Assembly: GCA_039931355.1 (NCBI GenBank)
Contig: JBDTSD010000007.1
Location: forward strand, 314 to 64,313
Source of the DNA: Ginsengibacter sp.
GTDB lineage: Bacteria; Bacteroidota; Bacteroidia; Chitinophagales; Chitinophagaceae
Direction: 5' to 3'
DNA: 64,000 nucleotides
The position numbers and the translations under genes are program-made. The notes beneath the pieces are model-generated. The model did not search any database, was not told the DNA's origin, and saw only the letters and a program-made list of their open reading frames with translations. Position 1 is the stretch's first letter, and each line of letters starts with the position of its first letter. Positions 1-64,000 of this stretch are shown here, one piece after another.

Positions 1-969
1 CATCGCTCCATTGAAAAAATGTGTGAGAGCCTTACTTATCGTCAATTCATTTATGTTACCAGCCGCATGGATTACCTTTCTTCACATATCAACAACCACG
101 CGTGTGCGTTATGCGTAGAAAAAGGCTTGCAGGTGGAAGTTCCTTCAAGAGCGCAGGTAATAAGGGTATTGCTGGACGAGCTCACAAGAATTGCATCGCA
201 CGAATTGTGGTGGGGCGCTATGGCTATGGATTTAGGCGCTTTCACTCCTTTCTTTCACGCGTTCAGGGAAAGGGAATCCATCAACGATATTATGGAAGAA
301 ACCTGCGGGGCAAGGTTGACAATGAACTTTATTGTTCCGGGCGGCCTGATGGCTGACATTCATCCCAATTTTCAAAAGAGAGTAAAAGAGTTTATCAGTT
401 TGTATAAATCGAAAGTCAGAGAATATGACGAACTGGTTACCGGAAATGTTATTTTTCAAAACCGCATGAAAGGCGTTGGATATTTATCCGGTGAAGATGC
501 GATATCGTACGGGTGCACCGGGCCAACAGCGAGAGGAAGCGGAGTGCATTGTGATATCCGGAAATTATATCCGTATGAAATCTATGATAAACTCGATTTT
601 GATGAAGCCCTGGAAACGGCCGGAGATTCCTTTGCCCGGTATATGGTACGCATAAGAGAAATGAATGAATCCATAAAAATTATAGAGCAATTAATTGATA
701 ATATTCCTGAAGGAGATTTCCAGGCTAAGACGAAGGTGGTCATAAAATTACCCAAAGGAGAATTTTATTCAAGAGTGGAAACGGCGCGTGGTGAGTTAGG
801 TGTTTATATTGTAAGTGAAGGAGGAACCACGCCATACCGGATAAAATTTCGCTCCCCGGGATTTTCTAATCTTTCCGCGCTAGACCACATGGCAAGAGGA
901 AGTAAGTTGGGAGATCTCGTAGCGATGATGGGAACGTTGGATTTGGTGATACCGGATATAGATAGGTAA
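1..969 (+). CDS. nuoD: NADH-quinone oxidoreductase subunit D, 5'-truncated by the window edge
   Basis: Frame open from base 1 (HRSIEKMCE); RMDYLS, ELTRIASH, GPTARGSG, ETARGELG and C-terminal LDLVIPDIDR motifs of the 49-kDa subunit. Confidence 0.95.
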   Translation, partial: HRSIEKMCESLTYRQFIYVTSRMDYLSSHINNHACALCVEKGLQVEVPSRAQVIRVLLDELTRIASHELWWGAMAMDLGAFTPFFHAFRERESINDIMEETCGARLTMNFIVPGGLMADIHPNFQKRVKEFISLYKSKVREYDELVTGNVIFQNRMKGVGYLSGEDAISYGCTGPTARGSGVHCDIRKLYPYEIYDKLDFDEALETAGDSFARYMVRIREMNESIKIIEQLIDNIPEGDFQAKTKVVIKLPKGEFYSRVETARGELGVYIVSEGGTTPYRIKFRSPGFSNLSALDHMARGSKLGDLVAMMGTLDLVIPDIDR

Positions 970-974
970 AAAAA

Positions 975-1090
975 GCCCCTCTAACTCCCCGAAGGGGAGA
1001 ACAAGGAAAGACGTGAATGAAACAAATATGTTTTTGAAATATCAAATTTTAAAGTCGCCAACTTTCAGTTCCCTCTCCTTCGGAGAGGGG
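975..1090. repeat. Inverted pair of C-rich/G-rich palindromic elements (family P)
   Basis: gcccctctaactccccgaaggggaga (975-1000) right after the nuoD stop; ccctctccttcggagagggg (1071-1090) before the nuoH start. Confidence 0.8.
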
Positions 1091-1108
1091 TTGAACTGAG
1101 GCCAAGTC

Positions 1109-2185
1109 ATGTGGAGCTTTTCTAAAATAGCAGGGTCAATTCACCAATGGTTGAATCAAACTTTCAACTCAACATTGGCAACCATTATTGAAATGGTAAT
1201 TGCAGGTGTTTGTGTTATCGGTTTATTTGCATTATTAGGATTGGTCCTGGTGATTATGGAACGTAAAGTTTCTGCATGGATACAAATAAGACTGGGGCCA
1301 AACCGGGTAGGGCCAAAAGGAATGCTTCAATCTTTAGCCGATACTGTAAAATTATTGGTAAAGGAAGGCCTCACTCCCTCCGGAGCCGACAAATTTTTAT
1401 TCAATCTCGCCCCTCTTATTGCGATGATCGTAGCCATGCTGCTGATGGCTCCGTTAGCTTTTGCAAAAGATTTCCAGATGTGGGATTTAAACATAGGTGT
1501 ATTGTATGTCTCTGCTATATCATCTGTGTCTGTCATCAGTATTTTGATCGCCGGATGGTCGAGTAATAATAAATATTCACTAATGGGAGCCATGCGTAGT
1601 GGCGCACAGATCGTGAGCTATGAATTGTCTGCGGGATTTTCTGCACTCTCAGTGGTAGTGCTGGCAGGCAGCTTAAATTTGAATACAATTGTTCAATCAC
1701 AGGCAGATGGATGGTGGATATTTAAAGGACACATCCCTGTAATGATTTCTTTTGTGATTTTTATTATTGCAGTAACCGCTGAAACAAACCGTGCGCCGTT
1801 TGATTTGGCAGAAGCGGAGTCAGAATTAACAGCCGGTTTTCATACAGAATATTCAGGGATGAAATTCGCTCTGTTTTTTCTTGCGGAATACGTAAATGTT
1901 TTTATCGTATGCGCAATTGGAGCTACGCTGTTTCTTGGCGGATGGATGCCTTTTCACATCGGGCATTGGAGTGGTTTTAATCATGTGATGGACTATATTC
2001 CATCAAGCATCTGGTTTTTTGGAAAAACATTTTTTTTAATTTTCCTGATCATGTGGTTCCGGTGGACATTCCCAAGGCTGCGTATTGACCAGCTATTAAA
2101 TCTTGAATGGAAATATTTGTTACCGATAAGTATGTTTAATATTTTATTGATAACAGCAATTGCAATATTGGGCTGGTATTTTTAG
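1109..2185 (+). CDS. nuoH: NADH-quinone oxidoreductase subunit H
   Basis: ERKVSAWIQIRLGPNRVGP, AETNRAPFDLAEAESEL, RWTFPRLRIDQ motifs; multiple TM segments. Confidence 0.97.
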   Translation: MWSFSKIAGSIHQWLNQTFNSTLATIIEMVIAGVCVIGLFALLGLVLVIMERKVSAWIQIRLGPNRVGPKGMLQSLADTVKLLVKEGLTPSGADKFLFNLAPLIAMIVAMLLMAPLAFAKDFQMWDLNIGVLYVSAISSVSVISILIAGWSSNNKYSLMGAMRSGAQIVSYELSAGFSALSVVVLAGSLNLNTIVQSQADGWWIFKGHIPVMISFVIFIIAVTAETNRAPFDLAEAESELTAGFHTEYSGMKFALFFLAEYVNVFIVCAIGATLFLGGWMPFHIGHWSGFNHVMDYIPSSIWFFGKTFFLIFLIMWFRWTFPRLRIDQLLNLEWKYLLPISMFNILLITAIAILGWYF

Positions 2186-2222
2186 AAGCCCCCGGCCCGC
2201 CTGGGGCGGGGAGAAGAAGAAG

Positions 2223-2375
2223 CACCCAGCCCCGAAGGGGAGAAAAGGCAGGTTTTAGAATATGTATACAATCTTAGACTTTTGATTAAAAAGACATTTG
2301 AATACTTCATATAATGAGCGACACTCCAAATAACCTGAAGTCTTCCCAGGCTCCCCCTTCGGGGGCGGGGGGGGC
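2223..2375. repeat. Inverted pair of family P elements; the right copy lies inside the nuoI reading frame
   Basis: cacccagccccgaaggggag (2223-2242) and ctcccccttcgggggcggggggggc (2351-2375). Confidence 0.8.
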
Positions 2376-2838
2376 TTATTTTAAAGACATTTTCAAAGCA
2401 ATAAAATCTTTATTCATTGGGCTAAGACGAACAGGATATTATTTTACCCATCATAAAGAAATCATTACACAAGAATATCCTGATAACAGGGATACTTTGA
2501 ATTTGCCTGAAAGATTTAAAGGAGAAGTTGTGATGCCACATGATGAAAACAATGAACATCGTTGCACCGGTTGTACAGCTTGTGAACTCGCTTGCCCCAA
2601 TGGAAGCATTAAAGTAATTACACAATTTGATATTACGCCTGAAGGGAAAAAGAAAAAAGCAATTGACAAATTAGTCTATCATCTCGAGCTATGTACCATG
2701 TGCAATTTATGTATTATCGCCTGCCCGTCAGACGCGATAGTAATGGCGCAAACATTTGAGCATAGTGTTTTTGATCGTAGCGAGCTAACGAAAATTTTAA
2801 ATAATCCCGGTTCAAAAATAATGGAGGGAGTAGAATAA
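2314..2838 (+). CDS. nuoI: NADH-quinone oxidoreductase subunit I with a repeat-derived N-terminal extension
   Basis: ITQEYPD motif; two 4Fe-4S motifs CTGCTACELACP and CTMCNLCIIACP. Confidence 0.95.
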   Translation: MSDTPNNLKSSQAPPSGAGGAYFKDIFKAIKSLFIGLRRTGYYFTHHKEIITQEYPDNRDTLNLPERFKGEVVMPHDENNEHRCTGCTACELACPNGSIKVITQFDITPEGKKKKAIDKLVYHLELCTMCNLCIIACPSDAIVMAQTFEHSVFDRSELTKILNNPGSKIMEGVE

Positions 2839-2840
2839 TA

Positions 2841-3398
2841 ATGAGTGGATCAACAATTATATTTTATATGCTGGCTGCGCTTACTTTAGTGAGTGGGGTG
2901 CTTGCCGTAAGTACCCGCCAAATATTCAGGGCTGCCATCTTTTTATTGTTTTCTTTAATTGGTGTTGCAGGTTTGTATTTCTGGATGCAGTACGAATTTA
3001 TTGCAGCGGTGCAAATTGTAGTTTACGTTGGTGGCATTACGGTACTGATAATATTCTCCATTTTTTTAACGCAGCAGGCGGGAGAAAAAATGCCGAAACA
3101 AAAAATGGGTCGGCAAATGTTTTCAGCATTGGCGGCCTTTTGCGGATTTGCATTGGTCATGACACAGGTGTTCCAACATACATTCACCGGAACCGATAGG
3201 CAACCGTTGGAGCAGGATGTCGCAAACATAGGAACACAAATGCTTTCAGTAAATGGTGGCGGCTATGCTTTGCCGTTTGAAGTAGTAAGCATGTTGTTGC
3301 TGGCAGCTTTAGTTGGTTGCATTGTTATAGCTATTCCTTCAAACTCCCCTAAAGCAGGAGAACTCAAATCCACAAAACTTAAAAACGAATCCGTATGA
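2841..3398 (+). CDS. nuoJ: NADH-quinone oxidoreductase subunit J
   Basis: EFIAAVQIVVYVGGITVLIIF and LPFEVVSMLLLAALVG motifs; operon position. Confidence 0.95.
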   Translation: MSGSTIIFYMLAALTLVSGVLAVSTRQIFRAAIFLLFSLIGVAGLYFWMQYEFIAAVQIVVYVGGITVLIIFSIFLTQQAGEKMPKQKMGRQMFSALAAFCGFALVMTQVFQHTFTGTDRQPLEQDVANIGTQMLSVNGGGYALPFEVVSMLLLAALVGCIVIAIPSNSPKAGELKSTKLKNESV

Positions 3399-3709
3399 TG
3401 CAACCGGGTCTCTATCATATTTTATTTATCAGTGCACTACTTTTTTTTATAGGAGTGTATGGATTTTTTACAAGAAGAAATTTAATAACAATCCTCATGA
3501 GTGTAGAGTTGATATTGAACAGCGTTAATTTGAATTTTATCGCTTTTAATAAATACCTGTGGGCAGATAAATCCGACGGCTTGTTTTTTACCATATTTAT
3601 AATTGCTATCGCCGCTGCAGAAGCTGCTGTAGCGATTGCAATCATTATTAATTTATACAGAAGCCATCATTCAATAGAAGTGGAAAGCGCAGAAGAAATG
3701 AAATATTAA
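3395..3709 (+). CDS. nuoK: NADH-quinone oxidoreductase subunit K
   Basis: RRNLITILMSVELILN, IAAAEAAVAIAI motifs. Confidence 0.96.
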   Translation: MMQPGLYHILFISALLFFIGVYGFFTRRNLITILMSVELILNSVNLNFIAFNKYLWADKSDGLFFTIFIIAIAAAEAAVAIAIIINLYRSHHSIEVESAEEMKY

Positions 3710-3755
3710 ATATTAATTCCTTTTGGATAAAACTTTAAAAACAACCAAGAACTAA

Positions 3756-5690
3756 ATGCCTGATCCGATTTATATAGCGCTGATACCTTTACTGCCCCTG
3801 GCAGCATTTGTATTGCTCGGTCTATTTGGAAGAAAATATTTTAAGAACGCATCGGGCGTTATCGCGACTGTTTTATTATTTGCGTCAACTGTTCTTGCGT
3901 TCTACACTGCTTATGGTTACTTCTTTGATTTTGGTAAAGTAAATGGTATTTATGAAAAAGTAGTGCCATTGACAATTACCTGGCTTGAATTTTCAAAAGG
4001 TGTTTCTATTGATATGGGAATCGTGTTAGATCCTATTTCGGTGATGATGCTTGTAGTGGTAACTTTTGTTTCCCTTATGGTGCACATTTATAGCCTTGCC
4101 TACATGAAAGGTGAGGAACGCTTTGCAACGTACTATTCATTCCTGGGATTGTTTACTTTCTCTATGTTGGCTTTGGTAATCTCTTCCAATATTTTTCAGA
4201 TGTATATTTTCTGGGAACTGGTTGGCATTTCTTCTTTTTTACTGATCGGTTTCTGTTATGATAAACCCAGTGCCGTTGCTGCCTGTAAGAAAGCTTTTAT
4301 CGTAACACGCTTCGCGGACCTTGGATTTTTAATTGGCATACTTGTGCTCTCTTTTTATGCAGGCACATTAGATTTTAATACACTTATTCAGCGATTAACA
4401 TTACCCGGTTCGGAAGAATTAGATACCGCCTTAGCCTCATCATTTATTGGCATCTCAGCATTGACGTGGGGAATGGTGTTGGTATTTATAGGAGCTGCCG
4501 GCAAGAGTGCAATGTTTCCTTTGCACATTTGGCTGCCCGATGCGATGGAAGGCCCAACACCCGTTTCCGCTTTGATACATGCCGCAACTATGGTGGTGGC
4601 AGGCGTTTATTTAGTGGCCAGGCTATTTCCTGTCTTTGCAATATCAGCACCGGAAGCTTTACAATTGGTCGCTTATGTTGGCACACTTTCGGCATTAATA
4701 GCCGCAATTATTGCGTGCACACAAACTGATATAAAAAGAGTCCTGGCATTTTCCACCATGTCCCAGATCGGGTATATGATGTTTGCGTTGGGTGTATCGA
4801 AATATGGTGGTGAAGACGGGTTGGGTTACACCGCTTCCATGTTCCATTTATTTACACATGCAATGTTTAAGGCGTTGTTGTTTTTAGGTGCAGGTGCGGT
4901 TATTCATTTTATTCATAGCAATGAAATGAAGGACATGGGTGGATTGAGAAAACAATTGCCGGTTACCCATATTACATTTTTAATTGCATGCCTTGCCATT
5001 TCCGGTGTGCCGCCTTTCTCCGGTTTTTTTAGCAAAGAAGAAATTTTATTGGCGGCCTGGCAACAAAACAAATTGATCTATTGGATTGCGCTATTTACTT
5101 CAGGGCTCACAGCTTTTTATATGTTCCGTTTATATTTTAGAATTTTCTGGAACAATACAAATAACGCACATGCTGAGCACCATGGTGAAGGTGGCTTTGC
5201 AATCCTGCTACCAATGATTTTACTGGCCATCGGTGCTGCTGCCGCGGGTTTTATTCCTTTTGGAAATTTTGTTACTACTGACGGAACGGCAATTGAATCG
5301 CATTTCGATTTAGCATTTTCAGCTTCGCCGGTTGCGTTAGGACTTGCGGGCATTATTGCAGCGATGTGGTTATATAAAAAACAAAATGAAAGGCCGGGAA
5401 AACTGGCTGCTTCTTTAGGTGGCTTATATAAACTTGCAGTTCATAAATTTTATATAGATGAGATCTACCTGTTTATAACAAAGAAAATTGTATTCAATCT
5501 TATTGGAAGACCAGCAGCATGGTTCGACAGGAATGTAGTAGATGGAATAGTGAATCTAACGGGAAACGTTACACTGGTGATTTCAGGGGGCATTAAAAAA
5601 TTTCAATCCGGGAAAGTACAGCAATATGCTGTTTACTTTTTGACGGGTGTTATTTTGTTGGCGGTGTTATTCATTTATGTTTTCAGGTAG
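3756..5690 (+). CDS. nuoL: NADH-quinone oxidoreductase subunit L
   Basis: FIFWELVG-like segment, GKSAMFPLHIWLPDAMEGPTPVSALIHAATMV, HLFTHAMFKALLFL. Confidence 0.97.
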   Translation: MPDPIYIALIPLLPLAAFVLLGLFGRKYFKNASGVIATVLLFASTVLAFYTAYGYFFDFGKVNGIYEKVVPLTITWLEFSKGVSIDMGIVLDPISVMMLVVVTFVSLMVHIYSLAYMKGEERFATYYSFLGLFTFSMLALVISSNIFQMYIFWELVGISSFLLIGFCYDKPSAVAACKKAFIVTRFADLGFLIGILVLSFYAGTLDFNTLIQRLTLPGSEELDTALASSFIGISALTWGMVLVFIGAAGKSAMFPLHIWLPDAMEGPTPVSALIHAATMVVAGVYLVARLFPVFAISAPEALQLVAYVGTLSALIAAIIACTQTDIKRVLAFSTMSQIGYMMFALGVSKYGGEDGLGYTASMFHLFTHAMFKALLFLGAGAVIHFIHSNEMKDMGGLRKQLPVTHITFLIACLAISGVPPFSGFFSKEEILLAAWQQNKLIYWIALFTSGLTAFYMFRLYFRIFWNNTNNAHAEHHGEGGFAILLPMILLAIGAAAAGFIPFGNFVTTDGTAIESHFDLAFSASPVALGLAGIIAAMWLYKKQNERPGKLAASLGGLYKLAVHKFYIDEIYLFITKKIVFNLIGRPAAWFDRNVVDGIVNLTGNVTLVISGGIKKFQSGKVQQYAVYFLTGVILLAVLFIYVFR

Positions 5691-5736
5691 AATTTCTGAA
5701 TCTATAAGTATTGAAAAGTGAGATCACTTAAAAGGT

Positions 5737-6013
5737 AATTGCAATGACCTTTCCCAAAGGGATGCATTGCATAGGTCATGGAATAAGAACAGAGTAATAA
5801 TTTTCTTTAGCCAAAAATATTTTTGGCTAAAGCCAATATAAATTTTTAAAATCATCCACGATCTAAAGATCGTGGTAAATGGAATAATGTAAGGAAGTTT
5901 GAAAGATAATTGCCATGACCTTTAGGTCGTAGGATAATAACAAAGTAGTAATTGGCTTTAGCCAAAATAAATTTAGAATCACGCACGATCTATAGATTGT
6001 AGTATTGGAATAA
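5737..6013. repeat. Composite REP-like cluster: two degenerate tandem units with several hairpins
   Basis: Hairpins ctttagccaaaaa-ta-tttttggctaaag (5805-5832), ccacgatc-taaa-gatcgtgg (5856-5875), ccatgacc-ttta-ggtcgtagg (5913-5933); each unit starts taattgcNatgacc and ends tggaataat. Confidence 0.75.
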
Positions 6014-6055
6014 TGCGGGCAATCATCGAACTAATATTTTGAATAAGAAAAACAG

Positions 6056-7534
6056 ATGAATCTATTATTACTCTTAGGAATTCCTTTATTCACTGCTCTT
6101 ATGGTGTTGCTTTCACGCAACCAGCAGCAGGTGAAATGGATTTCATTGTCCGGTTCTGTTGTTCAATTGGCGTTGGCTTTTATTTTACTATTTGCTTTTC
6201 GTGAAGAAAGAGCCATGAATAATACGTCACAAATGTTTTTTGAACAGAACTATTCATTATTCGCTTCACTGAATATTAATTTTCATATTGGTGTTGATGG
6301 TATTTCCGTCGCGATGGTTTTGCTCACTTCATTTGTGTTAATAGCAGGTGTGTTGGTGTCATGGAATATAGAAAAAATGACAAAGGAATTCTATTTCCTG
6401 CTGATGCTGCTTGCGCTGGGCGCTTATGGATTTTTTATATCGCTCGATCTATTTGTCCTTTTCTTTTTTCTTGAAATTTCTGTTATACCAAAATATCTTC
6501 TTATCGGAATTTGGGGAAGTGGTAAAAAAGAATACGCGGCTAATAAACTAGCGCTGATGCTGATGGGAGGCTCCGCATTAATATTAGTTGGAATACTCGG
6601 ATTATATTTTACAACCGGCCACAGTTTTGATTTAATGAATATTTCAAAAACAAATATTCCTGTTGAAGTTCAGCATATCGTATTTCCATTATTATTTATT
6701 GGCTTTGGTGTGTTCACTGCATTGTTCCCTTTTCATACATGGGTGCCCGATGGACACTCATCTGCGCCAACTGCCGGCTCGATGTTTCTTGCAGGCATAT
6801 CCATGAAACTGGGTGGATACGGGTGTTTACGTGTTGCTACCTATCTCTTGCCTGAAGGAGCAAAAGAATATGCCAATATCATAATCATTCTTTCATCTAT
6901 AGCAATTTTGTATGGCGCCTTTGCTACAATGATGCAGAAGGATTTGAAATATATCAACGCTTATTCGTCTGTGAGCCATGTTGGCTTTAGCCTGTTGGGC
7001 ATTGGCATGCTTACTCAAACCGCTATTACCGGATCATTAATACAAATGGTTTCTCATGGCTTGATGACGGCTCTTTTCTTCGCCGTTATTGGAATGATTT
7101 ACGACAGAACACATACAAGAATAGTTGGCGAAATGGGTGGGCTTATGAAAGTAATGCCTTTTATAACTACTGCGTTATTTATCGTGGGGCTTTGCTCACT
7201 TGGTCTTCCGGGGTTGAGTGGCTTCGTGGCCGAGATGACCGTGTTCATGGGCTCGTGGCAGCACGATGATTACTTTCACCGCATTGCTACAATCGCCGCT
7301 ACCATGTCGATAGTGGTGACGGCTGTATATATTTTAAGAGCGGTTGGAGCCACGGTAATGGGTCCTATAAAAAATGAAAATTATTTACAACTGAAAGATG
7401 CAACATGGAATGAAAGACTCGCAGCCGTAATATTAGTAGCGGGGATTATAGCCATAGGCGTTGCACCTGGTTGGCTTATCGATTTGCTAAAGCCCGCTGC
7501 CGAAGAAATTATGAACAGGATTTCAGGAAGCTGA
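6056..7534 (+). CDS. nuoM: NADH-quinone oxidoreductase subunit M
   Basis: GVDGIS, PFHTWVPDGHSSAP, AYSSVSHVG, LGLPGLSGFVAE motifs. Confidence 0.96.
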   Translation: MNLLLLLGIPLFTALMVLLSRNQQQVKWISLSGSVVQLALAFILLFAFREERAMNNTSQMFFEQNYSLFASLNINFHIGVDGISVAMVLLTSFVLIAGVLVSWNIEKMTKEFYFLLMLLALGAYGFFISLDLFVLFFFLEISVIPKYLLIGIWGSGKKEYAANKLALMLMGGSALILVGILGLYFTTGHSFDLMNISKTNIPVEVQHIVFPLLFIGFGVFTALFPFHTWVPDGHSSAPTAGSMFLAGISMKLGGYGCLRVATYLLPEGAKEYANIIIILSSIAILYGAFATMMQKDLKYINAYSSVSHVGFSLLGIGMLTQTAITGSLIQMVSHGLMTALFFAVIGMIYDRTHTRIVGEMGGLMKVMPFITTALFIVGLCSLGLPGLSGFVAEMTVFMGSWQHDDYFHRIATIAATMSIVVTAVYILRAVGATVMGPIKNENYLQLKDATWNERLAAVILVAGIIAIGVAPGWLIDLLKPAAEEIMNRISGS

Positions 7535-7546
7535 TAAAATTTTAGA

Positions 7547-8947
7547 ATGACTGAATTTTTTACATTAATGAAAAGCGAGTTGGTGGTGACAGCCATCATA
7601 TTCCTGTTGCTGTTTATAAAAATCGGCAAAGGGATAAAAAACGGGCCATTGTTATCACTGATACAGTTAGTGTTATTGATCAACTTTATTACCGGCTTTT
7701 TTTTCAATAAAGAAGGCAGCCTGTTTGGCGATATGTTCCATACGAATGCACTGATTGTTTTCCAGGAAAATATTTTAAGCCTTGCAGTATATCTTATCTC
7801 ATTGCTTTGTTCAGGATGGCTCAGGAAAAGCCAGCACATGGCTGAGTTTTTTATACTTATGCTATCGGCATTGCTTGGAATGTTCCTAATGATTTCCAGC
7901 GGCAATTTGTTGATTTTTTATCTCTCACTGGAACTGGCTACTATCCCGGTTGCCGCAATGGCTAATTTTGATTTGGAGAAAAAACGTTCTTCTGAGGGCG
8001 CTATGAAAATGATTTTGTCTTCCGCATTTTCATCAGCTATTTTACTATTTGGAATTTCATTATTGTATGGCGCCACCGGAACTATCAGCTTCGCGGAAAT
8101 ACCACAACATTTAATTAGCTCATCACCATTGCATGTAATGGCATTTGTATTCCTGTTTACTGCTTTTGCTTTTAAGCTATCTATAGTTCCCTTTCATTTA
8201 TGGACGGCCGATGTTTATGAGGGTTCACCGATTGCGGCCACTTCTTTTTTATCAGTTGTATCGAAAGGATCTGTTGCCTTTATTTTTATTACCGCGTTGT
8301 ATAAAGTATTTCAGCCCATGGAAGGGGCATGGTACTACATGCTGGTAATACTTGCTATAACGACCATGGTTATAGGTAATTTGTTTGCCTTGCGCCAGCA
8401 AAACATCAAAAGGTTCCTGGCTTTTTCGTCTATTGCGCAGGTTGGCTTCATCCTGGTAGGTATGAGCAGCAATAGTACTTCCGGCATTACTTCAGTTGTG
8501 TATTTTGTGTTGATTTATGTTTTCTCTAATCTCGCGGCCTTTGGCGTTGCGTCTGTTATTTCAGAAAATTCCGGGAAAGAAAATATTGATGATTATAAAG
8601 GATTATATAAAACCAATCCCTTTCTTAGCTGGATATTAGCATTGGCTTTATTTTCGCTGGCCGGTATTCCTCCAACTGCGGGCTTCTTTGGCAAACTTTT
8701 CCTTTTGACGGCAGGCGGTTCAAAAGGAAGCTACTGGTTTATCACGATTGCTGCATTAAATATGATCGTTTCACTATACTATTACCTGCGGGTGATAAGA
8801 GCTGTTTTCATGGATAAGAATGATAAGCCTGTAGAGAAAATAAAACCTGGCTCAGATGTGATGTTTGGATTAATTATTTGCGGAGTTGCTATTGTGTTGT
8901 TGGGTTTCATGAGTTGGATATATGATCACATAAATTCATTAAGTTAA
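7547..8947 (+). CDS. nuoN: NADH-quinone oxidoreductase subunit N
   Basis: FKLSIVPFHLWTADVYEGSP, KRFLAFSSIAQVG, SLAGIPPTAGFFGK motifs. Confidence 0.96.
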   Translation: MTEFFTLMKSELVVTAIIFLLLFIKIGKGIKNGPLLSLIQLVLLINFITGFFFNKEGSLFGDMFHTNALIVFQENILSLAVYLISLLCSGWLRKSQHMAEFFILMLSALLGMFLMISSGNLLIFYLSLELATIPVAAMANFDLEKKRSSEGAMKMILSSAFSSAILLFGISLLYGATGTISFAEIPQHLISSSPLHVMAFVFLFTAFAFKLSIVPFHLWTADVYEGSPIAATSFLSVVSKGSVAFIFITALYKVFQPMEGAWYYMLVILAITTMVIGNLFALRQQNIKRFLAFSSIAQVGFILVGMSSNSTSGITSVVYFVLIYVFSNLAAFGVASVISENSGKENIDDYKGLYKTNPFLSWILALALFSLAGIPPTAGFFGKLFLLTAGGSKGSYWFITIAALNMIVSLYYYLRVIRAVFMDKNDKPVEKIKPGSDVMFGLIICGVAIVLLGFMSWIYDHINSLS

Positions 8948-8954
8948 CTTCATC

Positions 8955-9344
8955 ATGGCTATAAATAAAAATCATCAATTCGAAGAATTGGATGGCGTTA
9001 AATGCGGTATTGTAGAAAAAAATGTAGCACCCGAAAGAGTCGCCTTTTTGAAAAGTTTACTGGAGCTTAATGGTTACACAGTAGTATCAGTTCCTTCGCC
9101 ACTACCTAAAGCAGCACCTGTAAGTGTTCCAAAGGAAGGCGAAACAGCACCTCCTGGTGTTCCGCCCGAAACGACTCCTGAAACATTTACGGTTGGTGTA
9201 ACAGATTATACGTTCAACCCAATCAATGCCATATTTGGAAGGCTGCTAAAAACAGAGAACGGGCATATCGTTACGCTGGCTTATTGGCATCAGGAAGAGT
9301 CCGTTAGTCATGATGAAATTCCCTATTACGAAACCGGGAAATGA
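8955..9344 (+). CDS. Hypothetical protein closing the nuo operon
   Basis: 129-aa ORF 7 bp after nuoN; two globular segments joined by a Pro-rich linker. Confidence 0.75.
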   Translation: MAINKNHQFEELDGVKCGIVEKNVAPERVAFLKSLLELNGYTVVSVPSPLPKAAPVSVPKEGETAPPGVPPETTPETFTVGVTDYTFNPINAIFGRLLKTENGHIVTLAYWHQEESVSHDEIPYYETGK

Positions 9345-9399
9345 CATAGCCATATTATTTCATAAGCTTTCCATCTTCCGCTAATACACAATAACCAGG

Positions 9400-9407
9400 T
9401 ATTTTTG
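9400..9407 (+). promoter_or_regulatory. Candidate Bacteroidota -7 promoter box for ppdK
   Basis: tatttttg matches TAnnTTTG; -33 box not clear. Confidence 0.35.
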
Positions 9408-9582
9408 TAGCCGGTCCCGGTGTTTTGAAGCAACATTTATTCTCTCTCTCTCTCTTTCTTACTGATCATCACTTGTGCATTTATTGTCCAAAAAATGATG
9501 AGAATCATAAACTCATTTGATTTTCATTTTGATCTATAACAGATTAAACAACTATCTCTGTATTCATCAAAAATTGTTTTTT

Positions 9583-12336
9583 ATGAAAAAAAATATAGCA
9601 CCCGCGAAGTATGTATATTTCTTCGGAGGTAATAAAGCAGACGGTAATGAATCTATGAAAAACCTGCTGGGCGGCAAAGGGGCAAACCTGGCTGAAATGG
9701 CGGGTCACCCAAAACTGCGATTACCTGTTCCGCCGGGTTTTACCGTGACCACAGATGTATGCACCTATTATTACGAAAATAAAAAAACATACCCGGGTGC
9801 ATTAAAGAAACAAGTGGAAGAAGCGATCGCCAAAATGGAAAAGCTTACCGGTAAAAAGTTTGGGGATGAGAAGAATCCATTACTTGTATCCGTACGTTCA
9901 GGTGCCCGGCGCTCAATGCCCGGAATGATGGAAACAGTATTAAATGTAGGGCTAAATGAAAAAACCATCAAGGGAATCATCGCACAAAGCGGCGACGAGC
10001 GTTTTGCTTATGATGCCTATCGCCGGTTGATCATGATGTATGCGGATGTGGTGATAGAAAAAGGCGGTGGTATAGAAATAAAAAACGGAAAAGGCATTCG
10101 CAAAATGCTGGATGAAAAGCTGGGGGATGTCAAGAAAAAGAAGGGATACACCAGTGATACAGATCTTACCGCAGCCGAACTAAAAGAACTCGTAAAAGAT
10201 TACAAGCAAAGTGTAAAAAAATTATTGGGTACAACTTTTCCGGATGATCCCTGGGAACAACTTTGGGGTGGTATTGGCGCTGTGTTCAGTAGCTGGAATG
10301 GAAAAAGAGCGGTGGAATATCGCCGGATTGAAAAAATTCCGGATGAATGGGGAACAGCCGTAAATGTGCAGGCAATGGTATTTGGAAATATGGGTACCGA
10401 CAGTTCTACCGGGGTCGCTTTCACACGAAATCCTGGTACCGGAGAAAATAAATTTTATGGAGAATACCTGGTGAATGCCCAGGGTGAAGATGTGGTGGCA
10501 GGAACCCGCACACCAGCCCCGGTGAATGAATATTCAAAAAATTCACAAAGCAAACAATTCAAAACACTGGAAAAATTAAAGCCTGCTTTATACCAGGAAT
10601 TATACGGCTACCAGAAGAAACTGGAGAAGCATTATAAAGATATGCAGGATATTGAATTCACCATTGAGCAGGGGAAACTGTATATGCTGCAATGCCGGGT
10701 AGGTAAAAGAAATGGCATTGCTGCAGTAAGGATGGCAACAGAAATGTATGCTGAAAAACTCATTGATGCAAAGACAGCTATCATGAGGGTTGGCCCCAAT
10801 CAACTGGTGGAATTATTACTGCCGATGCTTGATCCAAAAGCTGAATTATTAAATACAGTAATTGCAAAAGGACTACCTGCAGGCCCCGGTGGCGCCAAGG
10901 GCCGCGTCGTATTTACTTCCAATGATGCGGTAGAGTGGGCACATAAGGGAGAAAAAGTAATCCTGGTTCGCGAAGAGACCTCACCGGAAGATGTGGATGG
11001 CATGCATAAGTCCGAGGCCATCTTAACTTCAAAGGGTGGCATGACATCGCATGCCGCGCTGGTAGCAAGAGGCTGGGGCAAATGCTGTATCGTTGGTTGC
11101 GGCGATATTGAAATACACCATGACACCAAAACATTTCATGCAAAGAATGGCGTAATAGTTAAAGAGGGAGATCTTATCACATTAAATGGAACCCGGGGAT
11201 TAGTATATGAAGGCAGTTTGCCATTAGTGGCAATTGACCTGGATAAAAACCAATCCTACAAAGATCTTATGAAACTCGTTGACAAAGTGAAGGATATGGG
11301 AGTTCGCACCAATGCAGAAACACCCGGTGATGCAATGCAGGGATTAAAATTTGGTGCAGAGGGCATCGGCTTGTTCCGTACTGAACACATGTTTTATGGA
11401 GAAGGAAGCGTACAACCACTGTTCCTGCTGCGCAAAATGATCGTTAGCAAAACAGAGCCGGAACGAAAAAATGCGTTGAATGAACTATTTGTTTATGTAA
11501 AGAAGGATATCAAAAACACCCTGAAAGTAATGAATGGCCACCCTGTTACCATTCGTTTATTGGATCCACCATTGCATGAATTCGTTCCGCATGATGCAGA
11601 AAAACTTCATCAATTGAGCAGGGAGCTTGGTATCAGTATGGGCCTGTTGAGGAGAAGGGTGTTGGCATTGCATGAAAATAACCCTATGCTTGGACACCGG
11701 GGAGTTCGTTTAGGAGTGAGTTACCCGGAAGTCACAGAGATGCAGGTGAGGGCTATACTTGAGGCAACGGCTGAACTGATTAAATCCGGCAGGAAAGCGT
11801 TCCCCGAAATAATGGTGCCGGTGACATGCACGGTAAATGAATTGATTCACCAGAAAAAAATCGTTGACAGGGTATATAAAGAAGTATGCGAAAAAACAAA
11901 AATGAAAAGCATACCTTATCTCTATGGTACCATGATTGAAATACCCAGGGCAGCCATACGAGCTGACCGGATGGCGGAAGTTGCAGACTTCTTTAGCTTT
12001 GGAACAAACGATCTCACTCAAATGAGTTTTGGCTTCAGCCGCGACGATATAGGTGGATTTTTACCAAATTATCTTGACCTGAAATTGTTGAAGGACGATC
12101 CTTTTCAAACTATTGACCAGGATGGCGTGGGTGAACTAATAAAATTAGGAACCGAAAGGGGACGTAAGACCAAACCAAACCTCAAAGTCGGAATCTGCGG
12201 AGAACATGGTGGCGATGCCGAAAGCGTAAAATTCTGCCATCGCATTGGAATGAATTATGTAAGCTGCTCGCCCTTCCGCGTGCCTATAGCAAGACTGGCG
12301 GCCGCACAGGCAACAATAGAATTTCCCAGGAAATAA
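9583..12336 (+). CDS. ppdK: Pyruvate, phosphate dikinase (start placed at ATG 9583)
   Basis: LGGKGANLAEM, VSVRSGA, GGMTSHAALVARG (phospho-His), SFGTNDLTQ, ICGEHGG. Confidence 0.97.
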   Translation: MKKNIAPAKYVYFFGGNKADGNESMKNLLGGKGANLAEMAGHPKLRLPVPPGFTVTTDVCTYYYENKKTYPGALKKQVEEAIAKMEKLTGKKFGDEKNPLLVSVRSGARRSMPGMMETVLNVGLNEKTIKGIIAQSGDERFAYDAYRRLIMMYADVVIEKGGGIEIKNGKGIRKMLDEKLGDVKKKKGYTSDTDLTAAELKELVKDYKQSVKKLLGTTFPDDPWEQLWGGIGAVFSSWNGKRAVEYRRIEKIPDEWGTAVNVQAMVFGNMGTDSSTGVAFTRNPGTGENKFYGEYLVNAQGEDVVAGTRTPAPVNEYSKNSQSKQFKTLEKLKPALYQELYGYQKKLEKHYKDMQDIEFTIEQGKLYMLQCRVGKRNGIAAVRMATEMYAEKLIDAKTAIMRVGPNQLVELLLPMLDPKAELLNTVIAKGLPAGPGGAKGRVVFTSNDAVEWAHKGEKVILVREETSPEDVDGMHKSEAILTSKGGMTSHAALVARGWGKCCIVGCGDIEIHHDTKTFHAKNGVIVKEGDLITLNGTRGLVYEGSLPLVAIDLDKNQSYKDLMKLVDKVKDMGVRTNAETPGDAMQGLKFGAEGIGLFRTEHMFYGEGSVQPLFLLRKMIVSKTEPERKNALNELFVYVKKDIKNTLKVMNGHPVTIRLLDPPLHEFVPHDAEKLHQLSRELGISMGLLRRRVLALHENNPMLGHRGVRLGVSYPEVTEMQVRAILEATAELIKSGRKAFPEIMVPVTCTVNELIHQKKIVDRVYKEVCEKTKMKSIPYLYGTMIEIPRAAIRADRMAEVADFFSFGTNDLTQMSFGFSRDDIGGFLPNYLDLKLLKDDPFQTIDQDGVGELIKLGTERGRKTKPNLKVGICGEHGGDAESVKFCHRIGMNYVSCSPFRVPIARLAAAQATIEFPRK

Positions 12337-12354
12337 TACTACATCATGAGAATC

Positions 12355-12390
12355 AATGCCCGGAATTATTTTATTCGGGGCATTTTTATT
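12355..12390 (+). terminator. Rho-independent terminator of ppdK
   Basis: aatgcccggaat-tatttt-attcggggcatt followed by a T-run. Confidence 0.75.
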
Positions 12391-12498
12391 TTCAAAATAA
12401 ATTGCAACCTAAATTATCTTCAGAACTTCTTACCTGTCGTAAATTAATATGAGCATTTTTTAACAACAAAAACGAGCATGTAGCTCTTGTAGATGCGA

Positions 12499-12537
12499 GT
12501 TGAGCAATGGATTCAAATCTCCCGATGGCTATCGTGA
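12499..12537 (+). repeat. Direct repeat copy 1 (includes a cccgatNNNNatcggg-type element)
   Basis: gttgagcaatggattcaaatctcccgatggctatcgtga, near-identical to 15263-15301. Confidence 0.85.
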
Positions 12538-13104
12538 CAATAATCTATAATATCCATCTTATCTTCTTTTAAAACATTAAAGCAATTATAGACAAGGTCA
12601 TGGCCATGGGTGAATGAAAAAAGATGCATCCACTTAGCAGGGAAAGATGCAGAAATACAATGAGTAAACATCGGAGCGTTTATATTTTACAGACATAATG
12701 CTAAGATAAGAAGATGGCTTGTCTTTAATTCGAAGACCGTTCAGGCATCGGGGTTTCATTTCCTGCTTTCCTATTAATTGTTAGTTTATTTAAAAAAGGA
12801 AATGAAAGCCCGCCGGGAAAGTATGGCCAAGCCCGGGCACGGGTGGATAGGTTGGGCTTCGGAAGAAGACGGAACTTCGGAGGCTGACTTCATTTAACCA
12901 AGCCAATAGATTCTTTTTAAAACTAACTCACAAAGGACCGGGAGATTGTAACATTTATTATACATATACCCTTCATCAGTGTATTTGTGGAAGAATCATA
13001 TTTTGTAATGATTCAAATCATCAAATATTAATATTGACATCATAATTAACCGAACCATTTCGCCTGATCTTTGCGTTATAAATTTTAATCAAAAATCAAG
13101 ACAA

Positions 13105-14361
13105 ATGAAAAATCTTGTTATACTCGGAGCCGGAACCGGCGGCACAATTATGGCGAATCACTTGCATCATCATTTGAAAAAGCCTGATTGGCAAATAAGC
13201 ATTATCGATGAACGCAAAGAACACTATTATCAGCCAGGGTATCTTTTTCTTCCTTTTGACATGTATGCTCCCGAAGATATTATAAAGACAGTTGAGGAAT
13301 TTATACCAAAGGAAGTTAAACTCATTAAGAAAAAAATAGATCGTATCCTGCCAAGCGATAATAAAATTAAACTCGATGGAGGTGAAGAATTAATTTATGA
13401 TATTTTAATAATTGCCACAGGCGCAAAAATAGCGCCCGAAGAAATAGAAGGAATGAAAGGCGCTGAATGGCAAAAATCTGTTTTTGATTTTTACACTTTC
13501 GAAGGTGCACTGGCTTTACGAAATAAATTGAGAGAATGGGAAGGCGGAAAATTGGTAGTGCATATAACAGAGATGCCGATTAAATGCCCGGTGGCTCCGC
13601 TGGAGTTTACTTTTTTAGCAGATTCATTTTTTAAGCACAAGCACATTCGCGATAAAGTTGACATAACTTATGTAACACCTTTGAGCGGCGCATTTACAAA
13701 ACCCAAAGCCACGGAAGCTCTTGATCATTTGCTTGAAGAAAAAAATATAAACATTGAAAGTGATTTTGCAATTGAGCATGTAGATAATGAAAAGAAAGAG
13801 ATTGTGGATTATGGCGGAAGAAGCATTCCATTTGATTTATTGGTAACGGTGCCCACCAATAAAGGAGATGATTTAATTGAAAGGTCAGGTATGGGTGACG
13901 ATTTAAATTATGTGCCTACGAATAAAGCCACGCTCCAATCAAAGGAATACGAAAACATTTTTGTGATAGGAGATGCAAGTAATATACCTGCGTCTAAAGC
14001 TGGCTCTGTTGCACACTTCGAAGCAGAAATATTGACTGACAATATCCTGCTTTATATAAAAGGAGAACCGTTAAAGGAAGAGTTTGACGGACATGCAAAC
14101 TGTTTCATTGAAACAGGAAATGGCAAAGCATTGCTAATAGATTTCAATTATACACATGAACCTGTAGAAGGAAGTTTTCCGTTCCCCGGCATTGGCCCTT
14201 TGCGTTTGCTCAAAGAAAGCAGGATGAACCATATGGGTAAGCTTGCTTTCAGATGGATCTATTGGAATGTTTTGTTGAAAGGAACACATATACCTTTCGT
14301 TTCTGCAACTATGTCGGAGAGTGGAAAACATTATGATAAAGTAGAGAGCGTTTCTAATTAA
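13105..14361 (+). CDS. sqr: Sulfide:quinone oxidoreductase family flavoprotein
   Basis: GAGTGG FAD motif, HYYQPGYLF, IKCPVAPLE (Cys), FDGHANCFIETG (Cys). Confidence 0.85.
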   Translation: MKNLVILGAGTGGTIMANHLHHHLKKPDWQISIIDERKEHYYQPGYLFLPFDMYAPEDIIKTVEEFIPKEVKLIKKKIDRILPSDNKIKLDGGEELIYDILIIATGAKIAPEEIEGMKGAEWQKSVFDFYTFEGALALRNKLREWEGGKLVVHITEMPIKCPVAPLEFTFLADSFFKHKHIRDKVDITYVTPLSGAFTKPKATEALDHLLEEKNINIESDFAIEHVDNEKKEIVDYGGRSIPFDLLVTVPTNKGDDLIERSGMGDDLNYVPTNKATLQSKEYENIFVIGDASNIPASKAGSVAHFEAEILTDNILLYIKGEPLKEEFDGHANCFIETGNGKALLIDFNYTHEPVEGSFPFPGIGPLRLLKESRMNHMGKLAFRWIYWNVLLKGTHIPFVSATMSESGKHYDKVESVSN

Positions 14362-14393
14362 ATTATTTAAATCATCATTTAAAAAAACAAAAT

Positions 14394-14702
14394 ATGGAAA
14401 GGACAATAACGGGTAAATCAATAACCGTAAACGAAGAAGGGTACTTAAAAGATTTTAGCCAATGGGATGATAAAGTGGGAGAAGCATTAGCTGCTGAAGC
14501 TGATATCGTTCTGACTCCAAGACATTGGGAAGTTATAAAGTACCTGCAAAATGAGCAAAAGAACCAGGTAGCGCTTAGTATACGACGTATTGGAAAAAGC
14601 GGCGTAGTAGATATTAAGGAGTTGTACCAATTATTTCCAATGGCGCCGTTAAAAACCGCAACAAAAATTGCCGGTATACCCAAGCCTGCAAGTTGTATTT
14701 AA
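14394..14702 (+). CDS. tusE: TusE/DsrC family sulfur relay protein
   Basis: NEEGYLKDFSQWD, LTPRHWEVI, KIAGIPKPASCI with a single penultimate Cys. Confidence 0.88.
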   Translation: MERTITGKSITVNEEGYLKDFSQWDDKVGEALAAEADIVLTPRHWEVIKYLQNEQKNQVALSIRRIGKSGVVDIKELYQLFPMAPLKTATKIAGIPKPASCI

Positions 14703-14714
14703 AAAAAATAAATT

Positions 14715-15260
14715 ATGTCAATTATGTATGAAGAAAATGAAGCAACTGCTATACTCGGGAAAAGTGATGCAGCAGTTAAACATGAGAATAACAAAACAAT
14801 AAAAAAGATGATGATCATCTTATCCAAAGGAACCCTTGAAAATGTGTATGCCGCTTTTGTATTGGCAAACGGTGCAAGAATGGAAGGTATAGAAGCGGAA
14901 ATGTTCTTTACTTTTTTTGGGTTGGAGGCAATTCACAAAAAGAAACTGGAGCACCTGCATGTGGCTACTGTAGGCAATCCTGCTATGCACATGCCCACAA
15001 TGTTGGGTGGCTTGCCTGGTATGGAAGCCCTGGCTACTCACATGATGAAAAAAGAAATGGAAAAAATTGATATGCCGGATATACTTGAGTTTTTGGATAT
15101 TCTATCCGCTTCCGGTGTAAAATTATGGGCATGCAAATTAGCGATGGATATGTTTCATTACAAGAAAGAAGATTTGTATGACGGTATCGATGATGTAATT
15201 ACAGTAGGTGATTTTTATAAAGAGAGTGCAGGTGAAGGAGTGCACATGCTGTTTGTATAA
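14715..15260 (+). CDS. DsrE/DsrF/DrsH-like (DsrE2-type) sulfur transfer protein
   Basis: IILSKGTLE, FFTFFGL, KLWACKLAMDMF conserved Cys. Confidence 0.85.
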   Translation: MSIMYEENEATAILGKSDAAVKHENNKTIKKMMIILSKGTLENVYAAFVLANGARMEGIEAEMFFTFFGLEAIHKKKLEHLHVATVGNPAMHMPTMLGGLPGMEALATHMMKKEMEKIDMPDILEFLDILSASGVKLWACKLAMDMFHYKKEDLYDGIDDVITVGDFYKESAGEGVHMLFV

Positions 15261-15262
15261 GC

Positions 15263-15301
15263 GTTGAGCAAAGGATTCAAATCTCCCGATGGCTATCGGG
15301 A
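15263..15301 (+). repeat. Direct repeat copy 2
   Basis: gttgagcaaaggattcaaatctcccgatggctatcggga, 2 bp after the dsrE-like stop. Confidence 0.85.
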
Positions 15302-15483
15302 TTACAAAATAAAATCGAGCCTACCGGACAGGCGGCCCTACGGCTCTTGCAGAGTAATCGTTCTCCTTAGCTTTTAAATTGAAAATGTAATTAAAGCCCT
15401 CCAAATTCAATGTTTTTATTTTACGAAACTTGATTTAATTATAGCTGGCAGGTAAGAAGTTCTGAACTTTATACCTTAACCTC

Positions 15484-16212
15484 ATGGTAGTAAAAATTTA
15501 TTTGATCCAACCGTAAAACAGGAGATGATTGACCGGGTTAATCAGCTGACACCAGGTACAAAACCTTTATGGGACAAAATGGATATTGCTCAAATGCTGG
15601 CGCATTGCCGTCAGCCCATCGAAGTGACATTTGGGAATAGCAATGTGAAAGGAAGTTTCATTCTTAAACTTATCGGCCCTCTTTTTAAATCGGTTTTGTA
15701 TAATGAAAAAACTTATACTGCAAAAGGGTCAAAACCGTGAATTGTTAGTTTGAAAAACCTTACTATTTTATGATAAAAATGCGAGGCATTTTTCCTTCGT
15801 GCTCTTTGTTTCTTTGTGGTAAAGAAAAACTTTTGCGAAACAAAAGAAGAAACAACTGACCACCAAGAGCACCAAGAACACGAAGAATTATTTCTGCGAA
15901 ATAATTTCATACAATGTCGATTCTAATTGTCTGCATGGAAAAGAAAGTTTTTCATCTACGAAACCCATTTCACTAATTTGTCCCTTGCGAGCTATACAAG
16001 CAAGGCATGCCTACTGATAAATCGTATATAATGGCAGGATTACAAAAAGATTTTGAAAAAGAGCGTTCAAACTTACTTGCGATGCTTAACCGTTTTTCTC
16101 CAGGCACTATAGTACTTGAAAAACACCCGGTATTTGTTAAGCTTACGAAAGATTAATGGAGCAAGGCAACCTGGAAACACCCTGATCATCACCTGCGGCA
16201 ATTTGGAGTTTA
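15484..16212 (+). pseudogene. DUF1569/DinB-like gene split by an insertion, with a 5' frameshift and an internal stop
   Basis: N-half KNLFDPTVKQEMIDRVNQLTPGTKPLWDKMDIAQMLAHC; C-half resumes near 15999: QGMPTDKSYIM..KDFEKER..HPVFVKLTKD*WSKATWKHPDHHLRQFGV*. Confidence 0.85.
15719..15997. mobile_element. MITE-like non-autonomous insertion (~280 bp)
   Basis: tatac at both junctions (15714-15718, 15993-15997); imperfect terminal IR tgcaaaagggtcaaaa / tttgtcccttgcga; internal IR 15795-15820 vs 15859-15885. Confidence 0.6.
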
Positions 16213-16232
16213 AAAGAGCGGATGCAGGGAAA

Positions 16233-17225
16233 CTATGATTTTACTCCTTCAAGGATTTTGATATAATTCGCTCTTTCATATGCAGTAGGATCAGGAATAT
16301 TTTGCTGACTCATATGGCCCTTAAAAGACTCAACACTATCGAAGCCCATTTCATCCATCCAGGCCTGTAATTCCCTGTTCATAGTCTTCAGGTAAGGTAT
16401 CCCATTCTTATACAGTGATGAGGCGGTCATCACTGCATCCGCACCAGCAAGAATATATTTGATCACCTCAGTGGCAGATTGAACTCCGGTAGTTGCTGCC
16501 AATGATAAATTCACTTTTCCATATAACAAACCTATCCATAGTAAAGGAAGCCTTATTTCTATGGATTCACTAAAATGCAAATCGGTTTTGAGTGTAAGCT
16601 TAGCAATATTAAAATCAGGCTGATAAAAACGATTAAAAAAAACGAGCGCATCTGCACCTGCCTTTTTCATTCGCAAAGACATATTGCCCATCGCACTGAA
16701 ATAAGGATTTAGTTTTATCGCAACCGGAATTTTTACCGCACCTTTTATAGCTGCAATAATATTGAGATAGCGATGTTCCACTTCTGAAGAAGACATGGCA
16801 ATATCTCCCGGGATAAAAAATATATTAACTTCTATGCCATCGGCACCAGCCTGTTCCATCTGTTTCGAATAGTCAATCCAGCCCTCATTCGTAATGCCAT
16901 TCAAGCTTCCAATGACAGGAATATCAACCCGCTCTTTTGCCATCCTGATTTTCTCCATGTATTCAACGGTGCCCACATTGTAATTATCCAAATCCGGAAA
17001 ATAATCCGAAGCCTCCGCAAAAGAATTGGTGGTTTCAGCTATTACTTCTTTAAAACTCGCTTCTTCCTTTTTTATCTGTTCTTCAAATAACGAAAACATT
17101 ACTACAGCTCCGGCACCACTGTCTTCCATTTGTACAATATTATCAGTCTCTTCAGATAACGTGGAGGCGGATACTATAATCGGCGAATTTAATTTCAACC
17201 CCATGTAGGTGGAATATATTTTCAT
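16233..17225 (-). CDS. Dihydroorotate dehydrogenase-like flavoprotein, non-canonical (start placed at ATG 17225)
   Basis: TYMGLKLNSPIIVSAS, SLFEEQI, PVAIKLNPYF, FNRFYQPD, ATTGV; lacks the NxSCPN catalytic loop. Confidence 0.85.
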   Translation of the reverse strand: MKIYSTYMGLKLNSPIIVSASTLSEETDNIVQMEDSGAGAVVMFSLFEEQIKKEEASFKEVIAETTNSFAEASDYFPDLDNYNVGTVEYMEKIRMAKERVDIPVIGSLNGITNEGWIDYSKQMEQAGADGIEVNIFFIPGDIAMSSSEVEHRYLNIIAAIKGAVKIPVAIKLNPYFSAMGNMSLRMKKAGADALVFFNRFYQPDFNIAKLTLKTDLHFSESIEIRLPLLWIGLLYGKVNLSLAATTGVQSATEVIKYILAGADAVMTASSLYKNGIPYLKTMNRELQAWMDEMGFDSVESFKGHMSQQNIPDPTAYERANYIKILEGVKS

Positions 17226-17236
17226 AAAACTATTTT

Positions 17237-20200
17237 TCAATTATGAATAGGAACAAAATCGCTTGCTTTTTTTGTAGCCAGCTCTTCATAGTTTTTCCAT
17301 TTAAGATTAACCAGGTCTTGTGCATGTTTCATCAGTTTATCTGCCTCATCCGGGTTAGTAACAGTCAGTATTTTATACCTCAATTCATTGTACGCATAAT
17401 CTTTCAATGCAATAGTTGGTCTCGGCGAATCCAATACAAATGGATTTTGATTTTTATTTCTCAGCGTTGGGTTATATCTCAGTAGTGGCCAGTGCCCGCT
17501 TGCTACCGCTTTGTTTTGCTGATCCAGGCCATTTTTCAAATCATAACCGTGAGCAATACAGGGGCTGTATGCTAATATCAATGACGGGCCATCATAAGCG
17601 TCTGCTTCTCTCATGGCAAGTAATGTTTGTTGCGGATTAGCGCCAAATGCCACTCTCGCCACGTAAACATTCCCATAAGAGATTGCCTGCATCGCCAGGT
17701 CTTTTTTGCCTCCACGCTTACCTCCGGCAGCGAATTTGGCAGTGGCGGCTGTTGGTGTAGCTTTAGAAGATTGACCACCGGTATTTGAATATACTTCGGT
17801 ATCAAGCACCAGCACTTTTACATTTTTTCCGCTTGCCAGGGCATGGTCAAGTCCTCCATAACCAATATCATAAGCCCATCCATCACCACCCACTAACCAC
17901 ACACTCCGGCGAACGAACTGATCGCAAACAGATAATAAATGATTCGCGGCCGGAGAATTCATTGTTTTCAATTTCTCTTTCAACTGTTGAATTCTTTTTC
18001 GCTGATTTTCTAATTCAGATTCCTGGATTTGTTCTGCAGCCAGGATTTCATTTACAAAATTTTCTCCTAATTCATTTTTCAATTCTAACAGGAATTGTTT
18101 AGCAATATCAAGTTGCTTATCCGCAGTAATTCGCATGCCCAACCCAAATTCTGCATTGTCTTCGAACAAAGAGTTGGACCAGGCTGGTCCCCTGCCCTCT
18201 TTATTCATAGACCAGGGCGTCGTGGGAAGATTGCCGCCATAAATAGAGGAACAGCCAGTTGCGTTTGCTACTAATAAGCGATCTCCAAATAGTTGCGATA
18301 ACAGTTTCAGGTAGGGCGTTTCACCACAACCGGCACAGGCTCCTGAAAATTCAAACAATGGTTCAAGAAATTGTGCTCCATGCACCGTAGAGAAATCTAT
18401 TTTTGACCTGTCGTTCCATGTAATGGTTTCAAAGAAATCAATGTTTTGTTTTTCGGTCTCTAATACTGGCGCTTTTTCAACCATATTGATGGCTTTACGG
18501 GAACGGTTAGCCGGATCTGTAGCCGGACAAGCTTCCACGCATAGATTGCACCCGGTGCAATCTTCAAGATAAACCTGCAAAGAATATTCTGTTTCAGGAA
18601 ATCCTCTTGCATTTATGGGTGCATATTTAAAGTCTCCGGGCGCCTTTTTCAAATTGTCTTTGTGATAGAACTTAGCCCTTATCACGCTGTGCGGACAAAC
18701 GTATGCGCAGTTGCCGCATTGAATACACAGGTCAGGTTCCCATTGAGCAACCACGTCTGACACATTTCTTTTCTCCCATTGCGTGGTTCCGCTGGGGTAA
18801 GTGCCATCTACAGGCAATTTACTTACGGGGAGGTCATCGCCATGGCCTGCCATCATCATAGCAGTTACCTGTTGTACAAAATCGGGAGCGTTTTCTGAAA
18901 CTGTAAGTGTACTGTAATCAACCGAAGAAACTTTTTGTGGAACATCCACTTCAAATAAATTTTCCAATGTAGCATCAACGGCTTTAAAGTTTTGTTCAAC
19001 TACTTTCTGCCCCTTTTTGAAATAGGATTTTTCAATTGACTTTTTAATTTGTTTAATAGCGTCTTCTCTTGGCAATACACCGGATAAAGCAAAGTAACAT
19101 GTCTGCATGATTGTATTAACACGGCCACTCATTCCCGTATCTCTTGCAACTGTTGTGGCATCTATCACATATACTTTTAATTTCTTATCAATGATCATCT
19201 TCTGAGCCTGCCCGGTTAACTTATCCCACACCTCATCTTTGTTATAGGGGCTGTTAATTAAAAAGGTCGCGCCATCTTTTGCAAATTCCAGCATTTGAAC
19301 TTTTTCTATAAAGTTGAACTGGTGGCAAGCAATAAAATCAGCTTTAGTGATCAGGTAGGGCGCCCTGATTGGTTTTGGTCCGAACCTTAAATGGGATACC
19401 GTTCTTGCACCTGATTTTTTTGAATCATATACAAAGTAACCCTGGCCGAACAGGTCAGTATTTTCACCGATTATCTTTATAGTATTTTTATTAGCGCCTA
19501 CAGTTCCATCCGCACCCAACCCAAAGAATAATCCTTGTCGCCATTCTGATTCGTCTAATGTGAACGAAGGATCATAAGCCAGGCTGGTGAATGTAACATC
19601 ATCATTAATGCCTATTGTAAAACTATTTTTTGGTTGTTTCTTTTTTAGTTCATCGAATACGCCTTTTACCATTGCCGGTGTAAACTCTTTGGAAGAAAGA
19701 CCGTAACGGCCACCAACAATATTTGGCAATTTCTCTAGCTTTCCCTGTTGCAGGGCTTCGACCAATACAGCCAGCACATCCTGGTACATTGGTTCACCGG
19801 CTGCGCCGGATTCTTTAGTTCTGTCTAATACAGCTATTGATTTTACCGAAGCAGGTATTGCTTTAATAAGATGTTCCAGAGAAAATGGCCTGTACAACCG
19901 AACCTGTATAACTCCTGTTTTTTCGCCTTTGTCATTCAATGCCTTCACCGTTTCCACTACGGTTTCTCCACCCGAGCCCATGATGAAGACTATCTGTTCA
20001 GCATCAGGGGCGCCGGAATATTGGAAGAGTTCGTAAGTTCTCCCGGTCATTTTCTCAAAATCATTCATCACTTCTTCTACGATGCCTGGCAAATTATTAT
20101 AAAAGCTGTTCACGGTTTCTCTTGCCTGGAAATATACATCCGGGTTTTGCGCTGTCCCCCGTATAAATGGATGTTCAGGGTTCAATCCCCTGTTGCGGTG

Positions 20201-20815
20201 AGCAATCACCAGTTCGTCTGGTACCATTGATTTTATCTGTTCATCACTCAACAACTCAAGTTTATTTACTTCATGTGACGTGCGGAAGCCGTCAAAGAAA
20301 TGAAGAAAAGGAATTCTTGATTTCAAAGATGCAACCTGTGTAATCAATGCAAAATCGTGCGCTTCCTGTACACTCGCAGAACTTAACATTGCAAAACCCG
20401 TAGTTCTTGCCGCCATCACATCCTGGTGATCACCAAAGATGGAAAGCGCCTGTGCCGCTAATGAACGGGCGGCGACATGAAATACTGTCGGCGTAAGTTC
20501 CCCGGCAATTTTGTACATGTTGGGCAACATCAACATCAGACCCTGCGAAGCAGTAAATGTTGTTGTAAGCGAGCCCGTTTGCAAAGCACCGTGTACTGTG
20601 CCGGCAGCGCCGCCTTCGCTTTGCATTTCCATCACTTCAGGTGTGGAGCCCCATATATTCTTTATTCCTTTTGAAGCCCACTCGTCAGCCAGTTCGGCCA
20701 TGGTGGATGATGGTGTAATGGGATAGATGGCACAAACTTCATTCACCCGATAGGCAACATAGGCTGCCGCTTCGTTTCCATCTATCGTCGCAATTATTTT
20801 TTTATTACCTGGCAT
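17237..20815 (-). CDS. nifJ: Pyruvate:ferredoxin/flavodoxin oxidoreductase (homodimeric type)
   Basis: IDGNEAAA, YPITPSSTMAE, SEGGAAG, CIQCGNCAYVCPH, FSGACAGCGETPY, GGDGWAYDIGYGGLDH. Confidence 0.97.
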   Translation of the reverse strand: MPGNKKIIATIDGNEAAAYVAYRVNEVCAIYPITPSSTMAELADEWASKGIKNIWGSTPEVMEMQSEGGAAGTVHGALQTGSLTTTFTASQGLMLMLPNMYKIAGELTPTVFHVAARSLAAQALSIFGDHQDVMAARTTGFAMLSSASVQEAHDFALITQVASLKSRIPFLHFFDGFRTSHEVNKLELLSDEQIKSMVPDELVIAHRNRGLNPEHPFIRGTAQNPDVYFQARETVNSFYNNLPGIVEEVMNDFEKMTGRTYELFQYSGAPDAEQIVFIMGSGGETVVETVKALNDKGEKTGVIQVRLYRPFSLEHLIKAIPASVKSIAVLDRTKESGAAGEPMYQDVLAVLVEALQQGKLEKLPNIVGGRYGLSSKEFTPAMVKGVFDELKKKQPKNSFTIGINDDVTFTSLAYDPSFTLDESEWRQGLFFGLGADGTVGANKNTIKIIGENTDLFGQGYFVYDSKKSGARTVSHLRFGPKPIRAPYLITKADFIACHQFNFIEKVQMLEFAKDGATFLINSPYNKDEVWDKLTGQAQKMIIDKKLKVYVIDATTVARDTGMSGRVNTIMQTCYFALSGVLPREDAIKQIKKSIEKSYFKKGQKVVEQNFKAVDATLENLFEVDVPQKVSSVDYSTLTVSENAPDFVQQVTAMMMAGHGDDLPVSKLPVDGTYPSGTTQWEKRNVSDVVAQWEPDLCIQCGNCAYVCPHSVIRAKFYHKDNLKKAPGDFKYAPINARGFPETEYSLQVYLEDCTGCNLCVEACPATDPANRSRKAINMVEKAPVLETEKQNIDFFETITWNDRSKIDFSTVHGAQFLEPLFEFSGACAGCGETPYLKLLSQLFGDRLLVANATGCSSIYGGNLPTTPWSMNKEGRGPAWSNSLFEDNAEFGLGMRITADKQLDIAKQFLLELKNELGENFVNEILAAEQIQESELENQRKRIQQLKEKLKTMNSPAANHLLSVCDQFVRRSVWLVGGDGWAYDIGYGGLDHALASGKNVKVLVLDTEVYSNTGGQSSKATPTAATAKFAAGGKRGGKKDLAMQAISYGNVYVARVAFGANPQQTLLAMREADAYDGPSLILAYSPCIAHGYDLKNGLDQQNKAVASGHWPLLRYNPTLRNKNQNPFVLDSPRPTIALKDYAYNELRYKILTVTNPDEADKLMKHAQDLVNLKWKNYEELATKKASDFVPIHN

Positions 20816-20920
20816 TATTTGTTGAATTAATACATTTATAAATTTAAACTTAACAACATTGATTTTGCTTTAGTTCCGTGTGTGATAGCTTCATTCGTTT
20901 TTAATGAAAAATCGCCCCCA

Positions 20921-22549
20921 TCAAACCTTTACACCCGGTTCGGGGATCATTTCTATTGCATGGCAGGGACATTGCTCATAACACACTCCGCAACCGGTGC
21001 AGGCATCGAAGTTGAATTTATAACGGTTACCCTTACCCAGTTTTATGATGGCATCTTCCGGGCAGGCTCCAAAGCATCCATCACATTCAAAACAGTTACC
21101 GCAACTCAGGCATCGCTGCGCTTCAAATCTTGCTTCCGGTTCTGTGAGGCCTGTAATCACTTCGTCAAAACTTTTTATTGCAACAGCCGGCGGCAGTTTC
21201 TCCTGCTCCTGTTGGGGAGCATCTGTTTTGTACCACATATGCAGTTTACGATAGCCGGCGGTCGGATGCTTATCCGGTTTTTCGTAAGGTTCCTGCATCA
21301 AAAAAGCGTCGATATATTTTGCTGTTTTTTTCCCCTGGCCTATGGCAATAGTTGAGCTCCTGTTTTCACCGGGCAGCATATCCCCTCCGGCGAAAATTCC
21401 TTCATAGCCCGTCATACGTTGTGCATCGATTTTTACAGTTTCATCTTCGCCGAAGGTGATACCGGGAACGGAACGGAGAAACCCCGAGTCAGCTTCCTGT
21501 TTGTTGGCTATGATCAACACATCTGCTGCTATTGTTTCGTATTCATTTGTACCCAGCGCTTTTCCTTTTTCCACAACCATCTTCTCCAATGTAATATTGT
21601 TATTTGTAACAGATTTGATACTTCTTAAAAGCTGCACATCCACCCCTTCTGCCAATGCATCCTCCGTTTCATAATCATACGCAGGCATCAGTTTTTTATC
21701 GCCGGGGAAATAAACAGAGACTTCTGAATTCAACCTTTTTACAATACGGGCAAGGTATAAGGCCAGTTTTCCACCGCCATACACCACCACTTTCTTGTAA
21801 GAGTATGGAGATGTATATAACGCCAATTCATTAAAGAAAGCAAATGCGTTTGTGATGTATATTGATTTATCATCTTGAAAATCTTCTTTTCGTATTTGCT
21901 GAGCGCCGGTAGCAAGATACACGGCATCAAAGTTGCCGACTTTCTTTTCCATCAGCACATCGTTCACTTTGTAATTTAACCTGATCCTGACACCCAATGT
22001 TACAATGCGATTGATCTCTGCATCGAGTATCTCTTTTGGCAAACGATAATCCGGAACTCCTGTCCACAAAAGGCCACCTGCATGGCTACCTGCTTCAAAA
22101 ATCTCGACCGTATGGCCCATGCGCACCAGGTGATAGGCGGCGGATAAACCAGATGGGCCTGCTCCTATTACCAATACTCTTTTACCCGTCGGATTCGAAA
22201 GAAATTGTATCGGCCATTTGCGGGCGATCGCTTCATCACCAATAAACCTTTCGATGGCGTGAATATTTACAGTGGTATCAATGTGTGTGCGGTTACAACC
22301 TGTTTCGCAGGGCTTAACACATACCCGGCCCATAACAGCCGGAAAGGGATTGTCTTCCACAAGAACCTCAAAAGCTTCGAAATAATTACCAGCCTGTGCG
22401 TGTGCCATCCACCCCTGTATATTTTCACCGGCGGGGCAAGCACTGTTGCAGGGAGGCATGAAATCAACATACACAGGCCGGCGCACTCGTTTGGGGCCGG
22501 TGCCTTCGGCGTGTATAGTAAGGTCGATAGGTTTAGTAATATCAAACAT
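20921..22549 (-). CDS. GltD-like FAD/Fe-S oxidoreductase with a C-terminal 2x[4Fe-4S] ferredoxin domain
   Basis: PPCNSACPAG, GRVCVKPCETGCNR, IGAGPSGL, RCLSCGNCFECDGCFGACP, CTGCGVCYEQCPC. Confidence 0.9.
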   Translation of the reverse strand: MFDITKPIDLTIHAEGTGPKRVRRPVYVDFMPPCNSACPAGENIQGWMAHAQAGNYFEAFEVLVEDNPFPAVMGRVCVKPCETGCNRTHIDTTVNIHAIERFIGDEAIARKWPIQFLSNPTGKRVLVIGAGPSGLSAAYHLVRMGHTVEIFEAGSHAGGLLWTGVPDYRLPKEILDAEINRIVTLGVRIRLNYKVNDVLMEKKVGNFDAVYLATGAQQIRKEDFQDDKSIYITNAFAFFNELALYTSPYSYKKVVVYGGGKLALYLARIVKRLNSEVSVYFPGDKKLMPAYDYETEDALAEGVDVQLLRSIKSVTNNNITLEKMVVEKGKALGTNEYETIAADVLIIANKQEADSGFLRSVPGITFGEDETVKIDAQRMTGYEGIFAGGDMLPGENRSSTIAIGQGKKTAKYIDAFLMQEPYEKPDKHPTAGYRKLHMWYKTDAPQQEQEKLPPAVAIKSFDEVITGLTEPEARFEAQRCLSCGNCFECDGCFGACPEDAIIKLGKGNRYKFNFDACTGCGVCYEQCPCHAIEMIPEPGVKV

Positions 22550-22721
22550 ATTAAAACTAATAATTTTGAAAGATTAATTTTCTAAGTAGTAATCAAGGGG
22601 CTGTTAAACCGCTGTAAAATAGAATAACCAGCTCTTAGAAAAGATGATAAAATTCACATTAAAGAATGATATTGATCACACGCCTTCCCGCAAATTAGCC
22701 GGGATCGTATCATCTGGGTGA

Positions 22722-22844
22722 TTATACCGCAATGCAAGCCAGCCTTAAACTCAGGCAATAAACAAAGAATACCACACAGTAATAAAGTGAAACTGCCACC
22801 GCTAAGAAGGCTATGTATTGCAACCATGAAATTCCTGAAAGTAT
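22722..22844 (-). pseudogene. Possible remnant of a small membrane protein gene
   Basis: Frame reads ILSGISWLQYIAFLAVAVSLYYCVVFFVY with ATA where ATG would be expected; resemblance to Bacteroidota ICE-associated small proteins is from memory only. Confidence 0.25.
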
Positions 22845-23195
22845 GTCCTCGTATTTTTTTTAAACAAATAGCATAAGGGTGAAAAACCACCTTTTACCTC
22901 CGACTATGCTGGTAACTGCTGGCGCCAATGACAGCTGTGTTGGGTAAACCTTGTTATCCTGCACATGGACTACAACAGTGGGGATGGGAGCGGTCAAAGT
23001 ATGGAACAGGCATTGATAACTGGGATTTTGTATTTGAATTTATTGTGAATGAGTGGGGGTTGTGAGGTAGGGTTGTCTAGACTACTGTTGGTGTTTTTGG
23101 CATGGCTTTGCATGTGGCATTTACTCTCACACGAGAGCAACGACAGTTCTTATCTAATGAGATGTAAAATATCATTTATCTTTCATATCATTACA

Positions 23196-23212
23196 GTCAG
23201 GTTTATCCTGAC
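23196..23212. promoter_or_regulatory. Palindromic operator candidate upstream of abiEi
   Basis: gtcagg-tttat-cctgac, 9 bp before the ATG, downstream of a near -7 box (tatctttc). Confidence 0.55.
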
Positions 23213-23221
23213 ATATTTACT

Positions 23222-24043
23222 ATGAAGAATAAATATATATCAACGCAGTCCAATGAATTGCTATCTTATTTCAATGAGCAGAATAAGGCTGGTTTTGATT
23301 ATAGTGAGGCTTTCAGAGCATTGCCAGAGTCAAAGGACAGCACTCTTCGGGAGCTACTTAGCGACATGACAAAACGAGGACTTTTAATGCGATTAAAAGA
23401 AGGTGTTTATTACATCATTCCCTACGAGCAAAAGGCTGAATCATTTATGCCCGACTGGCATTTGATAGCAGAGCATTTGGTAAAAGATGCCAAACACTAT
23501 ATCGGTTACTATTCTGCTTTGCAAATTCATAACCTGATTACTCAACCTTCTTTAAAAGAACAGATTGTTGTTTCCAGACAACTCCGGCCATCAGAAATAA
23601 AAATCAAAAATGTTTCTTTTCAATTTATTTATCACAATGAAAAACATTTTTTTGGAGCAAAAAAAATATGGATAGATAATTTCAACAAGGTGCTTTGCTC
23701 AGACTTAGAAAAAACTTTTGTTGATTGCCTTTTCAAACCTGATTATGCTGGTGGCATGGTTGAAATAGCAAGAGCCATTTATATCTCAAAAGATAAAATC
23801 AAATTTGATACGTTGTTTGAGTATGTCAAAAAATTTAATTCACAAGCGGTAATAAAACGGTTGGGATTTCTTTTAGAAACGCTGGAAATAAATAACAGTA
23901 TAATTGATGAATTACAGAAACTTAAAACTACCTCTTATGTAATTGCGGATACAGAATTACCAAAAACGGGAAAACGAATCAGCAGATGGAGCATTCAGCA
24001 GAATATAGAAACGGAAACAATTAAATCAGCTATTTACACATGA
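23222..24043 (+). CDS. abiEi: Type IV TA antitoxin, AbiEi family transcriptional regulator
   Basis: N-terminal wHTH (LSDMTKRGLLMRLKEGVY), YIGYYSALQIHNL, SDLEKTFVDCL, KRLGFLLE. Confidence 0.88.
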   Translation: MKNKYISTQSNELLSYFNEQNKAGFDYSEAFRALPESKDSTLRELLSDMTKRGLLMRLKEGVYYIIPYEQKAESFMPDWHLIAEHLVKDAKHYIGYYSALQIHNLITQPSLKEQIVVSRQLRPSEIKIKNVSFQFIYHNEKHFFGAKKIWIDNFNKVLCSDLEKTFVDCLFKPDYAGGMVEIARAIYISKDKIKFDTLFEYVKKFNSQAVIKRLGFLLETLEINNSIIDELQKLKTTSYVIADTELPKTGKRISRWSIQQNIETETIKSAIYT

Positions 24044-24864
24044 TTAAGCCCATAGAGATAAAACAGAAGGCAAGAGAAGCGGGCGTTCGTGACCAGCAGA
24101 TAGAAAAGGACTATGTGCTTTCATGGATATTGAATGGTGTTGCACAACATGAACAGCTTTCAAAAATAATTGTATTTAAAGGTGGGACTGTTTTAAAGAA
24201 AATTTATTTCGAAGACTATCGGTTTTCTGAAGACCTTGATTTTACATTACTCAACAATGAAATAACCAATGAACAAATATTTACCTGGTTCAAAGAAACG
24301 TTTGAATATATTTTGGAAGAAGCAAACATAGTGCTCGGAATTATTAACCCCGATAGTAATCGGGGCAGGCCCGAACATGAAGATGGCGGTATCAATTTTT
24401 ACATCAGCTATACCGGTCCGCTTGGCGGGCAAGGCAATAATAAAAGAGTAAAAGTTGATATTTCCAGAAGTGAAAAACTGGAATTTGAACCGGTATTGAA
24501 AACGGGTATCATTGGCTATTCTGATTTAGAAGAACATCAACTATTATGTTATTCGCTTGAAGAAGTGTTGGTAGAAAAAATGCGGACAGTTATGCAGCGG
24601 ATGCAGGCAAGAGATTTTTATGACATCTGGTTTTTATTGGAACACCATGGGATGGATGCAGCATTTCATATAAATGAATTTGCAAAGAAATGTGCCAGCA
24701 AGAATTTGAACTACCTTGATTTCCCTAAAAAATTAGCCGAACGGTTACCACAATACAAAGGACGTTGGAAAAGCTCCATGAATGAACAGATAAAAAACTT
24801 ACCGGATTTTGAACAGGTAGAAAGAGAAGTGCAAAGACATTTAAAGAAATTGAAATTACAATGA
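24040..24864 (+). CDS. abiEii: Type IV TA toxin, AbiEii nucleotidyltransferase
   Basis: EKDYVLSWIL, FKGGTVLKKIYF, RFSEDLDF, EKMRTV, ARDFYDIW; ATGA overlap with abiEi. Confidence 0.92.
   Translation: MIKPIEIKQKAREAGVRDQQIEKDYVLSWILNGVAQHEQLSKIIVFKGGTVLKKIYFEDYRFSEDLDFTLLNNEITNEQIFTWFKETFEYILEEANIVLGIINPDSNRGRPEHEDGGINFYISYTGPLGGQGNNKRVKVDISRSEKLEFEPVLKTGIIGYSDLEEHQLLCYSLEEVLVEKMRTVMQRMQARDFYDIWFLLEHHGMDAAFHINEFAKKCASKNLNYLDFPKKLAERLPQYKGRWKSSMNEQIKNLPDFEQVEREVQRHLKKLKLQ
24347..24364. repeat. cccgatNNNNatcggg palindrome (family Q) in frame inside abiEii
   Basis: ccccgatagtaatcgggg within the segment encoding NPDSNRG. Confidence 0.7.
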
Positions 24865-24865
24865 C

Positions 24866-24952
24866 CAGTAACGGACCGATGGTTAAAGAATGCTGGACAA
24901 ACAAATTTATTCAGCAAAAGCTGAATTGCTTCAATTTTAATCCTTGTTAGCC
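24866..24952 (+). repeat. Degenerate attC-like element after abiEii
   Basis: cagTAAC 1 bp after the stop ... GTTAGCC, with weak internal inverted complementarity. Confidence 0.35.
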
Positions 24953-25172
24953 GCCTTGGAATTTGGCGTCTTCCCGGGAGAGTATAAATGGTGATCGGAA
25001 AAATTTTATTAAAGGAGATAAGATACCCGATAGCCTTGGATTTGATTGGTTAGTGCATGGTGACGGCATTAATTTTTCGCGGAACACCCATAGGGGCTAA
25101 AAAAAGAAGTGAATCTATTGGTCGATGTAAGTTGTACTTTTAAAAAAATTTCTGTATCAAAAATTAAACATA

Positions 25173-25451
25173 ATGGCATCTCCCAAAGATCTTAAGATTC
25201 TAGCTGTTAAGAATTCAAATCCTGAGTTGTATGAAAAAGTAATGAAAGGTGATATGAGTATACAAGATGCATACAATGAAACAAAAAGAATACAGTTAGG
25301 TCTTAGTGAGTTCAGAGGAAAAAACTCTAAGAAAAAAGAATTTAGCACTGATTTTAAAAGAATAATTCAATTGCACAATCCGTCGTCGGATGAACTTATC
25401 ACTGAAATAAAAAAAGCCTATCCATTAACTTGGAAGGAATTTTTAAAATAA
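25173..25451 (+). CDS. Small helical hypothetical protein
   Basis: 92-aa ORF with AT-rich leader; PELYEKVMKGDMSIQDAY resembles a helical motif recalled from ParB-associated proteins. Confidence 0.65.
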   Translation: MASPKDLKILAVKNSNPELYEKVMKGDMSIQDAYNETKRIQLGLSEFRGKNSKKKEFSTDFKRIIQLHNPSSDELITEIKKAYPLTWKEFLK

Positions 25452-25488
25452 ACTTTGTTCCAGGGGTTAAGTTTTTGTTGGTTAACAC

Positions 25489-25496
25489 TACATTTG
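25489..25496 (+). promoter_or_regulatory. -7 promoter box upstream of the sigma-like gene
   Basis: tacatttg matches TAnnTTTG exactly. Confidence 0.5.
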
Positions 25497-25617
25497 TATA
25501 GAGAATTTTACATATTATTTTTAAACCGGAGCGTTTCTGACACCGTAGGGGTTCAATAGTAGCCCCTCTGAATCAACAGAACAACAGTTGCAGAACACTC
25601 CACAAATCTGCACTGTA

Positions 25618-26244
25618 ATGGACAAACAATCCAAGCCGGGTTATTACATTTTCCATCCTGAAAAAGGCAACGAATTATTTTTACTCCGTGCTGCAAAGGC
25701 CAGCGATAAATTGCATGCAAGAGCCGCAAAGAATCAACTCATTATTGACAATGAAGGTTTTCTTCGGGCTACAATTCAAGAATGGGTCGGATTAAAATCA
25801 TTTATTGACTTTGACTATTTGCTTGAAGAAGCACGAATCTCTTTTTTTACAGCCATTGAGAAATATGACTTGAATCAAGATGTTTCAATTCGTACTTACG
25901 CAAAGTTCCATCTCATGGAATTGAGAAGGCAAACTTTTAGGCCAACAAAATTCACGGAGTTTAAAAAAGAATATTGCGGAGAAACATTTTTTCTTCCGAA
26001 TCCTGATTTCAAAAATTTTGACTTGAAAGCAATCGTAATGACTGCTCTGGAAAAAGCACTCACTATACTTGAACAAGAAGTAATCTACATGCACTTTTTT
26101 GAAGGATACAAAAAGAGGCAGATTGCATTGCAACGCCAATGTTCGGAAGCGAGAGTTTGCACCATTGTAAAAAATGCTCTCCCGAAACTCAAAGTATATC
26201 TCCTAAGTATCGGCATCGTTCCCGGATTTCTCGAACTCAATTAA
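25618..26244 (+). CDS. Sigma-70 family factor-like protein (regions 2 and 4 only; ATG 25618 or TTG 25588)
   Basis: AKNQLIIDNEGFL (2.1), LLEEARISFFTAIEKYD (2.2), SIRTYA (2.3), LTILEQEVIYMHFFEGYKKRQIA..SEARVCTIVKNALPKLK (region 4 HTH). Confidence 0.75.
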   Translation: MDKQSKPGYYIFHPEKGNELFLLRAAKASDKLHARAAKNQLIIDNEGFLRATIQEWVGLKSFIDFDYLLEEARISFFTAIEKYDLNQDVSIRTYAKFHLMELRRQTFRPTKFTEFKKEYCGETFFLPNPDFKNFDLKAIVMTALEKALTILEQEVIYMHFFEGYKKRQIALQRQCSEARVCTIVKNALPKLKVYLLSIGIVPGFLELN

Positions 26245-26285
26245 ACAATCAATCAAATAATTTCAAACAAATTAATTCAAACAAA

Positions 26286-28112
26286 ATGGAAGCAACAGTT
26301 AAAACAAATGAGATAGAATCTCTACAAGGTTTAGAACGCCAACGGGCATTTCTTGACACTATCAAAGCAGGGGGCACAAAGGATGATTCCTTTTTCGTTA
26401 CCGAAAAAGTAATGGAGAGTATGCGTGATAGCGGCTACCGCGACATACGCAAAGCTCTTAATGATTTAATGGATAATGCTGAACAAGCCGGAGCAAAGAA
26501 AATTGCAATTATAACCACGACTGAAAAGGAGAATGTAAAAGGTGCAAGAGAAAAAATTTCAAATATTGCTGTTATTGATGATGGACATGGAATGTTCCCA
26601 GAGATGTTAGAGATTGCGGTTAAGTGGGGAGGCACAGACAGACATAACCAAAGAGATGGGTTAGGAAGATTTGGTTTTGGCCTGCCAACCGCATCCATAA
26701 GCGTAACCCGTGTGTATGAAGTTTACTCCAAAACAAAAGGAGGTGATTGGCACAAAGTAAAAGTTGACCTTAATGAAATTGCTAAGAAAGCAATGACAAG
26801 CGGAGGCAACGCATCTTTTACTCCACAGTTTGAAAAAGGAACTCCACCCGCTTTTGTAAAAGAGTATATCAAAAAGCAATGGAAGAAAGACGACCTCGAA
26901 CACGGCACAGTTGTTTTGCTTTTGAATCCTGATAGAATTAGAAGTTATGCTTTACCACAAACTTTTCAACGAAAGATGTTAGAAAATATTGGATTAACCT
27001 ATCGACACTTTATGCCCGATTTAAATTTTTCGGTTAACGATAAGAAAGTTGAAATGATAGACCCACTTTTCCTAAATCCCAATTGTATGGGCTATGATGT
27101 AGGCAACGGTCATTTTGCTGAAGGGCTTGATGAAATGATAATCCCCGTTAAAAATAAGTTGGCAAATGGGAAGGATATTGTTGGTAATATAAGATTGAGG
27201 TTTTCATTTATGCATCCTAAGTTTCAAAAGGGCGACCCAGAGAAATACACTAATAAGGGAGAGATTCCTATCCGAATGAATACCATGAAAGAAAACAATG
27301 GTTATTTCATTGTGTGCAGAGCGGGTCGCCAAATTGATGTTGTGAGGGATACAAATTATCAAAGCAATAATGATAATACAACAATTGTCAACTATGATGT
27401 TAACTGGGGCATTGAATTACACTTTGAACCAATCTTAGATGAACTATTCGGGATTACGACGAATAAGCAACAAGTTGAAATTGATTCTTATCTCTGGGAT
27501 ATTTTTAAAGAGAATAACATACCAGCAATTGTTACTTCTTTTCGCTCAAGGCATAAAAAACTAATAACAAAAGATGAAGTTATCACCGAGGAGAAAAAAG
27601 ATGAGAGCAGAAGTTCAGAACAAATAATGACTGATGCTGACAAGTTCGACCAACTTGAATTGCCTATTTTAAAGAAGGAACAAGGAGAAGAAAAGCTCAG
27701 GGAAAAAGCAGAAGAAATTGCGCAGAAGGAAAATGAAAAAGTCGAGACGGTTGTCGAAAGAATGGAAATAGAAGCAGAGAAAAAGAAATTCAAAATTGAA
27801 TTCACTGACTTCCCTGGGGCACCGTTCTACGATGTTGAAATTTGGGGTAAGCAAATCAGAATTAAGATTAATACTGCACACCGTTTTTATGCTGACATTT
27901 ATTCACAGCAAGACCATCGAGGAAAAACAGCAATTGAACTCTTGTTATTTGTATTTGGAAAATGTGAAGCTGAGTCAGATGGCGAGAAGCAACTTTTTTA
28001 TGGCAACGAAAGATTTGAATGGTCGAAGCAACTTGATTTGAGATTGAAGATGCTTGACAAGCAAGACCCAATGGCTGATAAACTTTCTTTCGTAGAGGAA
28101 GAAGCGAGTTAA
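26286..28112 (+). CDS. MORC-type GHKL ATPase 1 (start placed at ATG 26286)
   Basis: RDSGY, NDLMDNAEQA (N-box), DDGHGM (G1), GRFGFGLPTASIS (G2); S5-like RAGRQID and ELFGITTNKQ; charged helical linker; INTAHRFY tail domain. Confidence 0.88.
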   Translation: MEATVKTNEIESLQGLERQRAFLDTIKAGGTKDDSFFVTEKVMESMRDSGYRDIRKALNDLMDNAEQAGAKKIAIITTTEKENVKGAREKISNIAVIDDGHGMFPEMLEIAVKWGGTDRHNQRDGLGRFGFGLPTASISVTRVYEVYSKTKGGDWHKVKVDLNEIAKKAMTSGGNASFTPQFEKGTPPAFVKEYIKKQWKKDDLEHGTVVLLLNPDRIRSYALPQTFQRKMLENIGLTYRHFMPDLNFSVNDKKVEMIDPLFLNPNCMGYDVGNGHFAEGLDEMIIPVKNKLANGKDIVGNIRLRFSFMHPKFQKGDPEKYTNKGEIPIRMNTMKENNGYFIVCRAGRQIDVVRDTNYQSNNDNTTIVNYDVNWGIELHFEPILDELFGITTNKQQVEIDSYLWDIFKENNIPAIVTSFRSRHKKLITKDEVITEEKKDESRSSEQIMTDADKFDQLELPILKKEQGEEKLREKAEEIAQKENEKVETVVERMEIEAEKKKFKIEFTDFPGAPFYDVEIWGKQIRIKINTAHRFYADIYSQQDHRGKTAIELLLFVFGKCEAESDGEKQLFYGNERFEWSKQLDLRLKMLDKQDPMADKLSFVEEEAS

Positions 28113-28114
28113 GT

Positions 28115-28139
28115 AAAAGGGGGCTAACGTCCCCCTTTT
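28115..28139 (+). terminator. Intra-operon hairpin between the two ATPase genes
   Basis: aaaaggggg-ctaacgt-ccccctttt. Confidence 0.55.
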
Positions 28140-28152
28140 AAATTTCACAAAC

Positions 28153-29643
28153 ATGGAAACAAGTATTATACAGTTTCAGAATTTTATTATTGCTACAAGA
28201 GATTCGGGCTACAAAAGCACTGCATCTGCCTTAGCAGAATTAGTTGACAATGCTATCGAAGCTCATGCGACTAAAGTTGAAATTCGAATTATCAAAGTTG
28301 ATGAATCAGAAAATGAGCAGTATGAAGTTTATGTAGTTGACAATGGAAAAGGAATGACAGAAAACGAACTCAATCTTGCTTTGCAATTCGGAGGGAGTTC
28401 ACGATTCAATTCACGAAGTCAACTTGGTCGCTATGGAATGGGATTACCAAATAGTTCTTTGAGCCAAAGCCGGAGGGTTGAAGTAACGACATGGAAAAAC
28501 AAAGGCGCATTTATCAGCAACTACCTTGATGTTGATGAGGTGATTGATAAAAAACTTACTTATTTGCCAAAACCTAAAAAATCCACAGAATGTTCTTTAC
28601 CAATTCATAGTAAGTCAGGGACTATAGTTCGGTGGAAAAAATGCGACCGCCTGTCGTTTAAGTATTTGAAAAGTTTGGTGAAGCATATCCAATTTGAATT
28701 GGGAAGAATTTTCCGTTATGCAATTTGGCGTGGGGTGGAAATAAAAGTGTGCAATGAAAAAGTAATTGCCTTTGACCCGCTTTTCATTGGCGAAGGAGTG
28801 AGTTTGAAAGGTGGTGTTCCTTATGGCAAGGAATTGCATTACGAAATAAAGTTACCAGGTAATGAAAAAAATATTTCGGATGTGCGGGTGCGATTTATTG
28901 AATTGCCTGTGCAGGATTGGGCAAAGTTGCCTAATGAGGAGAAACGAAGAAACCAAATCACGAAGTGTGCAGGTGTAACAATTCTTCGTGCTGAAAGAGA
29001 AATTGATTACGGTTGGTTTTTCATGGGAGAAAAGCGCAAGGAAAATTATGATGACTGGTGGCGGTGTGAAATTTCTTTTAGTCCTGATTTGGATGAAGTG
29101 TTTGGTGTAACACATACCAAACAAGAAATAAAGCAAACGGAGTTCATGAATAACATTCTTGTGCCTGACATGGAACAAACAGCACGGGCATTGAATAATC
29201 GAGTGCGCTTGAATTTTATTGACCTGAAGAAAACGCATCCTGCAGTTTATTCAAAACAGCAACTTGAACGAACTGATGTGTACTTGCCTGCGCTGAAAAA
29301 AAATGGAGGTGTTGTTACAAAGATGAATGCCAGCAGTAAAATCAAGGGTCTGCAATATGAAATCGTGACGAAGGAATTGAAGGACGACATTTTTTTTGAT
29401 GTCGAAGAAATTCAAAACTGCATTGTATTGACCGTGAACACTGCTCATTTATTTTATGACAAAGTTTTTAAAGCACTGCACGAGCGAAGGATAAACAATG
29501 TAGCAGGGTTTATCAAAGTCATGGAGATGCTGATCTTTGCTGCTGCAAGGTCAGAGTTTGCATTTACTGGAAGAAAGGAAGGCAAGATTATTTCGGACTT
29601 CAAAAAAGAATGGAGTTCTCAGTTAAAAACATTTATTAGTTAA
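28153..29643 (+). CDS. MORC-type GHKL ATPase 2, paralogue of ATPase 1
   Basis: RDSGY, AELVDNAIEA, DNGKGM, GRYGMGLPNSSLS, RAEREID, DEVFGVTHTKQ, VNTAHLFY. Confidence 0.9.
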   Translation: METSIIQFQNFIIATRDSGYKSTASALAELVDNAIEAHATKVEIRIIKVDESENEQYEVYVVDNGKGMTENELNLALQFGGSSRFNSRSQLGRYGMGLPNSSLSQSRRVEVTTWKNKGAFISNYLDVDEVIDKKLTYLPKPKKSTECSLPIHSKSGTIVRWKKCDRLSFKYLKSLVKHIQFELGRIFRYAIWRGVEIKVCNEKVIAFDPLFIGEGVSLKGGVPYGKELHYEIKLPGNEKNISDVRVRFIELPVQDWAKLPNEEKRRNQITKCAGVTILRAEREIDYGWFFMGEKRKENYDDWWRCEISFSPDLDEVFGVTHTKQEIKQTEFMNNILVPDMEQTARALNNRVRLNFIDLKKTHPAVYSKQQLERTDVYLPALKKNGGVVTKMNASSKIKGLQYEIVTKELKDDIFFDVEEIQNCIVLTVNTAHLFYDKVFKALHERRINNVAGFIKVMEMLIFAAARSEFAFTGRKEGKIISDFKKEWSSQLKTFIS

Positions 29644-31664
29644 TGGAAAAGGAAGTAATAAATATAGAGCCGAAATTAAGCAAGGTGCAACTTGAAATGT
29701 TTTTGAATTTCTGCAAGCGGGTGAAGAAATCGGTGAACAGAAAAAGAATTGATGTGAGAATTGAATTTTTGGTGAAGGAGAAAGAGGAAGTGAATGGGCA
29801 ATATAGTGGAAAGGGATTTCATCCACATACAGATTTGGCTTTCATGGAAAATTTGATTTTGGATTTGATGTTGCAAGATTGGGAACTGATAGTGAACAGA
29901 GGAAAGATTTTGCTGGAGTTGGAAACATTGGACATGAAGGATAAAAATCTTGACGATGAAAAAGCGAAAACGAGGCGCAGGCATTTATTAGCCAGAGATG
30001 TGCAACTGAAAGAAACTTCAGTAAGAGATTTCATTCGAGGAATGGAAAAAAGGCGACTAACTTCCAAAGGCTGGCAGTCGATCTTTTCTATTATGCGTGA
30101 TGGCAGTGAATTGAAAAAACTGTTGAATGAAGTAAAGCACCTTGCAACAGAAGACAAGAAGGTTGATGCGCTCAACAAAATTGTAAGGCCTTACATTCAG
30201 GTTGTCGAACCCACAGAAAAATGTGAGCAAACCGGCTTGGCTCTCTCTGACATTTGGAGATACTTCAGACACACCTGGATTAACGAATACAAATCGTTGC
30301 CGGGAAGATCAATGTCAATTTTGATTCGTGATGCTGCTGCACCCAATCACCCGGTGATTGGCATTGCAGCTCTTGGTAGCTCTGTTGCACAACAAACTTG
30401 CAGAGATGAATGGATAGGTTGGAATGGCGAAACATTTATTGAACGATTGAAAAATGACCCATCAGCAAAGCTTGGAAAATGGATTATTGAAACATTGGAA
30501 ATGCTTCTTAGTGAAATCTATCTGAAAGATTTTTTTAAGAGCAAAATCATTTCTCTTTCTGACATCAGAAATCCTTCATCGGAAAAAATAAAGGAGTTGC
30601 GTGAACTGTCGCTTCTGTTTAAGGCCAAGCACATGAACAACCCTGAAACTGCAAAGTTTAGTGTTGGTAACGATGAAATGAGTTGGTCCCAACGAGCCGA
30701 AACAAATTTGTTCAAGAGCAAAAGAGCGACTCTGCTTGCAGAACTGCTCGGAATAAAAATGATGCTGAACAAATATGAGTTCACGAAGGGAACGAAGAAA
30801 GAATTGGAAAGGTGTTTGGAGAATACAGATTTTCGAAATGCTGTAGAAAGATTAGCAAGAAAAGCAAAGTCCATTCACGTTGGAATAAATATGATGGACA
30901 TTATTGTTGCCGGTTCTGTTGCTCCTTATAATCATTTGCTGGGAGGTAAACTTGTTTGTATGATGCTGACGAGCCCTGAACTTACCCAATACTATAATGA
31001 GAAGTATGGGGAATATGTGAGTTTAATTGCTTCTTCTATGAGTGGCAAGGCACTTGTGCGGAAGCCGCAACTTGTAATGCTTGGCACTACAAGTTTGTAT
31101 GGGGTTGGAAGCAGCCAATACAACAGAATAAAAATTCCTGTTGAAGAAATCGGTGGGAAGAAAGGCCACAAAATAGAATACAAGGAACTTGGATTCAGCG
31201 AGGGCTTTGGTTCGTTTCATTTCAGCAGTAACACAATCACTTTAGCAGATGCTGTTGCTGGGCGTGAAAGTGGTAGAAAGCGTGTGAACAGTATTTTCGG
31301 TGAAGGTGCAAATCCATTGATAAGAAAGTTGAAAGACGCAATGGAGCATTTAGAGTTGGAGAGTAATCCAATTTTAAATCATCGTAACAAAAGAGTAGTA
31401 TATGGGATTGCTTTAGCAGAAAATTTTGGTGATGTTTTGCTGGGCTTAGCCGAGCGACCTAAGTATTTAATACCACAAGGAAAGCCAAAATTGCAAAGCG
31501 AGTTGATTGGCAAGTATTGGATAAAGCGATGGCTACTTAACCGAATTAAGAATGATGAAATTTTAGAAAAAGTTAATATGCATTCTCTATCATATCCGAT
31601 CACACATGGAGCAAGAGTGCCGCTAAATGAAGACGAAAATCAACTGGCATTATTTAATACTTGA
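29643..31664 (+). CDS. druA: DruA / DUF4338-like protein
   Basis: WRYFRHTW..LPGRSMSILIRDAAAPNHPVIGIAAL, RDEWIGW, GSVAPYNHLLGGKLV, GTTSLYGVGSSQYNR; TAATG coupling to ATPase 2. Confidence 0.78.
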   Translation: MEKEVINIEPKLSKVQLEMFLNFCKRVKKSVNRKRIDVRIEFLVKEKEEVNGQYSGKGFHPHTDLAFMENLILDLMLQDWELIVNRGKILLELETLDMKDKNLDDEKAKTRRRHLLARDVQLKETSVRDFIRGMEKRRLTSKGWQSIFSIMRDGSELKKLLNEVKHLATEDKKVDALNKIVRPYIQVVEPTEKCEQTGLALSDIWRYFRHTWINEYKSLPGRSMSILIRDAAAPNHPVIGIAALGSSVAQQTCRDEWIGWNGETFIERLKNDPSAKLGKWIIETLEMLLSEIYLKDFFKSKIISLSDIRNPSSEKIKELRELSLLFKAKHMNNPETAKFSVGNDEMSWSQRAETNLFKSKRATLLAELLGIKMMLNKYEFTKGTKKELERCLENTDFRNAVERLARKAKSIHVGINMMDIIVAGSVAPYNHLLGGKLVCMMLTSPELTQYYNEKYGEYVSLIASSMSGKALVRKPQLVMLGTTSLYGVGSSQYNRIKIPVEEIGGKKGHKIEYKELGFSEGFGSFHFSSNTITLADAVAGRESGRKRVNSIFGEGANPLIRKLKDAMEHLELESNPILNHRNKRVVYGIALAENFGDVLLGLAERPKYLIPQGKPKLQSELIGKYWIKRWLLNRIKNDEILEKVNMHSLSYPITHGARVPLNEDENQLALFNT

Positions 31665-31677
31665 TAAAACAAATCTT

Positions 31678-32169
31678 ATGGCAAGGAAAGTTTTTTTTAG
31701 TTTCCAATTTCAAAAGGATCATTGGCGGGCAGGGCAGGTGAGAAGTATTGGAGCGATAGAAGGTAACTCTGAAGTCTCAGATAACAAATGGGCAGAAATA
31801 AAAGCTCAAGGAGATAACGAAGTAAAAAAATGGATTAATGAAAATATGATTGGGAGAACTTGTTTAGTTGTTCTAATCGGTAATGGAACAGCTGATAGGA
31901 AATGGATAAACTACGAAATTGAAAAGGCTTGGAACGACAAAAGAGGTGTTGTCGGAATATATGTCCACAATTTAAAAAATAGCGCAGGTGAACAAGATGA
32001 CAAAGGTTATAACCCATTCGATTATGTATATCATGATGGAAAGAAACTTTCATCTATTGTAAAAACATTCAATTCAATTTATTCAACCAGTACATACGTT
32101 TACGATGATATAAAAAATAATCTTGTGAATCTTATAGAAGAGGCTATTAAAATTCGGGACAATAATTGA
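31678..32169 (+). CDS. thsB: ThsB-like TIR-domain protein (DUF1863/MTH538; start placed at ATG 31678)
   Basis: MARKVFFSFQF..DHWRAGQVR, IKKW-like EVKKWINENM, LVVLIG..TADRKWINYEI (catalytic Glu), GVVGIYVHNLK, GYNPF. Confidence 0.88.
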   Translation: MARKVFFSFQFQKDHWRAGQVRSIGAIEGNSEVSDNKWAEIKAQGDNEVKKWINENMIGRTCLVVLIGNGTADRKWINYEIEKAWNDKRGVVGIYVHNLKNSAGEQDDKGYNPFDYVYHDGKKLSSIVKTFNSIYSTSTYVYDDIKNNLVNLIEEAIKIRDNN

Positions 32170-32213
32170 AAACGCAAAAATTTACCTATTGTGAGGATTT
32201 TGTTTAATCCCAA

Positions 32214-32239
32214 GGTGCCGCCAGCATCCGCTGGTGACC
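32214..32239. repeat. Short REP-like hairpin at the right edge of the island
   Basis: ggtgccgccagc-atcc-gctggtgacc. Confidence 0.4.
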
Positions 32240-32416
32240 ACTATTAAAATAAAATCTGAAATGCTATTTAATCGTTTTTTCACATCTCCCCAACGAAACT
32301 GGACTTCCTGATCCTCTTCCCCGTCATCTCAAAAATTGCAGTGACCAATTCGGTGCAAAAAGCAGCGAACCGCTCCACCGCATAAATAAAAAACTCCTCG
32401 GCACTTTACGATTCCC

Positions 32417-33661
32417 TCACAACCAAAGCGAACCAATTGCAAATAACAACGCCACTGTCATTACCAGCAAACCAGTTTTTAGAAAATCCCAGGCGGTAAC
32501 ATTGATGCCTTCCCGCCGCAAGGCAACAAGCCAGAGAATGGTTGCAAGTGAGCCGGTGACAGAAAGGTTGGGGCCGAGGTCTGTGCCGATAAGGATAGCG
32601 CTCTTTATCATGCCGGGCACCTCTCCGGATTGCACCACGTGCCCGGCAATAAGGCCTGCGGGCAGGTTGTTTACCAGGTTGCTGGCAAAGGCGACAATAA
32701 AACCGCAGCCCCATATAGTTGCGGTTATGGATCTACTGATACCCTGCTGCAAAATTGTTGACAGCATATCAATCAGCCCGGTTTTATCAAGCGCTTCCAC
32801 TATTATAAAGAGGCCTGCAACTAATAGCAGTACAGACCAGGTCATACCTTGTAAAACTCTTTGTGGACTTTTCTTTGCAGCCAGCAACACTATGGCTGTA
32901 GTCAATACACCTGTGATGGCCGTAGGCAAGCCGAGTTGTAAATCCAATGCAGAGGCGATAAGTAAAATAATCGCGGTAGCCGCAATACCCCATAAGGCAG
33001 TTCTTCCGCCATTTGTAAGCGCTGGTATTTCAATGCGGGTTTCAATTGTTTGACGGATGTTTTTGCGTTGCACCAGGTAAAGTATTATGTAGGTCACCAC
33101 TATAGCACAAACGGAAGGCAGCGAATATAGTTGCAACCATTGCTTCAAGGGTGGCATGCGGCTTCCATAGATTACCAGGTTAGCCGGGTTGGAAATGGGC
33201 AATACAAAAGAAGCAGCATTCGCTACGAAGGCGCAGATAAGCAGGTAAGGAAGCGGGTTCTTTACTTTGGCTGCTTTTGTAGCTGCAATCACAGCAGGCG
33301 TAAGTACAACAGCAGTTGCATCATTGGATAAAAATACCGTGACGAGCGTGCCTGTTATGTACATCAAAAGAAAGAGCCGGTTGCTTGAACCTTTGGCTAT
33401 ATTGGTAGCGTGGGCGGCCAGCCAGTCAAAGAGCTTTTCTTCGCGGGCTGTTTCTGCCAGCAGCATCATACCGGTTAAAAATAAATAGACATCTGTACCC
33501 CTGTTGATTCCTGTAAACCCTTCTGCCGGAGATATAAGTCCGCACGCTAGCAACAGTATCGCGCCACCTACAGCCCACACGACCTCCGGCACTTTGAAAG
33601 GGCGTATGATAACCCCGGTTATAGATAAAAATGCAATGCTCCAGGTAGCAACGTGGTTCAT
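32417..33661 (-). CDS. ArsB/NhaD family permease (arsenic transporter-like)
   Basis: LSNDATAVVLTP, ANAASFVLPISNPANL, SNLVNNLPA, LGPNLSVTGSLATILW. Confidence 0.88.
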   Translation of the reverse strand: MNHVATWSIAFLSITGVIIRPFKVPEVVWAVGGAILLLACGLISPAEGFTGINRGTDVYLFLTGMMLLAETAREEKLFDWLAAHATNIAKGSSNRLFLLMYITGTLVTVFLSNDATAVVLTPAVIAATKAAKVKNPLPYLLICAFVANAASFVLPISNPANLVIYGSRMPPLKQWLQLYSLPSVCAIVVTYIILYLVQRKNIRQTIETRIEIPALTNGGRTALWGIAATAIILLIASALDLQLGLPTAITGVLTTAIVLLAAKKSPQRVLQGMTWSVLLLVAGLFIIVEALDKTGLIDMLSTILQQGISRSITATIWGCGFIVAFASNLVNNLPAGLIAGHVVQSGEVPGMIKSAILIGTDLGPNLSVTGSLATILWLVALRREGINVTAWDFLKTGLLVMTVALLFAIGSLWL

Positions 33662-33678
33662 ATTTTATTTAAGAGATG

Positions 33679-33686
33679 CAAATGTA
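33679..33686 (-). promoter_or_regulatory. -7 promoter box for the ArsB-type permease
   Basis: Minus strand tacatttg, 17 bp upstream of the ATG. Confidence 0.55.
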
Positions 33687-33836
33687 ATCCAATGCAAGGC
33701 TCGATCTATGCGACTATGCCTGTTTCAAAAATAAAATAATAAGATGGAGTGGATCGTATTGAAAATCCCCTTGCATAAAGAAGATTCAAACCTGGTAGGC
33801 AGGTTTAATATGGAAACAGTGTGCCGTTTAGAAGGA

Positions 33837-34253
33837 TTATTTTAAAAAAGACTCAACTGCAAGCATATATCCCTTAATCCCAAAACCAAAAATAGTGCCT
33901 GCGCATTTGGCCGTAATGTGTGAGTATTTCCTGAATTCTTCCCGTGCTTCTATATTGGAAATATGTACTTCTACAACCGGCACTTTTATCGCGGCTATTG
34001 CATCGCCAATGGCAATTGACGTATGAGTATAAGCTCCGGCATTTAAAATAATACCGTCCATTTTTAAAGCAGCGCGTTGTAGTTCATTTATTAATTCACC
34101 TTCAACATTACTTTGATAATAATCAAAATCAATGTTCTCATATTTCTTACGGATCTTATTGAAATATTGTTCGAAAGATTCCCCTCCATAAATGTCAGTT
34201 TCCCTTGATCCAATAAGGTTCAAATTTGGGCCGTTTATTATTGCAATTTTCAT
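33837..34253 (-). CDS. aroQ: Type II 3-dehydroquinate dehydratase (start placed at ATG 34253)
   Basis: INGPNLNLIG, QSNVEGELI, NAGAYTHTSIAI, VEVHISNI. Confidence 0.96.
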   Translation of the reverse strand: MKIAIINGPNLNLIGSRETDIYGGESFEQYFNKIRKKYENIDFDYYQSNVEGELINELQRAALKMDGIILNAGAYTHTSIAIGDAIAAIKVPVVEVHISNIEAREEFRKYSHITAKCAGTIFGFGIKGYMLAVESFLK

Positions 34254-34254
34254 A

Positions 34255-34277
34255 CCCTCTAACTCCCTCAAGGGAGA
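34255..34277. repeat. Family P element abutting the aroQ start
   Basis: ccctctaactccctcaagggaga, same consensus as 975-1000. Confidence 0.75.
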
Positions 34278-34327
34278 TTTTATTTTAAAAGTTATTAATG
34301 CTTTTTCGTTATCAAAAATACTTCAAT

Positions 34328-35443
34328 TTACCCTTCAACGCTGGAGGCCATCAAGCCAAAAAACTGGTCGAATAAATACCGGCTGTCGTGTGGGCCCGGC
34401 GTGGCTTCAGGATGGTATTGCACCGAAAATGCAGGACGGTCTTTAAGCCTTATACCTTCAATTGAATCATCATTTAGATTAACGTGGGTTATCTCGATGT
34501 TTTCACTTTCTTTTATGGCTTCTGCATCCACACCAAATCCATGGTTCTGAGTCGTGATTTCACACTTGCCTGTTATTAAATTTTTTACCGGGTGATTTAA
34601 ACCTCTGTGGCCATGGTGCATTTTAAATGTAGGTATATCATTTGCCAAAGCAAGCAATTGTTGCCCAAGGCAAATTCCAAATAAAGGCCTTTTTGCTGCA
34701 AGTATTTTTTTAATAGTAGTAACGGCTTTATGCAATGGTTCAGGATCACCCGGACCATTACTTATAAAGTAACCATGCGGCTTAAAGTTTTCAATTTCTT
34801 CAAATTCTGTATCTGCATTAAACACTTTCACAAAAGCACCTCTCTCAATCATGCAGTTTAAAATATTCTTTTTAATTCCGTAATCAAGCGCCGCAACCCG
34901 CACTTTACTATTTTCATCACCAATGGTATAACTATCTTTTACAGAAACCTTACTGGCAAGTTCCAAACCGTCCATTGAAGGCACACCAGCAAGCATTTCT
35001 TTTAGTTCATCTATACTTTGGCCTTCTGAAGATATTATGCAATTCATGGCGCCATTACTTCTTACATGTGTAACCAGCGCACGGGTATCAATGCCATCTA
35101 TCGCCACAATATTTTGCTTTTCAAAATATTGCTGCAGGGAATCGTTTGCAGCAAAACGGGAATATTGTTCTTCGAGGTTTCTGCCTATTATTCCTTTCAC
35201 TTTAACCGAGTCGCTTTCAACATCTGTTTCATTTACGCCGTAGTTGCCAATGTGTACGCTGTTCATTATTACTATTTGCCCATAATAGCTCGGGTCAGTA
35301 AATACTTCCTGGTAACCAGTCATGCCGGTATTAAAACAAATTTCGCCGGTGGCAGTACCAATTTTTCCAAAAGCTTTGCCCTGGAAAATATTGCCATCTT
35401 CTAAAATTAAAACTGCGGAGCGTGGAGGATTTTGATCAGACAT
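34328..35443 (-). CDS. carA: Carbamoyl-phosphate synthase small subunit
   Basis: FNTGMTGYQE, SNGPGDP, GICLGQQ, QNHGF, SVQYHPEATPGPHD. Confidence 0.97.
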   Translation of the reverse strand: MSDQNPPRSAVLILEDGNIFQGKAFGKIGTATGEICFNTGMTGYQEVFTDPSYYGQIVIMNSVHIGNYGVNETDVESDSVKVKGIIGRNLEEQYSRFAANDSLQQYFEKQNIVAIDGIDTRALVTHVRSNGAMNCIISSEGQSIDELKEMLAGVPSMDGLELASKVSVKDSYTIGDENSKVRVAALDYGIKKNILNCMIERGAFVKVFNADTEFEEIENFKPHGYFISNGPGDPEPLHKAVTTIKKILAAKRPLFGICLGQQLLALANDIPTFKMHHGHRGLNHPVKNLITGKCEITTQNHGFGVDAEAIKESENIEITHVNLNDDSIEGIRLKDRPAFSVQYHPEATPGPHDSRYLFDQFFGLMASSVEG

Positions 35444-35534
35444 TTATAAGGTTTTGCAAAGAAAAGGAAATGAGGGGAAAATCAATTCTATTTTTTATCA
35501 AATTCTTTCTTTGGATAAGTTTAAAATAAAGGGC

Positions 35535-35560
35535 AAAAAAAAGCCCCGTTTGAACGGGGC
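35535..35560 (-). terminator. Terminator of the alpha ribosomal operon
   Basis: Minus strand gccccgt-tcaa-acggggc-tttttttt after the rplQ stop. Confidence 0.85.
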
Positions 35561-35572
35561 AAAATATATAAA

Positions 35573-36181
35573 TTAAGCTTTTACTTCGGGCTCAGTATTA
35601 TCAGGCTCTTCTACGGGCGCTTCAGTTGCAGGATTATCAGCCGGTACGGGTTCTGTAACTGGTGTTTCTTCCGCAGGTTCTACTTCAGCATCTGCAGATT
35701 TTGCTGCTACTTCTGTTGTTGCTGCTACTTCTGGTTGAGCCGAAGCAGCTTTTTTACCTCTTCCTGCCCTACGTGTTTTCTTAGTAGCAGTTTCCTGCTC
35801 ACCAATACCTTTGCCATAAACTTCATTGTAATCAACCAATTCAATCATTGCCAATTCAGCATTATCACCTACCCTTTTTCCCAACTTAATCACGCGGGTA
35901 TATCCACCGGGGCGTGAAGAAGTTTTTGCACTGATCACATCGAATAATTCTTTCACCGCTTCTTTATCCTGGAGGTGGCTAAACACGAGCCTGCGCTGGT
36001 GTGTAGTATTATCTTTTGCCTTTGTTATCAATGGTTCCACATAAGGGCGCAAGGCTTTTGCTTTTGCTAATGTAGTTACGATTCTTTTGTGCTGAAAAAG
36101 CTGTGCCGCGAGGTTGCCTAACAAGGCTTTGCGGTGGCTGGCTGTCCTGCTTAAATTGTTGTTTTTATTTCCGTGACGCAT
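35573..36181 (-). CDS. rplQ: 50S ribosomal protein L17 with an acidic C-terminal tail
   Basis: [28 protein letters not shown]. Confidence 0.98.
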
Positions 36182-36238
36182 GACTGTTGTTTTATAGGTT
36201 ATACCGTGTCAGGAATTATAACCTTTATTATTAATTGC

Positions 36239-36271
36239 CCTTCGATCCTTCGACAGGCTCAGGATGACAGG
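36239..36271. repeat. gtcatcctgagcctgtcgaagg-type REP element
   Basis: ccttcgatccttcgacaggctcaggatgacagg between rpoA and rplQ. Confidence 0.6.
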
Positions 36272-36301
36272 CTTTAGGTGACTTTACTAATGTTATCAAG
36301 T

Positions 36302-36328
36302 CTCCCTTTCGGGGAGATTTAGAGGGGC
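36302..36328. repeat. Family P element after the rpoA stop
   Basis: ctccctttcggggagatttagaggggc. Confidence 0.8.
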
Positions 36329-36331
36329 TAC

Positions 36332-37327
36332 TTATTCGTCGTCAAGCTTTAGCTTGCTAAGATCCATTCCGAAACCAAGACCTCTTTCATTCAGCACCTG
36401 CTCAATTTCACTTAAAGACTTCTGCCCGAAGTTTCTAAACTTCATAAGGTCTTCCTGCTCATACTGTACTAACTCACTCAATGAATTAATCTTAGCTGCT
36501 TTCAGGCAATTGAATGCTCTTACCGACAGGTCAAGATCTTCCAATGGCGTTTTCAATACTTTACGAAGTTGTAAAGTTTGTTCATCTACAAGGTCTTCTT
36601 TCTTCTCTTCTTTATTATCGAAAGTGATATTCTCATCAGTAATGATCATCAGGTGTTGGATCAATATTCTTGATGCCTGCTTCACTGCTTCTTCAGGGTG
36701 AATGGTACCATCGGTAACCACATCCATCACGAGCTTTTCGAAATCTGTTCTTTGCTCAACCCTTGTATTTTCTATGCTGTATTTTACATTTTTGATTGGC
36801 GTGTAAATAGCATCAACTGCTATATATCCAAAATGTGAGCTCTTTTCCCTGCTCTCTTCTGCGGGTACATAACCACGGCCTTTACCAATCGTAATTTCGA
36901 TATCCAGCTTTGCTGAGCTATCCATTGTACAAATCAATAATTCCGGGTTCATTACTTCATATGATGGAGACGCATCGCCTATCATACCTGCAGTGAATTC
37001 AGATTTATTTTTTAAAGAAAGACTTATTTTTTCTGTGCCTGCATCCTGGTCAGTTTTCTTTTTAAAACGTACCTGCTTCAGGTTAAGAATAATTTCTGTG
37101 ACATCTTCTGTTATGCCTTTGATAGTAGCAAATTCATGATCAGCTCCGGCGATGCTTATGCCTACAATAGCATAGCCTTCCAAAGAATTAAGCAATACCC
37201 TGCGCAAAGCATTGCCAATGGTTACACCGTAACCTGGTTCTAACGGACGGAACTCGAATTGTGCTTCAAAATCAGTACTTTTCTGGAGAACGATTTTGTC
37301 TGGCTTTACAAAATTTAAAATGGCCAT
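36332..37327 (-). CDS. rpoA: RNA polymerase alpha subunit
   Basis: PLEPGYGVTIGNALRRVLL, DAIYTPI, LSVRAFNCLK, RNFGQKS. Confidence 0.98.
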   Translation of the reverse strand: MAILNFVKPDKIVLQKSTDFEAQFEFRPLEPGYGVTIGNALRRVLLNSLEGYAIVGISIAGADHEFATIKGITEDVTEIILNLKQVRFKKKTDQDAGTEKISLSLKNKSEFTAGMIGDASPSYEVMNPELLICTMDSSAKLDIEITIGKGRGYVPAEESREKSSHFGYIAVDAIYTPIKNVKYSIENTRVEQRTDFEKLVMDVVTDGTIHPEEAVKQASRILIQHLMIITDENITFDNKEEKKEDLVDEQTLQLRKVLKTPLEDLDLSVRAFNCLKAAKINSLSELVQYEQEDLMKFRNFGQKSLSEIEQVLNERGLGFGMDLSKLKLDDE

Positions 37328-37346
37328 TTTTTATTTTGTTTTTGAT

Positions 37347-37427
37347 ACCCCAAACCCCTAAAGAGGCTTAAAGCGTGTTATAAATTAATGTTCAAAAAAA
37401 CCTCATTCCCCTTTAGGGGTTAGGGGC
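37347..37427. repeat. Inverted pair of family P elements between rpsD and rpoA
   Basis: accccaaacccctaaagaggct (37347-37368) and tcccctttaggggttaggggc (37407-37427). Confidence 0.8.
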
Positions 37428-37431
37428 GGGT

Positions 37432-38037
37432 TTACTTACTGTACAATTCCACGATAAGTTGTTCCTTAATATTTTCCGGAACACTTTCTCTTTCGGGATA
37501 TGCAATGAACGTGCCCTGCATATTTGCTTCGCTCCATTCAATCCAATTAAATTTTGGATTCTTTGGCCGAAGATTTCCTGTAATATTAGTATTGCCAGAA
37601 GTTTTTTCTTTCAAACTAATTACATCTCCCGGTTTCAAAGAGTAGGATGGAATATTCAACACGCTATCATTAACGGTAATGTGTTTATGTGAAACAAGTT
37701 GCCTCGCAGCCTGCCTGCTGGGAGCGATTCCCATACGGAAAACTGTATTATCAAGCCGTGCTTCAAGAAGCTTTATCAGGTTTTCACCGGTTACACCTTT
37801 ACGGCGTGATGCTTCATTAAATGTGTTGCGGAATTGTTTCTCCAATACACCGTAAGTGTATTTGGCTTTTTGCTTTTCGCGAAGTTGAAGTGCATATTCA
37901 CCAAGGCTTTTGCGCTTGCGTGCTGCACCGTGCATTCCGGGAGGATTGCTGTTTTTAGTTAGCCACTTGCCGTTGCCGGTAATGGGTTCACCAAAAATCC
38001 TGGAAATCTTGGTTTTTGGTCCTGTGTAACGAGCCAT
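37432..38037 (-). CDS. rpsD: 30S ribosomal protein S4
   Basis: [38 protein letters not shown]. Confidence 0.98.
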
Positions 38038-38055
38038 AATTGTTATTGATTTTTT

Positions 38056-38104
38056 AGTGTCGGTATATCATCATTAAAAATCAAAAATTAATGATACACC
38101 CGGT
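38056..38104 (-). promoter_or_regulatory. Candidate structured leader upstream of rpsD
   Basis: Minus strand gggtgtatcattaa...ttaatgatgatatacc hairpin. Confidence 0.4.
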
Positions 38105-38113
38105 TATTAAAAA

Positions 38114-38183
38114 TATGTACGATGTTTGATGTACGATGTGCAATGTAACATCGCAGATCTCACCTGGTATGTCGTACATTCTA
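38114..38183. repeat. Short tandem/inverted repeat patch (gtacgatgt / tcgtacat)
   Basis: tatgtacgatgtttgatgtacgatgt ... gtatgtcgtacatt. Confidence 0.55.
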
Positions 38184-38597
38184 CTAAACTCTTCTTTTCT
38201 TGGGAGGCCTGCAGCCATTATGAGGTAAAGGAGTCACATCTTTTATCATTACTATTTCAATACCTGATTGTGATAAAGACCGGATAGCACCTTCACGCCC
38301 TGAGCCCGGCCCCTTTACAAAAACATCAACACGCTTCAAGCCGGCATCCAATGCTACTTTCGCTGCATCAGCTGCTGCCATTTGGGCTGCATAAGGGGTA
38401 TTCTTTTTAGAACCCCTGAAACCCATTTTACCGGCAGATGACCAGGAAATTACCTGCCCCTGCTTGTTGGTTAGACTAATAATAATGTTGTTGAAACTTG
38501 CAACGATGTGTGCGTCTCCGTAATGCTCAACTTTTACAATTCTTTTTTTAGAGGATGCTTTCGCACCTGTTGCTTTTTGATTGGAAGCTTTTGCCAT
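38184..38597 (-). CDS. rpsK: 30S ribosomal protein S11
   Basis: [38 protein letters not shown]. Confidence 0.98.
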
Positions 38598-38630
38598 AAT
38601 TTGAACTAATAGGTAATCTTTAAAAATTTA

Positions 38631-38648
38631 CCCCGATAAAATCGGGAC
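38631..38648. repeat. Family Q palindrome, intergenic
   Basis: ccccgataaaatcgggac. Confidence 0.65.
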
Positions 38649-38743
38649 TGAATCAACCCTCCTTCCGGCTTACTGGAGATCGGTGTTAATTCAAAAAAAA
38701 CAGTAAGCCTTATTTATATTTTCCCTTACGGATACTGTCCTTG

Positions 38744-38764
38744 TCCCCCTTCAGGGGCCAGGGG
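38744..38764. repeat. Family P element after the rpsM stop
   Basis: tcccccttcaggggccagggg. Confidence 0.75.
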
Positions 38765-38765
38765 T

Positions 38766-39146
38766 TTATTTCTTAGGTGCTTTCTTTTTACCAGCAACTG
38801 TCTTACGCTTTCCTTTACGTGTGCGGCTGTTAGTACGGGTACGCTGCCCACGAAGTGGCAAACCTTTACGATGTCTCAACCCACGATAACAGGCAATATC
38901 GAGCAATCGCTTAATGTTTGTTTGTGTTTCACTACGAAGTGCTCCTTCTGTTTTGAACTCACCGCTTATTACATTTCTTATAGCAGTCTGTTCTTCATCA
39001 TTCCACTCATTTACCTTCTTGTCATAATTTACATTAGACTTATCCAGAATGTAACGGGCAGTGGAAGGACCTATACCATATATATAAGTAAGTCCGATAA
39101 CACCTCTTTTGTTTTTTGGTAAATCAATACCGGCAATACGAGCCAT
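38766..39146 (-). CDS. rpsM: 30S ribosomal protein S13
   Basis: [38 protein letters not shown]. Confidence 0.98.
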
Positions 39147-39187
39147 CTGTGTCTTTAATTTTTAATTATCAATTTCTTTTCTTCTTT

Positions 39188-39231
39188 CCCCCTTTAGGGG
39201 TTCCGGGGTATCCCCCTTTAGGGGTTAGGGG
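39188..39231. repeat. Two tandem family P elements after the rpmJ stop
   Basis: ccccctttaggggttccgggg and tccccctttaggggttagggg. Confidence 0.85.
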
Positions 39232-39232
39232 T

Positions 39233-39349
39233 TTATCCCTGCCTTTGCTTAAAGCGTGGATTTTTTTTGTTAATTACGTACAATCTTCCTTTACGCCTAA
39301 CTATTTTACAGTCAACGCTTCTTTTTTTTATAGATGCCCTTACTTTCAT
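39233..39349 (-). CDS. rpmJ: 50S ribosomal protein L36 (absent from the ORF track)
   Basis: Hand translation: [38 protein letters not shown]. Confidence 0.97.
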
Positions 39350-39381
39350 ATTCTTTGTTTTATTAAGCTTTTGTTAAGCTT

Positions 39382-39600
39382 CTATTTATATCTAAAAATG
39401 ATTCGCCCTCTTGAAAGATCATAAGGACTCATTTCAACGCCGACTTTGTCTCCAGGTAGAATTCTGATGTAATGCATGCGCATTTTACCGGAAATAGTCG
39501 CCAAAATTTCATGCCCATTTTCAAGCTTTACCCTGAACATCGCATTGGATAAGGCTTCCAGGATCGTACCGTCTTGTTTAATTAATGCTTGTTTGGCCAT
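39382..39600 (-). CDS. infA: Translation initiation factor IF-1
   Basis: [37 protein letters not shown]. Confidence 0.98.
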
Positions 39601-39616
39601 ACTATTTTTGGGAGCG

Positions 39617-39624
39617 CAAAGATA
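39617..39624 (-). promoter_or_regulatory. -7 promoter box for the infA-rplQ operon
   Basis: Minus strand tatctttg(c), 16 bp upstream of infA. Confidence 0.7.
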
Positions 39625-39687
39625 AGAGATAATAATTTAATTTTACAAAAAAAGCGCTACCTATTACCTAATCATTCAAAAACCATT

Positions 39688-40365
39688 ATGAGACTAAAAT
39701 CAATCGCCCTCTTTTCTTTATTGGTTCTCATTCTCTCCTGTAAAAAAAATGACAACACAACCAACCCACCACAGAATGATACCTATTTAACCAGTTCTTC
39801 GGGAAGTAGCTGGAGTTATCATGTAATTGATAACTCAGGTGCCGTGCCCCCGAGTGACTATACACTTACGGCAACATCTGCAGACACAAGCATCAGTGGA
39901 AAAAGCTATCACATTTTCACCAATTCTGCAGGTGGCAATCAATATATGACTGTCATCGGTCATGATTATTACCAATTTGATTCATTGCCTACCGGAGTAA
40001 GCAATGCGATAATTGACAGGCTCTATCTAAAGGATAATGTAGCTGTCGGCGGCACCTGGAGCCAAAATGTAAATGTTGATATACCTGGCTCAACCATTCC
40101 TATACCTTTCACTGTTTCCAATTCTATAGCTGAAAGTGGAATATCAAGAACGGTACACGGTGTTGTTTATAATGATGTAATTCACGTTTCCACGCAGATA
40201 AGCTCTGCTTTTATTCCGCCTTCATCACTTACTACGAGTATTGATACCTGGTACGCAAAAAAATATGGACTGATTGAAAATACAAGCGTCGTTCATTTAG
40301 ATTTTTTCGGAATAGTGCAGGATGTAAATACAGCAACTACACTAACGGCTGCTACACTGAAATAA
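39688..40365 (+). CDS. Predicted lipoprotein (start placed at ATG 39688)
   Basis: Signal peptide with lipobox ILSC followed by KKNDN; beta-rich body ending WYAKKYGLI. Confidence 0.8.
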   Translation: MRLKSIALFSLLVLILSCKKNDNTTNPPQNDTYLTSSSGSSWSYHVIDNSGAVPPSDYTLTATSADTSISGKSYHIFTNSAGGNQYMTVIGHDYYQFDSLPTGVSNAIIDRLYLKDNVAVGGTWSQNVNVDIPGSTIPIPFTVSNSIAESGISRTVHGVVYNDVIHVSTQISSAFIPPSSLTTSIDTWYAKKYGLIENTSVVHLDFFGIVQDVNTATTLTAATLK

Positions 40366-40770
40366 TCACATAATATCATCGGTCAGATGAACCTTCGTCA
40401 TTGAATGGTAGTGGTTTTGTAACTCGTGTAAAGAAATGGGATGAAGCATAATTCTCTTTTCATTTCTATACCACATTTCAAAATTGGTAAAATTATCCTG
40501 CGTTGGGCATTGAATGCGAAAAGCACCCTTCGAATACTTTACTGAGCCATCATCATTTACCCCTTTCTGAAATTTTAATTTCATTAGTTGATTTTCATCA
40601 AGAGGAATCGGGTAAAGATCGTCAGTCTTGAAATAAAAATCCTGTACACCATTGTAGATGTTAACTTCCTTTTCGTCGTTATTAAAGCCGCTTACTTCTC
40701 CCTGCCATGCCTGTCCATCAGATTCTGCAAGTACATAGTCACCTATTTTCAGATCGCTGAATTTTATCAT
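40366..40770 (-). CDS. Hypothetical protein
   Basis: 134-aa ORF with natural composition (MIKFSDLKIGDYV). Confidence 0.75.
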   Translation of the reverse strand: MIKFSDLKIGDYVLAESDGQAWQGEVSGFNNDEKEVNIYNGVQDFYFKTDDLYPIPLDENQLMKLKFQKGVNDDGSVKYSKGAFRIQCPTQDNFTNFEMWYRNEKRIMLHPISLHELQNHYHSMTKVHLTDDIM

Positions 40771-40848
40771 GTTTTATATTTTATTCTAAAAAATAAAGAG
40801 GATTAAAACTAAGAGAAAAAAAAGATAAGACAAAAAACATTTGGTCTT

Positions 40849-42006
40849 TCACTCCGCCCAGCTCATTACATACTTATCATCTTCTATTTCAAGTGCCTGC
40901 TTCGTAAGTTGCAACGGGTGAAAAGTATCAACCATCACAGCAAGCTCTTTCGTCTCTTTCATTCCAATACTTTTATCAACAGCACCGGGGTGTGGGCCGT
41001 GCGGAATACCACCGGGATGAAGTGTTATCATGCCTCTTGTAACGTGCTTGCGGCTCATAAAATCACCATCCACATAATATAGTACTTCATCACTATCAAT
41101 ATTACTATGGTTGTAAGGAGCAGGTATTGATTCTGGATGATAGTCATACATTCTTGGCACAAAAGAACATACCACGAAATTATTTCCTTCAAAAGTCTGG
41201 TGTACAGGCGGCGGCTGATGCACCCTGCCTGTTATGGGTTCAAAATCATGTATAGAAAAAGCAAACGGATAGCAACAACCATCCCAACCTATCACGTCAA
41301 AAGGATGATGCAAATAATGGATGCCGTACATCATTCCTTTTTTTTTGGTCATAATAAGAAAATCTCCTTTTACATCATGCGTTTGAAGGTTTGCAGGCAC
41401 CCTTATATCCCGCTCGCAGAAAGGTGAGTTTTCCATTAGTTGGCCAAATTTGCTTACATAGCGTTTAGGATAACGTATAGGGCTAAACGATTCTAATATA
41501 AAAAGGCGATTTTCTTCTGTATCAAAATCCACCTGGTAAATAGTGCCTCTCGGGATAATGACGTAATCACCATAGCCGAACCTAATATCCCCATAAATAG
41601 TTTTTATATTACCCGTTCCTTCGTGTACAAAAATCATTTCATCTGCATCTGCATTTTTATAAAAATAACTGCGCATACTTTCCATAGGAGCGGCAAGAGA
41701 AATATGGCAATCATTATTAACTAACACAGGCTTCCTGCTTTTTATATAATCTTTTTCAGGGTTTATTTTAAAGCCCTGGAAGCTGCGGTGCTGCAGCATT
41801 TTTTCTTCTGCTACTTCAGGTGCTACGGAATGTGGCTTGTCAGTTTTGATAATTTGGGTAGGCGGATGTGTATGATAAAGCAAAGAAGAATCAGATGAAA
41901 AACCTTCCGTAGAAAACAATTGCTCCGAATATAAAGTGCCATCGGGTTTACGAAACTGTGTGTGTCTCTTATGTGGAATGGAACCGGCTTGCTGATAGTG
42001 GGGCAT
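40849..42006 (-). CDS. hmgA: Homogentisate 1,2-dioxygenase
   Basis: FYKNADADE, VHQPPPVHQTF, PYNHSNIDSDEVLYY, HPGGIPHGP. Confidence 0.93.
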   Translation of the reverse strand: MPHYQQAGSIPHKRHTQFRKPDGTLYSEQLFSTEGFSSDSSLLYHTHPPTQIIKTDKPHSVAPEVAEEKMLQHRSFQGFKINPEKDYIKSRKPVLVNNDCHISLAAPMESMRSYFYKNADADEMIFVHEGTGNIKTIYGDIRFGYGDYVIIPRGTIYQVDFDTEENRLFILESFSPIRYPKRYVSKFGQLMENSPFCERDIRVPANLQTHDVKGDFLIMTKKKGMMYGIHYLHHPFDVIGWDGCCYPFAFSIHDFEPITGRVHQPPPVHQTFEGNNFVVCSFVPRMYDYHPESIPAPYNHSNIDSDEVLYYVDGDFMSRKHVTRGMITLHPGGIPHGPHPGAVDKSIGMKETKELAVMVDTFHPLQLTKQALEIEDDKYVMSWAE

Positions 42007-42168
42007 CTTTTTGAATTAGGAATTAGGAATTGGGAACATTCTTGTCTTTATTTTCTTCAAATTTAATCATTAGGGTACTTCTAAAAACTACTTTTTCAAA
42101 AAGGGATTTTATATTTTTCTGACAATATTATAGACCCGCTGATTTTACTCAGTTTTTCTTCCGGGGGT

Positions 42169-42447
42169 TCATAAAAAACGCATGAAGCTGAAGCGATCCG
42201 TTATTTGAAATTCCATTTGCTCATCCCTTAAACCAAAATACTCCTGTGATATCAAAATCTTAAACATCATTATTATATGATCGAAGGGCGGCCTTCCACC
42301 AAGCCCCTTTGGTTTCCTTTATCAAATACTTGTTCAGCAAATACTTCCCAGTCTGTAGAGGTCTTTAATCTTTCCAATAGGTCACCCAACTTGCTGATCC
42401 CTTCTAACTTGAATTGCTCATCAAATATCCCCCGTCTTTTTACTCAT
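42169..42447 (-). pseudogene. IS5-family transposase N-terminal remnant
   Basis: Hand translation with frameshifts: GIFDEQFKLEGISKLGDLLERL..DWEVF..GRP / MMFKILISQEYFGLRDEQMEFQITDRFSFMRFL*. Confidence 0.8.
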
Positions 42448-42588
42448 AACTTTTTTTTCATCTTAGACATCCGCTTAGATTTGTTCCATCTTTCATTGCG
42501 TTTTTGGAACTATCCATTAAGATAAATTGCCATAATTCCCTCAATAATATTTTGCTGACATCTTTAATAAATAGCTACCTTGCTTTAC

Positions 42589-42870
42589 ATGAATTCAAAG
42601 GTTATTGCATTACCGGCGAGAAGAAAACAACCCGTGCTTTCCAGGCTTATGATTGTTTCACTAATAGAGGCTGGCGTACGCCAGCACAGGGAAATTCCAT
42701 TTGGCCCGGCAGACATAAAGGGCGGCTCTTTCGGCGCACTGATCACAAGGGGCCTCGTAGTGCTTACAGACGTGGTGGTAAAAAACCGTACGCAATCTTT
42801 GTGGCAGGTAACCCCGGAAGGATTTGAGATATTACGCGGGCTGGGTGTAAACCTGTATGATTATAATTAA
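42589..42870 (+). CDS. Small hypothetical protein, possibly winged-helix (ATG 42589)
   Basis: ALITRGLV and WQVTPEGFEIL resemble a wHTH wing; precedes the CheB/CheR gene. Confidence 0.55.
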   Translation: MNSKVIALPARRKQPVLSRLMIVSLIEAGVRQHREIPFGPADIKGGSFGALITRGLVVLTDVVVKNRTQSLWQVTPEGFEILRGLGVNLYDYN

Positions 42871-42958
42871 AGTAAATTTTCGCCTGCCAATAGTACATAG
42901 ATTGCTTTCAGCATTTTTGAAAGCCTACTAATAACGTTAGCCTATACCTGCACGACAA

Positions 42959-45900
42959 ATGCCCTACATGCCTAAAGTTCCGAAAGCTGTTTCAAAAAAA
43001 ATTCCTTCAAAAAAGCTATTCCCGGTTGTGGGTGTTGGCGCATCTGCAGGAGGACTGGAAGCGTTTAAAAAACTGGTGGGCGCTATACCAGCCAATTCCG
43101 GCATGGCTTACATATTGGTACAGCATCTGCATCCCGAACATAGCAGCACGCTGCCCGAAATTTTACAGAGAGAAACTTCTATACCCGTGCAGGAAGTAAG
43201 CGATAATGTAAAAGTAAAGCCGGACAACATCTATGTGATCCCCTCGAACAGCATGCTGGTGGCAAATGATGGCGTGTTGCAACTGAGCCCGAGGCCGGCC
43301 GGCAAGAAAAATAATTTGATAGATATTTTCTTTTCATCGTTGGCGGAGGTGCATCAAAACCAGGCAATAGGCATCGTGCTTTCCGGTACGGGAATGGATG
43401 GTACCATAGGGCTAAAAAAAATTAAAGATCACGGCGGTGTCACCTTTGCGCAAGACCCTGCTTCCGCCGCTTATGAAGATATGCCGCAGAGCGCCGTAGA
43501 AGCGGAGGTGGCAGATTTTATTATGCTGCCGGAAGAAATGCCGCACCGGTTAATGGAGATTATACGCACCCTGGAAAATTTTGATGAGGATGACAAACCG
43601 GGGAATGGTGAAAAATCAGAAGAGGAAAGTTACCGCAACGTGCTCTCGCTTGTGCGCCTTAAGTTTGGGGCAGACTTTAATTTTTATAAACAAACTACTA
43701 TACGCAGGCGCATACTGCGCCGCCTGGCAATGCTTAAAGTAGAAAAAATAGCCGATTACCTGCGGCGGCTACAAGATAGCAGGGAGGAGCAGGAAACATT
43801 GTTTCGCGATCTTCTTATACCGGTTACTTCTTTTTTTCGCGATGCTAAAACTTTCAAAAACATTTGTGAAAGCGTTTTCCCCGAACTTTTGAAAGATATC
43901 CCGATAACTATCGGGACACATGTAAACCCCTTACGCATTTGGGTGGCTGGCTGCTCTACCGGTGAAGAAGCCTATTCCCTGGGTATATGCCTCTACGAAT
44001 TTCTTAGTGATAAAGCCTCCAACATCAAGGTCCAGATTTTTGCTACCGATATTTCCAAATACTCCATTGCAAAAGCGCGGGCTGGGGTATATAGCACACG
44101 TCAACTGGAGGGCATTTCCGATGCAAGGCTGCAACAGTTTTTTTCGAAGGCTGATGGAAGCTACCAGATAAAAAAGATCATAAGGGATATGTGTGTATTC
44201 GCCACGCATAATTTTCTAAAAGATCCCCCTTTTGCCAGGATGGACTTCATCAGTTGCCGGAATGTGCTCATCTATATGGAGCCCATTCTGCAGAAAAAGG
44301 CATTTGCTATTTTTCATTATGCACTCAACGAGAAAGGATTTTTGCTGCTGGGGAAATCTGAAAGTGCGGGAAGTTCGGGGCTTTTTCGGCAGGCGGACAA
44401 AAAAGATAAAGTCTTTACTAAAAAATTATCATCGGGGAAATTCATTAATGTTAATTCTTTTTCACGGGAAGAGAAACTTAAAGACACAGATTATGCATTC
44501 AGGGGCAATGAGCGCAACAAGGATGATTTTCAAAAAAATGCCGATGATATTTTATTGGCAAAATATACACCGCCCGGGGTGATAGTGAATGAGCAGTTTG
44601 ATATTTTGCAATTCCGCGGATCAACAGGGCCATACCTGGAGCCGTCGCCAGGCAAAGCCAGCCTGAACGTGCTAAAGATGGCAAGGTATGGTTTAGCATT
44701 TGAGTTGCGGAACGGGTTGCACAAAGCAAAGGCTGCACGCAAGGCTTTTACAAAAGAAGGCATACCCGCAGACGATGGAAAAAAAGTGGTAAGCATTGAA
44801 GTAATTCCTTTGCTTAATACGATAGATCTTCACTTTCTTATTCTATTTAGAGACCATGAAGTACCTGTAGGCAAGGCAAAGCCCGGCGACAAAGAGAACA
44901 GGCAATATAAATCTATAGCCGCGGCAAAAGACGCTCGCGTGCTACAACTGGAGAAAGATCTTTTACAGGCACGCGAAAATATGCGCAGCATCACTGAAGA
45001 CCAGGAAGCCGCCAATGAAGAATTGCAAAGCGCCAACGAAGAATTGCTGAGCGGAAGTGAAGAATTGCAAAGCCTTAACGAGGAACTGGAAACAAGCAAA
45101 GAGGAACTGCAAAGCACTAATGAAGAACTGATAACCGTAAACCAGGAACTTTTTGACCGTAACGAACAGTATAACAGGTCGCGCCTATACGCAGAGGCAA
45201 TCGTAACTGCTGCGCATGAGCCCTTATTAGTGCTCAATCACAATTTTACCGTAAAGAGCGCCAATAAGGCTTTCTTCAATATTTTCGCTTTAACAGAAAA
45301 GGAAACCCTGGGCAAAGTGTTATTTACGCTGCAAAATGATGGCTGGAATATTTTCGGCCTGAGGGACCAGTTGCTACGCATACAAAGCAAAACGGAAGCC
45401 TGGCTGGAATGGGAAACCACTTACAATTTTCCGGGCATGGGAGAGCGTACTATTGTTTTTAATGCACAGCCGATACCCGAAGAAGACGAAAAGCATTTGA
45501 TATTGCTGGCGCTTGACGATATCACCGAAAAAAAGAAGGCCGGGCAATTGCAAGACCTGGAAAACCTGAAGCTTATTTTAGACTCTGTTAACCAGATAAC
45601 TTTTTCAACATCCGCAGCCGGTGAGTTTACATATTTCAATAATTATTTTCTCGACTATGCCGGCATATCGCTGCGGCAGGCGCTGGAAGAAGGCTGGCTC
45701 CCTTTTGTAAAGCCGCAGCAGCAGGAGGAAGCCACCAAAGCGTGGGAGCATTCGATAAGCACGCTTAATAATCTCAATATAGAGCTGGAGCTAAAGAGAA
45801 AAAGCGATGGAATGTACCGCTGGCATATCTGCCGCGCATTAGCTATTGTGAATGAAGCGGGGCAGGTTGCCTCCTGGGTGGGCACCGCGACGGATATACA

Positions 45901-46591
45901 GGAGCAAAAAATAAAGGAAAAGGAAAAAGATGATTTCGTAAGCATCGCGAGCCACGAGCTAAAAACCCCGCTTACTTCCGCTAAGGCATTTGTGCAATTA
46001 TTGGAGCATGGCCTGAAACGAAAAAATGATGATGACCTTATTTTTGCAGAAAAAGCAAGCGCATCCATTGACAGGATTAATGAACTTGTGGCAGAGCTAC
46101 TTGATGTAAGCAAGATACAGCACGGAAAGTTCGGGCTGAAAGTTACTTCTTTCGACTTTAATAAAATGCTCATCGATGTAATTGAGAGCGTACAGATGAT
46201 AACGCCTTCACATAAAATAATGCTCGAAAACAGTGTACACCAAAAGGTAAGTGGCGACCATGACAGGCTGGGGCAGGTAGTGAATAACCTGCTTAACAAT
46301 GCTGTAAAATATTCCCCAAAGTCCGATGAAATTTTAGTAAGGTCATCAATGCAGAGCGGTGAGATAAAAGTTTCTGTAAATGATAATGGTATTGGTATAA
46401 GCAAGAAAAACCTGAATAAAGTTTTCGATCGCTATTACAGGGAGGAAGGAAGAGCGATGCAATTCCAGGGATTAGGTATAAGCCTTTCCATTTCAAAAGA
46501 AATAATACAACGACACAATGGCAAAATATGGGCGGAGAGTGAACCCGGTAAAGGAAGCACTTTCTATTTTACATTATCCGCAGGCACATAA
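42959..46591 (+). CDS. CheB-CheR-PAS-histidine kinase fusion
   Basis: GVGASAGG, VQHL, LSGTGMDG (CheB); IWVAGCSTGEEAYS, SCRNVLIY (CheR); coiled coil; PAS; SHELKTPL, NAVKYS, GKGSTF. Confidence 0.93.
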   Translation: MPYMPKVPKAVSKKIPSKKLFPVVGVGASAGGLEAFKKLVGAIPANSGMAYILVQHLHPEHSSTLPEILQRETSIPVQEVSDNVKVKPDNIYVIPSNSMLVANDGVLQLSPRPAGKKNNLIDIFFSSLAEVHQNQAIGIVLSGTGMDGTIGLKKIKDHGGVTFAQDPASAAYEDMPQSAVEAEVADFIMLPEEMPHRLMEIIRTLENFDEDDKPGNGEKSEEESYRNVLSLVRLKFGADFNFYKQTTIRRRILRRLAMLKVEKIADYLRRLQDSREEQETLFRDLLIPVTSFFRDAKTFKNICESVFPELLKDIPITIGTHVNPLRIWVAGCSTGEEAYSLGICLYEFLSDKASNIKVQIFATDISKYSIAKARAGVYSTRQLEGISDARLQQFFSKADGSYQIKKIIRDMCVFATHNFLKDPPFARMDFISCRNVLIYMEPILQKKAFAIFHYALNEKGFLLLGKSESAGSSGLFRQADKKDKVFTKKLSSGKFINVNSFSREEKLKDTDYAFRGNERNKDDFQKNADDILLAKYTPPGVIVNEQFDILQFRGSTGPYLEPSPGKASLNVLKMARYGLAFELRNGLHKAKAARKAFTKEGIPADDGKKVVSIEVIPLLNTIDLHFLILFRDHEVPVGKAKPGDKENRQYKSIAAAKDARVLQLEKDLLQARENMRSITEDQEAANEELQSANEELLSGSEELQSLNEELETSKEELQSTNEELITVNQELFDRNEQYNRSRLYAEAIVTAAHEPLLVLNHNFTVKSANKAFFNIFALTEKETLGKVLFTLQNDGWNIFGLRDQLLRIQSKTEAWLEWETTYNFPGMGERTIVFNAQPIPEEDEKHLILLALDDITEKKKAGQLQDLENLKLILDSVNQITFSTSAAGEFTYFNNYFLDYAGISLRQALEEGWLPFVKPQQQEEATKAWEHSISTLNNLNIELELKRKSDGMYRWHICRALAIVNEAGQVASWVGTATDIQEQKIKEKEKDDFVSIASHELKTPLTSAKAFVQLLEHGLKRKNDDDLIFAEKASASIDRINELVAELLDVSKIQHGKFGLKVTSFDFNKMLIDVIESVQMITPSHKIMLENSVHQKVSGDHDRLGQVVNNLLNNAVKYSPKSDEILVRSSMQSGEIKVSVNDNGIGISKKNLNKVFDRYYREEGRAMQFQGLGISLSISKEIIQRHNGKIWAESEPGKGSTFYFTLSAGT
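43898..43917. repeat. Family Q palindrome in frame inside the CheR domain
   Basis: atcccgataactatcgggac encodes IPITIG(T). Confidence 0.75.
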
Positions 46592-46970
46592 AATGAATTC
46601 TAATTGTATGATTGATTATTAGGTATTTTAATGTGAATCAGTTAACGAACCCTTAAATATTCCCCTCCAATTTTTATAAGTATTACAACAGAGCAGTATT
46701 TGTTAGCCGCCACATTAGCTTTAATAGCTTCTCCCCTTTTGAAAAGAATATACAGGTGGTTTTAGTAAATTGAGTAAGGACAATCCTCCAATTCTGCCTT
46801 TTATTTTATCGCATGGAACTTGTTAATTTATTACCCTAAGGGGCTGATAATTCCATTATATGACGTCTTATTGTAAGGGCATGATAGTTGATATTTTAAA
46901 GAAAAGTGAAAAGCAAATAGTCATTAATCTTTGAAGCATTTAAAACCTCTAACTAGTAAAATAAATAATC

Positions 46971-48122
46971 ATGAAAAATATATTAAAATTCTTTTTTGCA
47001 TTACTAATTACCGTTGCATCGGTAAGTTATACAAATGCACAAGTCAGTATTTCAGTAAGAATAGGCCCGCCGGCTCTGCCTGTTTATGAGCAGCCATATG
47101 TGCCCGGCGATGGATACATGTGGGTGCCTGGTTATTGGGCTTACGATGGCGGATATTATTGGGTTCCCGGCATGTGGGTATTACCACCAGAAACCGGGTT
47201 TCTGTGGACGCCTGGTTATTGGGGCTTTACAAATTCGTTCTATAGATGGCACTCGGGCTATTGGGGAAGAAATGTAGGATACTATGGTGGAATAAATTAT
47301 GGACACGGCTATGGCGGCCGCGGTTATTATGGCGGCGAATGGCGCGGAAGAAGTTTCAGGTATAATACCGCTGTAACCCGCGTAAATACTACTGTTATTC
47401 ATAATACTTACATTAACAGAACCGTGGTGAATAACAATACTATTATAAACAAAAACAGGGCGAGCTATAACGGTAACGGTGGAGTAGCGGCCAGACCCAC
47501 AAGGCAGGAAGAAGTGGCAGTAAAAGAAACGCATGTAAGGCCAACATCCTTACAGTTATCACATCAAAGTGAAGCTAAAGCAGATAAGCGACAGTTTGCA
47601 TCAGCAAATGATGGTCGCCCCGCAAAGCTTATAGAGGAAGGGAATGCAAATAATAATAATCATGCTGCTATAGAGAAAGCTCGTGTAACACACAATGATA
47701 ATAATAATCATAACGCAGCGGATAACAGGCCTCGTGTGGCCACCAAAGAGCCAACACAACAAAGTGCAACCAACCAACAAATTCTCCGGGACAAGGCAAA
47801 ACAGGATGCAGCGAGACAGCAACAAATAAATGCCGCAAGAGCTGACGATCAAACAAAGGAAGCTGTACAAAATCAGCAGCGTCAGCAACAGGCAAGGGTT
47901 GACAATCAAAGAAAAGAGGCAATACAAAATCAGCAGCGTCAGCAACAGGTAAACGCTGACAATCAAAAAAGGCAACAGGTGCAGAACCAGCAGCGTCAGC
48001 AGCAGGTAAATGCCAACAATCAAAGAAGGCAACAGGTGCAGAACCAGGAGCGGGTGCAGCAAAGGAATAATCCAGGTAAGCAAGTTCAGCCTCGTGCGCA
48101 AGAGAACAGGCGTAAGAAATAA
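46971..48122 (+). CDS. Secreted YXWGXW-repeat protein with a Gln-rich tail
   Basis: Signal peptide, GPPALPVYEQP, YMWVPGYW, WVPGMW, WTPGYW; QNQQRQQQ repeats. Confidence 0.88.
   Translation: MKNILKFFFALLITVASVSYTNAQVSISVRIGPPALPVYEQPYVPGDGYMWVPGYWAYDGGYYWVPGMWVLPPETGFLWTPGYWGFTNSFYRWHSGYWGRNVGYYGGINYGHGYGGRGYYGGEWRGRSFRYNTAVTRVNTTVIHNTYINRTVVNNNTIINKNRASYNGNGGVAARPTRQEEVAVKETHVRPTSLQLSHQSEAKADKRQFASANDGRPAKLIEEGNANNNNHAAIEKARVTHNDNNNHNAADNRPRVATKEPTQQSATNQQILRDKAKQDAARQQQINAARADDQTKEAVQNQQRQQQARVDNQRKEAIQNQQRQQQVNADNQKRQQVQNQQRQQQVNANNQRRQQVQNQERVQQRNNPGKQVQPRAQENRRKK
47867..48048 (+). repeat. 57-bp (19-aa) coding tandem repeat, about 3 copies
   Basis: acaaaatcagcagcgtcagcaacagg... recurs with period 57. 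Confidence 0.85.
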
Positions 48123-48143
48123 AAGAACTATACTTGATAAAAG

Positions 48144-48177
48144 GAAGGCTTTATACAATGTTATAAGGCCTTTTTTT
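48144..48177 (+). terminator. Probable terminator
   Basis: aaggctttatac-aat-gttataaggcctt followed by a T-run. Confidence 0.55.
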
Positions 48178-48593
48178 ATGAGATGCATAAGGCGAACTAA
48201 AAGAGATATTGTTGAGTCTGATTACTAATTGAGATAATGACACCTATACTATATTTTTAGAAAAGCATTTATACCTAACGCAAAGGGCTACACGAAACAG
48301 GATACAATTTCTTTTATTCGTCTTTTCAATTTATTCTTTTCGGATATTTTGAGCCAACATGTGTAATGTTTTTTTTGGGGAGTAGCCTTTTTACGTTATA
48401 GCGAATATGGCTGATTCAAAAAAGGTGTTTTACCCCTTTGAATTGTTGAAAGGGTTTATTAGTTTAGGAGGGTCTAACCTGATTAAAAGCGCCCAACAAC
48501 AAGTCTTATTTATCTAATTTTCAAAGAAATAACCGGAACTTTTACTTACCTCAGTACGAAACTTTCAGGAAAAATAGTTGTCAAGTATTTTTT

Positions 48594-49121
48594 TTGTTAG
48601 TTAAAATTCATAACGTGAACTATATTATCAAATCAATTTGTGTGGCTTTATTGTCTACAATAATTTTAAGTAATGCCTTCGGTCAACATCGTATTGAACT
48701 AAGAATAAATCCGGCTACCGGATTATTAGCCGACCCTGGTACCGAAATAGTGTTACCCGGTGAATACGTGTTGTGGAGCATAAAACCTGGCGAAAATATT
48801 AGTTGGTTTCGGATCGAAGGTGCTAATCCTCCATGCAACAACTTACCGGCCAGTGGCGGTTATTCCCGGGAGAGAGGAGATGTCAGGCCAAGAGAGCCTC
48901 GTCGCGATTGGAAGTACAGAATAATTTATGTGCTCACAACAAGTCCCGAAAGAAAACAATTAGATCCCAAAATTGCTATCCGGCCAACGAGAGACATAAA
49001 TAATTCAATATTAATGTTCTTTTTAGGAGCCATAGTTCCTTTACTAACATCTATATTATTTTACCGAAAATGGAAGGCCGCCAAATCTGAGCTTGAAAAA
49101 CTTAGTACACCAAAATCATAA
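48594..49121 (+). CDS. Hypothetical membrane-anchored exported protein (start uncertain)
   Basis: Signal-like N-terminus, beta-rich domain ending LDPKI, C-terminal TM plus RKWK. Confidence 0.6.
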   Translation: MLVKIHNVNYIIKSICVALLSTIILSNAFGQHRIELRINPATGLLADPGTEIVLPGEYVLWSIKPGENISWFRIEGANPPCNNLPASGGYSRERGDVRPREPRRDWKYRIIYVLTTSPERKQLDPKIAIRPTRDINNSILMFFLGAIVPLLTSILFYRKWKAAKSELEKLSTPKS

Positions 49122-49224
49122 TATTTGTAACTTATCAGCCAAACGCAGGTGGGTCCTGGAGAAATGTCTTGAGCTCTATAATTATCCGCAAAATACGGTC
49201 ACAAATTTCTGTTCACCATCAGCC

Positions 49225-51264
49225 ATGTGTAATAAAAAAACCTATTTCCTTTTATTAGCCTTCTGCTTATTTACCATGTACCGTGGTTTTGCACAGGATC
49301 AAAAAGTAGCTGATAGTCTTAAAATTATTTACCAGCGGGATACAGCAGAAGGCATCTCAAAGTACAATTTACTTATAGATCTTTCTTTCAATGAAGTAAG
49401 GGATTTAAAACAAGGTGTGCGGTATGCGGAAGAATTGATAAGTCTATCCCGACAGGCAGGTGACGACAAATACCTTAGTGCCGGTTATTTTTGGAAGGGG
49501 ACGAAAGAAAGATTGCTTGGCAACCTGGATACGGCGCTAAATGCACTCTTTAAAAGCGCTGAAATAGCGAAACGATCACATCTTTCTAAAAGTGAAGGAA
49601 ACGCTTATGAAGAAGTAGCAAACATTTACTCAGTCGCAAAAAACCACCAGACCGCGATGCTTTATTACAATAAAGCTATAACTGCGATGCGGCAATCTAA
49701 TGATTCAAATAGCCTGGCTTCTGCACTGGCTAACGCAGGTGATGAATTCCTTAATATTAAAAAATATGATTCTGCATTTTCGTATTTAAACGAAGCAAAG
49801 ATCATTTTCGATAATTTGAATTACCTGACTGGAAAAGTCTATTGCCTCGGTAATCTTGGTGTAGTGTATGCTAATCTTGGCAATAATGATCTTGCCGAAA
49901 AAAATATAAATGACGCCATTCGCATATTGGAAGAATCACAGGATTATTATCCAATCTGCGACTATCTTCTTCCTATGGCTGAGGTATATTCCGATAAAGG
50001 AGACATGCAGACAGCATTGAATTATGCACTAAGGAGTTTGAGCCTGGCTGACAAATACAAGTTAAAAGAACAGATTGCCAATGCTAACCTTAAAGTGTCA
50101 GAGCTATATGAAAAAATGGGAAACCTGGGCGAAGCTCTTAAACATTATAAAAATTATATAGCCTACAGGGATAGCCTTAGTAATATTAAATCCGTGCAGG
50201 CTATGTATAATTTGCAGTCCCGGTTTGATAACTCCCAGCATCAGGCCCAGGTGAAATTGCTCAATCAACAGGAAAGAAATCAGCGAAATTTATTGATTTC
50301 CCTGATGATCATATTTGGTTTAACGGTAATAACACTTGGCATCATATTGAGAAATAATAAGAGTAAACAAAAAGCCTATAAAATTTTAGATAAACAAAAG
50401 CAGGAAACAGATAAAGAAAAAGCAAAGGCGGAAGATGCGCTTAGAGAATTGCAGGCAACGCAAATGCAATTAATGCATCGCGAACGTATGGCTTCACTCG
50501 GCGAGCTTACCGCCGGCATTGCCCACGAGATACAAAACCCACTCAACTTTGTAAATAACTTTTCAGATGTGAATGCTGAGTTGTTGGATGAACTTCAACA
50601 GGAATTAAAAAAAGGAAACGTAGGTGAAGCATTATCTATTTCAAATGGCATCATAGAAAACGAGCAAAAAATAAATCATCATGGCAAGCGGGCAGATGCT
50701 ATTGTAAAAGGTATGATGCAACATTCGCGGTCGAGTACAGGGCATACAGAACCAACTGATATAAATGCATTGGCCAGTGAATATTTAAAACTCAGCTATC
50801 ACGGCCTCCGTGCAAAAGACAAAAGTTTCAATGCAACCATGGATACCCATTTTGATGAGAATCTTCCAAAAGTTAATATCGTGCCGCAGGACATAGGCAG
50901 GGTATTATTGAATTTATGCAACAATGCGTTTTACTCGGTGACAGAAAAAAAGAAGGACCCCCAGCCCCTAAAGGGGAGTGAAGAATACGAACCAAAAGTA
51001 ACAGTGACCACAAAGGCTCTAAAGCCCCCTTTAGGGGGTTTGGGGGTAGAAATTTCTGTAAAAGATAATGGCACCGGCATTCCCCAAAAAATAACTGATA
51101 AAATATTCAACCCGTTTTTCACCACCAAGCCTGCGGGGCAGGGCACGGGTCTGGGGCTATCGCTCAGTTACGACATCGTAAAAGCCCATGGTGGTACCAT
51201 TACCATCAACACCAGGGAAGGTGAATTTGCTGAGTTTATTATCCGCATTCCTGCAAATACATAA
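49225..51264 (+). CDS. TPR-sensor histidine kinase (start placed at ATG 49225)
   Basis: Signal peptide, TPRs, TM, ASLGELTAGIAHEIQNPLNF, DNGTGIP, FFTTKP, GTGLGL. Confidence 0.93.
   Translation: MCNKKTYFLLLAFCLFTMYRGFAQDQKVADSLKIIYQRDTAEGISKYNLLIDLSFNEVRDLKQGVRYAEELISLSRQAGDDKYLSAGYFWKGTKERLLGNLDTALNALFKSAEIAKRSHLSKSEGNAYEEVANIYSVAKNHQTAMLYYNKAITAMRQSNDSNSLASALANAGDEFLNIKKYDSAFSYLNEAKIIFDNLNYLTGKVYCLGNLGVVYANLGNNDLAEKNINDAIRILEESQDYYPICDYLLPMAEVYSDKGDMQTALNYALRSLSLADKYKLKEQIANANLKVSELYEKMGNLGEALKHYKNYIAYRDSLSNIKSVQAMYNLQSRFDNSQHQAQVKLLNQQERNQRNLLISLMIIFGLTVITLGIILRNNKSKQKAYKILDKQKQETDKEKAKAEDALRELQATQMQLMHRERMASLGELTAGIAHEIQNPLNFVNNFSDVNAELLDELQQELKKGNVGEALSISNGIIENEQKINHHGKRADAIVKGMMQHSRSSTGHTEPTDINALASEYLKLSYHGLRAKDKSFNATMDTHFDENLPKVNIVPQDIGRVLLNLCNNAFYSVTEKKKDPQPLKGSEEYEPKVTVTTKALKPPLGGLGVEISVKDNGTGIPQKITDKIFNPFFTTKPAGQGTGLGLSLSYDIVKAHGGTITINTREGEFAEFIIRIPANT
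50958..51046. repeat. Inverted pair of family P elements, both in frame inside the kinase ATPase domain
   Basis: cccccagcccctaaaggggag (PQPLKG) and ccccctttagggggtttggggg (PPLGGLG). Confidence 0.85.
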
Positions 51265-51566
51265 TGCCTTATTTCCATTGTAAAAGTGAGCACTTCTATT
51301 GGGGTAAAAAGTATGTATTAAAATTTAGTAACGCTTAAAAGCTATTAATGCTAATTTCTTTTCAATGGGCTTTTCTCATACGAAAACGAATGACAACTAC
51401 ACGAGTGCAAGTAATGAAAGAAATGCCTTTGGGGGTGATATTAATTTGAATTCGGACTTGTTAAGCATCCTTGCAATCGGCTTCAAATTCTTTCTGTAAG
51501 TTATTATGATGTAAGTAAGCTTCAATAAAAAAATAAAGTCTGCGCCTGCGATGTATTGCTCAGATT

Positions 51567-53078
51567 TTATTTTTCGGCTTGTAGTGTCTCAATTTCGTTA
51601 ACTGTGTGCATGGAATCTTTCAGGTTGCCATACAATTTTTTAAAAACCGGGTAATATTTTTTATGTGCCGAAAAGTTTTCTTCAACCGGTTCAATTATAA
51701 TTTCATTTGCCGGTATTAATGATTGGTAATCTTCAATGAGATTCATCGCTTTCATATAGAGCATTGCTGCTCCATAAGACGACGCATCTTCTGCCTGTAT
51801 GCTGCAAATCTTCTTCCCTGTTACATCAGCCAATATCTGAATCCACGTACCGGAATGGATGAACCCTCCACTTACATTAAGCTGCCGGATAGGCCCGGCA
51901 GACTCTTCTATTATTTCCAAAATATTATTTAATGCGTAACAAACTCCTTCTATTGCAGCTCTTGAAAAATGCGCTTGTGTATGAAATGATTTTATTCCAA
52001 AAAATACAGCGCTCGCCTTTTCATCCCATACAGGTGCACGCTCTCCATGCAGGTAAGGAAGAAATATTAATCCCTGGCACCCTGCTTCTGTATTGGCAAC
52101 TTTGTTAAAAAACTGCACATAATCTTTATCAACAGGATTGATATTTTCAAGAAAATTTTTCATCATCCATTCTAACACGTTTCCACCGTTATTGACTGGT
52201 GCACCGCAGATAAAGGTGCCGCCTTCCAGTACATAATTAAAGATCATCGCTCCAAAATTAAATACCGGTGAGCTGTGCGCTATTCTTACTGCGCCGCTTG
52301 TTCCAATGGTAAGTGCGGCTGTACCGGGCTCCAAGGAAAAGCTCCCAATATTTGCAAGACATCCATCGCTTGCTCCAATGCAGAATTGGGTGTCTTGAGA
52401 AATCTTCAATTCTTCAGCAATATTTGAGCGAATTTTATTCCGCATGAAATTAGTAGGAACGATAGCAGAAAGTTGTTCCGCATCAATATTGCACAATTGT
52501 AAAGATTGCTTGTTCCAAATATTTTCTTCAATATTAAATAATCCCGTAGCAGAAGCAATTGACTGATCAATCTCGTACTCACCAAATAACCTGTGCCATA
52601 TAAATTCTTTGATAGAAATAAATTTAAAAGCCTTTGCAAAAATCCCCGGCTGGCTCCTGCTGAACCAAATAATTTTGCACAAAGGCGACATGGAGTGAAT
52701 TGGGGTACCGCTTTGCCTGTAAATACTTTCAGCGACATCTGATTGACGAATTTCTTCAGCTATCTTTTCACTTCGCGTATCAGCCCAGGTAATCAGGTTA
52801 GTAATTGGATGGTTATTTTTATCAATAACAATAAGGCTGTGCATGCAACTGCTGAAACTAACAGCAAAGGGTACCTGCTTCAAAATATTTGTTACATCAA
52901 TTAAGCAATTTCTAAAAGCCTTCCATATTATTTCGGGGTCTTGCTCAGAATAGCCGTGAGGCGCATCTAAACCGGAATAATGAAACTGGGCGGAAGCAAT
53001 CACTTCTCCTGAATAATTTAAGGCAACTGCTTTTGTGCTTCCAGTGCCCAGGTCTATACCTATTATATATGGTTCCAT
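51567..53078 (-). CDS. gntK: Gluconokinase, FGGY family
   Basis: IGIDLGTGSTKA, TPIHSMSP, GASDGCLAN, TIGTSGAVR, GERAP. Confidence 0.85.
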   Translation of the reverse strand: MEPYIIGIDLGTGSTKAVALNYSGEVIASAQFHYSGLDAPHGYSEQDPEIIWKAFRNCLIDVTNILKQVPFAVSFSSCMHSLIVIDKNNHPITNLITWADTRSEKIAEEIRQSDVAESIYRQSGTPIHSMSPLCKIIWFSRSQPGIFAKAFKFISIKEFIWHRLFGEYEIDQSIASATGLFNIEENIWNKQSLQLCNIDAEQLSAIVPTNFMRNKIRSNIAEELKISQDTQFCIGASDGCLANIGSFSLEPGTAALTIGTSGAVRIAHSSPVFNFGAMIFNYVLEGGTFICGAPVNNGGNVLEWMMKNFLENINPVDKDYVQFFNKVANTEAGCQGLIFLPYLHGERAPVWDEKASAVFFGIKSFHTQAHFSRAAIEGVCYALNNILEIIEESAGPIRQLNVSGGFIHSGTWIQILADVTGKKICSIQAEDASSYGAAMLYMKAMNLIEDYQSLIPANEIIIEPVEENFSAHKKYYPVFKKLYGNLKDSMHTVNEIETLQAEK

Positions 53079-53434
53079 TCTTTTTTATATAGAAAGATAT
53101 GAAACTTGTTTCTTTTATTTTGGCCCCTCGCCCAATGGCATGATATTTATTTGCGCAGATACTGGGTCAACAAACTTCATTGAAATTTAGGTTAGTATCC
53201 TGGTAGCCTCGGTTAGACATAATTCACACAGCCTTATCTGGATAAAAAAAGTCCCGGAAAATATTTAATAAATCCGGGGAAATTTAAAAACCCTTTGGCA
53301 GATTTATAGTAATACAGCCCAGGTTCAACTGTGTGCAAAAAATTTTGAAGAAGAACAATAAATTAAAATAGCTGCCGTTTAAGTAATAGAACAAAAAAAC
53401 AGTAAAATTACTATGATGGTAAAATAAATGATAT

Positions 53435-53442
53435 TAGCTTTG
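53435..53442 (+). promoter_or_regulatory. -7 promoter box for the T9SS cargo gene
   Basis: tagctttg(c) matches TAnnTTTG. Confidence 0.5.
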
Positions 53443-53659
53443 CGGCTTCACTTACATATATCTCCTACAAAAGGTGCATCAATACCCCCAAACTGCTGAT
53501 GCACAGAAACAAATTCCATTTAAAGGAATCAATTCCATTATGAATTTAGGGTTACCTAATATCCTTTGTAATTATCAATATGATGCAGGCATTTATCTGT
53601 ATCACGCACTAATCCTGCATTCTCATGAGGCCGTTTATTTAAATTTATAAACCCCCTTT

Positions 53660-56600
53660 ATGAAAAGATTTTTTACCCCGGCTACCATTTTGAATTTTAT
53701 TCAAAAAAATGTTTTTTTCCTTCTATTATTTTTATACAGCAACGCTGTAATGGCCCAGCAGGTAACTGAGGTTATTACCGATTTTGGTGGCTACTGGAAG
53801 TCAGCCGTGGGAGCTTTAAATGCAACCTACCCGAACACGAGTCATAATTTGCTTTCCTTTAAATACAATTCCGTTGTTTATTCTACCGGCGCTAATGATA
53901 ATAAATTAGATGCTAATGGCATATCCTATGTTGCTGGTGATTTCAGGGGCTTTCCTATAACTTCTATCGGTGGTAAAGTTACCAGCGGCACTTCCGTTTA
54001 TGCAGCCCTTGCCAGCAAGTACGATGGTGTGCCCAATGGATTTAGTAATCCACTGCCTTCATTGAAAATGAATGATGTGTTGATTGACGGTATTCATGGG
54101 TTGGACCTCGGAACCGGCGTAACAAATATACCTGCTTCGTCCATCATCACCTTTCCTGTCACTGCCGTTCAAATGTATGCTATATCAGATGAACAGCCGG
54201 ATATTGTAATGACACAAATTGCTGATCCTTCTGCAAACGGGGACACGCTGTATTTTATAGACAGTGCCGGAGCAATTGTAGGTAATAAGATTGCCATTAA
54301 CTGGAGTACTGTTAGTAAATTAGGAACTTACTATCTTGATCTATATACTTTCCCCGTTGGTGCTTTGTGTGACACCGCAAAAATAAATGGCACTAGTGCC
54401 AGCGAAACAACCCGCGATATACGCCTCCTTGCCTTTAAATTATCGGATTTTGGAATAACTATCACAAATGTTTCTACTATTAAACAATTTATCTTGAGAG
54501 AAAGTGGAACCAGTGATCCGGCTTTTGTTGCTTACAATGCCGGGGCCCTCACCATTCCTGCGCCTGAAATTACGGTACAGCCTGTTGCGCAGATCGTATG
54601 CCCTGATGTTTCCAATAGTGTTACTTTCTCTGTTACTGCAACGGGTGGATCTCTTAGTTACCAATGGAGAAAAAATAATACCGATATTTCAGGAGCTACC
54701 AGCAGAAATTATACGATCTCCAGCGTGACATCAGCAAGCGCAGGCGCTTACAATGTGGTTGTCACAAACCCTGTTGGGTCGGTGGCGAGCAATACTGTTT
54801 ATCTTAATCTATCTATCAGCGTGCAACCATCACCAGCGGTACAGGTTATTGCAACCGGTGCAAGTTGTACATTGTCAGTGAGTGCAAACAATGCAACTTC
54901 TTATCAATGGAGAAAAGGCAGCACAGATATTTCAGAGGCTACTTCAGCCACTTACATAATAAATCCTGTAAACACTGCAGACACTTCAAGCTATTCTGTT
55001 CTGGTGAAGAATGATATAGGTGAAGGTTGCGCTAATATCATCAGTAATACTGTGAAGGTAATTGGGTCGAATATTTTGTATTCAAAAGCTAACGTTAATT
55101 TGAATATTGCCGGCAGTTGGGGTGTTGCCACAGATGGCAGCGGAAGTTCACCGGTAAATTTTACCAGGGCTGAACATATATTTATAGTAAAGAACAATGC
55201 TTCTACCGGGGGAAATTTAACCATTGCAGGAACTCTTGATGTAGCCAATGCCGTTACGACTATTACTCCTAATACCACACTTGATTCACGTAAGATTATA
55301 CGGTCGGGCAGCGGAGCTTTAGCTGGCTCAGCAACTGCAAACCTTACAGTAAGAGATACGTCAAACTTATATTTTAAAGCACCAAATAATATACTTAAGA
55401 ACTTTACTATTTATAACGGCAAAACCAGTTTACTAAATGCTTTGTCCATCACGGCAGGCAGTACACCCGGCTCAGTAATTATGGACGGAGGAACACTATT
55501 TACAGGCGACAGCCTTACTATTAAAAGTGATGCGAGCGGTACCGCCAGTGTAGCGACAGTTGCGAGTGGCGCATCTATTACGGGACAGGTAACTGTTGAG
55601 CGGTTTATTCCGGGTGTAAAAAAAGCGTGGCGTTTTTTAGCAGTTCCTACCGTTCCCGGCCAAAGCATTCATGATGCATGGCAAGAGAACCAGGATGCTA
55701 ATTCAACATCACTTGCTGGTAAAGGCATACAGTTAACAGGAAACGTCGTTGGATGGAACACAAAAGGATTTGATTTATATAGTTCCACCCCATCAATAAA
55801 AACATATAACTCTGCCAACAATACATGGGTAGGTGTTAACTCTACATTAGATCCGTTTTCGGCTACGGCTGGGGGTTATATGACCTTTATCAGGGGAGAC
55901 AGGACCTCTAATTCTTTTTACTCGCCGGTAACTTCTACCGTTTTGCGTACAAAAGGCCAGCTTTATGTTGGTGACCAGGCTAATATTTCTGTAACAGCAA
56001 AGCAATTTATTGCAGTAAACAACCCTTATGCTGCTGCACTTGATATTCGTCAGATATATAATTCTGCTAACCTTTTCTTTTACGTTTGGGATCCTAACCT
56101 GGCAAGTTCGCTTGGCTACGGCGGATACCAAACATTGGTAAAAGGCGCATCAGGAGATTACACAGCTATCCCTGGCGGTGGAAGCTATTCCGGTACAAAC
56201 GCTAACTTAATTCAAAGCGGTTCCGCTTTCTTTGTTTACAATAATGATGGCGGGAACTTAACCATAAAAGAAAGTGCAAAGGCCAGCGTAAATCCTAATA
56301 CAATTGCCTTTACACCCACTACTGCGCCTGTTGAGAACAAGAGTGTAACAATACAATTGTATGGTGTAGACGCTGCCGGCAATGCAACATTACTCGATGG
56401 AGTATTGCAGGATTTCGATGAAACCTACAGCAGCGGCATAGACGGGATGGACGCTCAAAAACTTACGAATACTTCTGAAACTTTTTCCATTAAAACACAA
56501 GGACAACTATTATCTGTAGAAAGAAGAAATGCATTTTTTCAAAATGATACAACCTTTTTGAACCTGACTGCTGTAAAGGCACAGGCTTACAGAATAGTAT

Positions 56601-57322
56601 TGAATACAAAAAACCTTGACGGTGTAGCGGCATTTTTAGAAGACAGTTATTTAAAAACAAAAACTCCTATAATTGTTGATGGCACTACAGCTTATGACTA
56701 TACAATTGTGAACATCCCAGGATCTTATGCGGCTGATAGAATGAAAATTATATACCAGCAGCAGAAAGTATTGCCAGTAACTTTTACCTCGATATCTGCA
56801 ACACAAAAAGGTAAAGACATAGCTGTAGAATGGAAGGTGGAAAATGAAAGCAACATGAAGCAGTATGAAGTTGAGAAATCAATTGACGGAAATAATTTTT
56901 CAAAAGCAGCTACACTTGCAGCAAACAACAAAGGAACAGAAACTTTTAGCTGGTTAGATGTTGCAACTGTTACAGGCTACAATTATTACCGCATCCGCAG
57001 TGTAGATATAAACGGCAAGACCGCTTACACGCAAATTGTAAAAGTACAGTTAGGCGGTATCACTAAGCAGGAAATAAGCATATTCCCGAATCCCATTGTG
57101 AACGCGGTTATCAATCTTCAATTAACTAACCAGGCGAAAGGAATATATCATGTACGTGTAATGAATCAGGTCGGTCAGCCTGTATTGTTCAAAGAAATCA
57201 ATCACAGCGAAGGCAGCAGCACAGAAACTTTTCAGCTTAATAAAAATCTTGCTCGCGGCATGTACCAGGTAGAAATAACTAATCCGGCCGGCGAGGTAAA
57301 ATCAGTTAAAATAATAAATTAA
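53660..57322 (+). CDS. Large secreted protein with two Ig-like domains and a T9SS type A C-terminal domain
   Basis: Signal peptide; LSYQWRKN and SYQWRKG Ig repeats; LPVTFTSISA, YYRIRSVD, IFPNP, LARGMYQV. Confidence 0.92.
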   Translation: MKRFFTPATILNFIQKNVFFLLLFLYSNAVMAQQVTEVITDFGGYWKSAVGALNATYPNTSHNLLSFKYNSVVYSTGANDNKLDANGISYVAGDFRGFPITSIGGKVTSGTSVYAALASKYDGVPNGFSNPLPSLKMNDVLIDGIHGLDLGTGVTNIPASSIITFPVTAVQMYAISDEQPDIVMTQIADPSANGDTLYFIDSAGAIVGNKIAINWSTVSKLGTYYLDLYTFPVGALCDTAKINGTSASETTRDIRLLAFKLSDFGITITNVSTIKQFILRESGTSDPAFVAYNAGALTIPAPEITVQPVAQIVCPDVSNSVTFSVTATGGSLSYQWRKNNTDISGATSRNYTISSVTSASAGAYNVVVTNPVGSVASNTVYLNLSISVQPSPAVQVIATGASCTLSVSANNATSYQWRKGSTDISEATSATYIINPVNTADTSSYSVLVKNDIGEGCANIISNTVKVIGSNILYSKANVNLNIAGSWGVATDGSGSSPVNFTRAEHIFIVKNNASTGGNLTIAGTLDVANAVTTITPNTTLDSRKIIRSGSGALAGSATANLTVRDTSNLYFKAPNNILKNFTIYNGKTSLLNALSITAGSTPGSVIMDGGTLFTGDSLTIKSDASGTASVATVASGASITGQVTVERFIPGVKKAWRFLAVPTVPGQSIHDAWQENQDANSTSLAGKGIQLTGNVVGWNTKGFDLYSSTPSIKTYNSANNTWVGVNSTLDPFSATAGGYMTFIRGDRTSNSFYSPVTSTVLRTKGQLYVGDQANISVTAKQFIAVNNPYAAALDIRQIYNSANLFFYVWDPNLASSLGYGGYQTLVKGASGDYTAIPGGGSYSGTNANLIQSGSAFFVYNNDGGNLTIKESAKASVNPNTIAFTPTTAPVENKSVTIQLYGVDAAGNATLLDGVLQDFDETYSSGIDGMDAQKLTNTSETFSIKTQGQLLSVERRNAFFQNDTTFLNLTAVKAQAYRIVLNTKNLDGVAAFLEDSYLKTKTPIIVDGTTAYDYTIVNIPGSYAADRMKIIYQQQKVLPVTFTSISATQKGKDIAVEWKVENESNMKQYEVEKSIDGNNFSKAATLAANNKGTETFSWLDVATVTGYNYYRIRSVDINGKTAYTQIVKVQLGGITKQEISIFPNPIVNAVINLQLTNQAKGIYHVRVMNQVGQPVLFKEINHSEGSSTETFQLNKNLARGMYQVEITNPAGEVKSVKIIN

Positions 57323-57382
57323 TAAACAAACAAGGGCGCCCCTACCGCCTGGAATATCTACGCCTTGCCTAAACAGAAAAAA

Positions 57383-57420
57383 AGACTACTCTGAAAATGA
57401 AAATGAGTGGTCTTTTTTAT
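57383..57420 (+). terminator. Probable terminator
   Basis: aagactactc...gagtggtctt followed by a T-run. Confidence 0.55.
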
Positions 57421-57838
57421 TTGATGAAAACGATGCTATACTTACTTTTTTATTTTGACCTTTTAACCAAGTCAAATAAATATAGCATGTTTAAAAGCTT
57501 TAAATAAAAAGAGGTTCGTCTATAAGCGTTTGTCATTTTTGGAAATATCAGGTGGATTTTATGCGGACTATAAAATTTTTATATTTAGAAACGACGCTCT
57601 TATAGGCAAACTTTCTTTTCTGCAACCGGATGATATTACAAATATTACTTTTGGTTTTGTGCTCAGGAATTTTAAGAAACGATTGGGCAAAGCAAGTCTT
57701 TTGCCCGGGTATTTTATTGACAACGGTTTTTGCAACAACCTGATAAAACTTTCGAAAATAAAACCGGGGACAACCGTACCGGAAGATATACCGATTCTAA
57801 CTGCTGCGCATTAAGTAAATTGAGCAAAATATTTTACC

Positions 57839-58789
57839 ATGAAAATATTATGTATTGGCGAGGCATTGATTGATATGATTTGCACAGATACGGGATCACC
57901 GCTTTCCAAAGGGGAACATTTTTTAAAAAAACCAGGTGGCGCTCCCACCAATGTTGCTGCGGCGATTGCAGCTCTTGGAGGTGATGTGCTGCTATCTGCA
58001 AAAGTAGGCGCAGACCCGTTTGGGCAACAGCTTATTGATACCATGAAAGACTTCGGCGTATCAACCATTTGGATGGTGCAGGATAAAAATTATTTTACGA
58101 CGTTTGCTTTTGTTTCTCTCATGCCTGATGGTGAAAGAGATTTTGTTTTTAATCGTGGAGCGGATGGTCAGCTTACTGAAGACGATTTGGAAGGGATTGA
58201 TCTCGACTCTTTTTCAATTATTCATTTTGGATCAGCCACGGCCTTTCTTCCGGGCCCTTTGCAACAGGCATATAAAGCTTTGTTGCAAAAAGCTTTGGAT
58301 AAAAATATTTTTATCAGCTTCGATCCTAATTACCGGCAGTTACTTTGGAAAACAGAAACAGCAGCATTCATTGAGCAGAGCTGGTATTTCATGGAACGAT
58401 GCCATTTTTTTAAGGTAAGCGATGAAGAAGCGATGCTACTCACCGGGAGTTCATCGGTGAATGTTGCGGCAACAATTTTATCAGAAAAAACCAATGCAAC
58501 ATTTGCAATCACACTCGGTAAAGAAGGCACGTTATTAATGCATGAAAAAAATAAAACGATAGTTGGCACTATACCTGTAAAGTCTATAGACAGCACGGGT
58601 GCAGGCGATGCATTTGTCGGAGCAATCTTGTACCAGCTCCGCAATTATTCTTTACCGATGATAAAAGCAATGCATGCAGAAGATTGGGAAGTTATAATAG
58701 CAAATGGTAATAAAGCCGGGGCAAGAACGTGTGAATATATGGGCGCTATGGAAGCCTTTAAACATTTAAGCAGCCAGATTTTCGATTAA
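57839..58789 (+). CDS. PfkB family carbohydrate kinase (fructokinase-like)
   Basis: GGAPTNVA, SFDPNYR, DSTGAGDAFVG. Confidence 0.92.
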   Translation: MKILCIGEALIDMICTDTGSPLSKGEHFLKKPGGAPTNVAAAIAALGGDVLLSAKVGADPFGQQLIDTMKDFGVSTIWMVQDKNYFTTFAFVSLMPDGERDFVFNRGADGQLTEDDLEGIDLDSFSIIHFGSATAFLPGPLQQAYKALLQKALDKNIFISFDPNYRQLLWKTETAAFIEQSWYFMERCHFFKVSDEEAMLLTGSSSVNVAATILSEKTNATFAITLGKEGTLLMHEKNKTIVGTIPVKSIDSTGAGDAFVGAILYQLRNYSLPMIKAMHAEDWEVIIANGNKAGARTCEYMGAMEAFKHLSSQIFD

Positions 58790-58801
58790 TAACGCTAACG
58801 T

Positions 58802-60748
58802 ATGTACGATTTTAAACTTCATTCCCAGGTTGGCAATATCCTGGGAAACTCATCTTTAAAAGATGACAATTACAATTCATTTTACACAAGGTTTATTGCA
58901 AATGCTTCCTGCATTGATAATCTGTTTAAAGAAATATATGGGGAGAATAAAAATTACAATGATCTTTTTAAAAAACTTCTGCAAACTATACATTGGGCAT
59001 TCGAAAATCGTCCGCAACAGTTAAAAGAGCGGGATATTGAAAAGCTCAAAAAAGAACATTGGTTCATAAGTAATGAACTCTGCGGAATGAGTTTATATGT
59101 GGATAGGTTTGCCGGCACCATTTCAAATCTTAAAGAAAAACTTTCTTACCTGGAAGATTTAGGTATAAATGTTTTGCACCTGATGCCTCTATTCAAAAGC
59201 CCGCCCGAAGCCAGTGATGGGGGTTATGCAGTTTCGGATTTCCGTAAAATTGATAAACAATTTGGAACACTTGAAGACCTGCAGCAACTCCAGGAAAAAA
59301 TGCTGCAAGAGAGTATGTATCTCATGACGGATATAGTGCTCAACCATACATCTGACCAGCATGAGTGGGCGACGAAGGCGAAAGCAGGAGATAAAAAATA
59401 CCAGGATTTTTTTAACATGTATGACGATCGCACGATGCCGGATGAATTCGAAAAAACTATGAAGGAAATTTTCCCGGAGGTTGCTCCCGGCAATTTTACC
59501 TGGGTGGAAGAATGCAAAAAATGGGCGATGACTGTTTTTCATAATTATCAATGGGATCTTAATTATCACAACCCGGAAGTGTTTATTGAAATGCTGGATA
59601 CAGTATTTTTTTATGCAAATATTGGAGTTGATATTTTACGGATTGATGCACCTGCATTTATTTGGAAGGAGTTGGGAACTACCTGTACGAATCTTCCTCA
59701 GGCACATACACTTTTGCAATTGATAAAATTATGTGTTGAAGTTGCTACACCGGGTATGGCCTTGTTGGGAGAAGCCATACAGCGTCCGCGACAAATAATG
59801 GGATATTTTGGAAATGGAAATTTTGTTGCAAGGGAATGTGATTTTCTTTACAAAGCTCCGCAGATGGCTTTGCAATGGGATGCGCTGGCAACGGGTGATA
59901 CACGTGTAATGCTGGCTGCACAGGAGGTTCTTTTGCAAAAGCCTTTTGGCACTTCCTGGATCACTTATACGAGGTGCCATGATGATATTGGCTTAGGTTA
60001 TGACGATGATATGATTGAAGCCGCAGGGTATAACGCTTATGCACACAGGCAGTTTATGAAGGATTATTATTCCGGAAAATATGAAGGCTCTCCTTCGAGA
60101 GGCGGCTTGTTTTCTTTTAATGCTAAAACAGGAGACGCACGCATCAGCGGATCATTGGCTTCACTCGCCGGTTTGGAAAAAGCGATGGAAGAAAATGACA
60201 GTAATCAAATTGAATTATCAATGCGTAAAATTTTAATGATGCAGGCTTTCAGCTTTTTTATTGGTGGATTGCCTATGTTATTTTATGGAGATGAAATTGG
60301 CTATATAAATAATGAAGCCTATTTGAGTGAACCCGAAAAAAGCTACGATAACAGGTGGATGCACCGCCCGATAATTGATTGGAAAAAGAATCAATTAAAA
60401 GATGAAATAGGGACGACTGAAAATCAAATATTCACGGGTACAAAAAAACTTTTAAGCATTCGTAAAAAAATGACGGCCATAGAAGACAGAAGTAACCTTA
60501 CATGGATTACTTCACACAATATTCACGTAGCGTCATTTATAAGGCATACTGATGAACAGCAAATATTTTGCTTGTTCAATTTCAGTAACAAAGAAGCCTT
60601 TGTAACCTGGTATGCCTTTAAAGAAAATGGATATGCTCCGCAAAAATTATACGATCACTGGACGGGAAAATATTATAATGTGGGAAATGATGATGAGTAT
60701 TTGATTATTGAGTCTTATGGGTTTCATGTGATGGAGAAGATAAAATAA
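58802..60748 (+). CDS. GH13 alpha-amylase family protein, amylosucrase-like
   Basis: DGGYAVSDF, DIVLNHTS, QWDLNY, LRIDAPAF, GEAI, RCHDDIG. Confidence 0.88.
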   Translation: MYDFKLHSQVGNILGNSSLKDDNYNSFYTRFIANASCIDNLFKEIYGENKNYNDLFKKLLQTIHWAFENRPQQLKERDIEKLKKEHWFISNELCGMSLYVDRFAGTISNLKEKLSYLEDLGINVLHLMPLFKSPPEASDGGYAVSDFRKIDKQFGTLEDLQQLQEKMLQESMYLMTDIVLNHTSDQHEWATKAKAGDKKYQDFFNMYDDRTMPDEFEKTMKEIFPEVAPGNFTWVEECKKWAMTVFHNYQWDLNYHNPEVFIEMLDTVFFYANIGVDILRIDAPAFIWKELGTTCTNLPQAHTLLQLIKLCVEVATPGMALLGEAIQRPRQIMGYFGNGNFVARECDFLYKAPQMALQWDALATGDTRVMLAAQEVLLQKPFGTSWITYTRCHDDIGLGYDDDMIEAAGYNAYAHRQFMKDYYSGKYEGSPSRGGLFSFNAKTGDARISGSLASLAGLEKAMEENDSNQIELSMRKILMMQAFSFFIGGLPMLFYGDEIGYINNEAYLSEPEKSYDNRWMHRPIIDWKKNQLKDEIGTTENQIFTGTKKLLSIRKKMTAIEDRSNLTWITSHNIHVASFIRHTDEQQIFCLFNFSNKEAFVTWYAFKENGYAPQKLYDHWTGKYYNVGNDDEYLIIESYGFHVMEKIK

Positions 60749-60802
60749 TTTTTGAAAATTTAGAACTTCCAAAAAATTGGAGCAACACAAAATTCAATAG
60801 TT

Positions 60803-60967
60803 ATGAGAGTAAAAGAAATAATCAAATTAATCGAAGAAAACGGGTGGTTTCAGGTGAGGCAGAAAGGAAGTCACAGACAATTTAATCACCACACAAAGCG
60901 GGGAACAGTCACAGTGGCGGGGAAACCTAACGACGACTTAGCCGAGGAACTGAAAAAAGTATTTTAA
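60803..60967 (+). pseudogene. hicA: HicA mRNA interferase, apparently frameshifted near the C-terminus (absent from the ORF track)
   Basis: MRVKEIIKLIEENGWFQVRQKGSHRQFNHHTKRGTVTVAGKPNDDLA; the expected GTEKSILKQ tail lies in another frame. Confidence 0.8.
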
Positions 60968-61021
60968 AGCAGTCAGAATTGAATAAACATCTTTTTAATA
61001 ATAAAAAATTAATTCTACAGA

Positions 61022-61294
61022 ATGGAAAAGTACCTGGTGATAATTGAGAAGGCAGAAAATAATTATTCCGCATTTAGTTCTGATGTGACCGGATGTGTTG
61101 CAACCGGGACAAGCGTAGAAGACACGACTGCGGCTATGAAAGAAGCTATGGAATTTCATTTAGAAGATATGAGCGAAATGCCGCATGCCAAAGGCATAAG
61201 CCAGCATATTAATGACGGAATATTTAGGAATGGCGAAGTTGCTGAAGTATTTTTTATTACGGAAGTAGAAGTTCAAATTCCTCATAATGCCTGA
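61022..61294 (+). CDS. hicB: HicB family antitoxin
   Basis: YLVIIEK..YSAF..DVTGCVATG..EAMEFHLE. Confidence 0.88.
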   Translation: MEKYLVIIEKAENNYSAFSSDVTGCVATGTSVEDTTAAMKEAMEFHLEDMSEMPHAKGISQHINDGIFRNGEVAEVFFITEVEVQIPHNA

Positions 61295-61345
61295 GAATAA
61301 AAGTGAGCAATAGTAGTTATAAAAGGTCTTCTTTCTTACTTTTTA

Positions 61346-61380
61346 AAGTTCCTCTAACTTTTGAAGTTCCTCTAACTTTT
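61346..61380. repeat. Tandem 17-bp repeat overlapping the trehalase stop
   Basis: aagttcctctaactttt twice (61346-61362, 61364-61380); inverse-related to gaacttccaaaaaattggag near 60763. Confidence 0.6.
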
Positions 61381-62883
61381 TAATAGTTGAGAACTTTCTA
61401 AAAATTGCTTCAGCGCCAAATAAACCCCATTAGTCCAGCCAAAGCCGTCTTGGGCTTCGTACTCTCCCCCACCTGCGGTAAGGTCCGTTGCCACTACATT
61501 ATATTTCTCCATCATCTTGCCGGTGTTTTTATAAACGCTTTCATTGATTTGCATCCATCTTTCAGCAATGTCCTTTGCTAATTCTTCATGACCGTAATTT
61601 CTTAATCCTGCTACGGCAATCCATTGAAGCGGTGCCCAGCCATTCGGAGCATCCCATTGCTGATCGGTGGTTTCGGTGGTAGTAATAAGGCCGCCGGATT
61701 TTAAAAAGTCGCTTTTAATTATTTCTGCGACTGCATCTGCCTGCTTTTGTGAAGCAATATTAAAATACAAAGGGAATGCAGCCGCAAGCGTGAAGGAATT
61801 CGTTTGAGATGAGATAGTATAATCATAATCAAAATAAAAACCTTTCTCCTCATTCCAGCAATATTTGTCAATGGCATCTTTTCGTTTAACCGCCAGCGTT
61901 ATGAACTTTTCAGCGGAAGTTTTATTACCAGAAAATTCATAAGCAGCAGCGATTGTTTGCTCCAGGTTTAACACAAGACAATTAAGATCAACAGGAATAA
62001 TATCTTCCGTATGAATACTTTTAAATCCTTTATTGTCTTTAAACCAGCGTGATGAAAAATCCCATCCCGACTCACAAGCCGCACGCAGATGGCGGTATAA
62101 ATCTTTTTTATTTTCAACACCTTGCGAAAGCTTTATTTCCTTTTGATATGCTTCCGGCCTTGGCGTATCATATTCATCCCAATAATGATTGAGAATACTG
62201 CCATCGGGCAAACGCGTTACATGATTTACATTCAGATTTTCAGGACTTAGCTGCTCATTTCCTTTCATCCAAAAATTATATTCCTTCTCAAGTTGTGACA
62301 GATAATCAAATAATATCTTTCTTCCTTTTTCTTCACTCAATAAATTTACCATGCAAGAGAAAAAAGGTGGTTGTGACCTTCCAACAAAGTATGTACGATT
62401 ACCATTGGGTATATAACCAATCTCATCTACAAGGAAAGCGAAATTATCAACCACATTTTGTATCATGTCAATACGCCCGGAGACCTGCAAACCAAGCATG
62501 GTAAAGAAGCTATCCCAATAATAGATTTCCCTGAAACGCCCGCCAGGTACGATATAGGAATGCGGCAAATCAATTAGTGAATTATTTGTCTTTTCAGCTT
62601 TTCTTGTTAACACATCCCAAAGATTTTCGATATGGCTTTTCACTGGCAGGGAAGTATCACTTTTATACCCGGAGGCAATTTTCTCAGGTTCCTGGAAATA
62701 TTCATGAACGAAATCTGACAAATTAAAATCCGTGTTATCTTTTTCGGATTCATAACGTTCACGAATAGCCGCTAATTCTTCCTTAGGCGTGCAATCAACA
62801 AAAGTTTTATTATCAGGGAAAACTTTTTGTAACTGTACCTGTTCAAATAATTCACCTAAATCAAAAATACTGTTTGCTTCCAT
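61372..62883 (-). CDS. treF: Alpha,alpha-trehalase (GH37)
   Basis: PGGRFREIYYWDS, RSQPP, ESGWDFSSRW, QQWDAPNGWAPLQW, QDGFGWTNG. Confidence 0.95.
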   Translation of the reverse strand: MEANSIFDLGELFEQVQLQKVFPDNKTFVDCTPKEELAAIRERYESEKDNTDFNLSDFVHEYFQEPEKIASGYKSDTSLPVKSHIENLWDVLTRKAEKTNNSLIDLPHSYIVPGGRFREIYYWDSFFTMLGLQVSGRIDMIQNVVDNFAFLVDEIGYIPNGNRTYFVGRSQPPFFSCMVNLLSEEKGRKILFDYLSQLEKEYNFWMKGNEQLSPENLNVNHVTRLPDGSILNHYWDEYDTPRPEAYQKEIKLSQGVENKKDLYRHLRAACESGWDFSSRWFKDNKGFKSIHTEDIIPVDLNCLVLNLEQTIAAAYEFSGNKTSAEKFITLAVKRKDAIDKYCWNEEKGFYFDYDYTISSQTNSFTLAAAFPLYFNIASQKQADAVAEIIKSDFLKSGGLITTTETTDQQWDAPNGWAPLQWIAVAGLRNYGHEELAKDIAERWMQINESVYKNTGKMMEKYNVVATDLTAGGGEYEAQDGFGWTNGVYLALKQFLESSQLLKS

Positions 62884-63001
62884 TATTATTTTTATTAAGA
62901 TCGTTAATCAATTGCGATTGATTCGCTTACCCTTAAGGCTTGCCGAAGTGCGGGCAATAGAATTACGCCCGGCTAACTGAAACTAAACTTATGTCAAGTT
63001 A

Positions 63002-63499
63002 CTATTGTTTGAATTTATTAAGAGTATCGTCAATTAAGTGTTCAATTTTTAAAAAATTGTTTGATAGGTTTACTATCTCGCTTTGAAAATTTTCAAGGTC
63101 AATTTTATGCCAGCCTTCCATCAAAGTCAACGGCCCAAAATTCACGCTTATGTTTTGCCATTCATGTGCATAGTCTTTAAAACTTTCTCTAAAAGTGTCT
63201 GCAAATTTCCTGCTTTGTATTGAATAGCCCTTTAAGTTCCGCAATTTTAAAGCATGAATATTGTAAAATATTTTTTGATCGTTTATTGCTTCATCGTTTA
63301 GCCAAATAGAAAAGAAAATTCTCGTATCAGCCGTTAACGGGTCTTGAAGAGGGTTAGTCCACGATTTTTTATAAAGTTTTAGAAAAACAGAATTTAAAAC
63401 TTCGCCAACAGCAACTTCAACTTGTCTTTTTTGAAGTACTTTTTTGTCAAGTTTGTCTGCAGCTTTTTGAAATGTGTCTAAGTAGCTTTTATACTTCAT
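63002..63499 (-). CDS. Hypothetical protein
   Basis: 165-aa ORF with natural composition. Confidence 0.7.
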   Translation of the reverse strand: MKYKSYLDTFQKAADKLDKKVLQKRQVEVAVGEVLNSVFLKLYKKSWTNPLQDPLTADTRIFFSIWLNDEAINDQKIFYNIHALKLRNLKGYSIQSRKFADTFRESFKDYAHEWQNISVNFGPLTLMEGWHKIDLENFQSEIVNLSNNFLKIEHLIDDTLNKFKQ

Positions 63500-63506
63500 T
63501 TATTTT

Positions 63507-64000
63507 TTAAATTTTCGAGGTAGTAAGGTCTTTCGCAATAACCGCTAACTCTTTCATTGAGTCCTTTTTTTGTAAGCGATTAAAAAATATCAGGCTAACA
63601 ATAAGAATACCTATCGGCACAAGCGAAAAATAAAATGCCGTTTGACCGCCATAAGCCTCGAAGATATGGCCTGTAATTATTGAACCTGTTGTGCCGCCAA
63701 GCGCTGAAAATATTACAATCAGTCCGCTCATAGGTGCATGTTGCCTTTTAGGCAAAGCACTTAAAATTACTGAATTGATAGCCGGATAGACAGGAGCAAG
63801 TAATAAACCAATTACCGGAAATATAAAGGCAACAAAAGGTGCATTAGCCCAACTGTTTATGGCGGTTAGCTGCAATGAAGATGCTAAAGGAATTACGAGT
63901 AAAACAAGTATAGCGGCACCTACCAGGCAAATTATCAGTACCAACAACCAATGTATTTTTCGCAATACGATACCAGCGATAAAGCGGCCCAAAGCAGTAG
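63507..64000 (-). CDS. MFS transporter, C-terminal part (runs off the window)
   Basis: Multiple TM helices, PVYPAINSVIL, FSALGGTTG. Confidence 0.85.
   Translation of the reverse strand, partial: TALGRFIAGIVLRKIHWLLVLIICLVGAAILVLLVIPLASSLQLTAINSWANAPFVAFIFPVIGLLLAPVYPAINSVILSALPKRQHAPMSGLIVIFSALGGTTGSIITGHIFEAYGGQTAFYFSLVPIGILIVSLIFFNRLQKKDSMKELAVIAKDLTTSKI

Follow-up and report, generated by a model that had tools for sequence, protein, structure and literature searches.

Our analysis showed that a sensor histidine kinase encoded in the 64,000-nt stretch of Ginsengibacter DNA that we analysed (hereafter the window) carries two inverted units of repeat DNA, E1 and E2, in frame in its ATP-binding domain, one on each side of a native beta strand. 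In the view that we favour, each of the two is a solo copy of a short repeat dispersed through the genome and is probably translated passively as an extension of a surface loop. The bracketing of a native strand by two lone repeat copies is real, but it is an event of an already familiar kind, since many related kinases have such repeats in these two loops. The arrangement had originally been taken as a clue to an unusual propagation mechanism. This repeat family normally occurs as solo copies, so two of them in the kinase call for no special mechanism, and the kinase case by itself reveals no new one.

Repeat copies and native strand in the kinase domain

The kinase gene (positions 49,093-51,264, plus strand) was identified from the ORF listing, Pfam and matches to solved histidine kinases. 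Its open reading frame, read from a TTG start, encodes 723 aa (679 aa in the public protein record, which begins at a later ATG) and combines TPR repeats (TPR_12, E = 2.1e-17), a transmembrane segment, HisKA and HATPase_c (E = 3.7e-20; 72.8 bits against a cut-off of 26.4). The HATPase_c domain, delimited by the Pfam match and an AlphaFold2 model (residues 598-721; 50,884-51,255, plus strand), contains both E1 and E2. It follows the HisKA helix and has the N box, the G1 box (DxGxG) and the G2 box, with the histidine kinase hallmarks NNAFY, DNGTGI and GTGLGL present in the alignment, and the helix-strand-strand order of the model (mean pLDDT 71.7) is that expected for a Bergerat-fold HATPase_c.

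Both elements were delimited by repeat searches and placed on the AlphaFold model. E1 (50,957-50,977, plus strand; ACCCCCAGCCCCTAAAGGGGA) is a sense-oriented ('F') copy of the repeat whose core, CCCCCAGCCCCTAAAGGGG, occupies 50,958-50,976 on the plus strand. It is translated in frame as D622-PQPLKG628; in the model it is part of loop 167-179, which joins the N-box helix to the beta strand after it. E2 (51,025-51,046, minus strand) is an antisense ('R') copy; its plus-strand sequence, CCCCCTTTAGGGGGTTTGGGGG, is the reverse complement of the minus-strand reading CCCCCAAACCCCCTAAAGGGGG. It is translated in frame as K644-PPLGGLG651 and makes up turn 189-195 of the model, a beta-hairpin turn that precedes the G1 box (DNGTGI) and in which residues 191-193 have a pLDDT below 50. 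The sequence and the open reading frame at 49,093-51,264 thus bear out the original observation of two inverted elements in frame within one kinase domain, and the model places each of them in a loop, as had also been proposed. An inverted-repeat search returned two arms of 19 nt each, 84% complementary and 49 nt apart; between the two cores we counted 48 nt, where 46 bp had been given before.

The match of E1 and E2 to the repeat is not due to chance, as core counts, genome-wide counts and codon probabilities show. The 12-mer core CCCCTAAAGGGG, with at most one mismatch, occurs seven times in the window against 0.24 expected, and the pattern CCC-N3-5-CCCC-N3-5-GGGG has 226 overlapping matches genome-wide (about 107 non-overlapping) against four in the reversed control. 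With the peptides held fixed and the codon usage of the genome applied, the exact codons found have probabilities of 6e-5 (E1) and 1e-5 (E2). All synonymous positions of E1 are identical in five kinases from two species, compared with 50-65% in the rest of the domain. E1 and E2 are repeat DNA and not motifs selected in the protein.

The spacer between them (50,978-51,024, plus strand), delimited from the paralogue alignment and the model, encodes SEEYEPKVTVTTKALK, the beta strand between both loops (residues 180-188 of the AlphaFold model). Alignment with 13 paralogues from the same genome opened two separate gaps, of five extra residues each, and the spacer peptide YEPKVTVTTKA is homologous to YxPxVxVxTK in ten uninterrupted paralogues. 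As had been supposed, then, the spacer is native HATPase sequence and the doublet was not inserted as one block. The net gap is 15 nt per site for an element of 19-22 nt, so simple insertion fails to explain the junctions, a point that counts against our preferred reading.

The spacer of this gene is more similar to that of element-bearing than of element-less kinases (0.61 versus 0.54), an excess that the remainder of the domain does not share (0.67 versus 0.68) and that no other 45-nt window of the 75 equals, in a mosaic test whose basis is one 45-nt spacer and a set of non-independent sequences. This excess, being specific to the spacer, shows that the E1-strand-E2 segment has its own shared history inside the kinase family, and indicates that it is now inherited or converted as a block.

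The repeat family and DUF559 nuclease genes

The repeat has the architecture C4-N3-C4-(3-5 nt loop)-G4 in a unit of 19-22 nt, and a position weight matrix of 69 copies reads A-CCCC-TAN-CCCC-TRAA-GGGG. Most copies (74 of 107) lie outside long ORFs. Outside genes the repeat mostly adjoins stop codons in the sense orientation: 36 of the 74 non-coding copies do so, against 4.6 expected at random. Core searches located in the window the inverted doublet that had been noted between genes, a convergent pair at 37,349-37,427 with a degenerate F copy (37,349-37,367) and an R copy (37,408-37,426). They also found a solo copy with the loop TGAA that adjoins the stop codon of a minus-strand gene (38,745-38,764, minus strand) and two tandem copies in the same orientation (39,188-39,231, minus strand), and a repeat scan added two GAA-loop variants that form a convergent pair within the nuo region (2,225-2,374; F at 2,225-2,240, R at 2,353-2,374).

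Inverted pairs are convergent in 13 cases genome-wide and divergent in one, a bias that is genuine and explained only in part. The interiors of 15 doublets are unrelated, sharing matches of 9-12 nt (chance level), and in the kinase, as in most other doublets, the partners have a different N3 and C-runs of unequal length (CAG versus AAA). Single copies fold into stems of 4-5 bp with energies of -3 to -6 kcal/mol, no better than shuffles, and the E1...E2 RNA reaches -40.1 kcal/mol (z = -2.8). The position weight matrix of the 69 copies has no T-run after the hairpin, and no Rfam family matches anywhere in the window. For solo copies we found neither a recent empty/filled pair nor a target-site duplication, and the junctions in thymidylate synthase, the kinase and LeuRS show no visible duplication either.

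The same repeat is the terminal inverted repeat of small cassettes that encode a DUF559 nuclease (Vsr-like PD-(D/E)XK; PF04480, E = 1.9e-37 to 5.4e-29). Such cassettes lie in frame within LeuRS and an IcmF-like mutase in this genome and within a MetH-like protein in relatives, and the block that distinguishes filled from empty LeuRS alleles is F-DUF559-R. All three DUF559 copies of this genome are flanked by the repeat. Among 30 DUF559 loci across the order, most have F upstream and/or R downstream, about a dozen have both elements in the F...R order and two have them in the reverse order; at random sites a repeat copy would be expected within 400 nt about 2% of the time. A free DUF559 cassette, whose protein on contig C8 has 127 aa, is syntenic in three species, where the neighbouring proteins are 74-80% identical and the flanking repeat copies are kept at syntenic positions, with only N3 and the loop varying; comparison of the three gave no direct sign of current or recent mobility of this cassette. 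A literature search for DUF559 as a mobile element returned nothing relevant. By analogy with known nuclease-repeat pairs (see below), DUF559 is probably involved in keeping or renewing the repeat.

Age of the kinase copies and alternative readings

In the genus set of kinases, 11 have both elements, three have E2 only, two have E1 only and 76 have neither, and in the public set at least 15 proteins combine E2 with a first loop of native length, E1 alone being found in two or three. Judged from these sequences, E1 and E2 are separable, each occurring without the other, and in the genus set they change together in 4.6 of 5 independent contrasts. The E1 allele and the 13 bases that follow it are identical in a kinase of another species (G010), and alleles with identical flanks are present in G000 and G010. 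Elements occupy both loops in dozens of Bacteroidota kinases, which come from Chitinophagaceae and, more distantly, a Draconibacterium MAG, and occupied loops are found as well in named MAGs of several families. At the E2 site different hairpins occur (CCGCCACGTGGCGG, CTCCGCTTTATAGCGGAG, CCTCCGCCTCTTGGCGGAGG) that retain the hairpin-N-G-run architecture; in several related kinases E2 is decaying or has given way to other hairpins, and in some E1 is decaying. Taken together, these comparisons show that the kinase copies are old and that different species have them in common.

On a tree of 92 kinases that is poorly resolved (49 of 89 branches open), a single clade of all E1+E2 kinases is not rejected (AU p = 0.21); with this resolution, descent from one E1+E2 ancestor is inseparable from repeated gain or conversion. 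The shared alleles, the widely occupied loops and the AU result together suggest that the peptides are ancestral to a kinase subfamily. They do not appear ancestral to the kinase family as a whole, most members of which have neither motif. Of the original proposal that the two halves were added separately on either side of host DNA, separability is thus upheld by the single-element kinases; that the additions took place in this gene is contradicted by the E1 allele already present in the G010 kinase and by the dozens of kinases with occupied loops.

Two independent and recent insertions in this very gene, one per side of the strand, would account for the two separate gaps and the native spacer, for the existence of single-element kinases and for the lack of both elements in the nearest neighbour on the domain tree (L045_1750, support 96). 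We nevertheless regard them as very unlikely, with the E1 allele and its following bases shared by another species, a spacer that carries the signature of other element-bearing kinases, the co-variation of E1 and E2 across the family and the occupation of both sites across families. Insertion of the pair as one REPIN- or MITE-like block, or template switching on E1 that gave rise to E2 as its inverse copy, is barely credible. Where copies of the repeat are paired, they are typically convergent doublets, and at ValRS the entire F-spacer-R segment is missing from most relatives, but single-element kinases speak against both routes. A block is further contradicted by the paralogue alignment, in which the kinase is longer by only 10 residues in all and uninterrupted kinases align across the interior, and by the mutually unrelated interiors of the 15 doublets. 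Template switching was rejected on the differing N3 and C-run lengths of the partners, and a MITE reading of the doublets on their unrelated interiors and the absence of visible target-site duplications.

That PxPLKG and PPLGGLG might be Pro/Gly loop features of a kinase subfamily at the protein level, with an incidental resemblance to the repeat, is suggested by their recurrence at fixed positions in many kinases and by their location in loops, where Pro and Gly are common. This explanation is highly improbable and close to refuted: the codons are exactly those of the repeat, loop 1 uses two reading frames of the same element (PLTPEG and PxPLKG), unrelated peptides (SPPPRGGAGG, SPLYSGAGR, NPPPLGGGRGA) stand at the same site over DNA that is still palindromic, and most family members lack both motifs. 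We consider it unlikely that the copies are kept for a function of the nucleic acid, either as a polar gene-end signal (C-rich, of Rho or processing type) or, for a convergent pair, as a long stem in mRNA or single-stranded DNA, so that the kinase pair would be selected and not junk. The invariant synonymous sites of E1, the syntenic retention of the copies around the free DUF559 gene in three species, the excess at sense stop codons, the stability of the E1...E2 RNA and the 13 to 1 ratio of convergent to divergent pairs all argue for such a function. Against it stand the decay of E2 in several kinases and of E1 in some, the missing T-run and Rfam match, the single hairpins no stabler than shuffles, and the harm that a terminator within a coding region would do unless masked by translation.

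Related systems and a possible history of the repeat

The GTAG- and CGTC-tagged repetitive extragenic palindromes (REPs) lie mainly 3' of ORFs between co-directional or convergent genes, often supply the stop codon and often form inverted pairs; occasional copies lie in frame within ORFs, in some cases at a position shared by homologous genes (Di Nocera et al., 2013; PMC3733652). The kinase repeat resembles them as a short dispersed palindrome that is mostly extragenic and 3' of ORFs, forms inverted pairs and is in some cases in frame. It differs in having no GTAG or CGTC tag (69-copy position weight matrix), in its stem of 4-5 bp with a second C-run ahead of it, and in flanking DUF559 nuclease genes instead of Y1-transposase genes. 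The genome has seven PF01797 Y1-transposase genes, none of them with a C4...G4 hairpin within 1.2 kb, and with no repeat copy around all seven an association of the REP/RAYT type was rejected. The palindromic elements of Rickettsia (RPEs) are units of some 100-150 bp that insert in one piece. They too lie in frame in functional genes (Ogata et al., 2000, via PMC3733652 and PMC10969869). In both cases repeat DNA in a functional protein-coding gene is read as an extra surface peptide; the kinase repeat differs in its short unit of 19-22 nt and in the native coding sequence enclosed between two such units. Intragenic REPs and RPEs are the nearest known kind to the present case. REPINs are said to have been described by Bertels and Rainey in 2011 as REP doublets that form hairpins. 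What replicates in a REPIN is the whole doublet, spacer included, and it is linked to a RAYT. The kinase pair shares the two inverted units, the short spacer and the possible long hairpin, but the interiors of the 15 doublets are unrelated, host sequence fills the interior in the kinase, and a link to a RAYT was looked for and not found.

For the nuclease link the closest parallel is Ssn, whose genes are flanked by hairpin repeats of 20-50 nt (NTS/SRM) that are also dispersed in the genome, and for which cleavage of single-stranded DNA adjoining the hairpin has been demonstrated (Chenal et al., 2025; PMC11893778). DUF559 is likewise a small single-domain nuclease gene with a dispersed hairpin repeat on both sides. 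The Ssn fold is GIY-YIG (cd10448), in contrast to the Vsr-like PD-(D/E)XK fold of DUF559, and the Ssn motif is unlike the kinase repeat in sequence.

For the propagation of the repeat we infer the following course. Each loop would first have been hit separately in an ancestral kinase, E2 probably before E1, since E2-only kinases are common. Descent, together with short-tract gene conversion among the many tandem paralogues, may then have spread or maintained the module. The repeat itself would be kept intact or renewed at the DNA level, because different hairpins occupy the same site and synonymous sites are conserved. Upkeep of this kind would probably involve the associated nuclease and not a RAYT transposase, on the analogy of Ssn and its hairpin repeats. 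A bolder extension, which we think quite unlikely, is that convergent F...R pairs may mark the ends of nuclease-triggered repair tracts, the host DNA between them being copied as a cassette among paralogues or alleles; E1-strand-E2 would then be host coding sequence mobilised by a DUF559-associated repeat system. If true, it would explain why the orientation bias is 13:1, why E1 and E2 are gained and lost together, why the spacer has a separate history and why hairpins turn over at fixed sites.

The kinase illustrates how repeat units as short as about 20 bases can be built into a protein for good: here they sit in two tolerant loops of a widespread signalling domain and, once settled, may travel with the host sequence between paralogues. 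The link between a repeat family that adjoins stop codons and the small nuclease DUF559 offers a testable parallel to Ssn nucleases and their hairpin repeats. For annotation, the repeat accounts for odd Pro/Gly-rich loop insertions in many Bacteroidota kinases and housekeeping enzymes.

Two in-frame repeat copies in a sensor kinase

The sensor kinase ORF at 49093-51264 (723 aa; TPR repeats, HisKA and HATPase_c) contains two inverted copies of a dispersed repeat, both in frame: E1 (CCCCCAGCCCCTAAAGGGG, 50958-50976), read as DPQPLKG, and E2 (CCCCCTTTAGGGGGTTTGGGGG, 51025-51046), read as PPLGGLG. They form inverted arms of 19 nt that are 84% complementary; the doublet described in the original prediction is real. 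Its further claims, that two separate gaps enclose a native spacer and that the doublet was not inserted as a single block, were borne out by an alignment of 13 paralogues from the same genome across the catalytic half of the kinase. Ten paralogues have the short form EKKK-x5-YxPxVxVxTKK-x4-VEI, the window kinase and C150_9549 carry both inserts, and C10_51511 and C128_664 carry the second only; each gap amounts to +5 residues and the strand between them is homologous throughout. In an AlphaFold2 model of a 268-aa query (mean pLDDT 71.7), E1 falls in the loop that follows the N-box helix (residues 167-179), the native spacer forms strand 180-188 and E2 makes the hairpin turn that precedes the G1-box strand (189-195), which places both elements in loop or turn positions, as had been proposed. 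Given the peptides, the exact codons have chance probabilities of 6e-5 and 1e-5 under genome codon usage; the inserts are accordingly repeat DNA rather than protein-selected loop motifs. In the C150 kinase (9549-10367), an unrelated second hairpin, TCCCGAATTCACTTCGGGA, is nested in the E2 loop and extends the turn to PPSEPVPNSLREGLG.

Composition and placement of the repeat

The 12-nt core of the repeat occurs 7 times in the window, compared with 0.24 expected. In the 5.1-Mb draft genome (38.7% G+C, 365 contigs), the pattern CCC-N3-5-CCCC-N3-5-GGGG gave 226 overlapping matches against 4 for a reversed control, and 107 non-overlapping copies. A position weight matrix built from 69 copies confines conservation to a unit of about 20 nt, A-CCCC-TAN-CCCC-TRAA-GGGG, with none outside it; single copies fold weakly. 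In 34 of the 107 copies N3 is itself a stop triplet, and in 69 the loop starts with TAA or TGA. Two element stops 7 nt apart close two of the three frames and leave one open per orientation, which explains why sense-oriented coding copies read only as P-x-P-L-K-G or P-L-T-P-K-G, and antisense ones only as P-P-L-G-x-x-G. Outside long ORFs lie 74 of the 107 copies, and in 36 of these the C-rich end falls -15 to +12 nt from a stop codon on the sense strand, where random intergenic placement would give 4.6 (at most 10 in 200 trials); the ORF often terminates at one of the stops of the element itself, with distances near -14 or -7. Of the genomes sampled, 12 of 24 from the genus contain the repeat, as does 1 of 16 from other families. 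The surroundings of the Y1 transposase genes in the genome contain no copy, and on the features tested the family does not fit the definitions of REP/RAYT, REPIN, RPE and MITE elements. Some copies form tandem arrays of fixed period, five at 37 nt and three at 27 nt (C82 4995-5161, C2 20156-20228, C95 ~15215-15252), and a run of CCCCAA repeats precedes one copy on these contigs.

Inverted neighbours within 700 nt are convergent, with C-rich ends outward, in 13 cases and divergent in one. Doublet interiors are mutually unrelated. Spacings concentrate around 105-140 nt, and no pair is tighter than that of the kinase, at 49 nt. The habit of lying in sense orientation after stop codons accounts for part of the convergent bias; the coding-region pairs (kinase, ValRS, MetRS) fall outside this explanation. 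ValRS (C60 5166-7916) has an in-frame convergent doublet before ATQRPET, MetRS on C15 an in-frame solo copy plus a doublet, a FadB-like dehydrogenase an in-frame copy, and thymidylate synthase a clean +9-residue in-frame insert, TPPNPLKGE (the last three jointly at C15 30861-33053, C15 34759-37191 and C23 22911-23732). The entire F-spacer-R segment of ValRS (sense copy, spacer, antisense copy) is absent from most relatives, and block insertion therefore does occur elsewhere, though not in the kinase. The nuo region (2225-2374) also contains a convergent pair, made up of GAA-loop variants; the second copy falls within the predicted 5' end of an ORF of 175 aa.

Age and history of the kinase segment

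Among 92 kinase domains of the genus, 11 carry both elements, 3 E2 only, 2 E1 only and 76 neither; the best public homologues include about 45 with both, at least 15 with E2 and a native-length first loop, and 2-3 with E1 only. The proposal that the halves were added separately stands in part: kinases with a single element show that the halves are separable, but the age and spread of the event and alleles common to a second species, G010, show that the additions did not take place in this particular gene. Two E1 alleles, CAG...AGTGAAGAATAC and TAT...CAACAAGAATA, are shared with G010, each with identical following bases, and in five kinases with shared alleles every E1 residue that is identical also has an identical codon, a match that drops to 50-65% elsewhere in the domain. 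In several kinases the E2 copy is decaying. Occupied loops are spread over several families, a Draconibacterium MAG among them; at named MAG loci the loop 1 element is read in two different frames, and the E2 site holds quite different hairpins (CCGCCACGTGGCGG, CTCCGCTTTATAGCGGAG, CCTCCGCCTCTTGGCGGAGG) that keep the hairpin-N-G-run layout. The two loops are thus sites of long occupancy, and their occupants are probably renewed or exchanged. Other short inserts that recur at kinase loop 1 in related loci (CQAEPVEAG, LPAGQAG(SAGQ), SENSIS and ACAERSRSAV; loci L029, L031, L035, L038 and L013) suggest that further repeat families use it; LPAGQAG, encoded by the palindrome-like CTGCCTGCCGGACAGGCAGG, is present also in MetRS on C15.

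With the loop columns omitted, the kinase domain tree takes a star-like form in which 49 of 89 branches are open, and element-bearing kinases are scattered over it, with 12 changes per element. A single clade of the 11 kinases with both elements was not rejected (AU p = 0.21). Of 5 independent contrasts, 4.6 show a joint change of E1 and E2 (p ~0.06, as low as the power of the test allows). The window kinase's 45-nt spacer has an identity of 0.61 to element-bearing spacers versus 0.54 to element-less ones (Mann-Whitney p = 0.001, on rows that are not independent), compared with 0.67 and 0.68, respectively, for the rest of the domain; this excess is unmatched in 75 other 45-nt windows, the next highest of which adjoin E1 and E2. 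On these comparisons, we read the E1-strand-E2 segment as having a separate history. The spacer signal is most likely caused by short-tract conversion among tandem paralogues, but an old module persisting while the remaining domain was homogenised would produce the same signal. A natural setting for paralogue conversion is found on G010 contig C11 (~228000-276000, L028-L030), where about twenty paralogous kinases form one tandem array, with elements in some only.

Known systems and DUF559 cassettes

REPs lie mainly downstream of ORFs and often supply stops, and some are in frame inside genes, at times at the same site in homologues (PMC3733652), and RPEs occur as in-frame repeats inside genes according to the summaries in PMC3733652 and PMC10969869; both are published precedents for in-frame copies. 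The event in the kinase is old, occurs widely and belongs to a known kind. Its distinctive features are the native strand enclosed by two lone ends and the movement of this segment as a block; the propagation mechanism is one that we infer.

Whole domains are also found between repeat copies. In LeuRS (C36 25237-28797, L048), a complete DUF559 domain (PF04480, a Vsr-like PD-(D/E)XK nuclease domain) lies in frame between CCCCCGGCCCCTCTCCGCAGGCGGAGAGGGG (F) and its inverted partner (R), and LeuRS alleles of three species in the genus lack the entire F-DUF559-R block, reading WVNTPL-GRRETSTMPGYAG. An IcmF-like fused mutase (C68 3-3737) has the same arrangement, its flanks being two complete palindromes of the form C4-N-C4-loop-G4-N-G4, whose translations are GLPLTPSRGGG and SSPSPGGGRG; in relatives, the cassette also occurs in a MetH-like protein, identified by sequence motifs. 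Most of 30 DUF559 loci across the order have F 40-110 nt upstream and/or R after the domain, with lineage-specific hairpins; both elements stand in F...R order at about a dozen and in reverse order at two. The nearest experimental parallel is that of the Ssn nucleases, whose genes are flanked by dispersed hairpins that Ssn cuts (PMC11893778), although the fold differs and a functional pairing of DUF559 with the repeat is putative. A free DUF559 gene on contig C8 (127 aa) is likewise flanked by F and R elements; this cassette is syntenic in the genome carrying the window (G000) and in two other species (G001, G004), and its flanking elements are conserved except for N3 and the loop, while neighbouring proteins are only 74-80% identical.
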